In this document: piece after piece, positions 1-64,000 of the stretch
Layout of the letters: each line of letters opens with the position of its first letter
Position numbering within the stretch: the first letter of the stretch is position 1
Source: Planctomycetota bacterium
Lineage (GTDB): Bacteria; Planctomycetota; JAJSAM01; JAJVHW01
NCBI GenBank assembly: GCA_965248445.1
Contig: CBDFJG010000004.1
Location: 576,001 to 640,000 of the forward strand
Direction of reading: 5' to 3'
DNA length: 64,000 bases
Program-made: the position numbers and the translations under genes
Notes under the pieces: generated by a model
Told to the model about the DNA's origin: nothing
The model's input: only the letters and a program-made list of their open reading frames with translations
Databases searched by the model: none

Positions 1-429
1 GTCGTGATGGAGCGGCTCGCGCCCCTGCCTCCGCCCATCGCACACGAGGTCGTTGCTTGGATGATCGTGACTGCGATGGCCGACGGGCTCTTCGACGACA
101 CCGAGAAGGAGCGCATTCACGCCATCGCGGAGCGCGCACGCCTGCGCCGGGACGAACTGGAGACCCTGTTCGACCGGGGCAAGGTCGGGATGCTCGAGAC
201 CCCGACGCCGCCTGATCTCGAGGAGGGCCGCCGCTGGCTGGCCGAAGCCGCGCGGGTCGCCGTCTCGGACGGGCAGATGCAGCACGGCGAGCGACGGATA
301 CTGAACGTGCTCGCGAGGTCCATCGGCCTGCACTCCGCCGACGTGTCGGTCATCGTCGGCAAGGCGAAGCGGGACCTCTATCGCGAGACGCGCGAGAGCC
401 TGCGGTGGAAGCGAGGAAACGGGCGCTAG
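1..429 (+). CDS. TerB-family (tellurite resistance-like) protein, probably 5'-truncated by the window edge
   Basis: Two TerB-like motifs, AMADGLFDDTEKERI and AVSDGQMQHGERRIL. The frame is open from base 1. Confidence 0.65.
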   Translation, partial: VVMERLAPLPPPIAHEVVAWMIVTAMADGLFDDTEKERIHAIAERARLRRDELETLFDRGKVGMLETPTPPDLEEGRRWLAEAARVAVSDGQMQHGERRILNVLARSIGLHSADVSVIVGKAKRDLYRETRESLRWKRGNGR

Positions 430-1208
430 CGCACGAACCACAACGCCAGCACGCCCACCACGATGCAGTAGGGCCCGAACACGGCCAGCCGTCCCTTCGC
501 AAGCACGCGCAGCAGGAACCACAGTGCACCGAGACCGGACACGAACGCCGCGGCGCACGCCACCGCGAGCTGCGGAGTGTGCCCGGTCGCTGCGAGATCA
601 CCGCTCGCGACGGTCAGAACCACTGCGCCGAGAATTGCGGGGATCGAGAGCAGGAAACTGAACTGCGCGGCGTGCGTCGGCTCGTCGCCGAGGAACATGC
701 CGGTGCCGATTGTGGCGCCGGACCTCGACAGCCCCGGCAGGATGGCGATGGCCTGCGCGACGCCGACGATCGTCGCGTACCGGAATCCCGGCTCTTGGTC
801 CCCACGCCGCGCAGCCTTCGTCAAGAGCAGGAACACACCGGTCACGATCAGGCCGATGCCCGCCACGACGGGACTGTCGAGCGCCGCCTCGATCTGGTCC
901 TTCAGAGTGAGCCCCACGATGACGGCGGGAATGGTCCCGACGACGACCATCCATCCGAGGCGCGCATGCGGCCCGCCCGTGAACACGTCGCGGACGATCC
1001 GGACGATGACCGTGCGGTAGTAGAGAACGACGGCGACGAGCGTGCCGAAGTGGACGGCGATCTCGAGTGCCGGCCCGGGTTGCGGCACCGAGCCGCCCCA
1101 CTTGGCGAGCACTTCCTGCGCGAGCACCAGGTGCCCCGACGAGCTGACGGGCAGAAACTCGGTGAGTCCCTGCAGCACGCCCAGGAACAGAGCCTCCACG
1201 TAGGTCAC
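426..1208 (-). CDS. uppP: Undecaprenyl-diphosphate phosphatase
   Basis: BacA motifs QGLTEFLPVSSSGH, PGLSRSGATI and FSFLLSIPAILGA. Confidence 0.95.
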   Translation of the reverse strand: MTYVEALFLGVLQGLTEFLPVSSSGHLVLAQEVLAKWGGSVPQPGPALEIAVHFGTLVAVVLYYRTVIVRIVRDVFTGGPHARLGWMVVVGTIPAVIVGLTLKDQIEAALDSPVVAGIGLIVTGVFLLLTKAARRGDQEPGFRYATIVGVAQAIAILPGLSRSGATIGTGMFLGDEPTHAAQFSFLLSIPAILGAVVLTVASGDLAATGHTPQLAVACAAAFVSGLGALWFLLRVLAKGRLAVFGPYCIVVGVLALWFVR

Positions 1209-1352
1209 GGGCGGATGCTACGACGCGGGGAGCCCGCGGACAGGGGAACCTCGCGCCCGCTCCCGGGGTTCTCTCCGCGACACCCCGGCGGGGGTATCGT
1301 GCCGGGCTCGCACTCGCCAGGTGGCGGGCGGGACACAATCAGGAGTCATGCC

Positions 1353-3302
1353 ATGATTCGCATCGAGCTTCCGGACGAAATCGTCCTCGAGAAGCCCGCG
1401 GGAATCACGGGTGCCGAAGCCCTCAGTGAAGTGAAGGGGGCGCGGAAGGCCGTGGCTGCGCGGGTGAACGGTGAGGTCGTCGACCTCACGCGCGCAGTCA
1501 CCACCGACGCCACGGTCGAACCGGTCCTGCCGGGCTCGCCGGACGCCCTCGAGGTGCTTCGGCACACGACCGCCCACGTGATGGCGCAGGCCGTGGCGCG
1601 GCACTTCGGCATCGAGAACGTCGAGTTCGCCATCGGTCCCGTGATCGAGAGCGGCTTCTACTACGACTTCGAATTGCCCCGCTCGCTCACCGAGGAGGAC
1701 CTCCCCGCGATCGAGAAGATCATGGAGGGGATCAAGCGCGAGAACCTCGCGATAGCCCGCACCGATGCGCGCGACCGGGACGACGCGCTGGCGACGATTC
1801 GCGCCGACCGAGCAAAGAGCCGGTTCAAGCAGGAGCTGATCGAGGGCTTCCCCGCGGACGAGTCCGTCTCGTTCTACACGCAGGGCGAGTTCACGGATCT
1901 GTGCCGCGGACCGCACCTGCCGTCCACGGGGCGGCTCGGCTTCTTCAAGCTGTTGTCGGTCGCGGGCGCTTACTGGCGCGGTGATGAGAAGCGCGAGCAG
2001 CTCCAGCGTCTATACGCCACGGCGTACTTCGACAAGAAGGAGCTGAAGGCGCACATCCGCCGCCTGGAGGAGGCCGCCAAGCGCGACCATCGCAAGGTCG
2101 GTGCGCGCCTGGACCTGTTCCGCACGCTGCCCGAGGCGCCGGGGTTCCCGTTCTGGCTGCCCAAGGGGACGATCGTCTTCAACGAGCTCATCGACTATCT
2201 ACGCAGCAAGCTGCGCAAGCGCAACTACCAGGAGGTGCGCACGCCGCACATCCTGCTGGACGAGCTGTGGAAGCGGTCCGGCCACTACGACCACTACAAG
2301 GACAACATGTACTTCACGGAGATCGAGGACCGCTCGTTCGCCGTGAAGCCGATGAACTGCCCCGGCGCTGCCCTGACCTTCAACCAGGGCTTGCGCAGCT
2401 ATCGCGAGCTGCCGCTGCGCCTCGCGGAGTTCGGCCTGTGCCACCGCTACGAGCGGAGCGGTACACTGCACGGTCTTACGCGTGTGCGGTCGTTCGTGCA
2501 GGACGACGCGCACATCTTCACGTCGCTCGACGGGCTCCAGGCGGAGATCATCGACCTGATCGAACTGGCCGGCGAGATCTACACCGAGATCGGTTTCGAG
2601 CGGCCCAAGATGGTCCTGTCCACGCGGCCGGACGAACGCACCGGCACCGATGAGATGTGGGATAGCGCCGAGGGCGCGCTCGAACGCGCACTGGTCGCGG
2701 CCGAGTCCGACTACACGGTCGTTCCCGGCGACGGCGCGTTCTACGGACCGAAGATCGACTTCCTGGTCACCGATGCGATCGGCCGCGAGCACCAGACGGC
2801 GACCATCCAGGCCGACTTCTCGCTGGCCGAAAAGTTCGGCTGCGAGTACGTCGCCGAGGACGGTGCGCGGCACGCGCCCGTGGTCGTGCACCGTGCCATC
2901 CTCGGATCGCTCGAGCGCTTCGTCGGGCTCCTCATCGAGCACTTCGATGGCGCCTTCCCTCTCTGGCTCTCGCCGGAGCACGCACGGGTGTTGCCGGTCT
3001 CGGAGGAGCGCCACATGGAGCACGCGCGCGCTGTCGAGACGGCGCTCCGTGCTGCGGACCTGCGGGCCAAGGTGGACTGGTCCAACAACAAGCTCGGCAA
3101 GATGATCCGCGAGGCCACGCTGCAGAAGGTCCCGTACCTGCTCGTCGTGGGCGACCGCGAGGTCGAGGCGGGCACAGTGGCGGTGCGGCGGCGGGACGGC
3201 ACGGACTGCGGGTCGCTCGCAGTCGCGGATCTCGTCGGGAGACTCGTCGAGGAGCGTGCGTCGCGCAGTGCGGCTCCGCTCCTCGGCGACACGACCGCGT
3301 AG
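1353..3302 (+). CDS. thrS: Threonine--tRNA ligase
   Basis: TGS domain, HTTAHVMAQA, DLCRGPH, KPMNCPG, GLTRVRSFVQDDAH, GAFYGPKID, HRAILGSLERF. ATG at 1353 follows AGGAG at 1341-1345. Confidence 0.97.
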   Translation: MIRIELPDEIVLEKPAGITGAEALSEVKGARKAVAARVNGEVVDLTRAVTTDATVEPVLPGSPDALEVLRHTTAHVMAQAVARHFGIENVEFAIGPVIESGFYYDFELPRSLTEEDLPAIEKIMEGIKRENLAIARTDARDRDDALATIRADRAKSRFKQELIEGFPADESVSFYTQGEFTDLCRGPHLPSTGRLGFFKLLSVAGAYWRGDEKREQLQRLYATAYFDKKELKAHIRRLEEAAKRDHRKVGARLDLFRTLPEAPGFPFWLPKGTIVFNELIDYLRSKLRKRNYQEVRTPHILLDELWKRSGHYDHYKDNMYFTEIEDRSFAVKPMNCPGAALTFNQGLRSYRELPLRLAEFGLCHRYERSGTLHGLTRVRSFVQDDAHIFTSLDGLQAEIIDLIELAGEIYTEIGFERPKMVLSTRPDERTGTDEMWDSAEGALERALVAAESDYTVVPGDGAFYGPKIDFLVTDAIGREHQTATIQADFSLAEKFGCEYVAEDGARHAPVVVHRAILGSLERFVGLLIEHFDGAFPLWLSPEHARVLPVSEERHMEHARAVETALRAADLRAKVDWSNNKLGKMIREATLQKVPYLLVVGDREVEAGTVAVRRRDGTDCGSLAVADLVGRLVEERASRSAAPLLGDTTA

Positions 3303-3329
3303 TCGGCAGAGACCCAAGGAGCAGCCTGG

Positions 3330-4268
3330 ATGCGAATTCTGATCACTGGTGCGGGCGGCCAGGTCGGCCTCGAGCTGATCAAGGCACTCGTCGAGAGCGG
3401 CAACGACGTCATCGCAACCGACGTTCGCAGGCCGCCCGAGAACGCCGCCGACGGCGCCCGCTGGGATCAGCTCGACATCACCCGCAAGGACGACGTCCTC
3501 GACATGATCGAGGACAACGAGCCCGACGTCGTCTACCACCTCGCCGCGATCCTCTCCGCGACCGGTGAGAGGATCCCGCAGAAGACGTACAACGTCAATC
3601 AGAACGGCACGTATCACGTGCTCGAGGCGTGCCGGATCCACAACGTTCCGCGCGTCATGTACGCGAGCACGATCGCCGCGTTCGGTCCGGGTCTTCCCGA
3701 TCCCGTCCCGAACGAGATCTCCATGCGACCGACCACGATGTACGGAATCACGAAGGTCGCCGGCGAACTGCTCGGCGAGTACTACACCCAGCGCGGCTGG
3801 ACCGATTTCCGTGCCGTGCGGTTTCCTGGACTGATCAACGCGGGCGATCCCGGCGGCGGCACGAGCGACTACGCGTTGCACATGTACGTCACCGGCATCG
3901 CCGAGGGCGCGTACGAGTCGTTCTGCACGGCAGAGACGCGCATCCCCCTCATGTACATGCCGGACGCCATCCGCGCGCTGATCGAACTGCCGCTGGCCAA
4001 GCGCTCTGATCTGGGCGCGCGCTGCGTCTACAACATCGCCGCGATGAGCCCCACCGCGGGTCAGATCGCGGCGAGCGTCGCGAGGGCGGTGCCGGGAGTC
4101 GAACTGACGTTCCGGAGCGACCCCGCTCGCCAGGCGATCCTCGACAGCTGGCCGAGGGCCCTCGACGACTCCGCCGCCCGCGCGGACTGGGGCTGGAAGC
4201 ACGAGTTCGACCTCGAGACGATGTCCGCCGACCTCGTCCCGAAGATTCGCGCGATGCTGAGCCGGTAA
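3330..4268 (+). CDS. tdh: Extended SDR, L-threonine 3-dehydrogenase type
   Basis: GAGGQVG Rossmann motif, HLAAILSATGE, YGITK, and the PGGGTSDYA and LDSWP motifs typical of SDR threonine dehydrogenases. Confidence 0.8.
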   Translation: MRILITGAGGQVGLELIKALVESGNDVIATDVRRPPENAADGARWDQLDITRKDDVLDMIEDNEPDVVYHLAAILSATGERIPQKTYNVNQNGTYHVLEACRIHNVPRVMYASTIAAFGPGLPDPVPNEISMRPTTMYGITKVAGELLGEYYTQRGWTDFRAVRFPGLINAGDPGGGTSDYALHMYVTGIAEGAYESFCTAETRIPLMYMPDAIRALIELPLAKRSDLGARCVYNIAAMSPTAGQIAASVARAVPGVELTFRSDPARQAILDSWPRALDDSAARADWGWKHEFDLETMSADLVPKIRAMLSR

Positions 4269-4406
4269 GCGCCGGGGCTCGCTGCAGGCTCGATCCGGCC
4301 GCCGCGGCGGTCCGGTCTCAACCCCACCTCCCGGGATTACCGATGCGGACGAAGAGTCGCCCCTCTCGGGGTGGCCGAAGGTTCGTTCTTCCCGGGAGAG
4401 ACCCGC

Positions 4407-5990
4407 ATGCGCAAGTGCCTGCACTGCGGCGGCAAGCTCAGCACCCGGGAATCCCTCTGCCCGGAGTGCGACCTCGTGCCCGGAATCGAGCACGAGCTCG
4501 TCGATCTCGAGACGACCGACGACTACGAGGCGGAGGATCTCGTCGGTCACGTTGACGAGGTCACCGAGGCGATCTCCGAGCGTTGGAACGAGTTCCTCGT
4601 CGGCGACGCCCGTGGCGAGAGCTCGTCGCAGGAGTGCGCGGTCGACGACCTGCCCGTCCTCATGCCGATCGCCAGGAGCAACGCGCGCGGCGAGGGACTG
4701 TCAGTGAAGCTGACGCCCCACTTCGACGTGCACTCCGCTCCGGCAGACTCGTTGCCGGTGGTCCACCTCCTGTTCGACGTCGAGCCCAGCGGACCCGCGC
4801 TGGTCGCACCGGCGGACGGCGCCGTGGCCCACGTGATCCTCGCGCTCGATCTCTCCGGCAGCATGAACCACGCGGACAAGTACCCGGTCCTGCGGCGCGC
4901 TCTCGAGCGCATGCTCGACGATCTGCAGGCATCCCTGGACGGCGACGTGCTCCTCAGCATCGTCGTGTTCGCATACGGCTCGGAGACGCTGCTGCGCGAC
5001 CGCCCCGCCTCGACACTCGACGTGCGAGAGGTGCTGAAGCTGATCGACGAGTCAAGCCTCCTGTTCTCGCGCTACACCGACCTGTCCGGCGCACTCAGCC
5101 GCGCCGGGCGGATCGCCTTCGACTCCCACAAGGCGAACCCCCGTCTCCCGATCCGCATCTACGCGCTCACCGACGGCCGCCCCCAGGACATGCAACGCGC
5201 AAAGGAGGCCATCCAGCGCATCGAGCGTCTGCCGGTTGACGTGCACGGCCTCGCATTCGGCGCCGACGCCGACGTGCAAGCGCTGCAGGAGGTCATCGGC
5301 GGAGTCGGAGGCGGGACCGTCCAGTCGGTGCGCTCCGAGATGCTCGCCGACGCGTTCGGCCACATCGCTGCGCTGGCGCGCCGCGTTGTGGCCAAGCGTG
5401 CACTCCTCGATGTCCAACTGGCACCCGGAGTCGTGGGCGGGCGCGCTTACCGCTACCGTCCGGGCCGCTTCGCGTTTGGCCGGACGGCGTTCGAGAACGG
5501 GCGCCTGTTCGCGCGCGATCTCGGCACGCTGGAAGCCGGACGCAAGTACTCGCTGTTCTTCGAGTTGCGCCTCCCCTCCACGGCGGAGGACGCGACCGAG
5601 CTCGGGCGCATCACGCTACGCGTACCCGGAGAGGGCGGTGCGCGCACCTTCGAGAGCCTGCTCTCGATCCCCCGCCACAAGGGCGTCTACACGCCGACTC
5701 CCCATCCGACCGTCATGGAGGCCCGCGCCGTCCTCGACGCGATGGACTCCGACGACTCACAGACGCTGCTGCGTTCGCTCACCGCGCGCCGCCGCATCTA
5801 TGTCGAAGAACGCCGCGATCCGTATCTGGTCGCGCTGCTCGATCGCGCAATTCACGAACTGGAGGCCACGGGCTCACTCGACGCACTGTCGAAGTCCGAG
5901 CGTGCGGCCCTTCTGTCCCACACCCAGTCGGTCGCCACGGAAGAGACCGACAAGTCCCCACAGGTCGCGGACACGGCGTCCGCAAGGTAG
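4407..5990 (+). CDS. vWA-domain protein with N-terminal zinc ribbon
   Basis: CLHC...CPEC at the N-terminus and an intact MIDAS motif (DLSGSM...T...LTDG). Confidence 0.8.
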   Translation: MRKCLHCGGKLSTRESLCPECDLVPGIEHELVDLETTDDYEAEDLVGHVDEVTEAISERWNEFLVGDARGESSSQECAVDDLPVLMPIARSNARGEGLSVKLTPHFDVHSAPADSLPVVHLLFDVEPSGPALVAPADGAVAHVILALDLSGSMNHADKYPVLRRALERMLDDLQASLDGDVLLSIVVFAYGSETLLRDRPASTLDVREVLKLIDESSLLFSRYTDLSGALSRAGRIAFDSHKANPRLPIRIYALTDGRPQDMQRAKEAIQRIERLPVDVHGLAFGADADVQALQEVIGGVGGGTVQSVRSEMLADAFGHIAALARRVVAKRALLDVQLAPGVVGGRAYRYRPGRFAFGRTAFENGRLFARDLGTLEAGRKYSLFFELRLPSTAEDATELGRITLRVPGEGGARTFESLLSIPRHKGVYTPTPHPTVMEARAVLDAMDSDDSQTLLRSLTARRRIYVEERRDPYLVALLDRAIHELEATGSLDALSKSERAALLSHTQSVATEETDKSPQVADTASAR

Positions 5991-5996
5991 AGCACC

Positions 5997-7037
5997 ATGA
6001 GCACCACAACTCGCAAGTCAGACAACGACCTGTCGGCGCGTGAACGCCGCGTCGATCGCCGGCTCGAGGCGCGCAACGAAGAGGGCCTCGTCGAAGCCCT
6101 CGCCCAGCTGCGTGGCACCGTCGTCGGCGGCCGCTACGAGCTCGGACGCGTGTATGCAATCGGCGGCCAGGGCATCGTCTTCGACGCGTCCGATCTGCGC
6201 GACCCCGCGCGGACGATCGTCGCGAAGATGGCGCTCCTCCCGCTGCATCGGTCGTTCGACCTGTCGCCGGACGAGGTGCGCAGGTTGCGATACGCGCTGC
6301 GCGTCGAGGGACAGTACCTGATGTCGAGCGACAGCCCGTTCATGGCCGAGGGCATGGGCGTCCACGAGTTCCAGAACACGCTGCTCGACGCGGCACGCGG
6401 CGATGCGTTCTCGGAGCCGGAGCCGGCACTCGTCATGGAGAAGCTGCCGGGGCAAGACCTCGACAAGTGGATGGCCCGCGTTCACGCGCGCAACGTCCCC
6501 TCCGAGATCCTCCGCAAGACGGTCGACCGCATCACGGTGAACCTCGCTCAGGCGCTCACCGACCTGCGCCGTCGGGGCATGCTGTTCGCCGACCTGCGAC
6601 CGGGGAACCTCCGGATCATGGGACGCCCCCGCCGCCGCATCCGCCTCATGGACGCCGGGAGCCTCGTCTCGGCGCACGACCAGAGCGGGCGCTTCCCGCA
6701 CGTCCCCGCCTACCTCCCGCCGGCCGTCTTCGCGGCCCGCGAGAGCGGCGCGCGCATCGTGCCCTCGGACCGCATCGAGGCGGTCATGGCCGGCCGCACG
6801 CTGTTCGAGGTCGCCACCGGCCGCGTCCCCCTCCCCGGTCAGGACTGCGACCTGGACCTGCTCTACAAGGCGCCGGCGTCACCGCCGGTGGCCGAGGCCA
6901 TCGCCTCGCTCTGCAAGGGTCTCCACTCGGACACGAGCTCGGCCCTGCGCTTCCTCCAGCGCAACGCAAACAAGCGCGTCAGACGCGAGAAGCCGAAGCG
7001 GACGCATCAGCGGTTCGGCAGAGAACCCCTCGCCTAG
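5997..7037 (+). CDS. Divergent Ser/Thr protein kinase-like protein
   Basis: IGGQGIV glycine loop, VAKM, LVMEKLPG, FADLRPGN catalytic loop, and DAG in place of DFG. Confidence 0.75.
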   Translation: MSTTTRKSDNDLSARERRVDRRLEARNEEGLVEALAQLRGTVVGGRYELGRVYAIGGQGIVFDASDLRDPARTIVAKMALLPLHRSFDLSPDEVRRLRYALRVEGQYLMSSDSPFMAEGMGVHEFQNTLLDAARGDAFSEPEPALVMEKLPGQDLDKWMARVHARNVPSEILRKTVDRITVNLAQALTDLRRRGMLFADLRPGNLRIMGRPRRRIRLMDAGSLVSAHDQSGRFPHVPAYLPPAVFAARESGARIVPSDRIEAVMAGRTLFEVATGRVPLPGQDCDLDLLYKAPASPPVAEAIASLCKGLHSDTSSALRFLQRNANKRVRREKPKRTHQRFGREPLA

Positions 7038-7130
7038 GCGAGGGGCGCGGTCTGCCGAACCGGATGTCGCGGCGTGCAGATTGCGTGGCAATCCACACTC
7101 CGCGACCCGCGCGCCTTTGGCGCGATCTTG

Positions 7131-7258
7131 TCTCCCTCCTACGCGTCCTCCGGACGCTACGGACGACCTCGTTCACGCCGCGTGCTACGCACGCACCGCG
7201 CCCTCGCGGTTCGCACTCGCCGAGCGTCCTGCTGTAGGGGCGGGGCGCTGCCCCGCCC
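7131..7258. repeat. Structured intergenic element, copy 1, ending in a GTAG-REP-like hairpin
   Basis: GTAG+GGGCGGGGC-GCT-GCCCCGCCC at 7234-7258. Bases 7131-7165 match 45357-45391 at 29 of 35 nt. Confidence 0.6.
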
Positions 7259-7329
7259 GCGACCGGATGACGGCACTCGCTCGTCTCGGCCGGGGTCGTT
7301 AGGTTGCCGGGTTCTCCCCGGAGCCCCGC

Positions 7330-10300
7330 ATGCGCAAGTTCGTTCCTCTGGCCGCCGTCGCCCTCTTCGTCGCCACCACGTTCGCGAGCGCCGGGGAAGT
7401 CGACCTGCCTCGCTTCCCGTCGGTCAGCCCGGACGGATCGCGGGTGGCGTTCTCCTGGCGGGGCGACATCTGGAGCGTGCCCACCAACGGTGGCGGGGCG
7501 ACGCGGCTGACCGCGAACCCGGGGAACGATCTGCGCACGTCGTGGAGCCCCGACGGCCGCTTCCTGGCGTTCGACTCCGACCGCAGCGGCTACCTGAACC
7601 TGCATGTGATGAACGCCGCCGGAGGCGACGTTGGGCAGGTGACGTTCGAGGATGCGAGTTGCCTGCTCTCCGGGTTCGCGCCGGACGGTGGCTCGCTCCT
7701 GTTCGAGGCCCGTCGCGAGGGCGACGTGTTCCGCGAGATGCGCCCGTACAGCGTGCCCGTCGCAGGCGGTGCGATCAGCCGCGTGCACGACGCGTTCGGA
7801 AGGACACCCCGGCGCTCGCCGAACGGCGCGCAAACGGTCTTCACGCGCGGTGGCTCGAGCTGGACCCGCCGGGGGTATCGCGGGCCGGACGCGCGGGACG
7901 TGTGGATCCGCAACGAGGCCGACGGGTCGTTCCGCCGTCTCACCACCTGGCCAGGCAACGACGGCATGGCCAGATGGAGCGGGAACAGCCGGCTCGTCTA
8001 CCTGTCCGATCGCCACCACGGCGCAGTGAACGTCTGGGCCCTCGACGTCGCGTCCGGCGACGGGTCGGCACGCGCTCTCACGACCGGCCGGAACGAAGAC
8101 GTCACGTGGCTCGACGTCTCGGCCGACGGGAGCACGGCGGTGTTCTCGTCTTGGGACAGGCTGTACGCGCTCGATCTGCGCACTCCCGGCGCGAAGCCGG
8201 CGAGGATCGCAATCCATGCCGCGGAGGAGAGCCGAGACGCCACGTTCACGCGGGACGTCGGTTCGGACGCGCAGGAGGCCGAGCTCAATCCCGACGGCAA
8301 GACGCTCGCGTGCATCGCCTATGGCGAGCTCTTCGTGCGCGGCATCGAGAAGGAGTCGCCGACCGTCCGCGTGACGCGCGATCACGCACGCGACAAGCAC
8401 GTCGTCTGGTCGCCCGACGGCATGACGCTCTACTTCGTGTCCGACAAGACCGGCGCGGACGGGATCTACACCGCCACGGTGAAGGAGACCCGCACGGACA
8501 TCCGCAAGGCGCTGGAGCCGAAGAAGCCGGAGGAGGACGCCGAGCCTGAGCCGCCCGAGGCCGCGGACGATGACGCGGAGTCCGACGACGAGAACGCAGA
8601 GGACGGCGCCGCCGACGCCGAGCCGGAGAGCAGCGGCGACGAAGACGGTGAGAACGAAGACCCGGAAGAGGAAGAGCCGGAAGAGGAAGACAACGACGAG
8701 AAGAAGACGAAGAAGGAGAAGCCCCCCGGCACCGAGCGCTGGCACGATGCGGTGTCGTTCGAGATACAGCCGCTCCTGGTCGACGATCACGCCGACCGCG
8801 GGCCGTCCCCCTCACCCGACGGCAAGTCGCTGCTGTTCCGGCGCGGACTGGGAAACCTCTGCGTGCTCGACCTCGCCACGAAGACCGTGCGCGTCCTCTC
8901 ACCCGGCTGGGACCGCAGCCTCCGCTATCGCTGGAGCCCGGACAGCCGGCACGTCGCCTTGAGCCGGAACGATCGCGACTTCAACGAGGACATCTGGATC
9001 GTTCGAGCGGACGGCACCACGCCTCCTGTGAACATCTCCAGGCACCCCGACGACGACCGGGCTCCTCGGTGGTCGGCCGACGGCAAGATCCTCGCGTTCT
9101 CGTCATCGCGCTACGACGAGCAGTCCGACGTGTACGTCGTGTTCCTCGACAAGACGCTCGAGGCGATGACGAAGCTCGAGCGCAAGAGGTACTTCGAGGA
9201 CGCCGGCAAGGCGACGAAGGCTCGCAAACCGCTCCCCCCGCCCGACGATGCAGCGGACGACGAAAAGCCCGACGAGAAGAACAACGAGAAGGACGCTGAC
9301 GACGAAGAGGAGGTAGAGCCGTTCGAGCTCGATCTCGACGACGCCTACCGCCGCGTGCGACGTGTCACGACGTCGCAGGACAACGAGTTCGTCGCACTCT
9401 TCACCGCCAGTGGCGAGACGCTGGTCTACAGCGATGGCAAGACGCTGCGATCCGTCAAGTGGGACGGCACCGACTCGCAGCAGCTGCGCGGCTCCCGTAC
9501 ATCGGTCACCGGTCTCTCGCTGAAGGGAGACAAGATCGTCTACATCGCCGGCAGCAAGCCCGGCCTGATGAACGCGGGCGGGGGCGGTGACGAGAGCCTG
9601 CCCGTCGCAGCGCGCGTCGAGTTCGAGCACGCCGCGTTCGCGGAACAGCGTTTCCGTGAGGCGGCCGGCGTCGTGGGCGAGGTCTTCTACCACCCCACGA
9701 TGAAGGGCCGCGACTGGCCGGCACTCACCGAGCGATACCTCCAGCTCGCGCGTCGCGCCCGCACCAGCAACGAGTTCGACGAGATCGCGGGCCGGCTGCT
9801 CGGCGAGCTGAACGCCTCGCACCTGGGCATCCGGTCACCGGCCACCCCGAACACCGCGCGCGTCCCGAACGGCCGCCTCGGCGTGGATGCCGAATCGGCG
9901 CCGGACGGCTGGCTCATCACACGGGTCCTGGAGGACGGCCCCGCGGATCAAGACACCATGCGCCTTCTTGTCGGCGATGTCGTGACGTCCATCGACCAGA
10001 CCGGCGTGCGCCCCGGTCTCGAGTTCGCCGCTCACCTGCGGGGCATGACCGGCCGCGAGGTGGTCGTCGAGGTGCTTCGAGCCGGTGAAGACGGTCAGCG
10101 AGCAACGATCCGGCTGCTGCTCACGCCCGTGTCGGGGCGTGCGGAGAACGAACTGCGGTACCAGAATTGGACGCGCGAGAACCTCGCGCGGGTCGAAGAG
10201 CTGTCGGACGGTCGGGTCGGATACGCGCACATCCGGTCGATGAACCGCTCGTCCCTCCGCGACTTCGAGCGCGATCTCTACGCCGCTATGTCGGGGAAGG

Positions 10301-10788
10301 CGGGTCTCATCGTGGACGTGCGCAACAACGGCGGCGGCTCCACCGCGGATCTCGTGCTGGCGTCGCTGATGGTGCGCAAGCACGCGTACACCGTTCCCCG
10401 GGGTGCGGACCCGAGCGACACGACCGGCTATCCCGAGGACCGCCTGTACATCCAGGGGTTCACGGGTCCCGTCAACATGCTCTGCAACCAGAAGAGCTTC
10501 TCGAACGCGGAGATCGTGTCGCACGCATTCAAGACTCTGGGACGCGGCACGCTCGTCGGTGAGCAGACGTACGGAGGCGTGATCAGCACAGGCGGCTATT
10601 CGCTGGTCGACGGCACGTTCGTCCGCACGCCGTTCCGCGGGTGGTACCTGCCGGACGGCACGGACATGGAGAACAACGGCGCGATCCCGCACCTGCGTGT
10701 GCCGCAGACTCCGGAGCAGGAGAGCGCGGATCAGGACGCGCAACTCGACGCGGCGGTGCGCGACCTGATCCCGCGACTCGACCGATGA
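7330..10788 (+). CDS. Tricorn-like S41 peptidase (PD40 propellers, PDZ), secreted
   Basis: Signal peptide, WSPDG repeats, ELNASH, DVRNNGGG, catalytic FSNAEI, and GEQTYGGVI. Confidence 0.9.
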   Translation: MRKFVPLAAVALFVATTFASAGEVDLPRFPSVSPDGSRVAFSWRGDIWSVPTNGGGATRLTANPGNDLRTSWSPDGRFLAFDSDRSGYLNLHVMNAAGGDVGQVTFEDASCLLSGFAPDGGSLLFEARREGDVFREMRPYSVPVAGGAISRVHDAFGRTPRRSPNGAQTVFTRGGSSWTRRGYRGPDARDVWIRNEADGSFRRLTTWPGNDGMARWSGNSRLVYLSDRHHGAVNVWALDVASGDGSARALTTGRNEDVTWLDVSADGSTAVFSSWDRLYALDLRTPGAKPARIAIHAAEESRDATFTRDVGSDAQEAELNPDGKTLACIAYGELFVRGIEKESPTVRVTRDHARDKHVVWSPDGMTLYFVSDKTGADGIYTATVKETRTDIRKALEPKKPEEDAEPEPPEAADDDAESDDENAEDGAADAEPESSGDEDGENEDPEEEEPEEEDNDEKKTKKEKPPGTERWHDAVSFEIQPLLVDDHADRGPSPSPDGKSLLFRRGLGNLCVLDLATKTVRVLSPGWDRSLRYRWSPDSRHVALSRNDRDFNEDIWIVRADGTTPPVNISRHPDDDRAPRWSADGKILAFSSSRYDEQSDVYVVFLDKTLEAMTKLERKRYFEDAGKATKARKPLPPPDDAADDEKPDEKNNEKDADDEEEVEPFELDLDDAYRRVRRVTTSQDNEFVALFTASGETLVYSDGKTLRSVKWDGTDSQQLRGSRTSVTGLSLKGDKIVYIAGSKPGLMNAGGGGDESLPVAARVEFEHAAFAEQRFREAAGVVGEVFYHPTMKGRDWPALTERYLQLARRARTSNEFDEIAGRLLGELNASHLGIRSPATPNTARVPNGRLGVDAESAPDGWLITRVLEDGPADQDTMRLLVGDVVTSIDQTGVRPGLEFAAHLRGMTGREVVVEVLRAGEDGQRATIRLLLTPVSGRAENELRYQNWTRENLARVEELSDGRVGYAHIRSMNRSSLRDFERDLYAAMSGKAGLIVDVRNNGGGSTADLVLASLMVRKHAYTVPRGADPSDTTGYPEDRLYIQGFTGPVNMLCNQKSFSNAEIVSHAFKTLGRGTLVGEQTYGGVISTGGYSLVDGTFVRTPFRGWYLPDGTDMENNGAIPHLRVPQTPEQESADQDAQLDAAVRDLIPRLDR

Positions 10789-11210
10789 GCCACCGTCCCG
10801 TCCGTGTGCTGTTCCTCTGTGACGACAGCTCGTCCCGCAGCCAGATCGCCGAGGCGTGGCTGCGTCACCTGGGCGGTGATCGGTTCATCTCCCGCAGCGC
10901 CGGGATCGAGCCGCGGCATCTGCACCCGCTCGCCACGCGCGCCATGCAGGAAGTCGGCGTCAACATCGCGCGGCAGCGCGGGAAGGCGGTCGAGGCGGTC
11001 GTTCGCGAGCGCTTCGACGTGGTCATCACGCTGTCGGACGGTGTACGGGGCGCCGTGGATCGCGTCGCCGGCCCGTTCTCCCACGAGCACGAGGACTTCA
11101 CCGACCCGTCTTGGCTCGAGGAGGAGGACGGCGGCGACCTCGAGCAGTTCCACTCCGTCCGCGACGCGCTGCGCGCGTTCGTCGAGGCGCTGATCGCGCG
11201 CTACGCCTGA
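10785..11210 (+). CDS. LMW-PTP/ArsC-fold protein with atypical P-loop
   Basis: VLFLCDDSSSRSQIAEAW, SAGIEP and FTDP motifs. ATGA overlap with the upstream stop. Confidence 0.8.
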   Translation: MSHRPVRVLFLCDDSSSRSQIAEAWLRHLGGDRFISRSAGIEPRHLHPLATRAMQEVGVNIARQRGKAVEAVVRERFDVVITLSDGVRGAVDRVAGPFSHEHEDFTDPSWLEEEDGGDLEQFHSVRDALRAFVEALIARYA

Positions 11211-13402
11211 CGCAGGCGCAGGGAGTTGCCGACCACCGTCAGCGACGACAACGCCATGGCGCCCGCAGCCCACGTGGGCGAGATCGAGAGGCCGAACGAC
11301 TCGAACAGGCCGGCCGCAACGGGTATCGCCAGCACGTTGTAGAAGAACGCCCAGAGCAGGTTCCACCGGATGGTCGTGAGCGTCTTCCGCGCTACGCGCA
11401 GCGCGTCCACGAGCGCCGTCAGGCTGCCGCGGAGCAGAGCCACGTGCGCGGTCTCGAGGGCCACATCCGTGCCGGTGCCCATGGCGACGCCGACGTCGGC
11501 CGTGGCGAGCGCCGGCGCATCGTTGATCCCGTCGCCGACCATGGCAACTCGTGCGCCACCCGCTCGCAGTTGCTCGATCGCACTCACCTTGTCCTCGGGC
11601 AGGAGTCCACTGCGCACATCGGTGACTCCCGCGGCGGCAGCCACTGCGCGCGCCGGCGCATCGCGATCTCCCGTGAGCATGACGGGCCGCAGTCCGAGTC
11701 GGCCGAGAGACGCCACCGTCGCTGCCGTCCCTTCGCGAATGCCGTCCTCGACGGCGAACAGTGCGATCGCCGCGTTGTTCCGCGCGACGGCCAGCACGCC
11801 CGCGCCGCGCTCGTCTGCACGCGAGCGGGCCGAGGCGAGCGGCGTGACGTCCACGCCCTCTTCCTCGAGCATGCGCACGCTGCCGACGAGCACCGCATCG
11901 CCCTCGACAGTGGCGCGCACACCGCGGCCCGGGACCGCGGCAAAGCCGGTCGCCACCGACAGGTCGAGGCCCCGTTCCGTGGCCGCGGCGCGCACGGCGG
12001 ACGCCAGCGGATGCTCGCTGCCCGCTTCGACAGCCGCGGCAACCGCGAGCGCCTCGTCTTCCGTGGCTCCGCCCATCGTCGAGACCTCGCGAACGGCCGG
12101 CCGCCCCTCGGTCAGCGTCCCCGTCTTGTCGAACGCGACGGTGTCCGCCCGCGCGGCGGCCTCGAGGGCGCGCGCGTCACGGAACACGGCGCCGAGGCGG
12201 GCCGCGCGCCCCACGCCCACGATGACGGCCGTCGGCGTCGCGAGGCCCAGCGCGCACGGGCACGAGATCACCAGGACACTGACCGCGCGCCGCACCGCCG
12301 AGGAGACCTCCGCGCCGAGCAGCAGCCAGGCGATGAGCGTGATCAGCGCGAGGACCAGCACGACCGGCACGAACACCGCCGCCACACGGTCCACCATCGA
12401 CTCCACCGGAGCGCGGCTCGACTGCGCCCGGCGAACGGCTGCGACGATGCGGGCGAGCGCCGTGTGCTTGCCCACCCGCGTCGCGCGCATGCGCACGGCG
12501 CCCGTCTCGTTCATGGTGCCGCCGGAGAGCACATCCCCCGGACCCTTCGAGACCGCCAGGCTCTCACCGGTCAGCATCGACTCGTCGACACTGGTCGCGC
12601 CTTCGAGGACCACACCGTCCACCGGCACGCGGTCGCCGGGGCGCACGTGGCAGACGTCACCACGGCGCACGTCGGAGAGAGGGAGGTCGGCGACCTCGCC
12701 GCCCCGCTCCACACGTGCCGTCTCTGGCGCCAGCGACAACAGACTGCGCACCGCATCCCCCGCGCGGTTCTTCGCCCGGTCTTCCAAAGCGCGACCGACG
12801 AGCACGAACGCTACGATCATCGCGGCGGACTCGAACCACGCGTGCCCCGACACGAGGCCCAGTCCAACCGCGACGGACCAGAGGAACGCCGTCCACGTCC
12901 CCACCGCGATCAGCGTATCCATGTCGGCACGGCCGTGCCGTAGCGCTCGCCACGCGCTGGCCGTGAAACGGCGCGCGCACCAGAATTGGACGGGAATCGC
13001 GCAACCGAGCATCGCCCAGCCGCCGAAGCCGCCCCTCAACGACGGGATCCAGCCCATCGCGAACGTCATGATCAGCAGCGCGAGCACGACGGTGAGGACC
13101 GCATCTCGCACCAGACCGGGCTCGCCGTGCGCCGGCGGCGGCGGCGCGAACACATCCGCGTCGTCGTCCTGCAGCGTCAGTCCGTAGCCGCCCTCCGCGT
13201 CCGCCGCGGCACCCGCCGCCGCCGGATCGAATCGTGCTGGATCTGCGGCGACGACCGCCTCCGACGCCGCGAGACTGACTTCGACCTCGGAGACGCCGTC
13301 GACCTGTCGCAGGGCCTTCGTGAGACCGGCGACGCAGCCCGCGCACCGCATACCGGTGACGGAGAACACGTAGCGGTCCTCGAGTGCCGTGTCGTCGCTC
13401 AC
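11201..13402 (-). CDS. copA: Cu(I)-type heavy-metal P1B ATPase
   Basis: HMA GMRCAGC, TGES, CPCALGLATP, DKTGT, SEHP, GDGINDAP, YN and MALSS. Confidence 0.92.
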   Translation of the reverse strand: MSDDTALEDRYVFSVTGMRCAGCVAGLTKALRQVDGVSEVEVSLAASEAVVAADPARFDPAAAGAAADAEGGYGLTLQDDDADVFAPPPPAHGEPGLVRDAVLTVVLALLIMTFAMGWIPSLRGGFGGWAMLGCAIPVQFWCARRFTASAWRALRHGRADMDTLIAVGTWTAFLWSVAVGLGLVSGHAWFESAAMIVAFVLVGRALEDRAKNRAGDAVRSLLSLAPETARVERGGEVADLPLSDVRRGDVCHVRPGDRVPVDGVVLEGATSVDESMLTGESLAVSKGPGDVLSGGTMNETGAVRMRATRVGKHTALARIVAAVRRAQSSRAPVESMVDRVAAVFVPVVLVLALITLIAWLLLGAEVSSAVRRAVSVLVISCPCALGLATPTAVIVGVGRAARLGAVFRDARALEAAARADTVAFDKTGTLTEGRPAVREVSTMGGATEDEALAVAAAVEAGSEHPLASAVRAAATERGLDLSVATGFAAVPGRGVRATVEGDAVLVGSVRMLEEEGVDVTPLASARSRADERGAGVLAVARNNAAIALFAVEDGIREGTAATVASLGRLGLRPVMLTGDRDAPARAVAAAAGVTDVRSGLLPEDKVSAIEQLRAGGARVAMVGDGINDAPALATADVGVAMGTGTDVALETAHVALLRGSLTALVDALRVARKTLTTIRWNLLWAFFYNVLAIPVAAGLFESFGLSISPTWAAGAMALSSLTVVGNSLRLRQA

Positions 13403-13409
13403 GCGCCCA

Positions 13410-14381
13410 CTATGCGCGCCCCTGCAGGAACAGCCATGTGATGTAACCGGCGTAGAGGCAGAGCAGGACCGTGCCCTGCGTGCGTCCCAGGCGGTGCTTC
13501 TTCCAGAAGAACGGGAACGCGAGCACGGCGAAACCGGTCATGATCGCCAGGTCTGTGGTCATACGCGCCGAGATGGGCACGTTGGCCACCGCACTGGTCG
13601 TTCCCAGCACGAACAGCAGGTTGAAGACGTTCGATCCCGCGACGTTCCCGACCGCCAGTTCCGGGTGTCCCTGCCGTGCAGCGGCGACGGTCGTCACGAG
13701 TTCGGGCAGCGACGTCCCAAGGGCGACGAGCGACAAGCCGATCACTTCGTTGGGCACGTTCAGGATGGCGGCAGTGCCAGTCGCGCCGTCCACGAACACC
13801 TCGGCACCGAGTGCGACGAACACCAATCCGACCAGCAGCCATCTGGCAGCGGCACCCACGGGCGCTCGCACGCCGTCCTCACGTGGTGTCGCGCGTCTCC
13901 CCGCACGCGCGGCGCGCAGCGACGTCAGCAGGTACGCAACGAACGCTGCGAGCAGCACGGCCCACGCCCAGCCGCCCAAGCCACCGCCGTCGGGCCGGAA
14001 CCAGAGGAACAAGCCGAGCGCTACGACAAGTCCGAGCGGCAGGTCGACGACACGAAGCTTGCGCTCAACGAGGACGGGCGCGAGCACCGCAGCGACACCG
14101 AGGATCAGGCCGACGTTCGCGATGTTCGAGCCGACGACGTTGCCGATCGCGATTCCCGGGTCGCCGCGGAGCGCGGCGCTCAGGCAGACCAGCAACTCCG
14201 GCAGCGACGTACCGAACCCGAGGACCACCGCGCCGATGATGTGCTCCGGGACGCGCAGCGCACGGGAGACGCCTGCGGCGCTGGCGACCAGCTTGTCTCC
14301 CCCCCACCACAGCGCCACGCCGCCGAGCAGCAGGAGCACGGGCGCCGGGATAGCGCCACCGAACGTCCAGTCAAAGTCCAC
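13410..14381 (-). CDS. Ca2+/Na+ antiporter (YrbG/CaCA family)
   Basis: Two alpha repeats, GTSLPEL...GNVVGSN and GTSLPEL...GNVAGSN. Confidence 0.92.
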   Translation of the reverse strand: MDFDWTFGGAIPAPVLLLLGGVALWWGGDKLVASAAGVSRALRVPEHIIGAVVLGFGTSLPELLVCLSAALRGDPGIAIGNVVGSNIANVGLILGVAAVLAPVLVERKLRVVDLPLGLVVALGLFLWFRPDGGGLGGWAWAVLLAAFVAYLLTSLRAARAGRRATPREDGVRAPVGAAARWLLVGLVFVALGAEVFVDGATGTAAILNVPNEVIGLSLVALGTSLPELVTTVAAARQGHPELAVGNVAGSNVFNLLFVLGTTSAVANVPISARMTTDLAIMTGFAVLAFPFFWKKHRLGRTQGTVLLCLYAGYITWLFLQGRA

Positions 14382-14417
14382 GTCCGGAGTATCGGTCCGC
14401 GCTGCGGCGGGGGCCCG

Positions 14418-14453
14418 AAAGCAAGCGGGGCCGGCGCTCGCGCCGGCCCCGCT
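14418..14453 (-). terminator. Probable intrinsic terminator of the 14481-15161 gene
   Basis: Perfect 13-bp stem AGCGGGGCCGGCG/CGCCGGCCCCGCT with a 4-nt loop, followed by TGCTTT on the minus strand. Confidence 0.6.
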
Positions 14454-14480
14454 GGGTTCTCCTGTCGATGGGGACGCGGC

Positions 14481-15161
14481 TCAGTCGCCGGCGCCGCCCT
14501 TCTGGCACCCCTCCGGGTGCGGGCGGACGTGCTCCGGTGGCGCAGCGACCGGCGGCGGGGCCACCGGTGGAGAGACCCGAACCGGAGGCCGGGCGGCAGG
14601 CGGAGGCAACGGCGGGCCGGGATAACGCGTGAACGCAGGACCCTGCTGGCCGCCACCGTGGTGGCAGCTGCTGTTGTGCCGATGAGGCGCCGCGCAGTTG
14701 CCGCCACGCTTGACGGGCGGGGCCCGGAAGACCTGGCGCTGGACCGGTGGCGGCGGGGCGACGATCACGGGGCCAACCGGAGCGTTCCGGCACAGCTCCT
14801 CGGGGCGAGTCAGCGTCGGGCAGTCGAACGCTCCGCACTCGCCCGAACACGCGGCCTCACGGCCGCGCAGGCACGCCTGGTCGCGGGCCGACCATGCGCG
14901 GGGCAACGACTCTGGAGCCGGGCATGCCGTGGCATGCCGGTTCACACGCGCCGACTGGGCGCCGGCAGCGCGCACGCCGATGGTGGCCACGGCAGCAGCG
15001 CGCCGGTAGTTCGGAAGATAGACGCGCTCCGCGTCGGGGAACTCCACCACGCCTGGTCCGTAGACGAGGCCCGGGTCGGATCCCAGGTACCCGCCACTGG
15101 AGTGGCAGGCTGACAGGAGCGCGGCCGAGACGGCCAGCGAGAGAACGAGCAGCGATCGCAT
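14481..15161 (-). CDS. Hypothetical lipoprotein, Cys/Pro-rich
   Basis: Lipobox LLSAC after a hydrophobic leader. It fills the intergenic space and is followed by a terminator. Confidence 0.6.
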   Translation of the reverse strand: MRSLLVLSLAVSAALLSACHSSGGYLGSDPGLVYGPGVVEFPDAERVYLPNYRRAAAVATIGVRAAGAQSARVNRHATACPAPESLPRAWSARDQACLRGREAACSGECGAFDCPTLTRPEELCRNAPVGPVIVAPPPPVQRQVFRAPPVKRGGNCAAPHRHNSSCHHGGGQQGPAFTRYPGPPLPPPAARPPVRVSPPVAPPPVAAPPEHVRPHPEGCQKGGAGD

Positions 15162-15291
15162 GGAGTGGGTCCTCTGAATCCGGGTGCCTTCGCTGCTCTA
15201 TGCGCCTCCTCGCTGCAAACTTGGGAGGGGTTTTTCTCAATATGAGGGCCAGGCTCGGCCCAGGCTCGAGTCACGAACCGCCGGACGAGCG

Positions 15292-16461
15292 TCAGAGCAG
15301 CGCGATCGCGGCGGAGAAGCCGTGGACGAAGTTCCCCGGTCCGACGGGCCCGATCTCTCCATTGCAGAAGAATCCGGACAGCGGAATCGCCCCCGCGTGG
15401 CGGGTGATCGCGGAGACGTCGTGGTCCGGAGCGCCGAAGAGGCGGCTCCCGCGCCCCGCGCAGGTGAAGAGCAGCGCGGCCGCGGCGGGTCCCCCGCGGT
15501 CGATCTCGCTCGCCATCGCCAGTTCGAGATCCTCGTCGGCCGTCGTGCCGTCGCGGAGTTGAAGTTGAACGGTCTGACCGACGCGGATGCGGTCTCCGAC
15601 CATCACCGCGGACTCCTCGGGCAGAACGCCGGTGAAGTTGCGGATCAAAAAGTCGCCGCGTCGGAACTCAGGGCGCGCCTCGTGGGTCACACGGCCGAAC
15701 AGCAGGTTCGTCCGCGCGAGGTCCCGGTCGGCGGCGGGGAGCCCCTGCACGACCTCCTGGATCGCATCGAGCGCGGGCTGTCCCGACAAGGCAAGGAGCT
15801 TGTTCTCCTCGGCGCGGGTGATCACGAAGCGGCGGCCGACGGGGCGACAGCCCTGCGACACGACGTACCGCGCAGTCAGCCCGTGGGCCGCGACCACGAC
15901 CCCTCCGAATCGCGGCGCACTGCGGTCGCGATAGAGGACGTGACCACCCGGCCGGCCGCCGCCACTGGCGAGCCCGCCGACTGCGCCGGCGCCCGGAAAC
16001 GCTTCGTCCAGGCGTGTCAGCAGCAGGTCGGCGTCCATCGTGAACGGATCGGCGAAGGTCATCAGGAACGGATCGGCGCCGCGCTGCCCGCCGAGCGCGG
16101 TGCGAAGCGTCTCGGGGTGGATCTGCGTGAGCAGCTCGTCGTGCCGCACCTCGGTCACGTGCAGCGTGGCGCCTGGGAGGCCGCCGGCCAGCACGGAGAC
16201 GGCCGGCCCGCTCTCCACCTCGCCGCCGGTCGCGAGCACCCCGGCGCCCGAACACCCGACGAGCGTGCCGCACCGCAGACGATCCACGAGCCGGGCTCCG
16301 GCCTCGGCGACGCCGTCACCGTAGGCGGGCGACACGAAGAGAACGACCAGGTCGGGCGCCGCGCCGTCGAGACCTGCATGGATCTCGTCGGCGACGTGCG
16401 TGAGCGCGTCGTCCAGTGTTCCGCCGGAGTGGAGGGCGCTCACGAAGCGCGGACGTTGCAT
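15292..16461 (-). CDS. FIST signal transduction domain protein
   Basis: GCSGAGV, GGLASG, VSQGCRPVG, FTCAGRG and GFFCNGEIGP. Confidence 0.9.
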   Translation of the reverse strand: MQRPRFVSALHSGGTLDDALTHVADEIHAGLDGAAPDLVVLFVSPAYGDGVAEAGARLVDRLRCGTLVGCSGAGVLATGGEVESGPAVSVLAGGLPGATLHVTEVRHDELLTQIHPETLRTALGGQRGADPFLMTFADPFTMDADLLLTRLDEAFPGAGAVGGLASGGGRPGGHVLYRDRSAPRFGGVVVAAHGLTARYVVSQGCRPVGRRFVITRAEENKLLALSGQPALDAIQEVVQGLPAADRDLARTNLLFGRVTHEARPEFRRGDFLIRNFTGVLPEESAVMVGDRIRVGQTVQLQLRDGTTADEDLELAMASEIDRGGPAAAALLFTCAGRGSRLFGAPDHDVSAITRHAGAIPLSGFFCNGEIGPVGPGNFVHGFSAAIALL

Positions 16462-16488
16462 CGCCCGCACTCTACACAGCGCTGCTAG

Positions 16489-18157
16489 CCCGAATCGTTC
16501 ACCAGCCGGGAATCTGAGCGGGCCGTCGTCTGTCTAAGTGCTCGTACGCGCCAGTACTTGCACCGACAGGAGCGCCGGCCCGATGACGACAGACTGTAGC
16601 CCGCAGGGGACCCTCTTCGCGGGCATCTGTGGACGCACCGCGGTGACGCGCTTCGACGCGGGTACCGTGACGAGCGACGGGGGCGTGCTGCTGCTCGAGC
16701 GGACCGATCGTCGCATCGATCTGCTCTCGCGGTTTGCGCGCTGCTTCGGGGACCACCGGGACCCGCGTCGGGTCGAGCACACGGTCGGCCAGATGCTGCG
16801 TCAGCGGGTCTTCGGGCTGTGCGCGGGCTACGAGGATCTGGTGGACCACGACCATGTCGGCAAGGACCCGCTGTTTGCCGCGGCGTGCGGCAAGCGCGAG
16901 GGTGCTCTGGCCACGCACCCGACGCTCTCGCGGCTCGAGACCACGCAGCTCGGCGCCACGGCACAGACGCGCTACGCCAAGATCGAGATGGACCAGGAGC
17001 GCGTGGACAGCGTGCTCAGCGACGTCTTCTGCGAGGCCATGGGGCCGGAGGATCCGGGCCTGCTCGTGCTGGACCTGGACCACTCCGACGTGCGGCTGCA
17101 CGGCCGGCAGGAGGGCCGCTTCTTCCACGGCTACTACGGGCACTACTGCTACCTGCCGCTGTACGTCTTCTGCGGCGAGCACCTCTTGCTCGCTCGGCTC
17201 CAGACCGCTGACAGAGATCCCGCGCGCGGAGTCGTGGACGAGCTCCGTGCGCTGGTCTTACGTCTGCGGCGCCGCTGGCCCCGGGCCAAGGTGCTCGTGC
17301 GCGCAGACTCGGGCTTTTGCCGCGAGGAGCTGATGGCCTGGTGCGAGGCCGCCGGCCACTTCTACCTGCTGGGCATGGCGCGCAATGAGCGCCTTGAGCG
17401 ACACGTCGAAGACGCGCTCGATGAGGCCGCAGCCCGTGCCGTGCAGACCGGCCGAGCAGCCCGGGTCTTTCGCGACTTTGCCTGGACCACGCTGGGGAGC
17501 TGGAGCCAGAGGCGTCGCGTGGTCGCCAAGGCCGAGCACCTGCCGGGCGGCAAGCGCAATCCCCGCTTCGTGGTGACCAATCTGCCGCCTCGTAGCTGGA
17601 GCAGCAAGCGTCTCTACGAGCAGCTCTACTGCGCCCGGGGCGAGGCGGAGAATCGCATCAAGGAGCAGCAGCTCGAGCTCTTCGGCACCCGTCTGTCGGT
17701 GCACACGATGCAGGGCAACGCCGTGCGGATGGCCATGTCGGCCATGGCCTACGTCCTGACCTGTGCGCTGCGACGCATCGGTCTCGCCGGCACCGAGATG
17801 GCGCGTGCGCAAGCCGGCACGATCCGCCTGCGGCTGCTCAAGATCGGCGCGCTCGTGCGGATCACGACGCGCCGGATCTGGGTCTCGATGTCCTCGTCGT
17901 GGCCCTGGCAGCACGTCTTCGAGCGCTGCGCGCAACGACTGCTGGCATCCCCGAAGCCGACCTGACGTCCCGCCGCGCCGTCCGCCACACCACCGCCCGG
18001 CCTACGGTCTGCCCACACCGCAGAATCCGCGCCGTTTCGGCCGCTCACTCGCGTTGCCCTTGTGGCAACGACGACAGCATCCGCCCTCGCCTGGCCAAGA
18101 TCTGACCCTGTGGACTCCGAAAGCACCGTCATCGCGACGTCTCGTGAACAGATGCGG
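16489..18157 (+). mobile_element. IS1380-family insertion sequence, 1669 bp
   Basis: Imperfect terminal inverted repeats (CCCGAATCGTTCACCAG vs CCGCATCTGTTCACGAG), flanked by CTAG at 16485-16488 and 18158-18161. Confidence 0.85.
16583..17965 (+). CDS. IS1380-family DDE transposase
   Basis: TSDGG, GYEDLVDHD, LDLD..D..LHGRQEG, VRADSGF and YCARGEAENRIKE. AGGAG lies upstream. Confidence 0.95.
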   Translation: MTTDCSPQGTLFAGICGRTAVTRFDAGTVTSDGGVLLLERTDRRIDLLSRFARCFGDHRDPRRVEHTVGQMLRQRVFGLCAGYEDLVDHDHVGKDPLFAAACGKREGALATHPTLSRLETTQLGATAQTRYAKIEMDQERVDSVLSDVFCEAMGPEDPGLLVLDLDHSDVRLHGRQEGRFFHGYYGHYCYLPLYVFCGEHLLLARLQTADRDPARGVVDELRALVLRLRRRWPRAKVLVRADSGFCREELMAWCEAAGHFYLLGMARNERLERHVEDALDEAAARAVQTGRAARVFRDFAWTTLGSWSQRRRVVAKAEHLPGGKRNPRFVVTNLPPRSWSSKRLYEQLYCARGEAENRIKEQQLELFGTRLSVHTMQGNAVRMAMSAMAYVLTCALRRIGLAGTEMARAQAGTIRLRLLKIGALVRITTRRIWVSMSSSWPWQHVFERCAQRLLASPKPT

Positions 18158-18613
18158 CTAGCGCGGCGGCTCGCCCGCCGACGGACGCCGGAGAGGGACG
18201 GGGACACGCACGACGACGTCCCGATCGTCGCCTTCGCCGCCCTCGTGTGCGTCCGCACCCAGGGAGACCAGGACGGCGTCGCCGTCTCCGGTGCGGGCGT
18301 ACAAGATGGGGCGCCCCCACGCGTCGTGGAGCCGGTCGGCGTCGTCGAGCCACCCGTCCAGCAGATCGTCCAGTGCCGTCGGGAGGGAACCCCGCTCCTC
18401 GGAGTACCGGGAGAGCGCGTCCGAGACCTCGTACAGCGAACTCGTCGTCACGGAGCCGGCGGGGGGCGGGTCCGGCAGCCGCATGACGGCCAGCGAGAAC
18501 GCCGCCACGGCCGTCAGCAGCGACACCACGTAGATCGCCCGCGGGGTCTGGCGCTCGGCCAGGTCGACGATGGCGTCTCGCGACGTGACGGGCGGACGGG
18601 GAGGTGGAGGCAC
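18158..18613 (-). CDS. Membrane-anchored GspG-like domain protein without a prepilin motif
   Basis: One TM segment, then LPTALDDL, DAWGRPILY and SLGADAHEGGEGDDRD. Confidence 0.65.
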   Translation of the reverse strand: MPPPPRPPVTSRDAIVDLAERQTPRAIYVVSLLTAVAAFSLAVMRLPDPPPAGSVTTSSLYEVSDALSRYSEERGSLPTALDDLLDGWLDDADRLHDAWGRPILYARTGDGDAVLVSLGADAHEGGEGDDRDVVVRVPVPLRRPSAGEPPR

Positions 18614-18708
18614 GTGCGCTTGGACGTCCCGCAGGCCGCACTCTTGCGCCCCCCCCTTGCCGCCCGCTGCGGTTCAGATTGCCGGTGCTGTTCAGAGGCC
18701 GGTGCTGT

Positions 18709-19827
18709 TCAGAGGTCGCGTTCATACACGCGGTAGGTGCGGTAGCGCTCCCCGCCCAGCCGCTCGATGGCGCTGATCATCAGGTCGTTGTCCTCGAGGA
18801 CCCACGAGCACTCGGCGCCGCGGTAGCCCAGCCGTTCGCTGGCGTGTCCCGTTGCCACGACCAGGGCCATCTCGACGCCGCTGCGGCGGGCCTCCGGGAG
18901 CACGCCGAGCGTCAGCACGCGGCCCTGGTCGATCTTGCGCATTCCGAGCAGGAGGCGCGCCAGCGACCACGGCCACAGGCGGCCGCGGATGCGTCCGATC
19001 GCCTGGTTCACGTCCGGCAGCGAGAGCGAGAACGCGATCGGCTCGCCGCCCCGCTCGGCGAACTGCACCAGTTCCGGGACCAGGATCGGTCTCATCTCCT
19101 TCGCCTGATGCCGAATCTCGTCCTCGGTCATCGGCACGAAGCCCCAGTTGGCCGCCCACGCCCCGTTGTAGATCCGCAGGAGGATCTCGATGTCTGCGGC
19201 GAACCCCTCGTCATCCGTGCGGATGGGTCGAAGCGTGAAGCCACCGCGCTCCGTGGCGCGTTCGACGATGCGGCGGATCCGCGGCGTCGGTGCGTCCGTC
19301 GCCACCCAGAACGCCAGCAGGTCGCGCGCCGGTTCGAGACCCCACGCCTCCAGGTGTGCCACGTAGCGCGCCGGGTTGTACGCCATGTCGAACACCGGCG
19401 GGCCCGGCCGGCGGTCTTCGACGAGGAGGCCGCTGATTCCGTTGGTCGTGTAGGAGAGCGGGCCGCGGACCCGCGTGACGCCACGGGTTTGCAGCCATTG
19501 CGCGGCCTCGTCGAGGAGCGCGTGTGCCGTCGCCTCGCCGTCGCACTCGAGCCAGCCGAAGAACCCCGTCCCGGGACCGTGCACCTCGTCGTGTATGCGG
19601 TCCACGCACGCGGCGATTCGTCCAACGTCCTCGCCATCGCGGGTGGCGACGAAGTGCTGCGCCTCGGCGTGGCTGAAGAACGGGTGCTGCGGGCGCCAGC
19701 GGTCGTGGCAGTCGGCCAGCAGCGGGGTTACGAAGTGGGGGTCGCCGCGGTAGGGGGCCAGTCCGGCCTTGAAGAAGCGGACGCGGCCCCGGCGGTCACG
19801 AGCGACGGGCTCGACGCGGAGTCCCAC
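18709..19827 (-). CDS. GNAT/YghO-like acyltransferase, candidate bacterial ceramide synthase (bCerS)
   Basis: HPFFSHAE..F.A..GRIAA, GFFGWLE, GP...TN..GLLVE, MAYNP.YV, NWGFVP, LPDVN and SWVLEDN. Lies directly downstream of the spt-like gene. Confidence 0.75.
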   Translation of the reverse strand: MGLRVEPVARDRRGRVRFFKAGLAPYRGDPHFVTPLLADCHDRWRPQHPFFSHAEAQHFVATRDGEDVGRIAACVDRIHDEVHGPGTGFFGWLECDGEATAHALLDEAAQWLQTRGVTRVRGPLSYTTNGISGLLVEDRRPGPPVFDMAYNPARYVAHLEAWGLEPARDLLAFWVATDAPTPRIRRIVERATERGGFTLRPIRTDDEGFAADIEILLRIYNGAWAANWGFVPMTEDEIRHQAKEMRPILVPELVQFAERGGEPIAFSLSLPDVNQAIGRIRGRLWPWSLARLLLGMRKIDQGRVLTLGVLPEARRSGVEMALVVATGHASERLGYRGAECSWVLEDNDLMISAIERLGGERYRTYRVYERDL

Positions 19828-19842
19828 GTCGCGCTCGAGCGG

Positions 19843-21033
19843 CTAGGCCACGCGGACGACACCCTCGGCGCGACCGATGCGCGCGAAGGTCTCGATCACG
19901 CGGTCGAGCTCCTCGTCGGTGTGCGTGGCCATGTACGACGTGCGCAGGAGGCCCTCGCCGGACGGCACCGCCGGAGACACGACCGGGTTCGTGAAGACCC
20001 CGGCCTCGTGGAGGAGCTTCCAGAAGCGGAATGTCTCTTCATCGCCACCGACCGGGATCGGGATGATCGGGGAGCGGCTCGCGGACACGTCGTAGCCGAG
20101 GTCACGGAACGCGGCGTTCATGCGGCGGACGTTCTGCCAGAGCCTCTCGCGGCGGTCGGGCTCGCTCTCGATGATGTCGAGTGCCGCGAGCGTCGCCGCC
20201 GTGGACGCCGGTGCCGGCGATGCCGAGAACATCAGCGCGCGGGCGTTGTGCTTCACGAAATCGATGACACCCGCCTCGCCGGCCGCGAAGCCGCCGAGCG
20301 ACGCGAATGACTTGGAGAACGTGCCGACGATCATGTCGACCTCGTCTTCGAGCCCGAAGTGCTCGGCCGTGCCGCGGCCGTTCTCGCCGAGTACGCCGAT
20401 GCCGTGTGCGTCGTCGAGGATGATCCGCGCCCCGTACCTCCTGGCGAGCTCCACGATGCTCGGGAGATCGCAGAGGTCGCCTTTCATCGAGAACACACCG
20501 TCCGTGATGATCAGACGTCCGCTGTGGTCTGGGATGTTCTGGAGCTGGCGTTCCAGGTCCGCCATGTCGCTGTGCCGGTACTTGCGCAGCGTTGCGAACG
20601 ACTGCCGGCAACCGTCGAAGATCGAGGCGTGGTTCTCGCGGTCGCAGAGGATGACGTCGTTCTTCCCGGCCAAGGTCGAGATGACCCCCAGGTTGACCTG
20701 GAAGCCGGTCGAGAACGTGATCGCCGCCTCTTTCCGCACGAACCGCGCGAGCCGCTCTTCGAGCTCCTCGTGGATCTCGAGCGTGCCGTTCAGGAAGCGC
20801 GACCCGGTGCAGCCGGCACCGTACTTCTGGGCAGCCTCGACGGCGGCGCGCACCACGCGGGGGTGGTGGGTCAGCCCGAGGTAGTTGTTCGAGCCGATCA
20901 TGATCAGGGACCGGCCGTTGATCACGCACTCGGTGCCGTGATTCTCGGTGATGGCGAGGAAGTAGGGATAGCTCCCGCTCCGCCTCAGGGCGTCAGCGCG
21001 GCTGTAGCGACGGCATTTCTCGAAGAGATCCAC
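19843..21033 (-). CDS. spt: Serine palmitoyltransferase-like PLP alpha-oxoamine synthase
   Basis: DLFEKC..YPYF N-terminus, GSNNYLGL, GSRFLNGT, DDAHG, PLP-lysine motif GTFSKSFASLGG, and FSAS. GTG start follows GAGGA. Confidence 0.8.
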   Translation of the reverse strand: MDLFEKCRRYSRADALRRSGSYPYFLAITENHGTECVINGRSLIMIGSNNYLGLTHHPRVVRAAVEAAQKYGAGCTGSRFLNGTLEIHEELEERLARFVRKEAAITFSTGFQVNLGVISTLAGKNDVILCDRENHASIFDGCRQSFATLRKYRHSDMADLERQLQNIPDHSGRLIITDGVFSMKGDLCDLPSIVELARRYGARIILDDAHGIGVLGENGRGTAEHFGLEDEVDMIVGTFSKSFASLGGFAAGEAGVIDFVKHNARALMFSASPAPASTAATLAALDIIESEPDRRERLWQNVRRMNAAFRDLGYDVSASRSPIIPIPVGGDEETFRFWKLLHEAGVFTNPVVSPAVPSGEGLLRTSYMATHTDEELDRVIETFARIGRAEGVVRVA

Positions 21034-21245
21034 GGACGTTCCTCGCGCGGTGGCGCGACCGGAACCCACCCATAGCGCACCCGCCGAGACCGCCACGCGG
21101 CACCGAGGGGGCTCGTTCCCGCCTGCCTGCGAGGGGAGGGTAGGGATGCCCGAGAGCGGGAGTCAATCTCTAACGCGGCCCCCTGCGGAGCCGGGAGCGG
21201 GCAGCGAACGGGGCGCCGTCCGGTGCTTGGATGAGGCTCGACGGC

Positions 21246-21286
21246 GCCGTTGAATGGCGCCGTTGAATGGAGGGGCCGTTGAATGG
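21246..21286. repeat. Three copies of GCCGTTGAATGG in the divergent promoter region
   Basis: Exact 12-mers starting at 21246, 21259 and 21275. Confidence 0.85.
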
Positions 21287-21370
21287 ACCGCCCGGCGACC
21301 GATCGAGGTGTTCGCCCGGTCGGGCGCAGGATGGACCAGAGATGGTCGCGAGGGGGCCGGAGGTCGCTGC

Positions 21371-22345
21371 ATGCGCGTGTTCGTGACGGGAGCGACCGGA
21401 TTCGTCGGTCGGCACGCTGCCATGGCCCTCGCCGCCGGGGGGCACGAACTGGTGTGCCTTGCGCGCTCCCGGGAACGCGCGCGGCATCTGGAAGAAGCGG
21501 GGCACGAGATCGTGGAGGGCCATCTCCTCGACGATGCGGCGTTGTCGCGCGGCGCCGCGGGAGCCGACGCCGTCGTTCACGTTGCCGGACTGATCGCCGC
21601 CCGTTCCGGCACGGAGATGCGCCGCGTGAACGTCGAGGGAACCGCGCGCCTCGCGCGCGCCTGCCACGACTCTCCTCCACGGCGCTTCGTGCTCGTGTCG
21701 TCCCTGGCTGCCGGGGGGCCGTCGCTGCCCGGGGCGCCGGTGAGCGAGAACCGGCCCGCCGCGCCGGTCAGCGTGTACGGCCTCTCGAAGCTCGGCGGAG
21801 AGCGGGCGGCGCGGCGGGGACTTCCGAGCGAGACCGAACTCACGATCGTGCGGCCGCCGGCGGTCTACGGCCCCTACGACCGGGGATTGCTCGACCTGTT
21901 CACCGCCGCCGCGCGTGGCATCCGCCTGTCGCTCGGCGGCGGAGATGTCTCGATCGTGCACGGCGCGGACCTGGCGCAGGGGATCCGGGCGGCGCTCGAG
22001 TCGTCGGCGGCCGCCGGGCGCACCTACTACGTCGCGAACGACGAGTCGCATTCGATGGACGATCTGCTGGCTCGGATCTCCCGAGCGCTCGGTGTACCCG
22101 CACGCGTCGTGCGATTGCCGCGTTGCCTGCTGCGCCTCGCAGGAGTGCTGGCGGAGGAGGTCGCGCGGCTGCGCGGAGAGACGCCGCCGTTCTCGCGAGA
22201 CAAGGTGCGCGAGTTCCTTGCGCCCGGCTGGGTGTGCGACTCGTCCCGCGCGGCGCAAGACCTGGGATGGCGCGCCACACACGCCCTCGACGAGGGCCTC
22301 GCGGAAACTGCCGCGTGGTATCGCGAGCAGAGTTGGATCCGCTGA
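21371..22345 (+). CDS. NAD-dependent epimerase/dehydratase-family SDR, candidate ceramide reductase (CerR)
   Basis: TGATGFVG, VHVAGLI, VSSLAA, YGLSK and VRPPAVYGPYD. Divergent from spt. Confidence 0.7.
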   Translation: MRVFVTGATGFVGRHAAMALAAGGHELVCLARSRERARHLEEAGHEIVEGHLLDDAALSRGAAGADAVVHVAGLIAARSGTEMRRVNVEGTARLARACHDSPPRRFVLVSSLAAGGPSLPGAPVSENRPAAPVSVYGLSKLGGERAARRGLPSETELTIVRPPAVYGPYDRGLLDLFTAAARGIRLSLGGGDVSIVHGADLAQGIRAALESSAAAGRTYYVANDESHSMDDLLARISRALGVPARVVRLPRCLLRLAGVLAEEVARLRGETPPFSRDKVREFLAPGWVCDSSRAAQDLGWRATHALDEGLAETAAWYREQSWIR

Positions 22346-22388
22346 TCCCGCGGAGGGCGTCCCGCCCGTTCTCGCGTATCCTCCTGGG

Positions 22389-23597
22389 ATGAGGCTCCGC
22401 GCCGCCGCCGCCTTGCTCGTGCTCCTCGCCGCGCCGACGGTCGCTCAGGACCCGGAGCGCCAGCGGATCGAGATCGCGGAGCCGTCGAAGTCCTGGGCCG
22501 AGTGGTCGCGTGCGTTCGCGGCGAACTTGATCGCTTCCGGCCGGCTCCTCGAAGCCGCGGAAGAGATGTTCGCGACGGCGCTGTACGACGCGAACGAGGT
22601 CGGCAGCCTCCTCGACGCCGCCGTGTTCATCGTCGACGAGGGCGCGAAGATGCCCCGCGGCATCGGTCGCGGCACACCGTACGGGCTCTTCGCCGCGCAC
22701 TGTCTCGTGCTGGCCGAGTCGCGGGGGGCGGGCGAGGACTGGTGGGTGGTGGTGCGCGGGGTTCCTCCGGCGCATCTGCCGGGAGACCCGCGACTGCACT
22801 ACGTGCATGGGCGACTCGCCTGGGCCGTCTCCGATTACACGCAGGCCCATCGCCACTTCAAACTCGCGTTCGAGGGCGGGTTCGAGCGCGAGAAGTCACT
22901 CGCGTGGTACTTCCGCGGCGCTGTGAACGCAGCGCCGACGATGTTCGAAGAAGGCCGGCTGGACGCCGGGATCAGCGCGCTGGAGAAGGTCCTGGAACTC
23001 GCGCCGAACCATGAGAACGCGATGGGGGCGGGGGTGAGCCTCGCGGACGGCTACCGCCGTCGCAAGGACATGGTGAGTGCGGAGAGGGTGTTGCAGGGTC
23101 TGAGGGCGAAGTACCCCACCGCCGGTGAACCGCTCTTCACCTTCGGCCTCCTGCTGCACAACCAGGGCCAGCTGGAGCGGGCTGCCGACGTGTTCCAGCA
23201 GTGCGTGGACTGCCTGGCTCGGGCGGGCCAGCCGTATCACCCGGCGCTGCTCGAGCGCGTCGAGGTTCTTCAGAAGCTCGGGCGGCTCGACGAGGCGGAG
23301 GTGGGGGCCCTGCGCTACCTGGACATGCGCAAGGACGACGCGGAAGGCACGTACCGCCTCTCGCGCATTCGGCGCGATCAGGATGACCTGGACGCTGCGG
23401 TGCTCCTCGCGCGCCGCGCGCTGCGCTACCAGCCGGACGACCTGCGGTTCGTTCGCAACCTGATGAACATCCTGCATCGGCGGCTCGAGCCCGACGAGGA
23501 GGCCGAGCGCCGGGAGATCGCGGCGCTGTACGAGGAGCGCCTCGCACCCCTGAAACCGGACTCTCCGCCGGACGACGACGGCCGCGAAGAGCAGTAG
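22389..23597 (+). CDS. Secreted TPR-repeat protein
   Basis: Signal peptide and TPR-like helices (ALEKVLELAPNH, ARRALRYQPDD). Confidence 0.75.
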   Translation: MRLRAAAALLVLLAAPTVAQDPERQRIEIAEPSKSWAEWSRAFAANLIASGRLLEAAEEMFATALYDANEVGSLLDAAVFIVDEGAKMPRGIGRGTPYGLFAAHCLVLAESRGAGEDWWVVVRGVPPAHLPGDPRLHYVHGRLAWAVSDYTQAHRHFKLAFEGGFEREKSLAWYFRGAVNAAPTMFEEGRLDAGISALEKVLELAPNHENAMGAGVSLADGYRRRKDMVSAERVLQGLRAKYPTAGEPLFTFGLLLHNQGQLERAADVFQQCVDCLARAGQPYHPALLERVEVLQKLGRLDEAEVGALRYLDMRKDDAEGTYRLSRIRRDQDDLDAAVLLARRALRYQPDDLRFVRNLMNILHRRLEPDEEAERREIAALYEERLAPLKPDSPPDDDGREEQ

Positions 23598-23737
23598 ACG
23601 GCGGTCGAGCCTGGACAGGCTCGATGCTGCGGCGGCGCCGTGCGGTCTCCCCGCCGCTGGGCACAGTGGGTCAGCGGGCCCCCCTCAAGTCTCCACCCAC
23701 GGTGTTCCGATGCCGCGGAGGAGGAGACCAACCAGCC

Positions 23738-24430
23738 ATGCCCAAGCCTCGTCGTCGTCAAGTCATCGTGGACGCCCCGATGCAGTTCGGAATCGGACTG
23801 CATCTCGTGGGGTGGCTCTACCTCTACGTCGTCACGTTTGCGATCCTCTGCAACGGACCGGCGATGCTGGATCTGATCAACGCCGATGCGGGCTCCCCGG
23901 AGTACGCCCAGGCCGTCCTGCGGATCCGCTCGTTCGGCGGGTTCGTGATCGTGCCCCTGGTGCTCACGTTCGTCGCGATGGCGGCGCACGGCGTGTACCT
24001 GACGCACCGGGTCGCCGGCCCTGTCTTCCGCCTGAAGATGTCATGCGCCGAGGTTCTGCGCGGACACATCCCCGAGACCGTGCGTCTTCGCGACAAGGAC
24101 TACCTGAAGGACCTTGCGCACTCGATGGAGCAGGCCTTCACGACGATCCGCGCAGACAACGACCACACCCGTGATCTGGTCGCCCAGGCCAAGTCCGAGG
24201 CGCGTCAGATCTCCGACGCGATCCGCTCGGGTGTGGACGGGCACGTCGGAGTGGTCGTCGATCGCCTGCTCGACGTCTGCCGGTCGCTCGAGGCCCACAT
24301 GGACGACGGGGTCGAAGATCCCGCGTTCCCGACGGCCGACGAGATCGCCGACGGCGGCAGCGAAGAAGCGCCCGCCGAGGGCGTCGCAAGCGACGAGGCG
24401 GTCGAAGAGGACGCTCCGGCCTCGCTCTGA
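23738..24430 (+). CDS. Two-TM membrane protein with HAMP-like segment
   Basis: RRRQVIVD..MQ, two TMs, THRVAGPVFRL...VRLRDKD. GGAGGAGG lies upstream. Confidence 0.7.
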   Translation: MPKPRRRQVIVDAPMQFGIGLHLVGWLYLYVVTFAILCNGPAMLDLINADAGSPEYAQAVLRIRSFGGFVIVPLVLTFVAMAAHGVYLTHRVAGPVFRLKMSCAEVLRGHIPETVRLRDKDYLKDLAHSMEQAFTTIRADNDHTRDLVAQAKSEARQISDAIRSGVDGHVGVVVDRLLDVCRSLEAHMDDGVEDPAFPTADEIADGGSEEAPAEGVASDEAVEEDAPASL

Positions 24431-24589
24431 GCCTCGAGACTCCCGCACGGCGCCTTTCCACCGAGCGCGCCGGAGCCCCCGCGGTCTCCAGCGCGCTCGC
24501 TCTGCTTCACGGCTGCTGCCCAGGCCGCGCTCCGGAGCCTGGCGGCGGGGAGCCCTCTCTCGCATGAGGATCTGCGCTATCCTCGTTGG

Positions 24590-26113
24590 ATGCGGATCGC
24601 ATGGCTGGGCGCACTGACGCTCGGCGTGGCTTGTCTGGGCTGCGCTGCAGCGACCCTGATCCCGGCCACTGCGACCGTGGCGGCGCCCTCCAAGAAGAAG
24701 AAGAAGAAGAAGCGCTTCGTCCGGGTGAAGAAGATCCGCCCGCGCACCGGGCGCACGTTCGTGAAGCTCGACGTGGCGATCTCCGTGCGATTCTCGCGCC
24801 CCGTGGACCCTGCTTCGGTCTCACCGTCAACGGTCACCGTCAAGCGGCTGCTCGGCGATCCCGTCCTGTACACCGCGGAGTACACGAAGCGCGGACGCCG
24901 GCTCGAGATCACACCGGTCGGGGCCCTCGATCCGGGGACCGATTACGAGATCATCGTCCGCGACGGGATTCGCTCGACGGATGGCCGCGAACTGAAGAAC
25001 GAGAAGCGAGCGGTCTTCTTCACCGACCCCACGGTCGAGCCGTTCCGGCATCTGCACCCGGAGCAGTTCGAGCAGCTCGACTCACGGATGTTCGAAGGGC
25101 GGGCCGCGCACACCGAGACGCTCCTGAGTGACGGACGCGTGCTGCTCGCCGGCGGCAACCGCGATTTCGCGAACGTGACGGGGTCTGCCGACGCGTTCCA
25201 TACGGGGACGCTGGAGTTCTCCCCCGTCCTCTCGACGTTGGCCGTACCGCGCGCCTACCACGTCGCCGCTCCTCTGGCCGGCGGCGCGATGATCATCGGT
25301 GGCTGGAGCGGGACCGACGCGATCGCGAAGTCCGAGCTGTTCGACATCACCCGCGACGTGTTCCTCGATGCGGGGGATATGGACGAGAAGCGGGACTTCT
25401 TGGCGGCTGTCGCGCTCGACGACGGCACGATCCTCGTGGTGGGGGGCATCAGCTACTCGCCGAACGGAGCCGCGTACAGCAAGACCGCGGAGGTCTTCGC
25501 CGCCGCGGGCGGCTGGCGGTTCGCCAGGGGGCAGATGACACGGCGCAGAGCCGGACACACGCTCACGCTGCTTCCTGACGGCCGCGTCCTGGTCACCGGC
25601 GGGTTGTCCCCCGGCGACACCTTGGGTGCCTCCGCCGAGATCTACGACCCACGCACGGAGACCTTCACGGCAACCGCCTCCCCGCCTCTGGTCCGGCGTC
25701 AGCTTCACTCGGCGACACTGCTTCCGAACAGCGGCTGGGTGCTGATCGCGGACGGAGGCGTCGGCCAGGTCGAGCTCTTCGACCCCTTGAACGAGCGCTT
25801 CTTCGACGCGGGGGGGGCGAGCTTCGCGCGGCGCACCCGCGCGACGGCGTCTCTGCTCGACGGAGACAAGGTGCTCTTCGCCGGAGGGTTCGACTCGCAG
25901 GGGGACAAGCAGCTGATCCTGTCCGGGATGGACCTGTTCCTGCCCAACTCCAACGGTGTGGGCCGCGTGGTCCGCGCCTCCGTCGTGTTCCCCGAGCCGC
26001 GTGCCGGTCACACGTCGACGAAGCTCACGGGCGGACGCGTCCTGTTCGCCGGCGGGTTCGGGCAGGTGAACGACAGCCTGGACTCAGGGATCCTCTACAG
26101 TCCTGCCAACTAG
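24590..26113 (+). CDS. Secreted Ig-like (Big_5-type) plus Kelch-repeat protein
   Basis: Leader peptide, (AAG)7 poly-Lys, VRFSRPVDPASV Ig-like domain, and repeated R..HT.TLL.DGRVL..GG. Confidence 0.85.
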   Translation: MRIAWLGALTLGVACLGCAAATLIPATATVAAPSKKKKKKKRFVRVKKIRPRTGRTFVKLDVAISVRFSRPVDPASVSPSTVTVKRLLGDPVLYTAEYTKRGRRLEITPVGALDPGTDYEIIVRDGIRSTDGRELKNEKRAVFFTDPTVEPFRHLHPEQFEQLDSRMFEGRAAHTETLLSDGRVLLAGGNRDFANVTGSADAFHTGTLEFSPVLSTLAVPRAYHVAAPLAGGAMIIGGWSGTDAIAKSELFDITRDVFLDAGDMDEKRDFLAAVALDDGTILVVGGISYSPNGAAYSKTAEVFAAAGGWRFARGQMTRRRAGHTLTLLPDGRVLVTGGLSPGDTLGASAEIYDPRTETFTATASPPLVRRQLHSATLLPNSGWVLIADGGVGQVELFDPLNERFFDAGGASFARRTRATASLLDGDKVLFAGGFDSQGDKQLILSGMDLFLPNSNGVGRVVRASVVFPEPRAGHTSTKLTGGRVLFAGGFGQVNDSLDSGILYSPAN

Positions 26114-26169
26114 AAGCGCACGGGCCTGCCAACTAGAACCCAGGTGCCAACTCGCGCTGCCAGGGTCCG

Positions 26170-27336
26170 CTACCGCACGGCGCCGGCCAGGATCGCGCGG
26201 ATCTCGCGTGCCGTGCGTTCCCAGGTGAAGTCCGCGGCGTGCGCCCGCCCTCGCGCGATGCGTCCAGCGCGTCCCGGCGTGTCGGTCACGACCCGCTCGA
26301 TCGCCGCGCACATCGCCGTCTCATCCAGCGGATCGAACATCTCCGCCGCGTCGCCGGCAACCTCCGGGAGGCTGCCCGCCCGGGCGCACGCGACGGGCGC
26401 TCCAGCGACGTATGCTTCGAGCACCGGGAAACCGAAGCCCTCGTAGAGACTCGGCACGACGACGGCGTCCGCAGTAGCATACAGCGCAGCGAGTTGTTCA
26501 TCGGTGACGTAACCCGGAGTCAGCAGCGGCTCGTCCGGCGCTGCTCTCAGCCGCGCCCGTAGCGCGGCCGCCCGCTCCGGGTGGCCGGCCAGGACCAGCG
26601 CGTGCGACACGCGTCCGTCCGCGCGCAGCCGCCGCCACGCCGCGACCAGGCGATCGAGGTTCTTGCGCGGATCGAAGTTCGAGACCGACAGCAGGAACGG
26701 ACGCGGCACGCGGAGCGCGGCCAGATGAGCCGCGGGATCGTCGGGCGGGATCCGGGCGTCCACGCCGAGCGGCACGACGTGCAGCCGGTCGGCGGGCAGA
26801 GCCGGCTCCAGTTCGCTGCACTCTCCGGCAGTGAACGACGAGCAGGTGACCACGGCGGCTGCGCGCCGCATGGAGGCGGGTACGACGCGGTCCATGTACG
26901 TTCGGAACCGGATCGACTTCGACTCCGGATAGCGACGCCAGCTGGCGTCGTACACGATCACGACCTCGGGCACGTTCGGATTGCTGAACGGGAGCACGAA
27001 CGACGTCCCGAGGTGCACGTCGACCTTCGCGCGGCGCAACGCGCGTGTCATCTCGACGTGCTGGAAGAAGAGTGCTCGCGGCGTGTCCGGACCGTCCACC
27101 GGCGCTTCGATCACCCGGACGTCGCCCGCGCCCTCCGGGATCGGGAGCGCAGCGGAGTTCTGCGGCAGGACGGCGACGACGCGGTCGGCGTGCTCCGATC
27201 GCGCGAGGCCGTGCAGGATCGCGCGGGATGCGACGCCCACACCCGACGGCGTCGACGTGATCGAGAGCCCGTCGAAGCCGATCGTGAGCGGGCGATTTGG
27301 AAGTGGAGAAGACGAGGCGGTCACCGGCTGCATCAT
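26170..27336 (-). CDS. Glycosyltransferase family 4
   Basis: PRKNL, PSLYEGFGFPVLEA, GSLPEVAGDA and FTWER. Confidence 0.9.
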   Translation of the reverse strand: MMQPVTASSSPLPNRPLTIGFDGLSITSTPSGVGVASRAILHGLARSEHADRVVAVLPQNSAALPIPEGAGDVRVIEAPVDGPDTPRALFFQHVEMTRALRRAKVDVHLGTSFVLPFSNPNVPEVVIVYDASWRRYPESKSIRFRTYMDRVVPASMRRAAAVVTCSSFTAGECSELEPALPADRLHVVPLGVDARIPPDDPAAHLAALRVPRPFLLSVSNFDPRKNLDRLVAAWRRLRADGRVSHALVLAGHPERAAALRARLRAAPDEPLLTPGYVTDEQLAALYATADAVVVPSLYEGFGFPVLEAYVAGAPVACARAGSLPEVAGDAAEMFDPLDETAMCAAIERVVTDTPGRAGRIARGRAHAADFTWERTAREIRAILAGAVR

Positions 27337-27350
27337 CGGTCGCGCACCGG

Positions 27351-27977
27351 TCAGTTCAAACGGGGATCTCCGCGATCGATCCTCAGATGGTGCCGGCCCT
27401 CACGGGCATCGACCGCGCGTTCGATGGCGGCGAGGCGTTCGGCGATGTCCGGCAAGGCGTGCAAGCGGTGCACGTCACGTGGCGCCAGTTCCAGCGCGAG
27501 GAGGACGATGTCGAGCGCCGCCCCCTGCGCGGTGAGCGCCAGCGCGGCGATTTGTGCCTGGTCGACTCCGGCCGCGCGGGTTGCAAGCGCCACGACGCGC
27601 GGCACCAGGCCGTCGCCGCCGCCGTGGTCGGGCAATTCCGTCGCGCGGACGATGCGGTACGGCAGATCCGCCGTCAGCTCTTCCTCGACCCGCATTCGTG
27701 CCACCCCGCGCAGCACGATGTTGCACCGGCCTTCTGCGAGGGGCACGTGCTGCACGATGTCACCCAGGCCGATCACCGGATGCACCGGGGGATTCGGCTG
27801 ATCGCCCGCCGAGTGGCCCGGCAGTGGCATCGCCATCGCCATCGCGCGGTCACCCTGCATGGCGTCCGCGACCATCCGCCGGTAGCGCGGCTCGAAGATG
27901 TGGAGGGGGAGCAGGACGCCCGGGAGCAGCGTGACTGCCTCGAGCGGGAAGATCGGGAGGGGGTCGGGATGCGGCAC
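27351..27977 (-). CDS. Stand-alone Lon N-terminal (substrate-binding) domain protein
   Basis: LPIFPL..V.LLPG..LPLHIFEPRYRRMV and GRCNIVLRGVAR. Confidence 0.85.
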   Translation of the reverse strand: MPHPDPLPIFPLEAVTLLPGVLLPLHIFEPRYRRMVADAMQGDRAMAMAMPLPGHSAGDQPNPPVHPVIGLGDIVQHVPLAEGRCNIVLRGVARMRVEEELTADLPYRIVRATELPDHGGGDGLVPRVVALATRAAGVDQAQIAALALTAQGAALDIVLLALELAPRDVHRLHALPDIAERLAAIERAVDAREGRHHLRIDRGDPRLN

Positions 27978-28100
27978 AGGTGAATTGAAGCCGGAGATGC
28001 CCTCTGGCTCAACCGTCGAGACCGTGGGCTCAACAGAACCCTCCAGGCATACCGATGAACGATCCGGGGCCGGTCTCTGCCCGGCGCCCGCCTGACCTCC

Positions 28101-29150
28101 ATGCGCACACCACTCCTCAGCCTCGCCCTGTCTCTCACTCTCGCGGTCAGCCCAGCCGCGTCGGAGAACCCGGTCATCCCCGATTCCGCCGTCGAGGCGT
28201 TCGCTGCGTTCCGCGGAGTGGATCACGCAGCGGCCGCCCAGCACACGCGGGGCAGCGAGCCGGTGGACGGATGGCAGGAGCGCCTGCGCGCCGAGTGGGA
28301 ACTCGGGGCGCTCGACGGGACCGCCATCCCCGTTCTGGAGAACCTGCTCGCCGACGAGGACCCGTACGTCCGTGCCCTCGGTGCGCGCGCGATCGGACTC
28401 GCGGGCGGCGAGGACGCGACGGAGACGCTGATCAAGTCGCTTGCCGTCGAGAAGCACGCGGTCGCCGCGATCGCGACGATCGAGGCACTCGCCCGCATCG
28501 GCGGAGAGGGCGCGCTCGCAGCGGTCGAGGCAAAACAGAAGCCCGGTGCCGACAAGAACGTGTCGAATGCCGTCGCACTGGCGCGCCGCCAGTTGAAGGG
28601 CGGCCGCTGGGACGTCGAGTCCATTCGCGAGGAACACCGCGAGGCGCGGCGCATCGAGAAAATGGGCGTACTCACGCGCGAGGACGAAGTGCCCGAGATC
28701 GCGCTTTCGTCCATGAACGGTCCTGTCAACCTCAGTACCCACGAGGGCGAGATCGTCGTCCTCGTGTTCAGCCACGGCGATAAGAGCGTCAAGGGACACA
28801 AGGTGCTGAACCGCCTGTCCGGCCAGATCCAGAACCTCACGGACTGGGGCGTCCGCGTCGTCGTCGTGACGCCCCACGAGAAGGAGCGCGCGAAGGCCTG
28901 GGAAGACCGCATGCGCCTGCCGTTCACGGTGTGCGCAGATCCGGCCGGCCGTGCGCAAGCGCTCTACGGAGTCGGCCGTCAACTCCTCGTCGGTGCCGAG
29001 TGGATGCCGAGCCCCGCATGGTTCGTGATCGACAAGCGCGGCCGTCTTGCGTGGGAGTACATCGGCAAGCACGACGCCGGCCAGGCAAACCTCGGCAAGC
29101 TGATGCCGCGGCTCGAGCGCCTGAAGAACGGCGAGATCGTCCGCGACTAA
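28101..29150 (+). CDS. Secreted HEAT-repeat plus AhpC/TSA-fold protein lacking the redox cysteines
   Basis: Signal peptide, DEDPYVRALGARAIG HEAT repeat, LPFTVCADP and PAWFVIDKRG. Confidence 0.75.
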   Translation: MRTPLLSLALSLTLAVSPAASENPVIPDSAVEAFAAFRGVDHAAAAQHTRGSEPVDGWQERLRAEWELGALDGTAIPVLENLLADEDPYVRALGARAIGLAGGEDATETLIKSLAVEKHAVAAIATIEALARIGGEGALAAVEAKQKPGADKNVSNAVALARRQLKGGRWDVESIREEHREARRIEKMGVLTREDEVPEIALSSMNGPVNLSTHEGEIVVLVFSHGDKSVKGHKVLNRLSGQIQNLTDWGVRVVVVTPHEKERAKAWEDRMRLPFTVCADPAGRAQALYGVGRQLLVGAEWMPSPAWFVIDKRGRLAWEYIGKHDAGQANLGKLMPRLERLKNGEIVRD

Positions 29151-29303
29151 CGGCCGGCTGCTCGCGCTCGTCCCATCGCACTCGGGATGACGCGCTTGAC
29201 TCGCCACCGTCGGACCCGTTTCAATCCGATCGAGCCCAGCCTCCGGCAACCGGAGGTCGCGGACGGAAGTCCGACGCGAAGCCCTGGGCGCGGGGAGAGT
29301 TCG

Positions 29304-31289
29304 ATGCGGAACGTGTCTCGCGATAGCGGTGTGTCCGTTCGTCAACTCGTGTTCGCGGTCTCGCTGGCTGCGTTGTTCGCCGCGACGTCGTCGGCTGCAC
29401 GCTTCGGTCCGCGGCTCGACGCGTTCGAGGCAGAGATGCAGTCGCGCACCGACGCGCTCGTCGGTGACCTGACGAAGCCGGAGAAGAAGGACAAGAAGCT
29501 GTACGACGGCGCGCTCAAGAAGCTGGCGAAGGACTCGGACTCGCTGAAGGGCGACATCAAGCTCGCCAAGAAGTCGATCGTCAAGGTCGAGAAGAAGAAG
29601 CCCGGCGACGCCACGATCGACGCGCTCAAGGAAGACGCCGTGATGGGGCTCGCGGGCGACGTCTCGGATCACCTTGACGCAGTGCAAGCGGATCTCGACG
29701 GATTCACGAGCAAGGTCAAGGCGGCGTCGGTTCAGAAGGCGATCGACAAGGGGCGCGCCAAGCTGACCGATGCGGCGGGCCAGACCAAGACGGCGAAGCG
29801 GCTCGCGAAGCTGATCCAGGCGGAGGCACAAGCTGCCAAGGCGGACAGGCTCTTCGCCAAGCTCTCGGACGGCGGCGGCGGCGGCGGCGGTGGCGGCGGG
29901 GGCGCGTTCCAGGCCTACCTCAAGGCGTCGAACTCCGAGGCCGACGACGACTTCGGTTTCGTCGCGATCGACGGCGACACGCTCGTCGTGACGGCGCGAG
30001 CCGAGGACAGCAGTGCGAGCGGAGTGAACGGCAATCAGAACGACAACGCAGCCGTGGATTCCGGCGCCGCCTACGTCTTCGTGCGCAGCGGGACGACTTG
30101 GACGCAGCAGGCGTATCTGAAGACGTCGAACCCGGACTCTGTTGACTTCCTCGGGGCGGTCGCTATCTCGGGAAACACAATTGTCGTCGGCTGCGCGGGT
30201 GAGGACAGCAACGCGCAGGGCGTCGACGGCGACCAGAGCAACGACAGCGAGCTGGGCTCAGGCGCGGCGTATGTGTTCGTGCGCAACGGGACGACCTGGA
30301 CGCAGCAGGCGTATCTCAAGGCATCCAACACGGATCCGTCCGACTTCTTCGGCTCCTCGGTCTCGATCTCCGGAGACACCATCGTTGTGGGCTCCTCGAG
30401 CGAGGACGGCAGCGCCTCCGGCGTCAACCAGAGTGAGGGGAACGGCGGCGACAATCGTGGCGCGGCCTACGTCTTCGTGCGGAACGGAACGACGTGGACG
30501 CAGCAGGCGTACCTCAAGGCATCCAACTCCGGCGACCTTGACAACTTCGGCGCCAGAGGCGCGGTCGCGGTCTCGGGCGACACCATTGCGGTGGGTGCCT
30601 TCCAGGAGAACAGTGACGCAAACGGCGTGAACGGCGACCAGAACAACGAAGGCGCGACGAACTCGGGTGCGGTCTACGTATTCTCCCGGAGCGGAGTGAC
30701 GTGGACGCAGCAAGCGTACTTGAAGGCCTCCAACGACACGTTCCAGTTCGGCCTGCGGGTAGCGCTGTCCGGGGACACGCTGGTCGTCGGCACGCCGCAG
30801 GAACAGAGCAACGCCACGGGAGTGAATGGGAACGAGAACAACACGGGCAAGAACCAGGCCGGCGCCGCGTACGTGTTCCACCGTGTGGGCACGACATGGT
30901 CGCAGCAGGCGTATCTGAAGGCCTCGAACACCGACGATTTCGACCGCTTCGGTTCAGCCGTCGGGATCTCTGGAGATCTCATCGCGATCGGTGCGCCGAG
31001 CGAACGCAGCGGCGCCACAGGGCTGAACGGAAACGAATCGGACGACAGCGTCGGGAACGCCGGGGCGGTGTACCTGTTCACACGCACTGGCACGACATGG
31101 GGTCCGGGAGACTACGTGAAGGCGTCGAACACCGATGCGGAGGACAGATTCGGCGACAACTTGGCGGTCTCCGGCACCACCATCTTGATCGCTGCGCGGG
31201 GGGACGACAGTTCCGCCACGGGCGTCGACGGTGACGACGGCGACAACAGTCTCGAAGACTCGGGTGCTGCCTACGTGCTCGTGAAGTAG
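29304..31289 (+). CDS. Secreted FG-GAP (integrin-alpha-like propeller) protein with Lys-rich N-terminal domain
   Basis: About 7 repeats of QQAYLKASN...FG..V.ISGDT.VVG...GAAYVF and a poly-Gly linker. Confidence 0.9.
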   Translation: MRNVSRDSGVSVRQLVFAVSLAALFAATSSAARFGPRLDAFEAEMQSRTDALVGDLTKPEKKDKKLYDGALKKLAKDSDSLKGDIKLAKKSIVKVEKKKPGDATIDALKEDAVMGLAGDVSDHLDAVQADLDGFTSKVKAASVQKAIDKGRAKLTDAAGQTKTAKRLAKLIQAEAQAAKADRLFAKLSDGGGGGGGGGGGAFQAYLKASNSEADDDFGFVAIDGDTLVVTARAEDSSASGVNGNQNDNAAVDSGAAYVFVRSGTTWTQQAYLKTSNPDSVDFLGAVAISGNTIVVGCAGEDSNAQGVDGDQSNDSELGSGAAYVFVRNGTTWTQQAYLKASNTDPSDFFGSSVSISGDTIVVGSSSEDGSASGVNQSEGNGGDNRGAAYVFVRNGTTWTQQAYLKASNSGDLDNFGARGAVAVSGDTIAVGAFQENSDANGVNGDQNNEGATNSGAVYVFSRSGVTWTQQAYLKASNDTFQFGLRVALSGDTLVVGTPQEQSNATGVNGNENNTGKNQAGAAYVFHRVGTTWSQQAYLKASNTDDFDRFGSAVGISGDLIAIGAPSERSGATGLNGNESDDSVGNAGAVYLFTRTGTTWGPGDYVKASNTDAEDRFGDNLAVSGTTILIAARGDDSSATGVDGDDGDNSLEDSGAAYVLVK

Positions 31290-31302
31290 CTCGCAAGGAG
31301 GG

Positions 31303-32109
31303 CTATCCCAGGGCGATGCGCTCGCCCTGGACAGCCACGTCGAATTCGCGCGCGCGCACCGGCGCAGGGTCGTCGAGCAGCGGGTTCGTGTGGTTCAGGT
31401 GGATGAAGCGCACGCGGTCGCCGAGTCCGTCGAGCAGGTCCATCGTCTCGGTCACCGGCGGATGCGGGACCTCGCCAGCCATCCGCGGCAGTTCGTCGCG
31501 CGAGAGGAACGAACCGTCGATGTAGGCGACGTCGACCGCGGCTACCTCCTCGCGGACATCGCGATCCCACGTGTCCCAGCGATCGATGTCGGGCAGGAAC
31601 AGCACGCTCTTGGTCTCGCTCTCGATCACGTACGCGACGGTGTCGCCGTGTTCGTTGCGGTGCGGCACCTGCATCGACCGCACGCGTACGCCGCCGAGAT
31701 CCACGTCGTCGTTGGGGGCGGCGGTGACCCGCGACTGTTCGTACAAGTCGCTGTACGGCGCGTTCGACGAGAGGAATGCATGCATGGCAGGTGTCGCATG
31801 GAGCGGCATCGTCGCGGTCGCCAGCGCCTCGCGCCCGAGGTACGGGAGGCCGTTGATGTGCCCCATGTGCGCGTGAGTCAAGAACACGGCGTCAGGTCGC
31901 CGTGCGCCGAGTGCGTGCAACTGGTCGGGCAGATCCGGCGTCGCGTCGAACAGGTACGCCCGTTCTCCGTTCGTCAGGCCCAGGCACGCGACTCGTTCGC
32001 GGCGGCGCAGCCCGTCGAACGCCGGCCCGCAGCGTGTGCAGCGGCATCCCACGTGTGGCACACCGCCGTCCTGTGCGATGCCGAGCACGACGACTTCCCA
32101 GCCGCTCAC
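31303..32109 (-). CDS. PqqB-like metallo-beta-lactamase-fold hydrolase
   Basis: LGIAQDGGVPHVGC, LTHAHMGH, VPHRNE and FIHLNHTNP. Confidence 0.8.
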   Translation of the reverse strand: MSGWEVVVLGIAQDGGVPHVGCRCTRCGPAFDGLRRRERVACLGLTNGERAYLFDATPDLPDQLHALGARRPDAVFLTHAHMGHINGLPYLGREALATATMPLHATPAMHAFLSSNAPYSDLYEQSRVTAAPNDDVDLGGVRVRSMQVPHRNEHGDTVAYVIESETKSVLFLPDIDRWDTWDRDVREEVAAVDVAYIDGSFLSRDELPRMAGEVPHPPVTETMDLLDGLGDRVRFIHLNHTNPLLDDPAPVRAREFDVAVQGERIALG

Positions 32110-34556
32110 TTCTCGTCGCTCTCAGCTGCGGGCACCAGGTCCGACAGGTCGTCCGGCACGTGGGCGGGCAGGTCGAACGTGTACGCGCCGTCGTCCCGGA
32201 GTGTCCCCCGACCGTTCCACTCGTTGACGTCGCGATTGCCGTAGCGGTCGTCTCCGCCGAAATCGAGGAACAGCGCGAACGAGTGGCCGCCGTGGTACGT
32301 GTTCGACTTCGCCTTGCCGGGCAGATCGGAGTACGTGTCGGAGCCCTGGTTGTCGATGAACACCACGATCCCGTTGTGGGCCGCCGATGCGAGCGAGAAC
32401 CCGCGGGTCTCGTAGGTGTCGTCGCCGTTCCCGTCGCGGAAGAAGACCGTCGTCTCGTCCCACGACAGTCCCTGCGCGACGCCGGCATGGCTCTGGTAGA
32501 GGTCGCTGCCGCCGCCCTCGAGGAACGTCCCGGCGGCCTGGTGCGCCGCGAACCCCTGCGCGTACCGGGAGCCGATGTAGCGATCCTGCCCGTCGCCGTC
32601 GTCGACGAGCGCGCCCCAAGCGTGGAAGTAGCCCCCGCCTTGGCTGAAGTTCCCGGCCTCGTACACGTCGTCGCCCATCCAGTCGTGGAGCAGCCCTACG
32701 CCGCCTGAACCGATGTGGCGGAACCCGAACCCCACGCCCTGGCTCCAGCCGCTGAACACGCCGTCCTCGCCGTACTCCGAGCCGTACTTGCCGGTGGCCG
32801 CGTAGCGGTCGTTGCCGCCCATGTCCGAGAGCGCGCCGACGCCACCTGGTAGGCCGACTCCCTGCGCGTAGCGATCGGCCGTGTAGGTGTCGTCGTCGTC
32901 GGCGTCGATGAGGACGCCCGCGCCGCACATGGCGACGCCTTGAGCGCATTCGGTGGCCCGATACGTGTCGCGGCCTTCCCAGTCACGCAGCAACGCGAAG
33001 CCTGCGACCGCGGCCCCCTGGCCCCACTGCCGCGCCAGATACTGATCGTCGCCATCCAGGTCGTAGAGCACGGCGACACCCCCGATCGCCGCCGCTTGCG
33101 CGAAGGGAGAGGTGGCGCCGTAGAGGTCGTCCCCGCCCTCGTCCACGAGGATCGAGATCGGTACCTCTCGGTCCGCGCGTGCGCCGCAGTCCAGGTAGCG
33201 GTCGTTGCCGCCGAGGTCGAAGCGCAGCGCGCAGCGCTTCTTATGGGTCTGCCGGCCGGGACCGGCGAACTCGATGCGGCCCACGGCCGTCTCTCGATAG
33301 GCGACGATCCCCTCTCCGCCGTGCTCCGCCACGAGCCTCCGCCACTCGGGCTGCCGCTGCCGAATGAACGCGAGGACGTCCGCCGCGACACTCGCGACCG
33401 CTGCACGGTCCACGCTCGCGAGCAGTTGCATCGCGCGGCGGCTGGCCCGCTCGCGTTCGACGTCCTCGTCGTCGTACATGTATTCGCCCTCGACGGCGAA
33501 CCGTTCTGTGATCAGCGGCAGCGTCTCCTCGACGAACCGCCGGGCCGCGGGCGTCCAGCCGAGCGCGTCGCGGACCCTGCCCGCGTACTCGACCAGGAAG
33601 AGCTCCATCCGATCGAGCTCATCGTCGAGATCGCGCGCGACGACCTTCTCGAACGCGGTGACGAGCGGAACCTTGCCGTTGGCGGCAACGACTGCAGCGC
33701 CCATGCCATCGGGGAACAGGCTTGCCGCGAGCTCTTGGGCCGCGTTCTCATGCGCCGCAGGATTCAGCTGCACCTCGACCGTCTTCCGCAGCCGGAACGG
33801 GTCCTGTTTCTCGAAACGCTTGCGATGGCGTGCCAGCGTGTCGCGGTAGCGCGGCAAGCCGGAGTCCAGCGCCGTGACCCGGTCGATCCAGTCGAGTATC
33901 TTCGTGTCGTTGCGTGTCGTCTCGAACCAGGACAGCGGAGTCTCGAGCTGCGCAAACGAGGGCGGCTGACGGCCGAGGAGGAGCGGGGTTCTCTTCACGG
34001 TTTCTCCGCGGACGTAGACGGCGCTGCTCATCGAGTCGGCGGGTAGCGGCATCAGCACTTCGCGCAGCCGCTGGACGGCCTCCGCGCGCGGCCCCTGGTC
34101 CAGACGTGCGCCGGCGAGTTCGACCAGGACGTCGCCGTTCTCCATCCCTGCGCGGCCGAGCGACTGGCCCGGCTGAACACCTCTGACGCCGACGCCGTAC
34201 GCATACCCCGTGGACGCCGGCACGTTGCGCGCTCCCACGAATCCAGTGCCGAGGTAGGGGCGGTCGTCCGCGGACGGCTCGAACGCCAGCACGCGGTCGG
34301 TCCAGCCGTTCTCTGCAGCCGCTGCTGCTCCAGGTGTGTCGCCGACCGCCGGGGACGGCTGCAACGGCGCAGGTCCGCGCGGCAATCGGTCTTCGAACGG
34401 GTGGTCGACCGGACTCGGCCGGTCGATGAGCTGCCGCACGCGCGGCGGCAGGGTCTCGCCGTAGTGGTTGATGGGACGGATGCCGTGTCCCTCGCCGCCC
34501 GAGCAGCCCGCAGCGAGCACCACGACCACTGCCACGCCTCTCCATCCCGTTCGCAT
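32106..34556 (-). CDS. Lipoprotein with PDZ domain and about 12 DxxGxDxY repeats
   Basis: Lipobox LAAGC, PDZ-like GMENGDVLVEL, and repeats from DLGGNDRY to DFGGDDRY. Confidence 0.75.
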   Translation of the reverse strand: MRTGWRGVAVVVVLAAGCSGGEGHGIRPINHYGETLPPRVRQLIDRPSPVDHPFEDRLPRGPAPLQPSPAVGDTPGAAAAAENGWTDRVLAFEPSADDRPYLGTGFVGARNVPASTGYAYGVGVRGVQPGQSLGRAGMENGDVLVELAGARLDQGPRAEAVQRLREVLMPLPADSMSSAVYVRGETVKRTPLLLGRQPPSFAQLETPLSWFETTRNDTKILDWIDRVTALDSGLPRYRDTLARHRKRFEKQDPFRLRKTVEVQLNPAAHENAAQELAASLFPDGMGAAVVAANGKVPLVTAFEKVVARDLDDELDRMELFLVEYAGRVRDALGWTPAARRFVEETLPLITERFAVEGEYMYDDEDVERERASRRAMQLLASVDRAAVASVAADVLAFIRQRQPEWRRLVAEHGGEGIVAYRETAVGRIEFAGPGRQTHKKRCALRFDLGGNDRYLDCGARADREVPISILVDEGGDDLYGATSPFAQAAAIGGVAVLYDLDGDDQYLARQWGQGAAVAGFALLRDWEGRDTYRATECAQGVAMCGAGVLIDADDDDTYTADRYAQGVGLPGGVGALSDMGGNDRYAATGKYGSEYGEDGVFSGWSQGVGFGFRHIGSGGVGLLHDWMGDDVYEAGNFSQGGGYFHAWGALVDDGDGQDRYIGSRYAQGFAAHQAAGTFLEGGGSDLYQSHAGVAQGLSWDETTVFFRDGNGDDTYETRGFSLASAAHNGIVVFIDNQGSDTYSDLPGKAKSNTYHGGHSFALFLDFGGDDRYGNRDVNEWNGRGTLRDDGAYTFDLPAHVPDDLSDLVPAAESDEK

Positions 34557-34623
34557 GTGGAGCAGGGTACCGCGATCCCGTTCAGATGTTGCCCCGCTCG
34601 AACGTGCGTGCCACGCTCGCGCC

Positions 34624-35889
34624 GTGGGGACCACCGAACCGTACCTGCCGACCGCCGAGACCACGCGCGAAGCGCTCAGACGTTTCGGGTCGCCGCTGTA
34701 TCTGTACGACGAGACGACGCTGCGCACACGCGCGTCCGAGTTGCTCGGGTTCGGCGGACCGTTCGGCTTCACGGCGCGCTTCGCCATCAAGGCGAATCCC
34801 GCGCGGGCCGTGCTGCGTCTGTTCGATGAGATGGGTCTGCAGTTCGACGCCTCGAGCGTCCACGAGGCCGAGCGCGCCATTCGGGCCGGCGTCGCGCCGC
34901 AGAAGATCCAGCTCACCACCCAGATCCTCGGCAGCGGCTGGCAGGATCTGGTCCGGCGTGGCGCGGGCGTGACCGCGTGTTCGGTGCGTCAGCTCGAGCT
35001 GCTGGGGGGCGAGTTCCCCGGCGGCACGTTCGGCGTGCGCTTCAATCCCGGCGTGGGCAGCGGACACAACAACCGCACGAGCGTCGCTGGCCCGGACGCC
35101 AGTTTCGGCGTCTGGCACGAGCAACTGCACGACGTCCTGCGCTTGGCGGCGGAACACGGATTGCGGCTCGACCACGCGCACCATCACATCGGCTCGGGGG
35201 GCGAGGCGATCAAGTGGGCGGAGATCGCGACCGCGACACTCGCGCTCGTACGCGAACTGCCCGACGTGACGACGGTCAACCTCGGCGGAGGGTTCAAAGT
35301 CGCTCGCATGCCCGGCGAGCACGGTACCGACCTCGCCGCCGCTGCGGCTGCGGCGCACGCACTGCTGCGTGAGTTCGCTGCCGACACCGGGCGCGAGCTA
35401 CACCTCGAGGTAGAGCCGGGGACGTTCCTGGCCGCCGACGCCGGCGCGATCGTCGCGCGTGTGTACGACGTCGTCTCCACAGGAGCGGACGGGCACGTAT
35501 TCGTCCGCACCGACGTCGGCATGGCGGAGATCCTCCGTCCGTCGATGTACGGCGCCCAGCACCCGGTGGCGTTCCACGCGGCAGAGGCGGGCGGCGCGCT
35601 GGGAGACGAGGTGCCGCTGCTCGTCGTGGGGCCGTGTTGCGAATCGGGGGACATCCTGACACCGGCCCGCGGCGATCCCGAGGGTCTGGGGCCGCGCACG
35701 CTCCCGCGTCCTGCTGCCGGTGATGTCGTCGTCGTCGGTGGCGCGGGCGCCTACTGCGCGTCGATGCCCGCGAAGCACTACAACTCGATCCCCGCCGCTC
35801 CCGAGGTCTGGCGGGACCCGGCCGGGGAGCTGCGGCTGGTTCGAGCGCGCGAGAGCCTGGACGACCTCCTCCGTCACGAGCTCGGCTGA
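34624..35889 (+). CDS. lysA: Diaminopimelate decarboxylase
   Basis: FAIKANP, HIGSG, NLGGGF, EPG, RPSMYGA, GPCCESGD and GAY. Start position approximate. Confidence 0.9.
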   Translation: MGTTEPYLPTAETTREALRRFGSPLYLYDETTLRTRASELLGFGGPFGFTARFAIKANPARAVLRLFDEMGLQFDASSVHEAERAIRAGVAPQKIQLTTQILGSGWQDLVRRGAGVTACSVRQLELLGGEFPGGTFGVRFNPGVGSGHNNRTSVAGPDASFGVWHEQLHDVLRLAAEHGLRLDHAHHHIGSGGEAIKWAEIATATLALVRELPDVTTVNLGGGFKVARMPGEHGTDLAAAAAAAHALLREFAADTGRELHLEVEPGTFLAADAGAIVARVYDVVSTGADGHVFVRTDVGMAEILRPSMYGAQHPVAFHAAEAGGALGDEVPLLVVGPCCESGDILTPARGDPEGLGPRTLPRPAAGDVVVVGGAGAYCASMPAKHYNSIPAAPEVWRDPAGELRLVRARESLDDLLRHELG

Positions 35890-35979
35890 GTCCCGGAATC
35901 GGGTTCCGAATCGAGCCTGACGCGAGCCTGGCAGCAGGTCCCGGTTCACCTCGGCCACTGCGATTCCCGATCCAGAGGG

Positions 35980-37323
35980 ATGCGCTGTCCGCACTGCGAC
36001 GAGCCCACGCTCCAGGGGGCCAAGAGCTGCCTGGCGTGCGGTGAACCGGTCGTGCGCCTCGCTCCGCCCGTGACCCCCGTCGCCCCGCGCGACGCCGACG
36101 AACCGGAGATCGGGAAAAGCCGCGCGTTCACGAGTCCGCTCGAGGAACTCGCGGCACTCCCCATCTCGCCGCCGCCTGTGTCGCGGGCCCCGGATGCCGC
36201 GATGCCGAGTGGGGCGGTGCTCTGCAAGATCTGCCTCGGACCGTCAGAGGACGCGGTGGTCGGCGGAATCTGCGCCGGTTGCCGGGGTGTCGTACGCGAC
36301 GTCGGCACCGAGCGAATCGCTCCGACGGAGCAGTACATCCACCCGGCCACGTCGGCGGCCGCGACGACAGGTGCATTCGCCGACCGCATGGGCTCCGCAG
36401 CGTTCCGTCCGCCGCCGTTGTACATGAAGAAGTCGCGCATCCGACGTGGGTGGATCGCTGCGCTCGCCGGCATGCTGCTCGTCGGGGCCGGCCTCGGCGT
36501 CGTTGCGCTGCGCGGCGATCCCGACCCTGTCGAGCGCCACCTGCGCGACGTACGCGCGGAGGACGCGCACATCACCTTCGCCGTCCCGAGCGACGTTGTC
36601 GTCACGATCACCAGCGAGACGTCACTCGCGATCATGCACGAGTCCATCCGAGGCGGCTTCGCCAAGGGACTCGAGACACAGTTCGACATGCAGCAGCGCG
36701 CCGAACAGGTCACGCAGATCGCGGGCACCGAATCGGGCGACTCGGTCGAGGTCATGTCGTCCTGTCGGCTCGTCGACCAGCAGGGAGAAGCGGTCGGCCA
36801 GGACGTGCGGGAGTTGAAGGCGTATCCGTGGGAGGGTCTACGCGAACGCGTGCGGATGGAATTCCCCGCGACCGGCGGTCCCACCGTCAACGGCGACCCG
36901 CCGTTGCCGCTCAAGGACGTGACTCCGTTCGTGACGATCGGGGCGCTCGGTGTGCCGGATGGCCCGCTCCGGCCCGGCGCGACGTGGCGGCTGACCAGCG
37001 TTCTGCCGGTCGCTGCAACGCACCGCGGCTCTCTCTCACCCCTGACGTTCGAGTGCCGCGTAACGTACGTCGGCAGGGCTACGGCGGGCGGTCGCGAGTG
37101 CGCCGTCACGCGCATCTCGGGCACGGCCAGCGGCCAGCCGTGGGGACCGCTCGACCGCTTCAACCGTTCGCGCGGCAAACTCGCAGGAGCGCTGTTCCAC
37201 GACCTCGACACCGGGCTCCTGGTCGAGGCTCACCTGTACTGCGAGACCGCCGTCTGGCTCGACAGAGGCCGGATGGAGGAGCGTGTCTCCGTCAAGGGCC
37301 GCGTCGATATCGACCGCCGCTAG
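35980..37323 (+). CDS. Hypothetical single-pass membrane protein with zinc ribbons
   Basis: CPHC/CLAC and CKIC/CAGC pairs, one TM segment, and a periplasmic C-terminal domain. Confidence 0.65.
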   Translation: MRCPHCDEPTLQGAKSCLACGEPVVRLAPPVTPVAPRDADEPEIGKSRAFTSPLEELAALPISPPPVSRAPDAAMPSGAVLCKICLGPSEDAVVGGICAGCRGVVRDVGTERIAPTEQYIHPATSAAATTGAFADRMGSAAFRPPPLYMKKSRIRRGWIAALAGMLLVGAGLGVVALRGDPDPVERHLRDVRAEDAHITFAVPSDVVVTITSETSLAIMHESIRGGFAKGLETQFDMQQRAEQVTQIAGTESGDSVEVMSSCRLVDQQGEAVGQDVRELKAYPWEGLRERVRMEFPATGGPTVNGDPPLPLKDVTPFVTIGALGVPDGPLRPGATWRLTSVLPVAATHRGSLSPLTFECRVTYVGRATAGGRECAVTRISGTASGQPWGPLDRFNRSRGKLAGALFHDLDTGLLVEAHLYCETAVWLDRGRMEERVSVKGRVDIDRR

Positions 37324-38546
37324 CGCAATGCGGCGGAGATGAGCACGGCCGCGTGACGGACGGACAGACCCGAGTCCTCTGACCGCAGCGACGTCTCGAT
37401 CTGCAGCCGGCACCCCGCGTTCGCGGTCACGACGATGTGCGGCGCCACCGCCAGGATCGCGCACGCCTTTTCCATGCCGAGACGCGCGCCCTCGGCGGGA
37501 TGCAGCACGTTGAACAGCCCTGCGCTGCCGCAACACGTAGACGCGTCGGGTGCATCGACGATCTCGACATCCGGGATCGCCGCGAGGAGTTCGCGCACGA
37601 CGTGGGCGCGCCGCTGACCGTGGTCGAGGTGGCACGGCGGATCCCACGCCACGCGCACCGGGGCGGACAGTCCGAGAGCCGCGGCGATCGGTCTGAGCGC
37701 GTCGTGTGGAACATGCGCTGCGGCCAGCACGAGCGCATCCGTTGCGGGGACCGGTAGCCGGTCCACATGAGCGAGCAGGTGAGCGCCGCATCCCGCGGCG
37801 TCGGCGACGACGGCCTCGACCGGCAGATCGCGCAGCGCGTCGGCGAGCCGGGTGAGCCAGGCATCCGATCGCATGTCGTCGCCCTGGTGCGCGTGGAGAG
37901 CGCCGCAGCACAACGGGCCGCGCGGGACGTGGACATCGAAGCCTGCGTGCCGGAGCACGTGCACCACGGCTGCGCGGTCGGCGCGATCGGCGTGATCCGT
38001 CACGCAGCCCGGCAGGAGGGCCACGGCTCCTTTTCGCACGGAGAGCGCCGGCTGGACGGTCGGGACCGAGCGCGACCACGCGCGCCATGACGCGTCGGGC
38101 GCAAGCCGGGCGGCCTGCGAGACGAGCCGCGCACCGGGTAGGCGGGGCAGGCGGGGCAGGCGGGGCAGGCGGCGGGCCAACCACGCCAGCCGCATCACCG
38201 CGGTGACGCCGGCCGACGACGCGAACAGGCGCAGCAAGACGCGCTCGAGCCACGGTGCGGGCACGCGGCCCCGCAGTTCGGCACGGCCCCGTTCGAGAAG
38301 ACGGCCGTATGGAACGTTCGACGGGCAGGCCGGTTCGCATGCGCGGCAGCCCAGGCACGCATCGAGGTACTCGCCGATCTCGCCCGGCGGCACGTCGCCG
38401 TTCTCCGCGAGCGAGCGCACGAGTGAGATCCGGCCGCGCGGCGAGTGGCCCTCGTTGCCGGTCGCTGTGTACGTGGGGCAGACTGGGAGGCAGAATCCGC
38501 AGTGGATGCACGAGTCCGAGAGCGTCAGCAGTTCGTGGCGCGTCAC
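37320..38546 (-). CDS. glcF: Glycolate oxidase Fe-S subunit-like protein
   Basis: CIHCGFCLPVCP, CLGCRACEPACP, CCG motifs and TANAGC. Confidence 0.85.
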   Translation of the reverse strand: MTRHELLTLSDSCIHCGFCLPVCPTYTATGNEGHSPRGRISLVRSLAENGDVPPGEIGEYLDACLGCRACEPACPSNVPYGRLLERGRAELRGRVPAPWLERVLLRLFASSAGVTAVMRLAWLARRLPRLPRLPRLPGARLVSQAARLAPDASWRAWSRSVPTVQPALSVRKGAVALLPGCVTDHADRADRAAVVHVLRHAGFDVHVPRGPLCCGALHAHQGDDMRSDAWLTRLADALRDLPVEAVVADAAGCGAHLLAHVDRLPVPATDALVLAAAHVPHDALRPIAAALGLSAPVRVAWDPPCHLDHGQRRAHVVRELLAAIPDVEIVDAPDASTCCGSAGLFNVLHPAEGARLGMEKACAILAVAPHIVVTANAGCRLQIETSLRSEDSGLSVRHAAVLISAALR

Positions 38547-39490
38547 GGCATGCGTCCTGACACGAGCCGGCGATCCGGATCGAACGCCGTTCGTAGCCGG
38601 GTGAACAGCGGATGCACGCCGCGCTCTGGCGCCGGCCCTTCTACGTGGGCGACGAACCTCCCGCGGAGGACATCGACGATCGAAAACGCAGCCGAAGGCA
38701 AGCGTGCGTCCGCGCCGCCCACGCGCGCAAGACCATCGCCCGGCAACGCTGCGGCTTCGCGCGTCCACTCCTCCCACGGGGGCGGGACGGCCGTCAGGCC
38801 ATGACGCCCCGCGCGCTGTTCCGCGGCGCGAACCGCGCCGGGCTTGCCCTCGAACAGCACGGCGACCCGGTGCTCACCGCGGTCACTCCGCACCGTGATC
38901 GCCGATGGTGCGTGTCCCGATCGCAGCGCGCGGCGCGCGCGCGTCACTGCCTCGCTCCGCGACTCGAACGCGGCTCCCACGGTTGCCGTTGCCTCCGGCC
39001 GTGCCTCGATACGGAACGTGACTTCGGCGAGCGCGGCCAGAGAGCCGCCCGCGCCCACGAATGCGCGCGCAACACCGAAACCAGCCACGCTCTTGACGAC
39101 GGCCGCGCCGACACGGACGACATCGCCGCCCGGCAGGACAGCAGTCGCAGCGAGGATGACGTCTCGCAGCCGGAATCCCATGCGGGCGCTGAGTCCGTCC
39201 GCGCCGGCGGCGAACGCGCCTCCGACTGTGCCGCGTCCCGAGTCGTAGGGCGCAAGCGGGAACCGACGACCGCGTTCGCGCAGCGCGTCGTCGAGTTCGA
39301 CGAGCGTCGTCCCGGCGCGCGCGGACGCCACGAGATCCGCCGGCCGCACCTCAAGCACGCCGGAGAGGCGATCGAGTGACAGGGTCTCCGCGCCGTCCAC
39401 CGGACGCGCGGTCGTGCCGCCACCGACGACGCGCACACGACCGCCGGGCCCGAGCGCTTCGACCGTCTCCGCGATACTGACGGGTCTCAC
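38543..39490 (-). CDS. glcE: Glycolate oxidase FAD-binding subunit-like protein
   Basis: GGGT, GTVGG, VVKSVAGF and AFDP. Lies between glcD and glcF with GTGA overlaps. Confidence 0.75.
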   Translation of the reverse strand: MRPVSIAETVEALGPGGRVRVVGGGTTARPVDGAETLSLDRLSGVLEVRPADLVASARAGTTLVELDDALRERGRRFPLAPYDSGRGTVGGAFAAGADGLSARMGFRLRDVILAATAVLPGGDVVRVGAAVVKSVAGFGVARAFVGAGGSLAALAEVTFRIEARPEATATVGAAFESRSEAVTRARRALRSGHAPSAITVRSDRGEHRVAVLFEGKPGAVRAAEQRAGRHGLTAVPPPWEEWTREAAALPGDGLARVGGADARLPSAAFSIVDVLRGRFVAHVEGPAPERGVHPLFTRLRTAFDPDRRLVSGRMP

Positions 39491-40926
39491 AGCCAACCGC
39501 CCGCGACGTTCGTCACGGCACCGCGCGACACTTCCCCGCACCGGCCTCCGGAGGGGAGCACCTTGCCGGGGTTCATGCGCTCGTCCGGGTCGAGCGCGTG
39601 TCGCAGCCGCGCGAACAGCGCGCGCGTCGGCAGGTCGAATTGACGTTCGAGCAGGCCGCGCTTCTCGAGGCCGATGCCGTGCTCTCCCGTGAGCGAGCCT
39701 CCGAGGTCGAGGCACGCCTGAAGCATGTCCCGGCCGGCGGCGTTCGCGCGGGCGAGTTCGTCGTCGTCGAGCGTTTGAAGCAGAACGAACGGATGCAGGT
39801 TCCCGTCACCGGCGTGCGCCACGATCGCGACATCCACGCCGTGTGCGCGGGCGGCTTCGTCTATCCGCGCCAGCGCCTCCGCCAGTCGCGACGGCGGAAC
39901 CACTCCGTCATGCGTCACGAATCCGCGCGCCAGGTGCCCGACGGCCGCGCCGGCCTGCTTGCGTGCCCGCCACATCCGCGCGCGCTCCGCGTCGTCTCCG
40001 GTCGCGCGCACGTTGCGCCCGCCGGCGGCACGGAGGGCTCCAACCACCGGTGGCACGAGCTCATCCAGTTGCTCCTCGGTGCCCTCGAGTTCGACGAGCA
40101 GCAGAGCCGCGACTGTGGCGTCGAACCCGAGCGGCTCGTGCGCCTCGACGGCGTCCAGCGCGCGACGATCGATCATCTCGACGGCCGCAGGCACCGCACC
40201 AGTGGCGATGACCGCCGCCACGGCCCGCGCGGCGTCGCCGGTTGCGTCGTACGTCGCCAGCAGGGTCCGCACGCCGGCGGCGCGCGCGACCAAGCGCACG
40301 GAGATCTCCGTCACGACGCCGAGGAGGCCCTCGCTGCCCACCAGCAGCGCATTGACGGAATCCGCGCCTACGCCCGCCCGTTGTGCACACTCGCCAGTCG
40401 CGTGAACGGCGCCGTCGGCGGTCACGATCACCAGCCCGGTGACGTGGTTCGCCGTGACTCCCAGCCGCAGCGTGTGCGGGCCTCCTGCGTTCGCGGCGAC
40501 GTTGCCGCCGACGGTGCACGCGGACTGGCTCGAGGGGTCGGGTGCGAAGCGTAGCCCGTGAGCCGCCGCCGCGCGGTCGAGGTCGGCGTTCACGACGCCA
40601 GGTTGTATGACCGCGCGGAGACGCTCCGCATCGATCGACACGATGCGGCTCATGCGGGCGGTGCCGACGAGCACGCCGCCGGAGGTGGCGAGTGCTCCGC
40701 CCGCCAGCCCCGTGCCGGCACCGCGCGGCACGACCGGCACGCCGTGCCGTGCCGCGACGCGCACGACTGCGGCGACTTCTGAAGTGCTGCTCGGCAGCAC
40801 GACGACATCCGGCCGCCCCGGATGCAGCGTCTGTCCGTCACATGCGTACGTGATCCGGTCGGCGGCGCGGTCGAGGACCGCATCGTGTGGCAGGACGTCG
40901 CGGAGATCTTTGACCAGGGCGTTCAC
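39487..40926 (-). CDS. glcD: Glycolate oxidase subunit-like FAD-linked oxidase
   Basis: PRGAGTGLAGG, APDPSSQSACTVGGN, GSEGLLG, HAGDGNLHP, GEHGIG and MNPGK. Confidence 0.85.
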   Translation of the reverse strand: MNALVKDLRDVLPHDAVLDRAADRITYACDGQTLHPGRPDVVVLPSSTSEVAAVVRVAARHGVPVVPRGAGTGLAGGALATSGGVLVGTARMSRIVSIDAERLRAVIQPGVVNADLDRAAAAHGLRFAPDPSSQSACTVGGNVAANAGGPHTLRLGVTANHVTGLVIVTADGAVHATGECAQRAGVGADSVNALLVGSEGLLGVVTEISVRLVARAAGVRTLLATYDATGDAARAVAAVIATGAVPAAVEMIDRRALDAVEAHEPLGFDATVAALLLVELEGTEEQLDELVPPVVGALRAAGGRNVRATGDDAERARMWRARKQAGAAVGHLARGFVTHDGVVPPSRLAEALARIDEAARAHGVDVAIVAHAGDGNLHPFVLLQTLDDDELARANAAGRDMLQACLDLGGSLTGEHGIGLEKRGLLERQFDLPTRALFARLRHALDPDERMNPGKVLPSGGRCGEVSRGAVTNVAGGWL

Positions 40927-40940
40927 GAACGCCGAGGTTC

Positions 40941-40980
40941 GCAGAGCCCGGGGTCGCAGAGCCCGCCCTAGCAGAGCCCG
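40941..40980. repeat. GCAGAGCCCG three times with a 15-nt period
   Basis: Copies start at 40941, 40956 and 40971. Confidence 0.8.
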
Positions 40981-40999
40981 GCGTAGCAACAGCGCGGGG

Positions 41000-41437
41000 T
41001 CAGAGGCCGTCCGTCGCCGCGCGGTCGAAGCCGGCCTTCACGCGCTCGTCGTTCAGGACCATCAGCCCCCACACGCCGAACGGGAAGGTGAGGCACCCGC
41101 ACTGCAGGTTCACGAGTGCCAGCACGCACGCGATCATGGCCAGCCCGCGCGACTGCAGATTCATCATCTTCAGAGCGCCGAACGCGATGGCACCGTTCAG
41201 GACGAGAAACACCCCGCCGAACAGGTACTTCATCGTTCCGGTCAACGTCGCAATGGCCTGGCGCTGATCCTCGGTCATCTCGCTGCCCGAGAGATCGGGG
41301 CTCCAGAAGATCCCGATGATCGCGGCGAGGACGCCCATGCAGGCCAGCGAGAGGAGGAAGATCGCGGGCAGCTTCACGCTCGCGGCGGCCGACCGTCCCG
41401 TGTCAAGCGTCTCGCTGATGAGTCCGTCGTCGCCCAT
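41000..41437 (-). CDS. Small integral membrane protein
   Basis: Three to four TM segments and a C-terminal PFGVWGLMVLNDERVKAGF motif. Confidence 0.7.
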   Translation of the reverse strand: MGDDGLISETLDTGRSAAASVKLPAIFLLSLACMGVLAAIIGIFWSPDLSGSEMTEDQRQAIATLTGTMKYLFGGVFLVLNGAIAFGALKMMNLQSRGLAMIACVLALVNLQCGCLTFPFGVWGLMVLNDERVKAGFDRAATDGL

Positions 41438-41607
41438 GCGCCACCCTCCAGGGCCCGCACGGTAGCCGCCGCCGCGGAACGGGAGGAGACTCTCTGCGGC
41501 GCCGGGTGGCCGGCCGTACAGAATGAACCGACGTTTCCCCGGTCGGTTGGGATCAAGGTCTGCGTCCAACCGGATAGAGGTACATCGGGGCTAGAGGAGG
41601 GTCGGGC

Positions 41608-44600
41608 ATGTCCGGTCGTAAGGTCGTTCCTATTGCGATTCTGGTGGTGTTGCTCCTGGTCGGGGGCCTCGTCGCCATGCTGATGCAGAGCCCGGGTGGC
41701 GTGGGCGACGGTGACGACTCCGACGCCCAGCCCGTCAATGTCACGAAGGACGATGACAAGGCCCGTCGGAAGAAGCAGCCCGCGGTCCCCAAGCGTCGCT
41801 GGCGTGAAGAGGGCTCCGGCCAGGTCATCGGCATCGTCAAGGAGTACGGCTCCGACAAGCCGCTGGCCAACGTCGACGTGTCGCTCGAGGCGGGATTGCC
41901 CGGCCCCGACACGGTCATCCGCACCACCACGAACTCGGACGGCTCGTTCGTCATCGACGATGCGTTGAACTTCGACGAGTGGCTCCTGCGCGTGACGCCC
42001 TCCGCCCCGATGGCGGAACGTCAGATGAACGGCATCGAGGTCATCGCCGACAAGGCGACGAACGTCGGCGTGATCTACGTGACGCCGACGTACGTCGTGC
42101 CCGGCATCGTCGTCGACGAGCAGGGTGACCCGATCCACGGCGCGACCGTGCGCGTCCTGCGACAGCGACCCGCGGGCGCCGGCATGGACTTCCTGCGTCT
42201 GATCCGAGAACTGCCGGCACCGCCTGCCGCCGCGGAGACCGCGCTCACCGACATCGAAGGCAAGTTCGAACTCCTCAAGATCCCGCCGGGCAACTACGAC
42301 ATCGAGGTCTCGGCGGAGCAGTACACGCAGCGCACCGAGCGCGGAATCCCGATCTCTCCGTCGTTGTCCGAGCGACCGCTCCGATTCGTGCTCGTTCGTG
42401 GATTCGAGCTGGAGGGCCGCGTTGTGCGCCCGAGCGGCGGCAACGTCGCGGGCCTGTCCGTGGTCGCGTTCAGCGAGCCGAACAACCAACTGGAGATGTT
42501 CCAGGTCGACCGGCGGTATGCCGTCACCGACGAGAGCGGAGGCTTCCGTCTGACCGGTCTCGCCGCGGGCGAGATGATCGTGGCCGTGACTCCCGAGGGC
42601 GAGCCGTTCACGGTGAAGGACGACGTCACGGTGCCCGGCACCGAGTTCATCGAGCTCGTGATCCAGGGCGATTCGTGGATCACGGGCAAGGTCACGAACG
42701 AGGACGACCAGCCCATCGAAGACGCCGAGATCTTCATCGCGATCTTCGACCAGGGCTCGCCGATCGTCGGCAACACGCGCACCGACGCTTCCGGGCAGTA
42801 CCGCATCGACGGCCTGCGCGCAGGCCCGCTACAGCTCTTCATGGTGCGCGCGGACGGCTATGGCAGCCACCCCGAGGACCCGGTCGCGATCATGCGCGGC
42901 AACGGCGGCGGGGAGAGCCTCAAGCACGGTGAGAACGTGCGCGACATCTCGCTCGGCAAGGGCGCCATCGTGCGTGGAACGGTCATCGACCAGAGCACCG
43001 ATCAACCCATCGAGGGCGCGACAGTGCGACTGGTGTCCGTGAGGTCGTTCTTCGGCGGCGAGCAGAGCGGCATCTCCGGCACGGACGGGACGTTCGAGAT
43101 CGTGAGCGTGCCCAAGGGCCAGGCCATGATGTCGGTCAGCAAGGAAGGCTACTACCAGCCGGGCGTCAACCAGATGTCGATCGGGATGATGTTCCAGGGC
43201 GCGATGGGAGGGCAGTCCGCCCCGGAGGATCCCGGCAAGGGCGCGATGGTCTCGATCACCGAGGCAGGACAGATCATCGAGCGCGAGATCAAGATGGCCG
43301 CGGGGTCCGTCATCAAGGGCGTCGTGCAGACGCCGGACGGCGAGCCCGTGCCCGGTGCACGCATCACACTGGAGGCCGATCAGGGCCAGGGCATGATGCG
43401 GATGCTCTCGTCCGTCATGTCGCAGATGGACCCGCGGCTCAGCCAGGACGGTGGCCGCTTCCAGATCCCTGGTCCGTCCCCGGGCAGCCAGGCGCGTGTC
43501 GTCGCGAAGGCGCAGGGATGGCTCGATGGCCGCACGGATCCGATCAGCCTAGGGCCGGGTGAAGTCATGGAGGACCTGGTTGTCACGCTCCGCCGCGGCG
43601 CCGTCATCGAGGGTGTCGTCAAGGGCGGCGACGGCCGGCCGCTGACCGGCGCCTTCGTGCGCTGGGCGGTGAGTGAGGAGGGTGCGAACGAGTGGATCAA
43701 GCGCCGAGAACTTCGGCAGGCGACGCCGTCCGTGACCGGCGAGGACGGACGCTTCCATCTCGAAAACGTGGAGCCCGGCAAGGTCATCGTGCAGGCGGAC
43801 CACGCCGAGCACACGGCGACGACCGAGGCGAGCATCGAGGTGTCGGAGTCCAAAGCCACCTCGCTCGACTTCAAGCTTGCGGCGGGTGGTGTGTTGACCG
43901 GAACCGCGATGGGACCGGACGGCCGGCCGCACTCGGGCACGCGCATCGACGTGACGTACCGCGGCGAGGGGAACCCGTACCGGTACGCGCGCGCCCCCGA
44001 CGACATCGTGGTCGGTGAGGACGGATCGTTCGAGATCAAGGGACTCGCCCCCGGACCGTATGACCTCATCGCGCAAGGCGAGGGCGTCGCGCCGTCCCCG
44101 ACCGTTCGCGTCGACACCGGGACCGCAACTCCCGTGGCGCTGAAGCTCGAGCCGGCGTTCGTCATCGCAGGAACGGTCCGATTCGAGGAGGGCGGCATCG
44201 CCTCGAGCGTGCAGGTGCAGCTGTTCCGGATCAACGAGGACGCTGAGCAGAGCGTGGGCAACGCTCGCTCCGACACGAACGGCGACTTCACGTTCGAGAA
44301 CCAGCCCGCCGGGACGTACTCCGTCAGGACAGGCGGCTGGAGCTGGGGCGGCGAGACCACGCAGGTCCTGCCGACCCGTGTCGATGACGTGCAGGCTGGA
44401 CAGGAGAACGTGATGCTCACGGTGTCGCGCGGTCTCTCGATCGCCGGGACCGTGGTTGCGCCGGGAGGATCGGTACCCGAGATGGGGTGGGTGTCGGTCA
44501 ATCGCATCCGTCAGGAGGGGGAAGACGCGTCTGCCAACGTCAGCACCGGCGGTCAGATGGTGGAGGGGCGCTTCGAGATCGGCGGACTCAGCCCCGGCTC

Positions 44601-44955
44601 GTACACCGTCAACATCAACATCGGCTCGCAGAGCCGTTCTGTGCGGGCGGACGCCGGCACCAACGATCTCCGGGTGGAGTTCGATGCCGGAGGCACCGTG
44701 CGGGGCCGCGTGACCCTGCCCGACGGCTCCCCGGCCGTCGGCGCGAACGTCAGTGCGACGGGAGCACGCGTCACGGCTGACTCCGACGGCAACTACGCGC
44801 TGAAGGGTGTCTCAGCGGGCGTGGTGACCGTGCAGGCGGGGCACTGGGTCGACGGCAAGGCGCACCAGGGCCGCGTCGAGAACGTCGAGGTGCGCGACCG
44901 GGACGAGGTCGCGGGGATCGACATCGCGTTGGAGTTGCAACAGACGAACCGCTGA
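41608..44955 (+). CDS. Membrane-anchored protein with tandem carboxypeptidase-regulatory-like (prealbumin-fold) domains
   Basis: N-terminal TM and repeated G.V.D..G.PI.GA.V...TD..G.F.L..L..G.Y units. GGAGG lies upstream. Confidence 0.85.
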   Translation: MSGRKVVPIAILVVLLLVGGLVAMLMQSPGGVGDGDDSDAQPVNVTKDDDKARRKKQPAVPKRRWREEGSGQVIGIVKEYGSDKPLANVDVSLEAGLPGPDTVIRTTTNSDGSFVIDDALNFDEWLLRVTPSAPMAERQMNGIEVIADKATNVGVIYVTPTYVVPGIVVDEQGDPIHGATVRVLRQRPAGAGMDFLRLIRELPAPPAAAETALTDIEGKFELLKIPPGNYDIEVSAEQYTQRTERGIPISPSLSERPLRFVLVRGFELEGRVVRPSGGNVAGLSVVAFSEPNNQLEMFQVDRRYAVTDESGGFRLTGLAAGEMIVAVTPEGEPFTVKDDVTVPGTEFIELVIQGDSWITGKVTNEDDQPIEDAEIFIAIFDQGSPIVGNTRTDASGQYRIDGLRAGPLQLFMVRADGYGSHPEDPVAIMRGNGGGESLKHGENVRDISLGKGAIVRGTVIDQSTDQPIEGATVRLVSVRSFFGGEQSGISGTDGTFEIVSVPKGQAMMSVSKEGYYQPGVNQMSIGMMFQGAMGGQSAPEDPGKGAMVSITEAGQIIEREIKMAAGSVIKGVVQTPDGEPVPGARITLEADQGQGMMRMLSSVMSQMDPRLSQDGGRFQIPGPSPGSQARVVAKAQGWLDGRTDPISLGPGEVMEDLVVTLRRGAVIEGVVKGGDGRPLTGAFVRWAVSEEGANEWIKRRELRQATPSVTGEDGRFHLENVEPGKVIVQADHAEHTATTEASIEVSESKATSLDFKLAAGGVLTGTAMGPDGRPHSGTRIDVTYRGEGNPYRYARAPDDIVVGEDGSFEIKGLAPGPYDLIAQGEGVAPSPTVRVDTGTATPVALKLEPAFVIAGTVRFEEGGIASSVQVQLFRINEDAEQSVGNARSDTNGDFTFENQPAGTYSVRTGGWSWGGETTQVLPTRVDDVQAGQENVMLTVSRGLSIAGTVVAPGGSVPEMGWVSVNRIRQEGEDASANVSTGGQMVEGRFEIGGLSPGSYTVNINIGSQSRSVRADAGTNDLRVEFDAGGTVRGRVTLPDGSPAVGANVSATGARVTADSDGNYALKGVSAGVVTVQAGHWVDGKAHQGRVENVEVRDRDEVAGIDIALELQQTNR

Positions 44956-44995
44956 ATCCGTGTTCGCATTGGGAGCCCGGCTCCCGGGAGCAGCC

Positions 44996-45301
44996 GTGGC
45001 CCGCAAGAAATCCGTCGTCGTCACCTTCCGCGTGGATGCGCACCTGGCCGAGGCCCTCGACCAGCTGCCCGATCGCTCCGCGTTCATCCGCGACGCGATC
45101 CTCGAGCGTCTCCACGACACCTGTCCGGCATGCGGTGGTGAGGGCCGGGTGCACTGCGACTCGGTCCCCTGGCTGCAGGAGTTGTTCGAGAAGGCCGGCG
45201 CCCGGTCTTGCACGTGCTGCGCGACCGTGTTCGTTCCGTCGCAGCCCGCCGCCGAGATCTGCACGCACTGCGACGAGGACGAGGGCGCGCACAAGCACTA
45301 G
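44996..45301 (+). CDS. Ribbon-helix-helix protein with Cys-rich zinc-binding tail
   Basis: VVTFRVDAHLAEAL...RSAFIRDAI, followed by CPACGGEG, CTCC and CTHC. Confidence 0.7.
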   Translation: MARKKSVVVTFRVDAHLAEALDQLPDRSAFIRDAILERLHDTCPACGGEGRVHCDSVPWLQELFEKAGARSCTCCATVFVPSQPAAEICTHCDEDEGAHKH

Positions 45302-45356
45302 CTGCGTCGCGTCGCGGGGGTCGGGGAGCGATCCTCGCGCCGCTCCTGGCTAGTTT

Positions 45357-45583
45357 TCTCCCTCCTGCGCGGTCTCCGACCGCTACGGAGGTGCTCCAGT
45401 CACGGCGCTCGCTCCGCAAGCCCCGGTGCCACTCCGCTGCGGCGTTCCGCCTCCGCTGCGCGTTCACTCCTGCCGAGCCGTCCACCGGACGCTTCGGCTG
45501 CCGCTGCGCGGCACCGTCGTTCACCCCTCGCGATTCGCGCAACCAGTGCGGGCTCGCTGTTGGGGCGGGGCGCTGCCCCGCGC
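45357..45583. repeat. Structured intergenic element, copy 2
   Basis: Homologous to 7131-7258 and ends in GTTG+GGGCGGGGC-GCT-GCCCCGCGC. Confidence 0.6.
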
Positions 45584-45633
45584 GCGCCCGTGCAACTCGG
45601 ATCGCCCGCCCGATGGGGCTCACGACAACCTTC

Positions 45634-47397
45634 CTACCGCAGCTCCGTTTCCAGCGCCGCTCGGCCGCCCTTCTCCGCCTCGTAGGCCACCCGCACCTTG
45701 CCGCTGCCCTTCACGATGAAGCGCACGGTCACCGTCGAGTCGCCGGAGATCCCGGAAGGCAGCCGCACGGTCGCGGGCCGGCGGGTTTCCGGGTTGCGCA
45801 GGCGCTTGGATCGCGCGTCGAGCACGCCGGACGCGATGACGTTCGCGCCCGACAACGTGACTCGATCCGGCCGCCCGATCTTCTTGTTCGCCGCCATCTG
45901 CGAGCGCGTCGGGATCATGCGGTCGTTCGCGAACGTCGCGTCGACGGCCATCAGTCCGTTCGGCAGCCTCGACGTCGCGATCGTGCCCGGCTTCACGAGC
46001 GGCATCTCGTCCGCGTGGAAGAGCACGAACGCCATGTTGCGGTGCACGCACTCCTGCAGCATGAACGGCGGCGGAACGCGCCCTGTCTCACGCCGCCACC
46101 CGCCGAGTTCGATCGCGCCGAGCTGCGGGTGGTTGAACGGCTTCCAGTCCACGTATCGCGCGCCGAGTTCGACCTCGTCATCGAAACGCAGGCGTTCAAT
46201 CCGTCCCTCGCGGCCGGACTTCGGCGCACGTCCCAGGTACCGGTCGCGCGTGAACAGCTCATTCGAGAACGAGTAGATCCCGAGTGTCTCGTACGCGAAG
46301 TTGATCTCGCCTCCGTACACCTGGTAGAGGTCCTTCCAGATGATCATCGAGCGGTAGAACGGCAGTTGCGCCTCGCCGCGCTCGGCCAGGGCGACCAGTA
46401 CGCGCTCGTCGCCGCCCGGGTATTTGCCTGCGCTCTTGCTGCCCGGTCCGCGCAGGATCATCCCGCCCGTGTTGTGCATGCTCTGGAAGCCTGCGATGTT
46501 CGGGTGCGCCACGACGAAGTCGACGATGGCCCGTGTCTCCGGCAGCGACGCGGGATACGGACCGGCGCCACGCTGCTCCGCGGGGCCGCGCCAGTCGGCG
46601 GGCCAGTCACGATTGGGGTCATAACCGCCGGGACCGTCCTCGTTGAACCGTCCGTCGCCGTCATCGTCGAGGCCCTCGCCGCCGATGATCCTCCAGGTGC
46701 CCTTCTCCCCGGGCTTCACCCGCACCATCAGGCGCGGCTCCTCCGGGTCTTCCTTCCATCCTCCCGACTCGTCGCGCACGCGCATCTGGAGCAGTTCACC
46801 ATCGCCGTCCAGGTCGTTCGGCGGATCCTCGTCGAAGCTGCCGTCGCGGTCGTTGTCGACGGGACGCTTGCCGCCGCGCGAGCTGTGCATGGTGTTCGGC
46901 GCGTCGAACCAGTGGGCGCGCCCGTCGGGGTTCACGCTCGGCAGCACGTAGAGAGTCCGCTCGCGAAGCAACTGTGCGACACGAGGCAGATCCTTGTTTT
47001 CAGTGATCCACCACAGGAGATAGAGGCACGCCTCACCCGCCTGAACTTCGTTGCCGTGGATGTTGCCGTCGCACCAGAACGCCGCCTTCTCCGTGTCGCG
47101 GCCGGTGCTCTTGTCGGTCAGCACCGCAAGCAGGAGGTCGCGTCCTTCGACGGACTTGCCCACGGTTCGCAGTTCGACGAGACCCGGGTGGGCTGCAGCG
47201 ATCTGGCGCATGGCGGCGTGCATCTCGTCGATCGGGTAGTACCGGTCGAACCGCAGCGGCACCTTCGGCTGCCAGCCTCTCGTGCCCGCGACGCGCGGCG
47301 GGGCGTCGATGGTCCAGGGCGGCACGTCGGGGCGGTCTTGCGCGCCGGCCGGAACAGCGAAGGCGACAGCCAGCAGGAGAGCGAGCGTGCGTCTCAC
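45634..47397 (-). CDS. Secreted M14 zinc carboxypeptidase with intact active-site motifs
   Basis: NIHGNE, NPDG, PNRDW, SMHN, SNEL and DxDGDG loops. Confidence 0.88.
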   Translation of the reverse strand: MRRTLALLLAVAFAVPAGAQDRPDVPPWTIDAPPRVAGTRGWQPKVPLRFDRYYPIDEMHAAMRQIAAAHPGLVELRTVGKSVEGRDLLLAVLTDKSTGRDTEKAAFWCDGNIHGNEVQAGEACLYLLWWITENKDLPRVAQLLRERTLYVLPSVNPDGRAHWFDAPNTMHSSRGGKRPVDNDRDGSFDEDPPNDLDGDGELLQMRVRDESGGWKEDPEEPRLMVRVKPGEKGTWRIIGGEGLDDDGDGRFNEDGPGGYDPNRDWPADWRGPAEQRGAGPYPASLPETRAIVDFVVAHPNIAGFQSMHNTGGMILRGPGSKSAGKYPGGDERVLVALAERGEAQLPFYRSMIIWKDLYQVYGGEINFAYETLGIYSFSNELFTRDRYLGRAPKSGREGRIERLRFDDEVELGARYVDWKPFNHPQLGAIELGGWRRETGRVPPPFMLQECVHRNMAFVLFHADEMPLVKPGTIATSRLPNGLMAVDATFANDRMIPTRSQMAANKKIGRPDRVTLSGANVIASGVLDARSKRLRNPETRRPATVRLPSGISGDSTVTVRFIVKGSGKVRVAYEAEKGGRAALETELR

Positions 47398-49010
47398 GGG
47401 ATTGTCCTCTCGAGGACCACGGTGCCCGTGTCCGGTCCCGTGCACGTGATGCGCACCGTTGCGCCCGTCGGTCCCGACACGACCCACGACAACTCGTTGC
47501 TCGAGCCGCCTCCGGCGATGCGCTCGATTTGCTCGTGCGGATCCCCCGCGAGCAGTGCGCCTCCTGGCGGCACTTCGACGCGGATGTTCAGCGGCCGCCG
47601 CGCGCGCAGTTCCGCGCCACGCTCGGTGTGCGTCGGCAGGCGCCCCGTGTTCGCGAGTCGCGTTCGCACGCGCAGCACCCCCGCCTCGCCGTCCGACTCG
47701 GTGCGTGAGAAGACGACCCGCGGCCGGCCGCGCGCGCACGCGAGGAGGAACTCGCCGGTGCGCACCACCCCGGACTTGGGGAACGACCTGAGCTGCGGCG
47801 CTTTGTCGGCCAGATACGTCCCGGCGGCGACGCCGCCTCCCTGCACGGCGCGCAGTGTCAGCTCCGGCCACTCGGCGTCCTCGTGCGGCCACGCCGGACC
47901 CGGGTCCCCCGCGAGTGAGCGGCCGAGGTAGAGCCGCCCGAACTGGTGCGCGACCGCGGCACCCATGCTCCCCTTGCCCGGAGCGTGCGCCTTGTTGACG
48001 GACTCCTTGTCTTCAGGCTTCCCGTGCAGTTCGCGCAGACCGTCGTACGTCGCCTTGTCCGCGTCGGAGGGCTTGGGCCATGCGTCGCCCGCGCCGGGCG
48101 CGGCGTGAACGGATTCGGCCGAACCGAACTCGTACACCATCGCGATGCGCTGGTCCGCGAGGAGCAGGTCGATCAGCGCGCGGGTCTCCGTCGCCGACGC
48201 CGGCCACATGCCGGCGAGCGGCACATGTTCTTCGAACGAACGGGTGAAGTTGCGCGAGATGTCCACACCGCCGGGGCCGTCCTCGTTCAGGAGGCCGTCT
48301 CCGTCGTCGTCCCGGCCCTCCGGAACCAATCGGTGCGTCGGTGCGATGCCCTCTTCGGGCTTTGCGCGCGCCGCCACGAAGACACCTTCCTGTTCCTCGT
48401 GCGGGCTCACGCGCACGTCACCGCCCGGATCCGGCACGAGCATCCACGAGACCTTCCCGTCGCCGTCGATGTCGTCCGGCCCGTCCTCGTCGACTTCTCC
48501 GTCCCCGTCCTCGTCCACAGGCGTGTCGTTGCCGGCGCGCGGGAAGACTGCCGCCCGTGCGGTGGCGTCCGGACTCTGGTCCGGCACGATCCGGACGGCT
48601 GTTCCCGTGGGCAGACCCTCTTCGTGCTGCGCGAGCCACGCCGCGAGGTTCACCGCGATTCGCGACTCGTACGGATCGCGCAGACCGGACGCATGGGCGA
48701 CAACCAGCGCGACCCACTGCACGTCCCCGCCCTGCCGCGACGACACCGTCAGTGCTTCGAGTGCCCGGCCGCCGGCGCTCTTCCCGATCGTCTCGACGCT
48801 GACGTGCCCGTGCTGCGCCGCCAGCTCCACCGCGGTCAGGGGAAAGAGCTCCGCGATCGGCGTGAACTCGATCTCCGGTTCCTCGGCCATCGGATCCTCG
48901 GCCGTCGGATCCTCAGCTGCCGGGGGCTCCCCGTCCTGCGCCTGCGCGAAGAGGCCCAGGCCGAGAACGAGCAGCAGCCCGGAGACCGTGAACAGAGCGG
49001 CGCTGCGCAT
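47394..49010 (-). CDS. Secreted M14-fold paralog with degenerate zinc ligands
   Basis: IGKSAGGR, DEDGDG/DIDGDG/EDGPGG loops, SRNF and ETRA are present, but no HxxE. Confidence 0.75.
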   Translation of the reverse strand: MRSAALFTVSGLLLVLGLGLFAQAQDGEPPAAEDPTAEDPMAEEPEIEFTPIAELFPLTAVELAAQHGHVSVETIGKSAGGRALEALTVSSRQGGDVQWVALVVAHASGLRDPYESRIAVNLAAWLAQHEEGLPTGTAVRIVPDQSPDATARAAVFPRAGNDTPVDEDGDGEVDEDGPDDIDGDGKVSWMLVPDPGGDVRVSPHEEQEGVFVAARAKPEEGIAPTHRLVPEGRDDDGDGLLNEDGPGGVDISRNFTRSFEEHVPLAGMWPASATETRALIDLLLADQRIAMVYEFGSAESVHAAPGAGDAWPKPSDADKATYDGLRELHGKPEDKESVNKAHAPGKGSMGAAVAHQFGRLYLGRSLAGDPGPAWPHEDAEWPELTLRAVQGGGVAAGTYLADKAPQLRSFPKSGVVRTGEFLLACARGRPRVVFSRTESDGEAGVLRVRTRLANTGRLPTHTERGAELRARRPLNIRVEVPPGGALLAGDPHEQIERIAGGGSSNELSWVVSGPTGATVRITCTGPDTGTVVLERTIP

Positions 49011-49038
49011 CCCGGGGAGGATACGCCCGGGACGAGCG

Positions 49039-50103
49039 CTACTCCACGCTCAGGAGTTCGAGATCGAAAACGAGGTCCGTCTTCTCCGGGATCTGGCTCG
49101 ACATCCGCTCGGCGCCCCGCGCGAGCTGGTGCGGGATCGTCACGGTGACGCGGTCGCCGGCCTGCATCTGGATGACGGTCAGGTCGAGGCCGGGAATCAT
49201 CTGCCCCACGCCGACGATGTAGCGCATGGGCTTGAGAGCCTCTCGCGTGTCCACGACCTTCGTGCCGTCCGGGAGCGTGCCGACGTAGTGCAGCGTGACC
49301 CGCTGACCGCGCTCGGGCTTCGCGCCCTTACCGTGCTTCTGCCAGACGATCTTCGGTTCGATGACGGCCAGCACCTCGATGTCGAACACGAGATCTGCGT
49401 TCGGGGGGATCTTTGGCGGGGATCCGCGCTTGCCGAGCGCCAACGCAGCCGGGACCTTGATTTTCACGCGGTCGCCGACGCGCAGCTTCTTGAGGACCAT
49501 GTCCAGCCCGCTGATTCCGCTCCGTGCTCCGGCCTGCAGCATGACCGGCCCGGCATCCTCCGCGCGCGAGTCGCGCCACACCTCGCCGGTTCCGAGCGAC
49601 GCGGTCACGTGTGCCTCGACGAGGTCTCCGCGTTCGAGCGCCTCGCCGTGACCGTGAGCGAGGTACTCGACGTCCGGCTCCAGGATGTCGAGGAGTTCCA
49701 TGTCGAAGACGAGGTCCGCCTTCGGGGGGATGGCCGGGCCGCGCCCGTCTGCGCCGTACGCGAGCTTCCACGGGATCGTCACCTTCCAGCGGTCGCCCTT
49801 GCGCATCTGTGCGAGCGCCAGATCCCAGCCCTTGATGACCATCCCGGCGCCGACCTCGACGACGAACGGCTCGTCCCGGTCGCGGGAACTGTCGAACTTC
49901 TTCCCGTCGAGAAAGGTGCCCGTGTAGTGGACGAGCGCGACGCGGCCGTTGCCGCAGACCTCGCCCTCCCCGGTGGCCAGCACTTCCTTCTGGATCGTCG
50001 GCTCGGGGACGGCGTCCTGTGCGGAGGCCGGCCCGGAGAGCAGCGAAACGGCGACGAGCGACAGGGCGGCAGCGGCCAGCGCCGCGAGGACGGGGATGCG
50101 CAT
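49039..50103 (-). CDS. Secreted FKBP-type PPIase with three FKBP domains
   Basis: VHYTGTFLDGKKFDSS and three copies of IP..ADL/TDLVFD.E.L. GAGGAG lies upstream. Confidence 0.9.
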   Translation of the reverse strand: MRIPVLAALAAAALSLVAVSLLSGPASAQDAVPEPTIQKEVLATGEGEVCGNGRVALVHYTGTFLDGKKFDSSRDRDEPFVVEVGAGMVIKGWDLALAQMRKGDRWKVTIPWKLAYGADGRGPAIPPKADLVFDMELLDILEPDVEYLAHGHGEALERGDLVEAHVTASLGTGEVWRDSRAEDAGPVMLQAGARSGISGLDMVLKKLRVGDRVKIKVPAALALGKRGSPPKIPPNADLVFDIEVLAVIEPKIVWQKHGKGAKPERGQRVTLHYVGTLPDGTKVVDTREALKPMRYIVGVGQMIPGLDLTVIQMQAGDRVTVTIPHQLARGAERMSSQIPEKTDLVFDLELLSVE

Positions 50104-50178
50104 GTGAACTCCTCGAATGTGCCCGCGCTGCGGGACCACGAGCCTAGCGGTCCCTGCTCAGATCGTCCGGCGGGGCCT

Positions 50179-51528
50179 CTATCTGAGATCGACGCGGACG
50201 AGCTTGACCTTCGATCCTCTTTGGACGCGCAGGAGCATGGTCCCGTCCCGTCTGGCTGAATCCGCGGCGTCCTCGAGCGCGGTCACCGGGTCGTTTCCGG
50301 GCAGCCAGGCGCTCTCGCCCACGCCGAGGACCATGTCGCCCGGCCGCAGCCCGGCGCGCTCCGCGCCGCCGTCGTCGATGACGGTCTGCAGCACGACGAC
50401 ACCCGCATCCCCTGGGACCTGCACGCGCGTGGGCAGGGCGTCGCGCGGCACCATCGCGAGCATCGCCTCGAGCGCACCGATCGACGCGTTCGGGCCCATC
50501 TCCGTGAAGGTCGGGCGCTTGGCGAGATTGGCCAGCTCCCAGATCACCCTGTAAGCGTGCCGCGCCACCGCGGCGACCTTCTCCGCGTCGACCCGCGCCG
50601 CGGTGTCTCCGACCGTGTGGTAGTCGCGATGCAGTCCGCTCGTGTAGTAGAGCGCGGGGATCCCGTTGTCGTAGAAGCTCGCCTGGTCGCTGCGCTTGTA
50701 GACGGAGCCCGTCTTGGCGCGGAACCGGATGCCCGACGAGTGCGCCACGCGGCGGTGCACTGCGTCCAGCTCCGGCGAGGACCCGTTGCCGTACACGTGC
50801 ATCTCGTTGCGATCGTTGCGCCCGACCATGTCCATGTTCACGTTGCAGACGAGATTCGCCAACGGGACGGTCGGATTCGAGACCCAGTGCTTGCTGCCCA
50901 GGAGACCGCGCTCTTCACCGCTGAAGAACACGAACAGGATCGAGCGCTTGGGCCGCGGAGCTGCCTCCGCTGCGAACGCGCGGGCGATGAGCAGGAGCGC
51001 CGCGACGCCGCTCGCGTTGTCGTCTCCGCCGTTGAAGTGCCGTTCACCGTCCAGCGTGCCGACGTGGTCGTAGTGCGCCGAGACGACGAGGCACTCCAAC
51101 TGGAGGGCGGGGTCGCTGCCAGGCAACAGCGCGCACACGTTGAACGTCGCCCGCGTGCCGCCCGTCGGGTTCGCGCTCTCACGCTGCGCGGGGAACGGGA
51201 GCAGGCGCACGCCGAACGTCTGCCTGTAGGTCTCGCGGTCGCCCTCGCTCCCGCCGGCGCCGGTCAGCTTCCAGGCGGCGAGGTGCTTCTCGATGTACTC
51301 GCCCGCTACGTCGCAGCCCCACGTCCCGGATGCGCGGCCCGCACAGTTCGGCCCGGCGAGGTAGTCCACGAACTTCCGCGCGACCGCGCCGTCGAACGAG
51401 CGCATCACGTAGTCCGGCGGCGGGCTCGCCGCGGCCTTGTTCGCGGCCGGGAGCGGGGCCTCCTCCGTCGCCAGTGCCACCGCCGCCAGCGCGGCCAGAA
51501 GTGCGGCAGATGGCGCGATGCGCTTCAC
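50179..51528 (-). CDS. Secreted M28 peptidase with C-terminal PDZ
   Basis: SAHYDHVG, GGDDNASG, GEERGLLGS, NMDMVGR, RSDQ, DYHT and AGLRPGD. Confidence 0.9.
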   Translation of the reverse strand: MKRIAPSAALLAALAAVALATEEAPLPAANKAAASPPPDYVMRSFDGAVARKFVDYLAGPNCAGRASGTWGCDVAGEYIEKHLAAWKLTGAGGSEGDRETYRQTFGVRLLPFPAQRESANPTGGTRATFNVCALLPGSDPALQLECLVVSAHYDHVGTLDGERHFNGGDDNASGVAALLLIARAFAAEAAPRPKRSILFVFFSGEERGLLGSKHWVSNPTVPLANLVCNVNMDMVGRNDRNEMHVYGNGSSPELDAVHRRVAHSSGIRFRAKTGSVYKRSDQASFYDNGIPALYYTSGLHRDYHTVGDTAARVDAEKVAAVARHAYRVIWELANLAKRPTFTEMGPNASIGALEAMLAMVPRDALPTRVQVPGDAGVVVLQTVIDDGGAERAGLRPGDMVLGVGESAWLPGNDPVTALEDAADSARRDGTMLLRVQRGSKVKLVRVDLR

Positions 51529-52214
51529 AGGACCGGCAGCCGTTCGTTGAGCCACTCGCCGACGAGGCGAATCTCGGGAGGACAGACCTGGTGCTGCATC
51601 GGGTACGTCTCGTACTGGACGTCGTACCCGGACGCAACGAGTGCGTCCCGCGCCTCGCGGCCCATGTGCTCCTGCACCATGGGGTCGAGCGTCCCGTGGC
51701 ATTGCAGGATCGGGACATCGGCGTTCGCCGCTGACCGTTCCTCCGGCAGCGACTCGGGCAGCAGGAGATATGCGGACAGCACGAGCAGGCCCGCGAGGCG
51801 CTCGGCATGGCGGAGCCCGTGGAACAGCGCGATCGCCCCGCCCTGGCTGAACCCCGCGAGGACGATCCTCCCGGCCGGCACCCCGCGCTCGTGTTCTCTC
51901 TCGATCAGTGTCGCGACGTGTTGCGCGGACCGCCGGAGGCCCTCTTCGTCATCGTTGCGCCTGCCCATCTCGACGATGTCGTACCAAGCCGGCATGACCA
52001 TGCCCCCGTTGACGGTCACGGCGATGGGGGGGGCGTGCGGGAAGACGAAGCGGACGCGGTGGTCCGGGGGCAGCCCGAGCTCCGGCACGATCGGCTCGAA
52101 GTCGTGCCCGCTGGCCCCGAGGCCGTGCAACCAGATCACCGCCGCGTCGGCCGGCCGGTGCGGCGGCTCGATCTCGACACAGTCCAGGACCCGGGCGGCG
52201 TGGTCGTCGGCCAT
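51525..52214 (-). CDS. Carboxylesterase/phospholipase (acyl-protein thioesterase-like)
   Basis: WLHGLGA, MPAWYDI, GFSQGG, HGTLDPMV and YPMQH. Confidence 0.9.
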   Translation of the reverse strand: MADDHAARVLDCVEIEPPHRPADAAVIWLHGLGASGHDFEPIVPELGLPPDHRVRFVFPHAPPIAVTVNGGMVMPAWYDIVEMGRRNDDEEGLRRSAQHVATLIEREHERGVPAGRIVLAGFSQGGAIALFHGLRHAERLAGLLVLSAYLLLPESLPEERSAANADVPILQCHGTLDPMVQEHMGREARDALVASGYDVQYETYPMQHQVCPPEIRLVGEWLNERLPVL

Positions 52215-52499
52215 GCGCCGCAGTCTGACCCGCGCCTGGCCCCGAGCCCAGGCAACTCCGGCTGCCGTCGTCGCGCCGCCGCCGGCGGCCGCCTTCTCAC
52301 CCAGGGCGAGCGCAGAGATGTCCCACATCCCTGACAGGTCATCGTCGGGGCGTTCCGTGACCGGCCTCACACCGTTCCGGTGGTCCAACCCCGAACACCC
52401 GCCGGACGATGAGTTTCCCGTGAAGACGGTCTCAGGCCGAACCTAGGATGCGGCCCGCGGACGGGACCGCGCAGCGCGCACGCCGACGGCGACGGGGGC

Positions 52500-52803
52500 G
52501 CAGATGGTTGGCCAGAGCCGAGTCGTCGTTCGCGATCAGTCGCTCGAGCCGTCCGCGCAGCACAGCGGCTTCGCCTTGCAGCCGGTCACGGTCGCCGTGC
52601 TCACCGAAGAGCCGGTAGCTGCGCATGACCGACTGCGCGATCATGACGCCCTTGTTGCCGAAGCGGCGATGTCCTCGCGGGCCTTCGGCCAGCGCACGGA
52701 AGGCGCGCTCGATGTGCGCCCAGCAGAGCTGGCGGCGGGCAAGTGGGTGTGACTCGTAGGCACCCATCCGGTCGCTGATCACCGTGCCACCGAAGCGCCG
52801 CCC
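52500..52803 (-). pseudogene. Internal fragment of an IS66-family transposase
   Basis: FGGTVISDRMGAY...RQLCWAHIERAF. Truncated at both ends, left boundary approximate. Confidence 0.8.
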
Positions 52804-52872
52804 TCTGTGCCAACGTGGCTGAGACACCGACCCCACGGATGATTACTGTGCAGGGCGGTGGAGGAACCAGCG

Positions 52873-53376
52873 ATGACGAACAACCACAACACAGCGCCGG
52901 GGGAGATCCCGGAGCCGAGGGAGGGCGAGCATAGCGAGCGCGATCGAGGCGGAGGGGGCTCCCCCGGGGCGCGCGGCCCGGGGGACGTTGGGGTGCGCGA
53001 CCCCGAGGTCGTGCCGCGCGCCTCGCGGCGGCGCTTTGGCGCCGCGTACAAGCTACGGATCATCGAGGCGGCGGACGCGTGCACGAAGCCCGGCGAGATC
53101 GGCGCTCTCTTGCGCCGTGAGGGGCTGTACTCCTCGCACTTGTTGACGTGGCGGCGCGCGCGGGACCAGGGCCAGCTCGAGGCGCTCTCGCCCAAGCGGC
53201 GTGGTCCCAAGCCCGATCCGGACCGTGCGCTCAAGAAGCGCAACGAGCAGCTCGAGCGCGAAGTCGCCCGTCTCGAGAAGCGGCTCGAGACGGCCGAGGT
53301 GATCATCGACGTGCAGCGAAAAGTCTCACGGCTGCTGGGCATCGAGATGCCCGAGACGAGCGGGAGCGACACGTGA
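52873..53376 (+). CDS. IS3-family OrfA
   Basis: RRRFGAAYKLRI, GALLRREGLYSSHL..WR, and a coiled-coil tail. Confidence 0.88.
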   Translation: MTNNHNTAPGEIPEPREGEHSERDRGGGGSPGARGPGDVGVRDPEVVPRASRRRFGAAYKLRIIEAADACTKPGEIGALLRREGLYSSHLLTWRRARDQGQLEALSPKRRGPKPDPDRALKKRNEQLEREVARLEKRLETAEVIIDVQRKVSRLLGIEMPETSGSDT

Positions 53377-54401
53377 TTGCGGCGGAGGAGCTGGGGGGAC
53401 GCGTGGGCGTCGCCCCCGCGTGCCGCGCGCTCGGAGTCACGCGCGCCACGCTCTATCGGCGCCGAACGGCACGCACGTGCCCCCGGCCCCAGCAGCCGCG
53501 CCGGCGCTCGCCGCGCGCCCTCACGATCGACGAGCGTCTTACCGTACTCGCGGTGCTGAGCGAGGAGCGCTTCTGCGATCTGTCACCGCTTGCGGCGTGG
53601 GCGATCCTGCTCGACGAGGGACGCTACCTGTGCTCGGTGCGCACGATGTACCGCATCCTCGGTGCGGCTGGTGCTGTGCGTGAGCGCCGCAACCAGCTGC
53701 GTCATCCCGCGTACAAGAAGCCCGAGCTCCTCGCGACCTCCCCGAACCAGGTCTGGAGCTGGGACATCACCAAGCTCCGCGGCCCGGTGAAGTGGAGCTA
53801 CTTCTATCTCTACGTCGTGCTCGACATCTACTCCCGCAACGTCGTGGGCTGGATGCTGGCGGACTGCGAGAGCGGTGCGCTGGCGACGGCACTCATCGAG
53901 CAGTCCTGCGAGAAGCAGGGGATCGCGGCGGAGCAGCTCACGATCCACTCCGATCGGGGGCCGCCGATGATCAGCAAGCCGGTGGCCTTTCTGCTCGCCG
54001 ATCTCGGCGTGACGAAGTCGCACAGCCGGCCGTACACGTCGAATGACAATCCGTTTTCCGAGAGCCAATTCCGCACGCTGAAGTACCGGCCGGACTTCCC
54101 AGCGCGCTTCGGCTGCATCGAGGACGCGCGGGCGCACTGCCGCGCCTTTTTCCACTGGTACAACCGCGAGCATCGTCACTCGAGTCTCGGGCTGCTGACG
54201 CCCGAGACCGTGCACTACGGCCGCGCCGAAGCGGCCGTCGCCGCGCGCTCGGTCGTGCTCGATGCCGCGTACGCGGCGCATCCCGAGCGCTTCGTGCGCC
54301 GTGCGCCGACGCCGCCGGCTCTGCCGACCGAGACGTGGATCAACCCGCCGGCCCGGGAACTCGCGGCGCTGGAGACTGCGACACAGGAGGCTGCTCACTA
54401 A
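53373..54401 (+). CDS. IS3-family OrfB DDE transposase
   Basis: PNQVWSWDITKL, LDIYSR, IHSDRG, SNDNPFSES and YN..H.HS. In the -1 frame relative to orfA, with a GTGA overlap. Confidence 0.92.
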   Translation: MIAAEELGGRVGVAPACRALGVTRATLYRRRTARTCPRPQQPRRRSPRALTIDERLTVLAVLSEERFCDLSPLAAWAILLDEGRYLCSVRTMYRILGAAGAVRERRNQLRHPAYKKPELLATSPNQVWSWDITKLRGPVKWSYFYLYVVLDIYSRNVVGWMLADCESGALATALIEQSCEKQGIAAEQLTIHSDRGPPMISKPVAFLLADLGVTKSHSRPYTSNDNPFSESQFRTLKYRPDFPARFGCIEDARAHCRAFFHWYNREHRHSSLGLLTPETVHYGRAEAAVAARSVVLDAAYAAHPERFVRRAPTPPALPTETWINPPARELAALETATQEAAH

Positions 54402-54622
54402 ACTCGAAGACGCGGTGTCTCAAAGTCGTTGACACGTCCCGTCCGCTAACCCACTCCTCACGCGGAAGGTCGCCTGCGTGAAGCGGATCTTCGCGGAGGT
54501 CGGTGTACTGGTCCGCGATCGGGCAAGTTGGGACAGACCTGACGAAGAGTGAGGCCGGTCCCCGCGCAGCGTTACCGATCGGGCCAACAGCGCGAGAGTC
54601 CCCTGAGCCTGGGTGACTACTG

Positions 54623-54649
54623 GTACCCCCCTGTTAGGAGCGGGGGTAC
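54623..54649 (-). other. Putative Rep_trans/MOBT nick-site (dso/oriT) hairpin
   Basis: Minus strand GTACCCCC-GCTCCTAACAG-GGGGGTAC, an 8-bp stem with CTAAC in the loop. It reads TPAPNRGV in frame. Confidence 0.7.
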
Positions 54650-54690
54650 GCGACCCGCGCGGCCACCGCCTCGGCCAATACACTGGCTCG

Positions 54691-56070
54691 GTGCGCCGCC
54701 GCAACGCCGTCCTCCTCGTGATCGCGACCGCCGTGGTCGGCACATCGGCCTGGCTCGCGCTGCGACCGAGTCCCGAGGACCTCATGGCCGACTTCGTCGC
54801 CGAACTGCGTGCGCGCGGGGAGCCCGTCACCATCGCGGACATGGAACTGCCGTTACCTCCTGACGCGGAGAACGGAGCCGATGATCTCGCCGCTGCGTTC
54901 CGTTGGGTCGAAACTCGCCTGGCCCAGGAGGACCGCGAACTCGAGAGCACCGACCGCGTCTACTGGTGGTGGCACTACGCCGGGCCGTGGGATCACGACG
55001 CCGACGATCCTTGGCACGAGCACGCGACGCCCGAGAAGCTCGACGAGCTACGCGAGTTCCTCGCCACGATGGGGCCGCTCTACGAGGGTCTGGCTGCCGC
55101 AGCGGGCAATCCGGAGATCGTCTGGCCTCTCCCGGTGGAAGCGGCCAGCCCTTCCCTATTCGGTCCGAAGGCCACCGACACGCTCGACACCTGGCGTGAC
55201 GTGCGCCGGTTGCTGGAGGCCCGCGCCGTCGTGGCCACCGACCCCGGCGAACGACTGGACGCGGTTGTCTGGCTGGTCGCACTCGTTCGGAGCGTGCGCC
55301 TTCGAACGCACGCTGACTTCCTCTTCGCAACCGTCTTTCGACGCCAGAGTTGCGTTGCTCTTCGCGACGGAGTGGAGGCTGGGCGGCTCGATCCGGCCGA
55401 GCTCCGCGCCCGAGTCGACGACCTCCTTCGCGAAGGCCTCGTCGCGACGATGCCGCGCGCTCTACGCGCTGAGCGAGTGCTCTGGATCGAGCAGTTCCCC
55501 GCGCTGCTGGATGGCTCGCTCCAAGCGCAGTTGCGCGAGTTAACGCGGTCGCTCGACAGGGGTTTCAACGAGCGACCGCCGCCGCGCGCCTGGGAACCGA
55601 TCACCGACGCTGCCTACGAGACGCTCGCCGGCGTGCGGTTCGACGGGCCCGAGTACGTCGCAGCGCTGCGCACAATCGATGCTCTGATCCCGCACGAGGG
55701 TGCCTGGAGCCGCGCGGATGAGGCCGCGTTCGCTGCGTTCGAGTCGCAGCCGGGCTACTTCCAGGGACACGGGACTCCCGAACGCGCCGACCGAATGCGG
55801 TCTGTGGACGCTGCCGAGGCCCTCGCTCGGATTGCGCTGGCCGCATGCGAGCACCGGGCCAACCACGGTGATTGGCCGCGGTCCACTGCGGACCTGTCGC
55901 CGCTGTTCGCCGACGGCGTCCCGGTCAATCCGTACACGGACGCCCCGTTCGTCATGAAGCGTGACGGTGCCGCGCTTGTGCTGCGAGCAACGCGTGGTCA
56001 AGCCCCCGCGCTGCCTGCCGACGAGAGTCTGCGAGACGCTGGCCTCGAATGGCGTCTGACGCCCCGCTGA
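54691..56070 (+). CDS. Hypothetical membrane-anchored protein with pseudopilin-like C-terminus
   Basis: N-terminal TM, LRARGEP, and C-terminal IALAACEHR..HG.WP....L.P....VPVNPYT..PF. Confidence 0.7.
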   Translation: MRRRNAVLLVIATAVVGTSAWLALRPSPEDLMADFVAELRARGEPVTIADMELPLPPDAENGADDLAAAFRWVETRLAQEDRELESTDRVYWWWHYAGPWDHDADDPWHEHATPEKLDELREFLATMGPLYEGLAAAAGNPEIVWPLPVEAASPSLFGPKATDTLDTWRDVRRLLEARAVVATDPGERLDAVVWLVALVRSVRLRTHADFLFATVFRRQSCVALRDGVEAGRLDPAELRARVDDLLREGLVATMPRALRAERVLWIEQFPALLDGSLQAQLRELTRSLDRGFNERPPPRAWEPITDAAYETLAGVRFDGPEYVAALRTIDALIPHEGAWSRADEAAFAAFESQPGYFQGHGTPERADRMRSVDAAEALARIALAACEHRANHGDWPRSTADLSPLFADGVPVNPYTDAPFVMKRDGAALVLRATRGQAPALPADESLRDAGLEWRLTPR

Positions 56071-56086
56071 GCCGCTCTCACTTGCG

Positions 56087-56401
56087 CTAGTTCAGCGTCG
56101 CTTCCCACAGCCCCTCTCGCGCCTCCTCCGTGTTCTCTCGGTAGAGCGCGTACCTCGCCGAGCGAGTCTCTCGCCCGGACTCGATCAGCTTGCGTACGAA
56201 CTCCCTCCCGCCCACTTCGTCCGCGACGGAGAGCGCAGCAGCCACCTGCGAGAAGAGCCACCGTCCAGTCTCGTACGCTCGCTGACGGACCGACCGCTCG
56301 TCGATCTCCGCCGCCAAGATCGACTCGTCGCACTCGCCCAGGAACGCCGCCCACGCCGGATGCGGATCCGCGCGGCTCTGGTTCTTGTGGGCGCGGTCCA
56401 C
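56087..56401 (-). pseudogene. C-terminal fragment of a Rep_trans/MOBT-like replication initiator or relaxase
   Basis: VD....QSR....PAWAAFLG followed by RWLFSQVAAALS....GREFVRKLIESG, resembling NicK/Rep_trans tails. No catalytic core upstream. Confidence 0.6.
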
Positions 56402-56404
56402 CGG

Positions 56405-56891
56405 GCTCGCCGTGATCGTCCCCCTCGACCCGCTCAGATCGGGTTGCTACGCGCTCCAGGAATGCGTACGCCTCGTCGTCGTCAGGGAACTCGCCATGCG
56501 CCGCGAGCGCAACGGCGCCAACGAGACGCGGGCGCGGTTCCTCCATCGCGAACAACTCCACCGCCAGAGCCCTCGCGCGTTCGGTGTCGATGGCCGACAG
56601 TGCCGCGGCAAGCCACGCCGAATTGCGGTTGTCCAACTCCGCGAATCCCGACGACCACTTGCGGAGTGGCGCCAACGCCGCGTCTCCGAACTCCACGACC
56701 GCAGGAACCGCACGCATGCCGAATTCCCGATCTCTGATCAGTATCTGAGCTGCTGCGTCTGGCGATCGCCACTGACCCTCGAACGGCAGCAGAGACCTCG
56801 CTGAGCGCTGCAGCGGCGGTACCGCGACGACGAGCAAGGCGAGCGCTGCGACGGCGATGACAACGCGACTCAACACCGTGCGCGGCTGCAT
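56405..56891 (-). pseudogene. 5' part of a membrane-anchored HEAT-like protein, fused out of frame to the Rep fragment
   Basis: TM leader and helical repeats (PRLVGAVALAAHG). Composition becomes non-coding-like after about EGDDH. Confidence 0.5.
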
Positions 56892-57041
56892 ACCCGAGAC
56901 CCTCGTCCGTGTACATCAGCGGGCGCCTCGTCGATGCGCACCCGTTCTCAATCGCCCTTCGCCTCGCGCCGGTCCAGATGCATGTTCAGCACGATGGCGC
57001 CGACAACGAGCGGGGGCAGCAGCCACATCGCGAACCAACCA

Positions 57042-57122
57042 CCAGCTCGCGGCCAGCGGCACCCACAGCGCGAAGATCGCGCGCTGTGTGAGAGGGCCGG
57101 GGGATGCCGTCTTCGGAGTCAC
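57042..57122 (-). pseudogene. 5' stub of a MATE/ANKH-like membrane protein gene
   Basis: LTQRAIFALWVPLAASW resembles the N-terminus of that family, then the resemblance stops. Confidence 0.4.
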
Positions 57123-57285
57123 GAGGAGCGTGTGTCTACCCGCCCCCGTGCCACGGGGCGCCAAGTGCGGAGCCGCCGCCGCGGCGAAGTGCTCCGGCGA
57201 GTCCCTACTCCGAGTGGATCGCTATCGAGATGCCCGATCGTTCCTGCTGCGCGGACAGCCCGCACGAGGTCAGCGACTCTGACGC

Positions 57286-58203
57286 TCAGCGAGGTTCGAG
57301 CAACCGTCGTGCGTTGCCGCCGAGGATCAGCGCCGCGTCATCGTCCGAGAGGCCGCAGTTCTGCATCGCTTCGCGCTGGACCGTCAGCAGGTCGGCGCGC
57401 CAGCCCCGCGGGAACGTGCACGAGTCGGTGCCGAAGAGGATGCGCCGGCGGCCGAACACGCCGAGAGCCGTGCGGAACACGTCGTCCAGTGTGATGTCGG
57501 CCGGCTGCGTCGCGATCCACGAGTTCGAGGACGACGAGTCGGTGTAGACGTTCTCACACATCGAGCCGGCCATCAGCGTCTCGCGGAAAAACCCCGCACC
57601 GAAGTGCGGGATCACGAAGTGCGCAGCAGGGTGCGCATTGGCCGCGGGGATGATGTCGAGCGGGTTGGCGTACGCGAGATCCTGCGGACGCGGGAGGCCG
57701 AGCAGGTCCTTCAGTTTGACGACCAGGACGCCGCAGTGCACGACGGCCGTGGCGTGGCTGTCGGCCAGCGCCTCGAGCACCGGGCGCACCGCCGCGTCGC
57801 CCATCCGGTAGTGATGCACCGCCGGGAACAGGAGGATGCCGCGGAACGGGCCGTCCTCGAGCAGTGCGCGCACCCGCTCACCGGCACCCGGTGCGACGGG
57901 ATTGACCAGCGCGAACGGCGTGATGCGGCCGCCCGAGACCTGCGCCGCTTCGGCGAGCACCGGGATCTCCTGCGGCACGCTCGCGAAGCTGACCATGTGC
58001 TCGACGCCGTTGGCGTCCATCTCCGCGTGCCAGCGCGCAACGTGCTCGGCGGTGTCGGAGCCGGGAACTTCGAGGCCGGTCTTCTCGACAACGCGCGCGA
58101 GCTTCTCCTCGGTCGTGCCGGGCTGCGGTGACTGCGCCGCGAGCGTCTCGAAGAACGTCCGCGAGAAGAAGTGCGAGTGGAAGTCGATAATGCGCGTCGT
58201 CAT
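57286..58203 (-). CDS. Amidohydrolase family (Amidohydro_2)
   Basis: IDFHSHF, VHCG, IPHFGAG and ILFGTDS. GGAGGT lies upstream. Confidence 0.88.
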   Translation of the reverse strand: MTTRIIDFHSHFFSRTFFETLAAQSPQPGTTEEKLARVVEKTGLEVPGSDTAEHVARWHAEMDANGVEHMVSFASVPQEIPVLAEAAQVSGGRITPFALVNPVAPGAGERVRALLEDGPFRGILLFPAVHHYRMGDAAVRPVLEALADSHATAVVHCGVLVVKLKDLLGLPRPQDLAYANPLDIIPAANAHPAAHFVIPHFGAGFFRETLMAGSMCENVYTDSSSSNSWIATQPADITLDDVFRTALGVFGRRRILFGTDSCTFPRGWRADLLTVQREAMQNCGLSDDDAALILGGNARRLLEPR

Positions 58204-58285
58204 GGTCCACCTCCGTTGCTCGCACGATAGCGGACGCTCTGCGCCACGCCGCGAGTGACGCGCGGCAATGCGCTAGGCTACGTAG

Positions 58286-59246
58286 ATGCGACTTTCCGAC
58301 GCGGTCGTCGTGATCGCGGCGCTGACCTGTTGCGCTGCCTGCGGGGATGACCCGGCAACACCGGCCAGCCCGCCTGCGGCGAGGGCCGCCGCCCCCATGG
58401 GCGAGCTGGGCGTTGATCTGAGCGCACCGGCGGCGCCGGTCGCACCACCAGATCCAGCCGAGGATCCGGAGTCACTCGTGCGCTCCGCGATGGACCATCT
58501 GTACGACGTCGGCGTCGTCAAGATCCAGATGCACGTGAACGTCCGTCCCGACGGACTGACAACGCATCGTGTGTCACCGCCATTGCCCGACGAGGACGTG
58601 CTCTGGGCACGCATCGAGGAGGCCGGCGTCGAACTGGCCGCGCAGTGCGGAGCACCCGGACGCGGCGGCGCAGCTTCTGACCGAGGAATTCGCCGACGAG
58701 AAGGCGCGCCGCTGCGCGAACACCCTCCTCGCTCTCAAGTACTGCGATGCATCGTTGTGCACACGCCTCGCCGCGGTCGCAGCCGCGGGCCAACTCCGAA
58801 GCGCGGATGACTGGGGTGCACTCCTGTCCGCCGTCACTTCTGCCGGCGGCAGCCTCGACTTCTACGCAGAGAGGCGCGCGCTCCGAGAGGGTAGCGACAC
58901 GGCGCGCGGGCTCGTCGTCACGATGGCGGGAGACGAGATCGCTGCTGGTCAGACAGATCGGCTGCTGATCCTGTGGGAGGCTTGGGATCTCGCTGTCGCC
59001 GGCGATTTCGACGAACTCAAGGTGTCGGCCGCGCTGAGGACGGCGATCAACACCACAGGGCGCTCCGTCTCCGCGAGGGAAGTCGTCGCTCTCGCGGACC
59101 ACGTCTCCCGCCCGGACTGGTCGCCCCGACTGCGGGTGCTCGCCGGCATGCTGGAGGAACACGCGAGCGCCGACGGGCGCGTCTCCGACGCCGCGATCGG
59201 CGAGTTCATGGTGCGCTTGACCGACGCGTGGCGAGCCGCGGACTGA
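58286..59246 (+). pseudogene. Hypothetical lipoprotein split by a frameshift near 58650
   Basis: The lipobox frame (CAAC) reads well to ELAAQC and continues in another frame as EHPDAAAQLL...AWRAAD. Confidence 0.6.
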
Positions 59247-59267
59247 GGGCGGAGTTCGCGCCGAGCG

Positions 59268-59558
59268 TCAGCAGGAGCCGCAGGTCTCGCAACGCCAGCC
59301 GGCGTCATCGCGGCGGCGGTGGCGCTTCATGTCGATGAGCGCGACCACATAGACGCCGGCCCAGACGCAGAGCATCGCGACATGGGTCTCGCCCGGCGAG
59401 AGGTCGTAGGCGCGGCGCAGCGGGTAACCGGCCGCGAGCGCGAGGGCGCCGGCCGACGTCCACCAGACGACCGCGCGCCGCTGCCAGTCCTTGCCGGGGG
59501 GCGACTCCGTCTCGCACGTCGTGCACACGCGGGGACGCGGCTCGGCGGTCGTGGACAT
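59268..59558 (-). CDS. Small membrane protein with CxxC-hydrophobic hairpin-CxxC architecture
   Basis: CTTC, two hydrophobic segments, then CETC. Confidence 0.55.
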   Translation of the reverse strand: MSTTAEPRPRVCTTCETESPPGKDWQRRAVVWWTSAGALALAAGYPLRRAYDLSPGETHVAMLCVWAGVYVVALIDMKRHRRRDDAGWRCETCGSC

Positions 59559-59728
59559 GGATGGTCCAACCGAAACAGAGCAGCGTGCGTTCGCAGTGCC
59601 TGGGACGGCGCTGCGTGCAAGAAACGTCACCGTCGCGCGTCGAGCTGTGCACCAACACACGACGTCGCGTCCGGCGCACACAGCGCCGAGCGGCGGAGGA
59701 GGCAGGATGACGGGACGAAGCGTCTCGT

Positions 59729-60133
59729 GTGAGGACGCCGCGCGCGTTCACGCTGATCGAGTTGCTGGTGGTGATCGCCATCATCGGGATGCTGGTCAGC
59801 ATCGTCGCGGTCAACTCGATGGGCGCAGCCGATCAGGCGCGGGTCGACTCGACCAAGTGGCAGATGGGGCAGATCGAGAGCGCGGTCAGCATGTTCAAGC
59901 TGAAGAAGCGGCGGCTGCCCGAGACGCTCGACGACCTCGTCGGCGGCGTCGACGACGAGCGCTTCCTCGGCTACAGCCGCGTGCCCCGCGACGCGTGGGG
60001 AGGAGAGTTCCTCTACGAGGCGACTTCTCGCGGCGGCTTCCAGCTGACCTCATTCGGCGAGGACGGCAGGCAGGGAGGCGACAGCTTCGCGGCAGACATC
60101 ACGCGGGACGACCTGATTGACGTCGGAGACTAG
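59729..60133 (+). CDS. gspG: Major pseudopilin GspG-like protein
   Basis: A|FTLIELLVVIAIIG prepilin motif, PRDAWG and SFGEDG..GG....DI. Confidence 0.8.
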   Translation: MRTPRAFTLIELLVVIAIIGMLVSIVAVNSMGAADQARVDSTKWQMGQIESAVSMFKLKKRRLPETLDDLVGGVDDERFLGYSRVPRDAWGGEFLYEATSRGGFQLTSFGEDGRQGGDSFAADITRDDLIDVGD

Positions 60134-60209
60134 CCGCATGGGTTTCGCTCGGCCGCGGGGCGGCTAGAATGGCGCCGGCGGGCGAGATCCCCCGCCGGGA
60201 GGTGTCGTC

Positions 60210-60881
60210 ATCGCCAAGGTCAATTCCCTCGCACTCTTCGGACTCGCGGCAGCGGCGGCGGTCGGCATGTTCTTCCTCGGAGCAGCGGTCGGCGGGACGT
60301 TCGGCGGGGAACCGGTCTCGCCGTCCGACGCGAGCGTCGACGACGGCAGCACCGGCGCGGCGAACGCCAAGATCCTCGCCAAGCTCGACGCGCTCTCCCG
60401 CGAGGTGCGGCAGTTGCGCGACGGGCAGGCCGACGACGCACGCAACGCGCAGAACGACCGGAAGCGCGATCGCGTCGATCCTGCGACGGCGCAACTCCGC
60501 GTCGCTTCACCGACCGAGCTGAGCGCCGGTGAGCGCGAGATCCTCGAGCGGTTGAAGTCCCTCGAGATGGTGGGAGGGCGGGTCGCTTTCACGGCACCCG
60601 TCGTCTACCAGGCGGTCACCAAGCTCGAACGGCCGCCGAATCTGACCGCGCGGCAGTACCTCGCTACGCTGAAGTCGAAGAACAACACGACGGTCCAGCA
60701 GGCGCACGCCGGCTGGTCCCCCGCGCAGGTGCAGAACGAGTACGGCATGCCCGACGCCATCCTGGATCGCGACAGCTACATCGAGTGGGTCTACTTCATC
60801 GGAGATGAGCCGTCGGACGGCAGCAAGCGCAAGCAGTTCGACTTCCACTTCACGAACGACCGCTGCAACGTCGCGCACTAG
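60210..60881 (+). CDS. Hypothetical membrane-anchored protein (coiled coil, BamE/SmpA-like tail), probable ATC start (first ATG is 60267)
   Basis: GGGAGGT at 60197-60203, 6-nt spacer, in-frame ATC. C-terminal GWSPAQV...YGMPD....EWVY. Confidence 0.6.
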   Translation: MAKVNSLALFGLAAAAAVGMFFLGAAVGGTFGGEPVSPSDASVDDGSTGAANAKILAKLDALSREVRQLRDGQADDARNAQNDRKRDRVDPATAQLRVASPTELSAGEREILERLKSLEMVGGRVAFTAPVVYQAVTKLERPPNLTARQYLATLKSKNNTTVQQAHAGWSPAQVQNEYGMPDAILDRDSYIEWVYFIGDEPSDGSKRKQFDFHFTNDRCNVAH

Positions 60882-60949
60882 GGGCGGACGCGCGCCGCTG
60901 ATCGCGGGCAGGGCAGCGCCGTACCCACGGCGCTCTACGATCCCCTGTC

Positions 60950-61978
60950 GTGCCCCCCCTCCGCGTCCTCCTCCTGACTCACAAGGAACTCTACGCGCGA
61001 CCCTCGCTCGACGGCTTCACCGAGCAGGAGACGCTGCCGTGGCGCACCGCGTACCAGGTGTTTCACGGCTTGTGGGCGATGGGACACGACGTGGGGCAAC
61101 TGGGGCTCGACGACAGCCTGGGACCGCTGCACAGGGAGCTCGACCGCGCGCTGCCGGACATCGTGTTCAACCTGCTCCTCGAACTGCGCGACTCGGGCGG
61201 GTACGAGCCGCACGTCGTCTCAGCGCTCGAAGCGCGCGGCGTACCGTTCACCGGTTGTAACTCCGAGGGGCTCGTGCTCACGCGCGACAAGGCGCTGTCG
61301 AAGACTCTCCTGCGCGCGCATGACGTGCCGGTGCCGGACTTCGCGGCGATCGCTCTGGGTCGCCGGGCGCGCAAGGTCCCGATCGAGTTCCCCGTGATCG
61401 TCAAGCCGAACGACGGAAGCGGATCCGTCGCGATCTCCGAGGACGCGATCGTGCACGACCAGGCCGCGTTATCCCGCCGCATCGCACTGCTGCACGACAC
61501 CTACGGACTGGGCGTGATCGTCGAGCGCTTCATCGCGGGGCGAGAACTCACAGTCGGCGTCCTCGGCAACGGCCGTCCGGAGGTGCTCCCGGTCATGGAG
61601 ACCGTGTTCGGTGATCTGCCGGAGGCCGCGCCCCGGATTCTGACAAGGCGCCTGAAGTGGGACCTGCACCACCGCCGCGAGCTGGGCGTGCAGTGCGCGC
61701 CCGCGCAGAAGCTCCGGGCGGCGGACCGGGAACGAGTGACCGCAATCGCAGAGCGCGCGTTCGGGGTCCTCCGCCTGTCCGGGTTCGCCCGCTTCGACGT
61801 CCGCTTGGCACCGGACGGCGGCGCCTTCGTCGTGGACGTCAACCCCAACCCCGACCTCGACTCGGAAGACGAGCTCGCGCTCTCCGCGACATCTGCAGGT
61901 ATGTCGCAGCACGACCTGCTGGCACGAGTGATCGACCTCGGGCTCGCCTACCGCCCCTGGTGGGCAGGCTCTCCTTGA
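60950..61978 (+). CDS. Ddl-like ATP-grasp ligase (not a canonical Ddl)
   Basis: PFTG, RDKALSK, FPVIVKP..GSGS, ERFIAGRELTVGVLGN, ARFD and DVNPNP. Confidence 0.8.
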   Translation: MPPLRVLLLTHKELYARPSLDGFTEQETLPWRTAYQVFHGLWAMGHDVGQLGLDDSLGPLHRELDRALPDIVFNLLLELRDSGGYEPHVVSALEARGVPFTGCNSEGLVLTRDKALSKTLLRAHDVPVPDFAAIALGRRARKVPIEFPVIVKPNDGSGSVAISEDAIVHDQAALSRRIALLHDTYGLGVIVERFIAGRELTVGVLGNGRPEVLPVMETVFGDLPEAAPRILTRRLKWDLHHRRELGVQCAPAQKLRAADRERVTAIAERAFGVLRLSGFARFDVRLAPDGGAFVVDVNPNPDLDSEDELALSATSAGMSQHDLLARVIDLGLAYRPWWAGSP

Positions 61979-62067
61979 TCCACGCAGGGTGAGCCGATTC
62001 GGGCTCGCCCGTCGTTCTGCGCGTGTCAGAATGCGGTCGGTCCCAGTTCGAGCGGGGAGGCGCGACC

Positions 62068-62511
62068 ATGGATTGTCCACGCTGCGAGAAACAGCTGGCG
62101 GTGACGTTCTGCACCGGCGGACGCATGCTGATGTGTGCGTACTGCGGGGGAACGGCGGTCACAGTCGAGATGCTCCGCCGGTTCGCACCACAGGACCGCA
62201 TCGACGACATCTGGCGCCAGGCGAAGACCACGCGGGAGAAGAGCACCCGCGACTGCCCGAGCTGCGAAGCCAAGATGCGCCGCGTGATGTCGGAGGCCGG
62301 TGAACAGGTCGTGATCCTCGAGACCTGCGCGCTCTGTCACATCGTGTGGTTCGACGAGTCCGAGCTGAAGGCGTTCTCGCCGGACGCGACCGAGCCCTCC
62401 GAGGAGGAGAAGGTCGAGGCCGCCGATCGCCTGGGCGTGAAGGACCGCGACAACGCCGGCGACGGTGTGTGGCGATTCGCGGGACGCTTGAAGGGCCTGT
62501 TCGGCGAGTAG
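62068..62511 (+). CDS. Double zf-TFIIB-like zinc-ribbon protein, paralog 1
   Basis: CPRC/CAYC and CPSC/CALC..VWFD..EL. GGGAGG lies upstream. Confidence 0.8.
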   Translation: MDCPRCEKQLAVTFCTGGRMLMCAYCGGTAVTVEMLRRFAPQDRIDDIWRQAKTTREKSTRDCPSCEAKMRRVMSEAGEQVVILETCALCHIVWFDESELKAFSPDATEPSEEEKVEAADRLGVKDRDNAGDGVWRFAGRLKGLFGE

Positions 62512-62536
62512 TCGTCCGCGCGCTGTGACCGGAGTC

Positions 62537-63028
62537 ATGAACTGCCCAAGCTGTGAGAAGCCGTTGGCAGTTACCTTCTGCGCGGGCGGTCGCATGCTGA
62601 TGTGTGCGTACTGCAACGGCACTGCGGTGACGATCGAGATGCTGCGCCGCTTTGCGCCCGGTGTCCGTGTGAACGACATCTGGCTGCAGGCGAAGTCGAC
62701 GCGCGAGAGAAGTGAACGCGACTGCCCGAGTTGTGAGTCCGCGATGCGGCGCGTGACCGTGAAGGCCGGCGAGCACACGGTCGTCCTCGAGACCTGCGCA
62801 CAGTGCCATGTCGTGTGGTTCGACGGAGACGAACTCCGCACGCTGTCCCCCGACGCGACGGAACCGTCCGAGGAGGAGCGACGCGCGGCGGCGAAGCGCC
62901 TCGGCATCAAGGACCACGACAGCGTGGGGTCTGGAGTCTGGCGTTTCGTAGGGCAGCTCGGACGCATGCTGTCGGAGCGTGAGGGCGTCTACGGTGAAGG
63001 CGTGCCGTGGTCCGGAGAGGTGTTCTAG
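62537..63028 (+). CDS. Double zf-TFIIB-like zinc-ribbon protein, paralog 2
   Basis: Collinear with paralog 1 over its whole length. Confidence 0.8.
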   Translation: MNCPSCEKPLAVTFCAGGRMLMCAYCNGTAVTIEMLRRFAPGVRVNDIWLQAKSTRERSERDCPSCESAMRRVTVKAGEHTVVLETCAQCHVVWFDGDELRTLSPDATEPSEEERRAAAKRLGIKDHDSVGSGVWRFVGQLGRMLSEREGVYGEGVPWSGEVF

Positions 63029-63091
63029 GGGCTGGGTCCACGGCCGCCTCGCGATGGCGCCCGCGAGGCCAGGGCGCCTAGACTGACCGGC

Positions 63092-64000
63092 GTGAAGGCA
63101 CTGCCGTTCGCGATCTCGTTCGCCGCGCTCGTCCTCGGAGCCGCGGCGGTGTGGCTCTCGCTGGCGGGCCGCGACGCCGGCCCGGACCTGACCGGTCTCG
63201 AGGCGCGCATCGCGGAGCTCGAGCGGCAACTTGGTGCGCGGGCGCCGAGGAGCCGGCCGCGCTCGGGGGCGTCGCGAGCGGCGCCCGACATCCCGGCGCG
63301 GGCGGCACCCGCGATCCCGCCGCGGGCGGCACCGGACACTCCGGATCGGGCAGCACCGAGTATGCGTACGCAGCCGGGTCCGTCCGTGAGCGGTGAGAGC
63401 GCACACGCGTTCCTCGAGGGCTGGGTGCGCTCGTTCCATGAGAACGGCGAGGGGACCGAGTTCTTCCGGCTCGGAGTCGAGGCGTTCGCGCCGGAACTGG
63501 TGAGCGACCTCGGCGCGTATCTCGCCGACGCGCGGCAGCCGGCAGGGCTCCGCCTCGCGATCGCGAAGATGCTCGGCGCCGCCCGTTTCAAGGACGACTC
63601 CCGCGCCGTGGACGCGCTGATGAACGCGCTACGAGGTGCGCCGAGCCGTGATCTGGCCGAGCAGGCGTTGCGAGGCGTCGTGCAGTCCGGCGACGTACGG
63701 CGCGCGACAGAACTCGAGGGGCTCTCCGACCGCGTGGAGGACGCCGTGTCACGCGGTCACGTGTACCGCGCGATCGCCGCGCTGGCCGGCGAACAGACGA
63801 ACGCCACTTTGCTGCGTCTGATCTCGCGCGAACGCGACACCGTGGCGCAACGTGCCATCGTCGAGAGCGTGAACGCGCAGGACGAGGACTCAGCACTCGA
63901 GATCCTGCGGCGCGCCTCGCGCGGCGACGCTTACTACCTGCGAAATCGCGCGGCGGAGAAGCTGGGGCTGTTCCGCAGCGACGCGGCGCGCCAGTTCCTC
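63092..64000 (+). CDS. Membrane-anchored HEAT-repeat-like protein, 3'-truncated by the window edge (absent from the ORF track)
   Basis: Open frame VKALPFAISFAALVLGAAAVWL..., coiled coil, RAAP 8-aa repeats (63275-63358), and LRNRAAEKLG. Confidence 0.75.
   Translation, partial: MKALPFAISFAALVLGAAAVWLSLAGRDAGPDLTGLEARIAELERQLGARAPRSRPRSGASRAAPDIPARAAPAIPPRAAPDTPDRAAPSMRTQPGPSVSGESAHAFLEGWVRSFHENGEGTEFFRLGVEAFAPELVSDLGAYLADARQPAGLRLAIAKMLGAARFKDDSRAVDALMNALRGAPSRDLAEQALRGVVQSGDVRRATELEGLSDRVEDAVSRGHVYRAIAALAGEQTNATLLRLISRERDTVAQRAIVESVNAQDEDSALEILRRASRGDAYYLRNRAAEKLGLFRSDAARQFL

Follow-up and report, generated by a model that had tools for sequence, protein, structure and literature searches.

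A locus in the genome of a Planctomycetota bacterium is, very probably, what remains of a small integrative rolling-circle element, no longer functional, from a family found in the Planctomycetota. We analyzed a window of 64,000 nt (GCA_965248445.1, contig CBDFJG010000004.1, positions 576,001–640,000 of the forward strand), and coordinates are those of this window unless a locus or contig is named. On its own, the locus is debris, and its interest rests on the element family behind it. With this family, Rep_trans integrative elements, so far reported mostly from Firmicutes, are found in the Planctomycetota as well, and the same CT'AA nick sequence appears across phyla in opposite placement relative to the replication gene (rep).

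Rep_trans tail of the window and its family

On the minus strand of the window lies the 3' third of a Rep_trans (PF02486) gene (56087–56419), which has an open reading frame from a GTG at 56401, lacks its 5' two-thirds and retains no catalytic motifs. A cargo gene of 459 amino acids with an N-terminal membrane anchor-like stretch (54691–56070, plus strand) sits in the slot between rep and the nick site (nic). It is convergent to the rep-tail frame (56401–56087) and ends 16 nt from the rep stop, as a sequence-only reading of this DNA had described. The nic region (54605–54649, minus strand) consists of a GC-rich hairpin (54649–54623) with CT'AA in its loop and a conserved 3' flank. These parts are bordered by a HEAT-repeat-like gene (56420–56891, minus strand), whose frame is free of stops across the rep tail down to 55998 (ORF 56891–55998), and by an IS3-type insertion sequence (52801–54441, plus strand; Pfam rve, rve_3, and HTH_Tnp_1), which a truncated IS66-like piece with a weak DDE_Tnp_IS66 match abuts (52493–52803).

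The Rep_trans identity proposed for 56401–56087 is confirmed through relatives of the fragment. By itself the fragment matched no Rep_trans model in Pfam, NCBIfam, or PHROGs. The fragment is 56% identical over 107 amino acids to residues 229–335 of P0009, an intact 337-aa rep of the relative G006 (E 2e-39 to intact Rep_trans), DNA homology to the intact gene begins at 56419, and all six full-length relatives tested pass the PF02486 cut-off. This link was made via the relatives' genomes and phmmer, which returned six matches, including a spurious one to a 1773-aa repeat protein; no longer relative of the fragment scored in a word-based search. A six-frame search of 61 genomes placed matches in six, counting the own genome and one spurious case, and the true matches fall in open frames of 342–424 aa. 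The match in G010 (E 0.0096) was dropped, as it is not a rep locus. Across the own genome the PF02486 profile gave no match, and neither a whole rep nor any rep 5' sequence behind the nick was found.

The catalytic motifs of P0009 (residues 16, 101–104, 161–166, and 181–183) all precede residue 190, so the window fragment cannot nick. The catalytic set, namely the D of motif N', RxD, YxKxxE, and RxE as defined in the relevant excerpt of PMC5714925, is present in the intact family and absent from the fragment. Loss of the catalytic tyrosine had been suspected from the variable tyrosine of a T-x-Y-x-G motif and was rejected, as catalysis depends on the Y of YxKxxE instead. All 28 proteins of the close family contain YDKxx[EQ], matching Y252, K254, and E257 of RelSt3 in the section of PMC6499999 that covers them. 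The family profile matches the RepSTK1 structure 4cij at E 5.7e-7, and in the intact reps of 336–349 aa Pfam shows PF02486 only, with no N-terminal HTH.

The 28 close proteins were found among 44 matches in a set of 5.8 billion proteins. In a quick tree, built from a quick search only, they are separate from Bacillota proteins, and the closest plasmid and phage proteins are 23–29% identical to them. Close reps are carried by 5 of 17 genomes of the class and by 9 of 401 genomes in a sample of the phylum, carriers that are few and related and so not independent. A metagenome pattern scan gave 21 loci, with L139 as the sole close family member.

Intact elements in relatives and their possible routes of transfer

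In related Planctomycetota, intact elements of 5.1–8.1 kb occupy the 3' ends of tRNA genes or of rho, and run in the order att, optional cargo, rep, zero to two cargo genes, nic, cargo, RHH/Xis-type genes, tyrosine integrase, att. Each contains a tyrosine integrase, small HTH_17 or RHH-like genes, a single Rep_trans gene, and unrelated cargo, which bears out the earlier proposal of mobile DNA whose cargo can be exchanged, in a host outside the Firmicutes. The delimited copies are L010 (5.07 kb, 22-bp repeat, tRNA-Gln), L012 (6.0 kb, 47-bp repeat matching the 3' half of tRNA-Arg), L011 (5.7 kb, 13-bp core, rho 3' end), L013 (5.2 kb, 11-bp core, rho 3' end), and L163 of another family (8.1 kb, 24-bp repeat); att direct repeats were found for these and for L176. 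An integrase lies within ~5 kb of five of the six intact close reps, and the contig of the sixth ends too soon. It is mostly opposed to rep, a compact relaxase-xis-int run occurring in L016 only. Upstream of rho in G005, L011:2069–3283 has a strong match to Pus10_C (PF21238, E 1e-58); Pus10 is an archaeal and eukaryotic pseudouridine synthase.

Other loci show variation and decay. L176:5984–11839 (G005:C106) keeps the same att, integrase, Xis, and RHH-like frame, with GmrSD-type cargo and the CT'AA site still present, and has an HUH rep of the ORF2/G2P type (PF23343) in the rep slot, an apparent rep replacement. Distal to rho, L011 and L164 carry repeated units of an att repeat, a small opposed gene, and a rep 5' scrap. 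L139 joins both inner arms over one core, which fits a tandem junction as well as an attP. In L015:7520–14660 (G004:C319), a remnant with only the rep tail lies with a ParE-like gene, Xis, and an integrase beside tRNA-Sec, with an 18-bp repeat of the tRNA-Sec 3' end. The family provides a compact module of integrase and replicon for a phylum that has few genetic tools, and a way for variable small genes and cargo of defence type (AAA ATPase, GmrSD, toxin–antitoxin pairs) to gather at rho and tRNA genes.

How would such an element live? Integrase and Xis would excise it as a circle, and Rep_trans would nick CT'AA and copy the circle by rolling-circle replication for maintenance; replication from this site is probable by analogy with known Rep_trans elements. 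Rep_trans would probably act in addition as the relaxase for transfer via a helper; we infer excision and this possible relaxase role from the same elements. With nic behind rep, rep would be copied last. New elements would enter the same att site and old ones decay, giving arrays of cargo genes with scraps of rep and nic.

What moves these elements without a visible helper of the TcpA type? A conjugative helper is slightly favored, at less than even odds; a phage helper is nearly as probable, and other routes are less probable. No coupling-protein or secretion-system gene is present among the ORFs of the delimited elements. In five carrier genomes we found no clear conjugative helper, these genomes being incomplete and a helper not needing to be resident: none has a P-loop_TraG match, each has one FtsK of housekeeping size over the cut-off, and two have TrwB-like matches.

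The intact elements may instead be phage satellites, packaged by a helper virus and using Rep for replication and not as a relaxase. This possibility, to which we give less than even weight, is compatible with the integrative-element explanation, as it concerns the transfer route only. The missing coupling-protein and secretion genes and the housekeeping-sized FtsK proteins would suit it, as would prophage-like integrases of the own genome that are 35–48% identical to the element integrases, one of them at tRNA-Gln, and the HUH rep of L176. It is weakened by the TrwB-like matches in two of the five incomplete carrier genomes, where a helper may be non-resident, and by a pattern search of IMG/VR that returned no family rep. 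The Zot/pI assembly ATPase (PF05707) likewise occurs in none of the five carriers, which also speaks against an inovirus prophage.

Decay of the window copy

Whatever route the intact elements take, the integrative copy in the window has lost the 5' part of rep, the integrase, and the att sites. The earlier view that the element has no integrase does not hold, since both a tyrosine integrase and att repeats are present in the intact copies. The upstream gene would have been fused to what is left of rep by one deletion, and the integrase side would have been lost in a rearrangement associated with IS3, leaving the tail, the cargo, and the nick site. The HEAT-like frame enters the rep tail in a frame other than that of rep, and the boundary is probably a deletion junction at which the end of the HEAT-like gene and the 5' part of rep were lost. 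The HEAT-like gene itself scores 0.90 to HEAT clusters in Atlas, a lead only, and no homolog was found for 56420–56891.

The IS3-type element has 19 near-identical full copies in the genome. Its copy in the window shows no matching target duplication and lies 184 nt past the hairpin, where intact elements have the regulator, Xis, and integrase. The stretch of the IS66-like piece is matched by 48 loci, 45 of which continue differently. There is no tRNA in the window and no att site around the window copy, the only repeat across its flanks being one of 14 bp, of which one copy lies within the IS. Apart from one gene 30 kb away, the window shows no synteny with the rho array of G005. Elsewhere in the own genome, L204 (C1:213500–214110) holds an integrase 5' stub, 45% identical to the L011 integrase, which directly follows a DUF1549 gene and is cut by an IS3 copy. 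This stub (C1:214021–213500) could be the lost end of the window element, but its flanks mismatch and its core was not found near the window.

Homologs of the window cargo occur in 6 of 17 class genomes, with up to 10 matches per genome, and the gene scores 0.95–0.96 to unnamed PVC clusters in Atlas; by homology, the cargo appears as a multi-copy family of the host lineage. None of the 19 homolog loci in relatives has element DNA in its 1.5-kb flanks, and the window cargo is therefore a passenger. The own genome also holds a cargo array between rho-type att repeats (L001:6187–10300; G000:C3:252186–256300), with a nick site, a cargo homolog, and no rep. The array carries the hairpin that follows rep in L011; the rho gene of this genome lies on a different contig, beside prophage-like genes. 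A distant cargo homolog, 24% identical to the window cargo, is present in two copies with 96% identity (C3:29560–30908 and C3:254091–255439), only one of which adjoins a nick site.

The search for circles proposed in the sequence-only reading came out negative. Contigs from three runs of one sample, which is probably the source sample and not independent, reproduce 54412–57600 without a listed difference, at a flat depth equal to the flank (single-copy) and with no circle joint; run X1, a small share, gives scraps only.

Might the host keep the tail for its own benefit? A catalytically dead C-terminal Rep and a decoy origin could be retained to blunt incoming elements, and gpX of filamentous phage is a C-terminal Rep-like precedent. 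In favor of this, the tail forms an open frame that has a GTG of its own, and a tail lacking the rest of rep is also seen in G004 (L015) and in P0004, the latter beginning at almost the same residue. However, the L015 tail begins elsewhere (residue ~172), the fusion to the upstream gene is out of frame as an accidental deletion would give, and the genome is heavily rearranged by IS elements, so that we consider retention improbable.

Several repeats were noted in passing. A REP-like repeat of ~35 bp starting CATACCGAGACC has 18 pattern matches, at G000:C4:497026–498173 and 16 other sites, with a degenerate copy at 56889 of the window. An inverted pair of it flanks a 337-aa gene with a weak Y1_Tnp match (E 1e-4, just under the cut-off), an arrangement like that of RAYT/REPtrons. 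A role as cassette sites was considered for the CATACCGAGACC repeats and rejected, given their REP-like behavior and the degeneracy of the window copy. A second abundant family of intergenic repeats contains GTAG and has dozens of copies in the own genome (e.g., C1:211580–211620). Within the window, 62067–62479 and 62536–62948 are tandem small CxxC-rich genes with 73% identical DNA.

The predicted nick site and its place behind rep

The minus-strand hairpin has the stem GTACCCC/GGGGTAC at 54649–54623. Its predicted nick, CT|AA at 54636/54635, is as first read, whereas the A of ACCCCC lies at 54647 and not at 54648. The local fold is −9.1 kcal/mol and the 141-nt region overall folds no better than shuffles (z −0.16), so that the case for a putative nic site is made by the local stem-loop and its conservation, not by the fold of the wider region. 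The site is 93% identical over 45 nt to the nic of the intact element L010, and the outer stem pairs vary between elements with pairing retained. Its motif matches the published CT'AA nic, and the likeness to Tn916, ICEBs1, and ICESt3 nick sites noted earlier holds. The expected association of hairpin and rep is also found: the relaxed pattern CYAACAGGGRGGTA is present in 4 of 17 class genomes, all four of them rep carriers, and its reversed control has no match. Eight of nine such sites are tied to element DNA; the remaining one, L177, is surrounded by housekeeping genes, has no element DNA around it, and is probably due to chance. Rfam gave no match over 50000–64000 of the window. In the available text of PMC9371924, a CT'AA nick in a G/C-rich hairpin loop is conserved in ICEBs1, Tn916, and ICESt3 and is identical to the Rep_trans dso.

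Among 13 Planctomycetota rep loci examined, the nick is downstream of rep in eight, upstream in one, and was not recognised near rep in four (L015, L160, L161, and L162). From the rep stop to the nick the distance is 1451 nt in the window and 843, 448, 82, 2021, 178, −2, and 213 nt in the others, the values of 178 and −2 belonging to variant nick sites of L014 and L016 that were assigned by eye. The divergent Phycisphaerales record L051 has its nick at the 5' end of rep. Outside this family the usual placement is the reverse. GTDB genomes contain 98 stretches with the exact pattern, and of the 80 fetched with flanks, 61 have a rep ORF after or spanning the nick (60 Bacillota, 1 uncultured), 4 have rep before it (Planctomycetota, not independent of the elements described here), and 15 have no match at 1e-5. 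In IMG/VR, rep follows the nick at 14 of 15 loci, with one locus lacking a match.

The sequence-only reading had explained the window order as a circular permutation of a small circle opened within rep, or as a decayed tandem. In the first version, recombination of an integrase-free minicircle of rep and cargo with the chromosome, at a point inside rep, would have produced rep-3', cargo, and nic/rep-5'. The window order fits this, and so does the usual position of the motif at or in the rep 5' end, NRG being in frame in four of five Bacillota-type ORFs that span the nick. Yet L010 shows the window order exactly, with rep, a convergent cargo (a different gene), and nic, and intact relatives share this order with a whole rep upstream; rep-cargo-nic is thus native and the window order needs no permutation. 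Moreover, NRG[VG] occurs in none of the 28 close family proteins, which makes the peptide TPAPNRGV merely an antisense reading of the site and not the start of rep. Together with the missing rep 5' sequence behind the nick and the integrases and att repeats of intact copies, this leaves the minicircle very improbable. As to the tandem version, decayed tandem units do exist in relatives. A chance pairing of a G/C run with an unrelated ORF, which the lack of a family model for the fragment alone might suggest, has a negligible probability given the E-value to intact Rep_trans, an expectation of ~1e-4 per own genome (4th-order Markov) for the 14-mer CTAACAGGGGGGTA, seen twice, and the same pairing in relatives.

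How do the integrative elements compare with known systems? IS91/ISCR rolling-circle transposons have an HUH transposase and no integrase, and are ruled out here by a PF02486 protein and by elements with integrase and att repeats. By integrase, att sites, and initiator, the intact relatives would classify as Rep_trans IMEs with putative mobilisation. The closest known elements are streptococcal IMEs, for which the consulted parts of PMC5357655, PMC5704250, and PMC7563843 describe a single PF02486 relaxase, an excisionase, and a tyrosine integrase, some without a coupling protein, as well as tandem accretion with decayed elements. Like these Rel_PF02486/MobT IMEs (Coluzzi 2017), as far as they are portrayed there, the Planctomycetota elements combine Rep_trans, excisionase, and integrase with tRNA or housekeeping 3'-end targets and accretion. 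In contrast to them, they occur in another phylum, have the nick behind rep with a cargo slot, target rho and tRNA-Gln/Arg, carry an integrase mostly opposed to rep, come with no TcpA or helper ICE that we could find, and have reps forming their own group in the quick tree. Host phylum, nick-behind-rep layout, and the absence of a detected helper are thus new. In searches of the open-licence literature we found no account of such elements in Planctomycetota; supplementary element tables could list some.

The likeness to other systems is partial. With the MOBT elements ICEBs1, Tn916, and ICESt3, as treated in the excerpts of PMC6499999 and PMC9371924, the family shares CT'AA in a GC-rich hairpin loop and the catalytic residues, but its 337-aa reps have no N-terminal HTH, a conjugation module is missing, and the nick is downstream and not upstream of the gene. 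Rep_trans plasmids (pT181/pC221; RepSTK1, PDB 4cij, 4cwc, 4cwe) have the same fold family, motifs, and, according to the portion of PMC9371924 on this point, an identical nick sequence, whereas the Planctomycetota elements are integrated and integrase-bearing and the closest plasmid rep is 27% identical. A precedent for a nick behind rep is SNJ2 (Rep-Arvir/Rep-SNJ2, archaeal betapleolipoviruses), an integrase-bearing element whose essential hairpin origin lies downstream of a Rep_trans-related gene. It differs in being an archaeal virus with a distinct protein family and a hairpin within ~200 nt, and the passages of PMC13107129 on it describe no cargo slot. Decay after accretion is also known from CIMEs, and the rho arrays of the relatives fit this; unlike CIMEs, which keep attL and attR in the pertinent section of PMC5704250, the window copy has no detectable att and is thus further decayed.

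The layout itself may have consequences. More speculatively, and in our view unlikely rather than likely, the nick behind rep would make these elements machines for gene capture and array building that spread without a known conjugative helper. By strand transfer at nic, Rep would join foreign or cryptic ends to the 3' half of the site, and successive insertions at one att site would stack small genes into arrays resembling integrons at the 3' ends of rho and tRNA genes. Arrays of att, cargo, and rep-5' units in L011, L164, and L001 and the HUH rep in the same slot of L176 are further hints of this. In the remnant L164:3640, 27 of 30 bases match the intact site to the right of the nick and 3 of 14 to the left, and the site is fused to a rep 5' scrap; the remnant L139:388 is 97% identical over 35 nt, starting 2 nt before CTAA. 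These two cases, a hint, suggest that Rep itself may have made the junctions.
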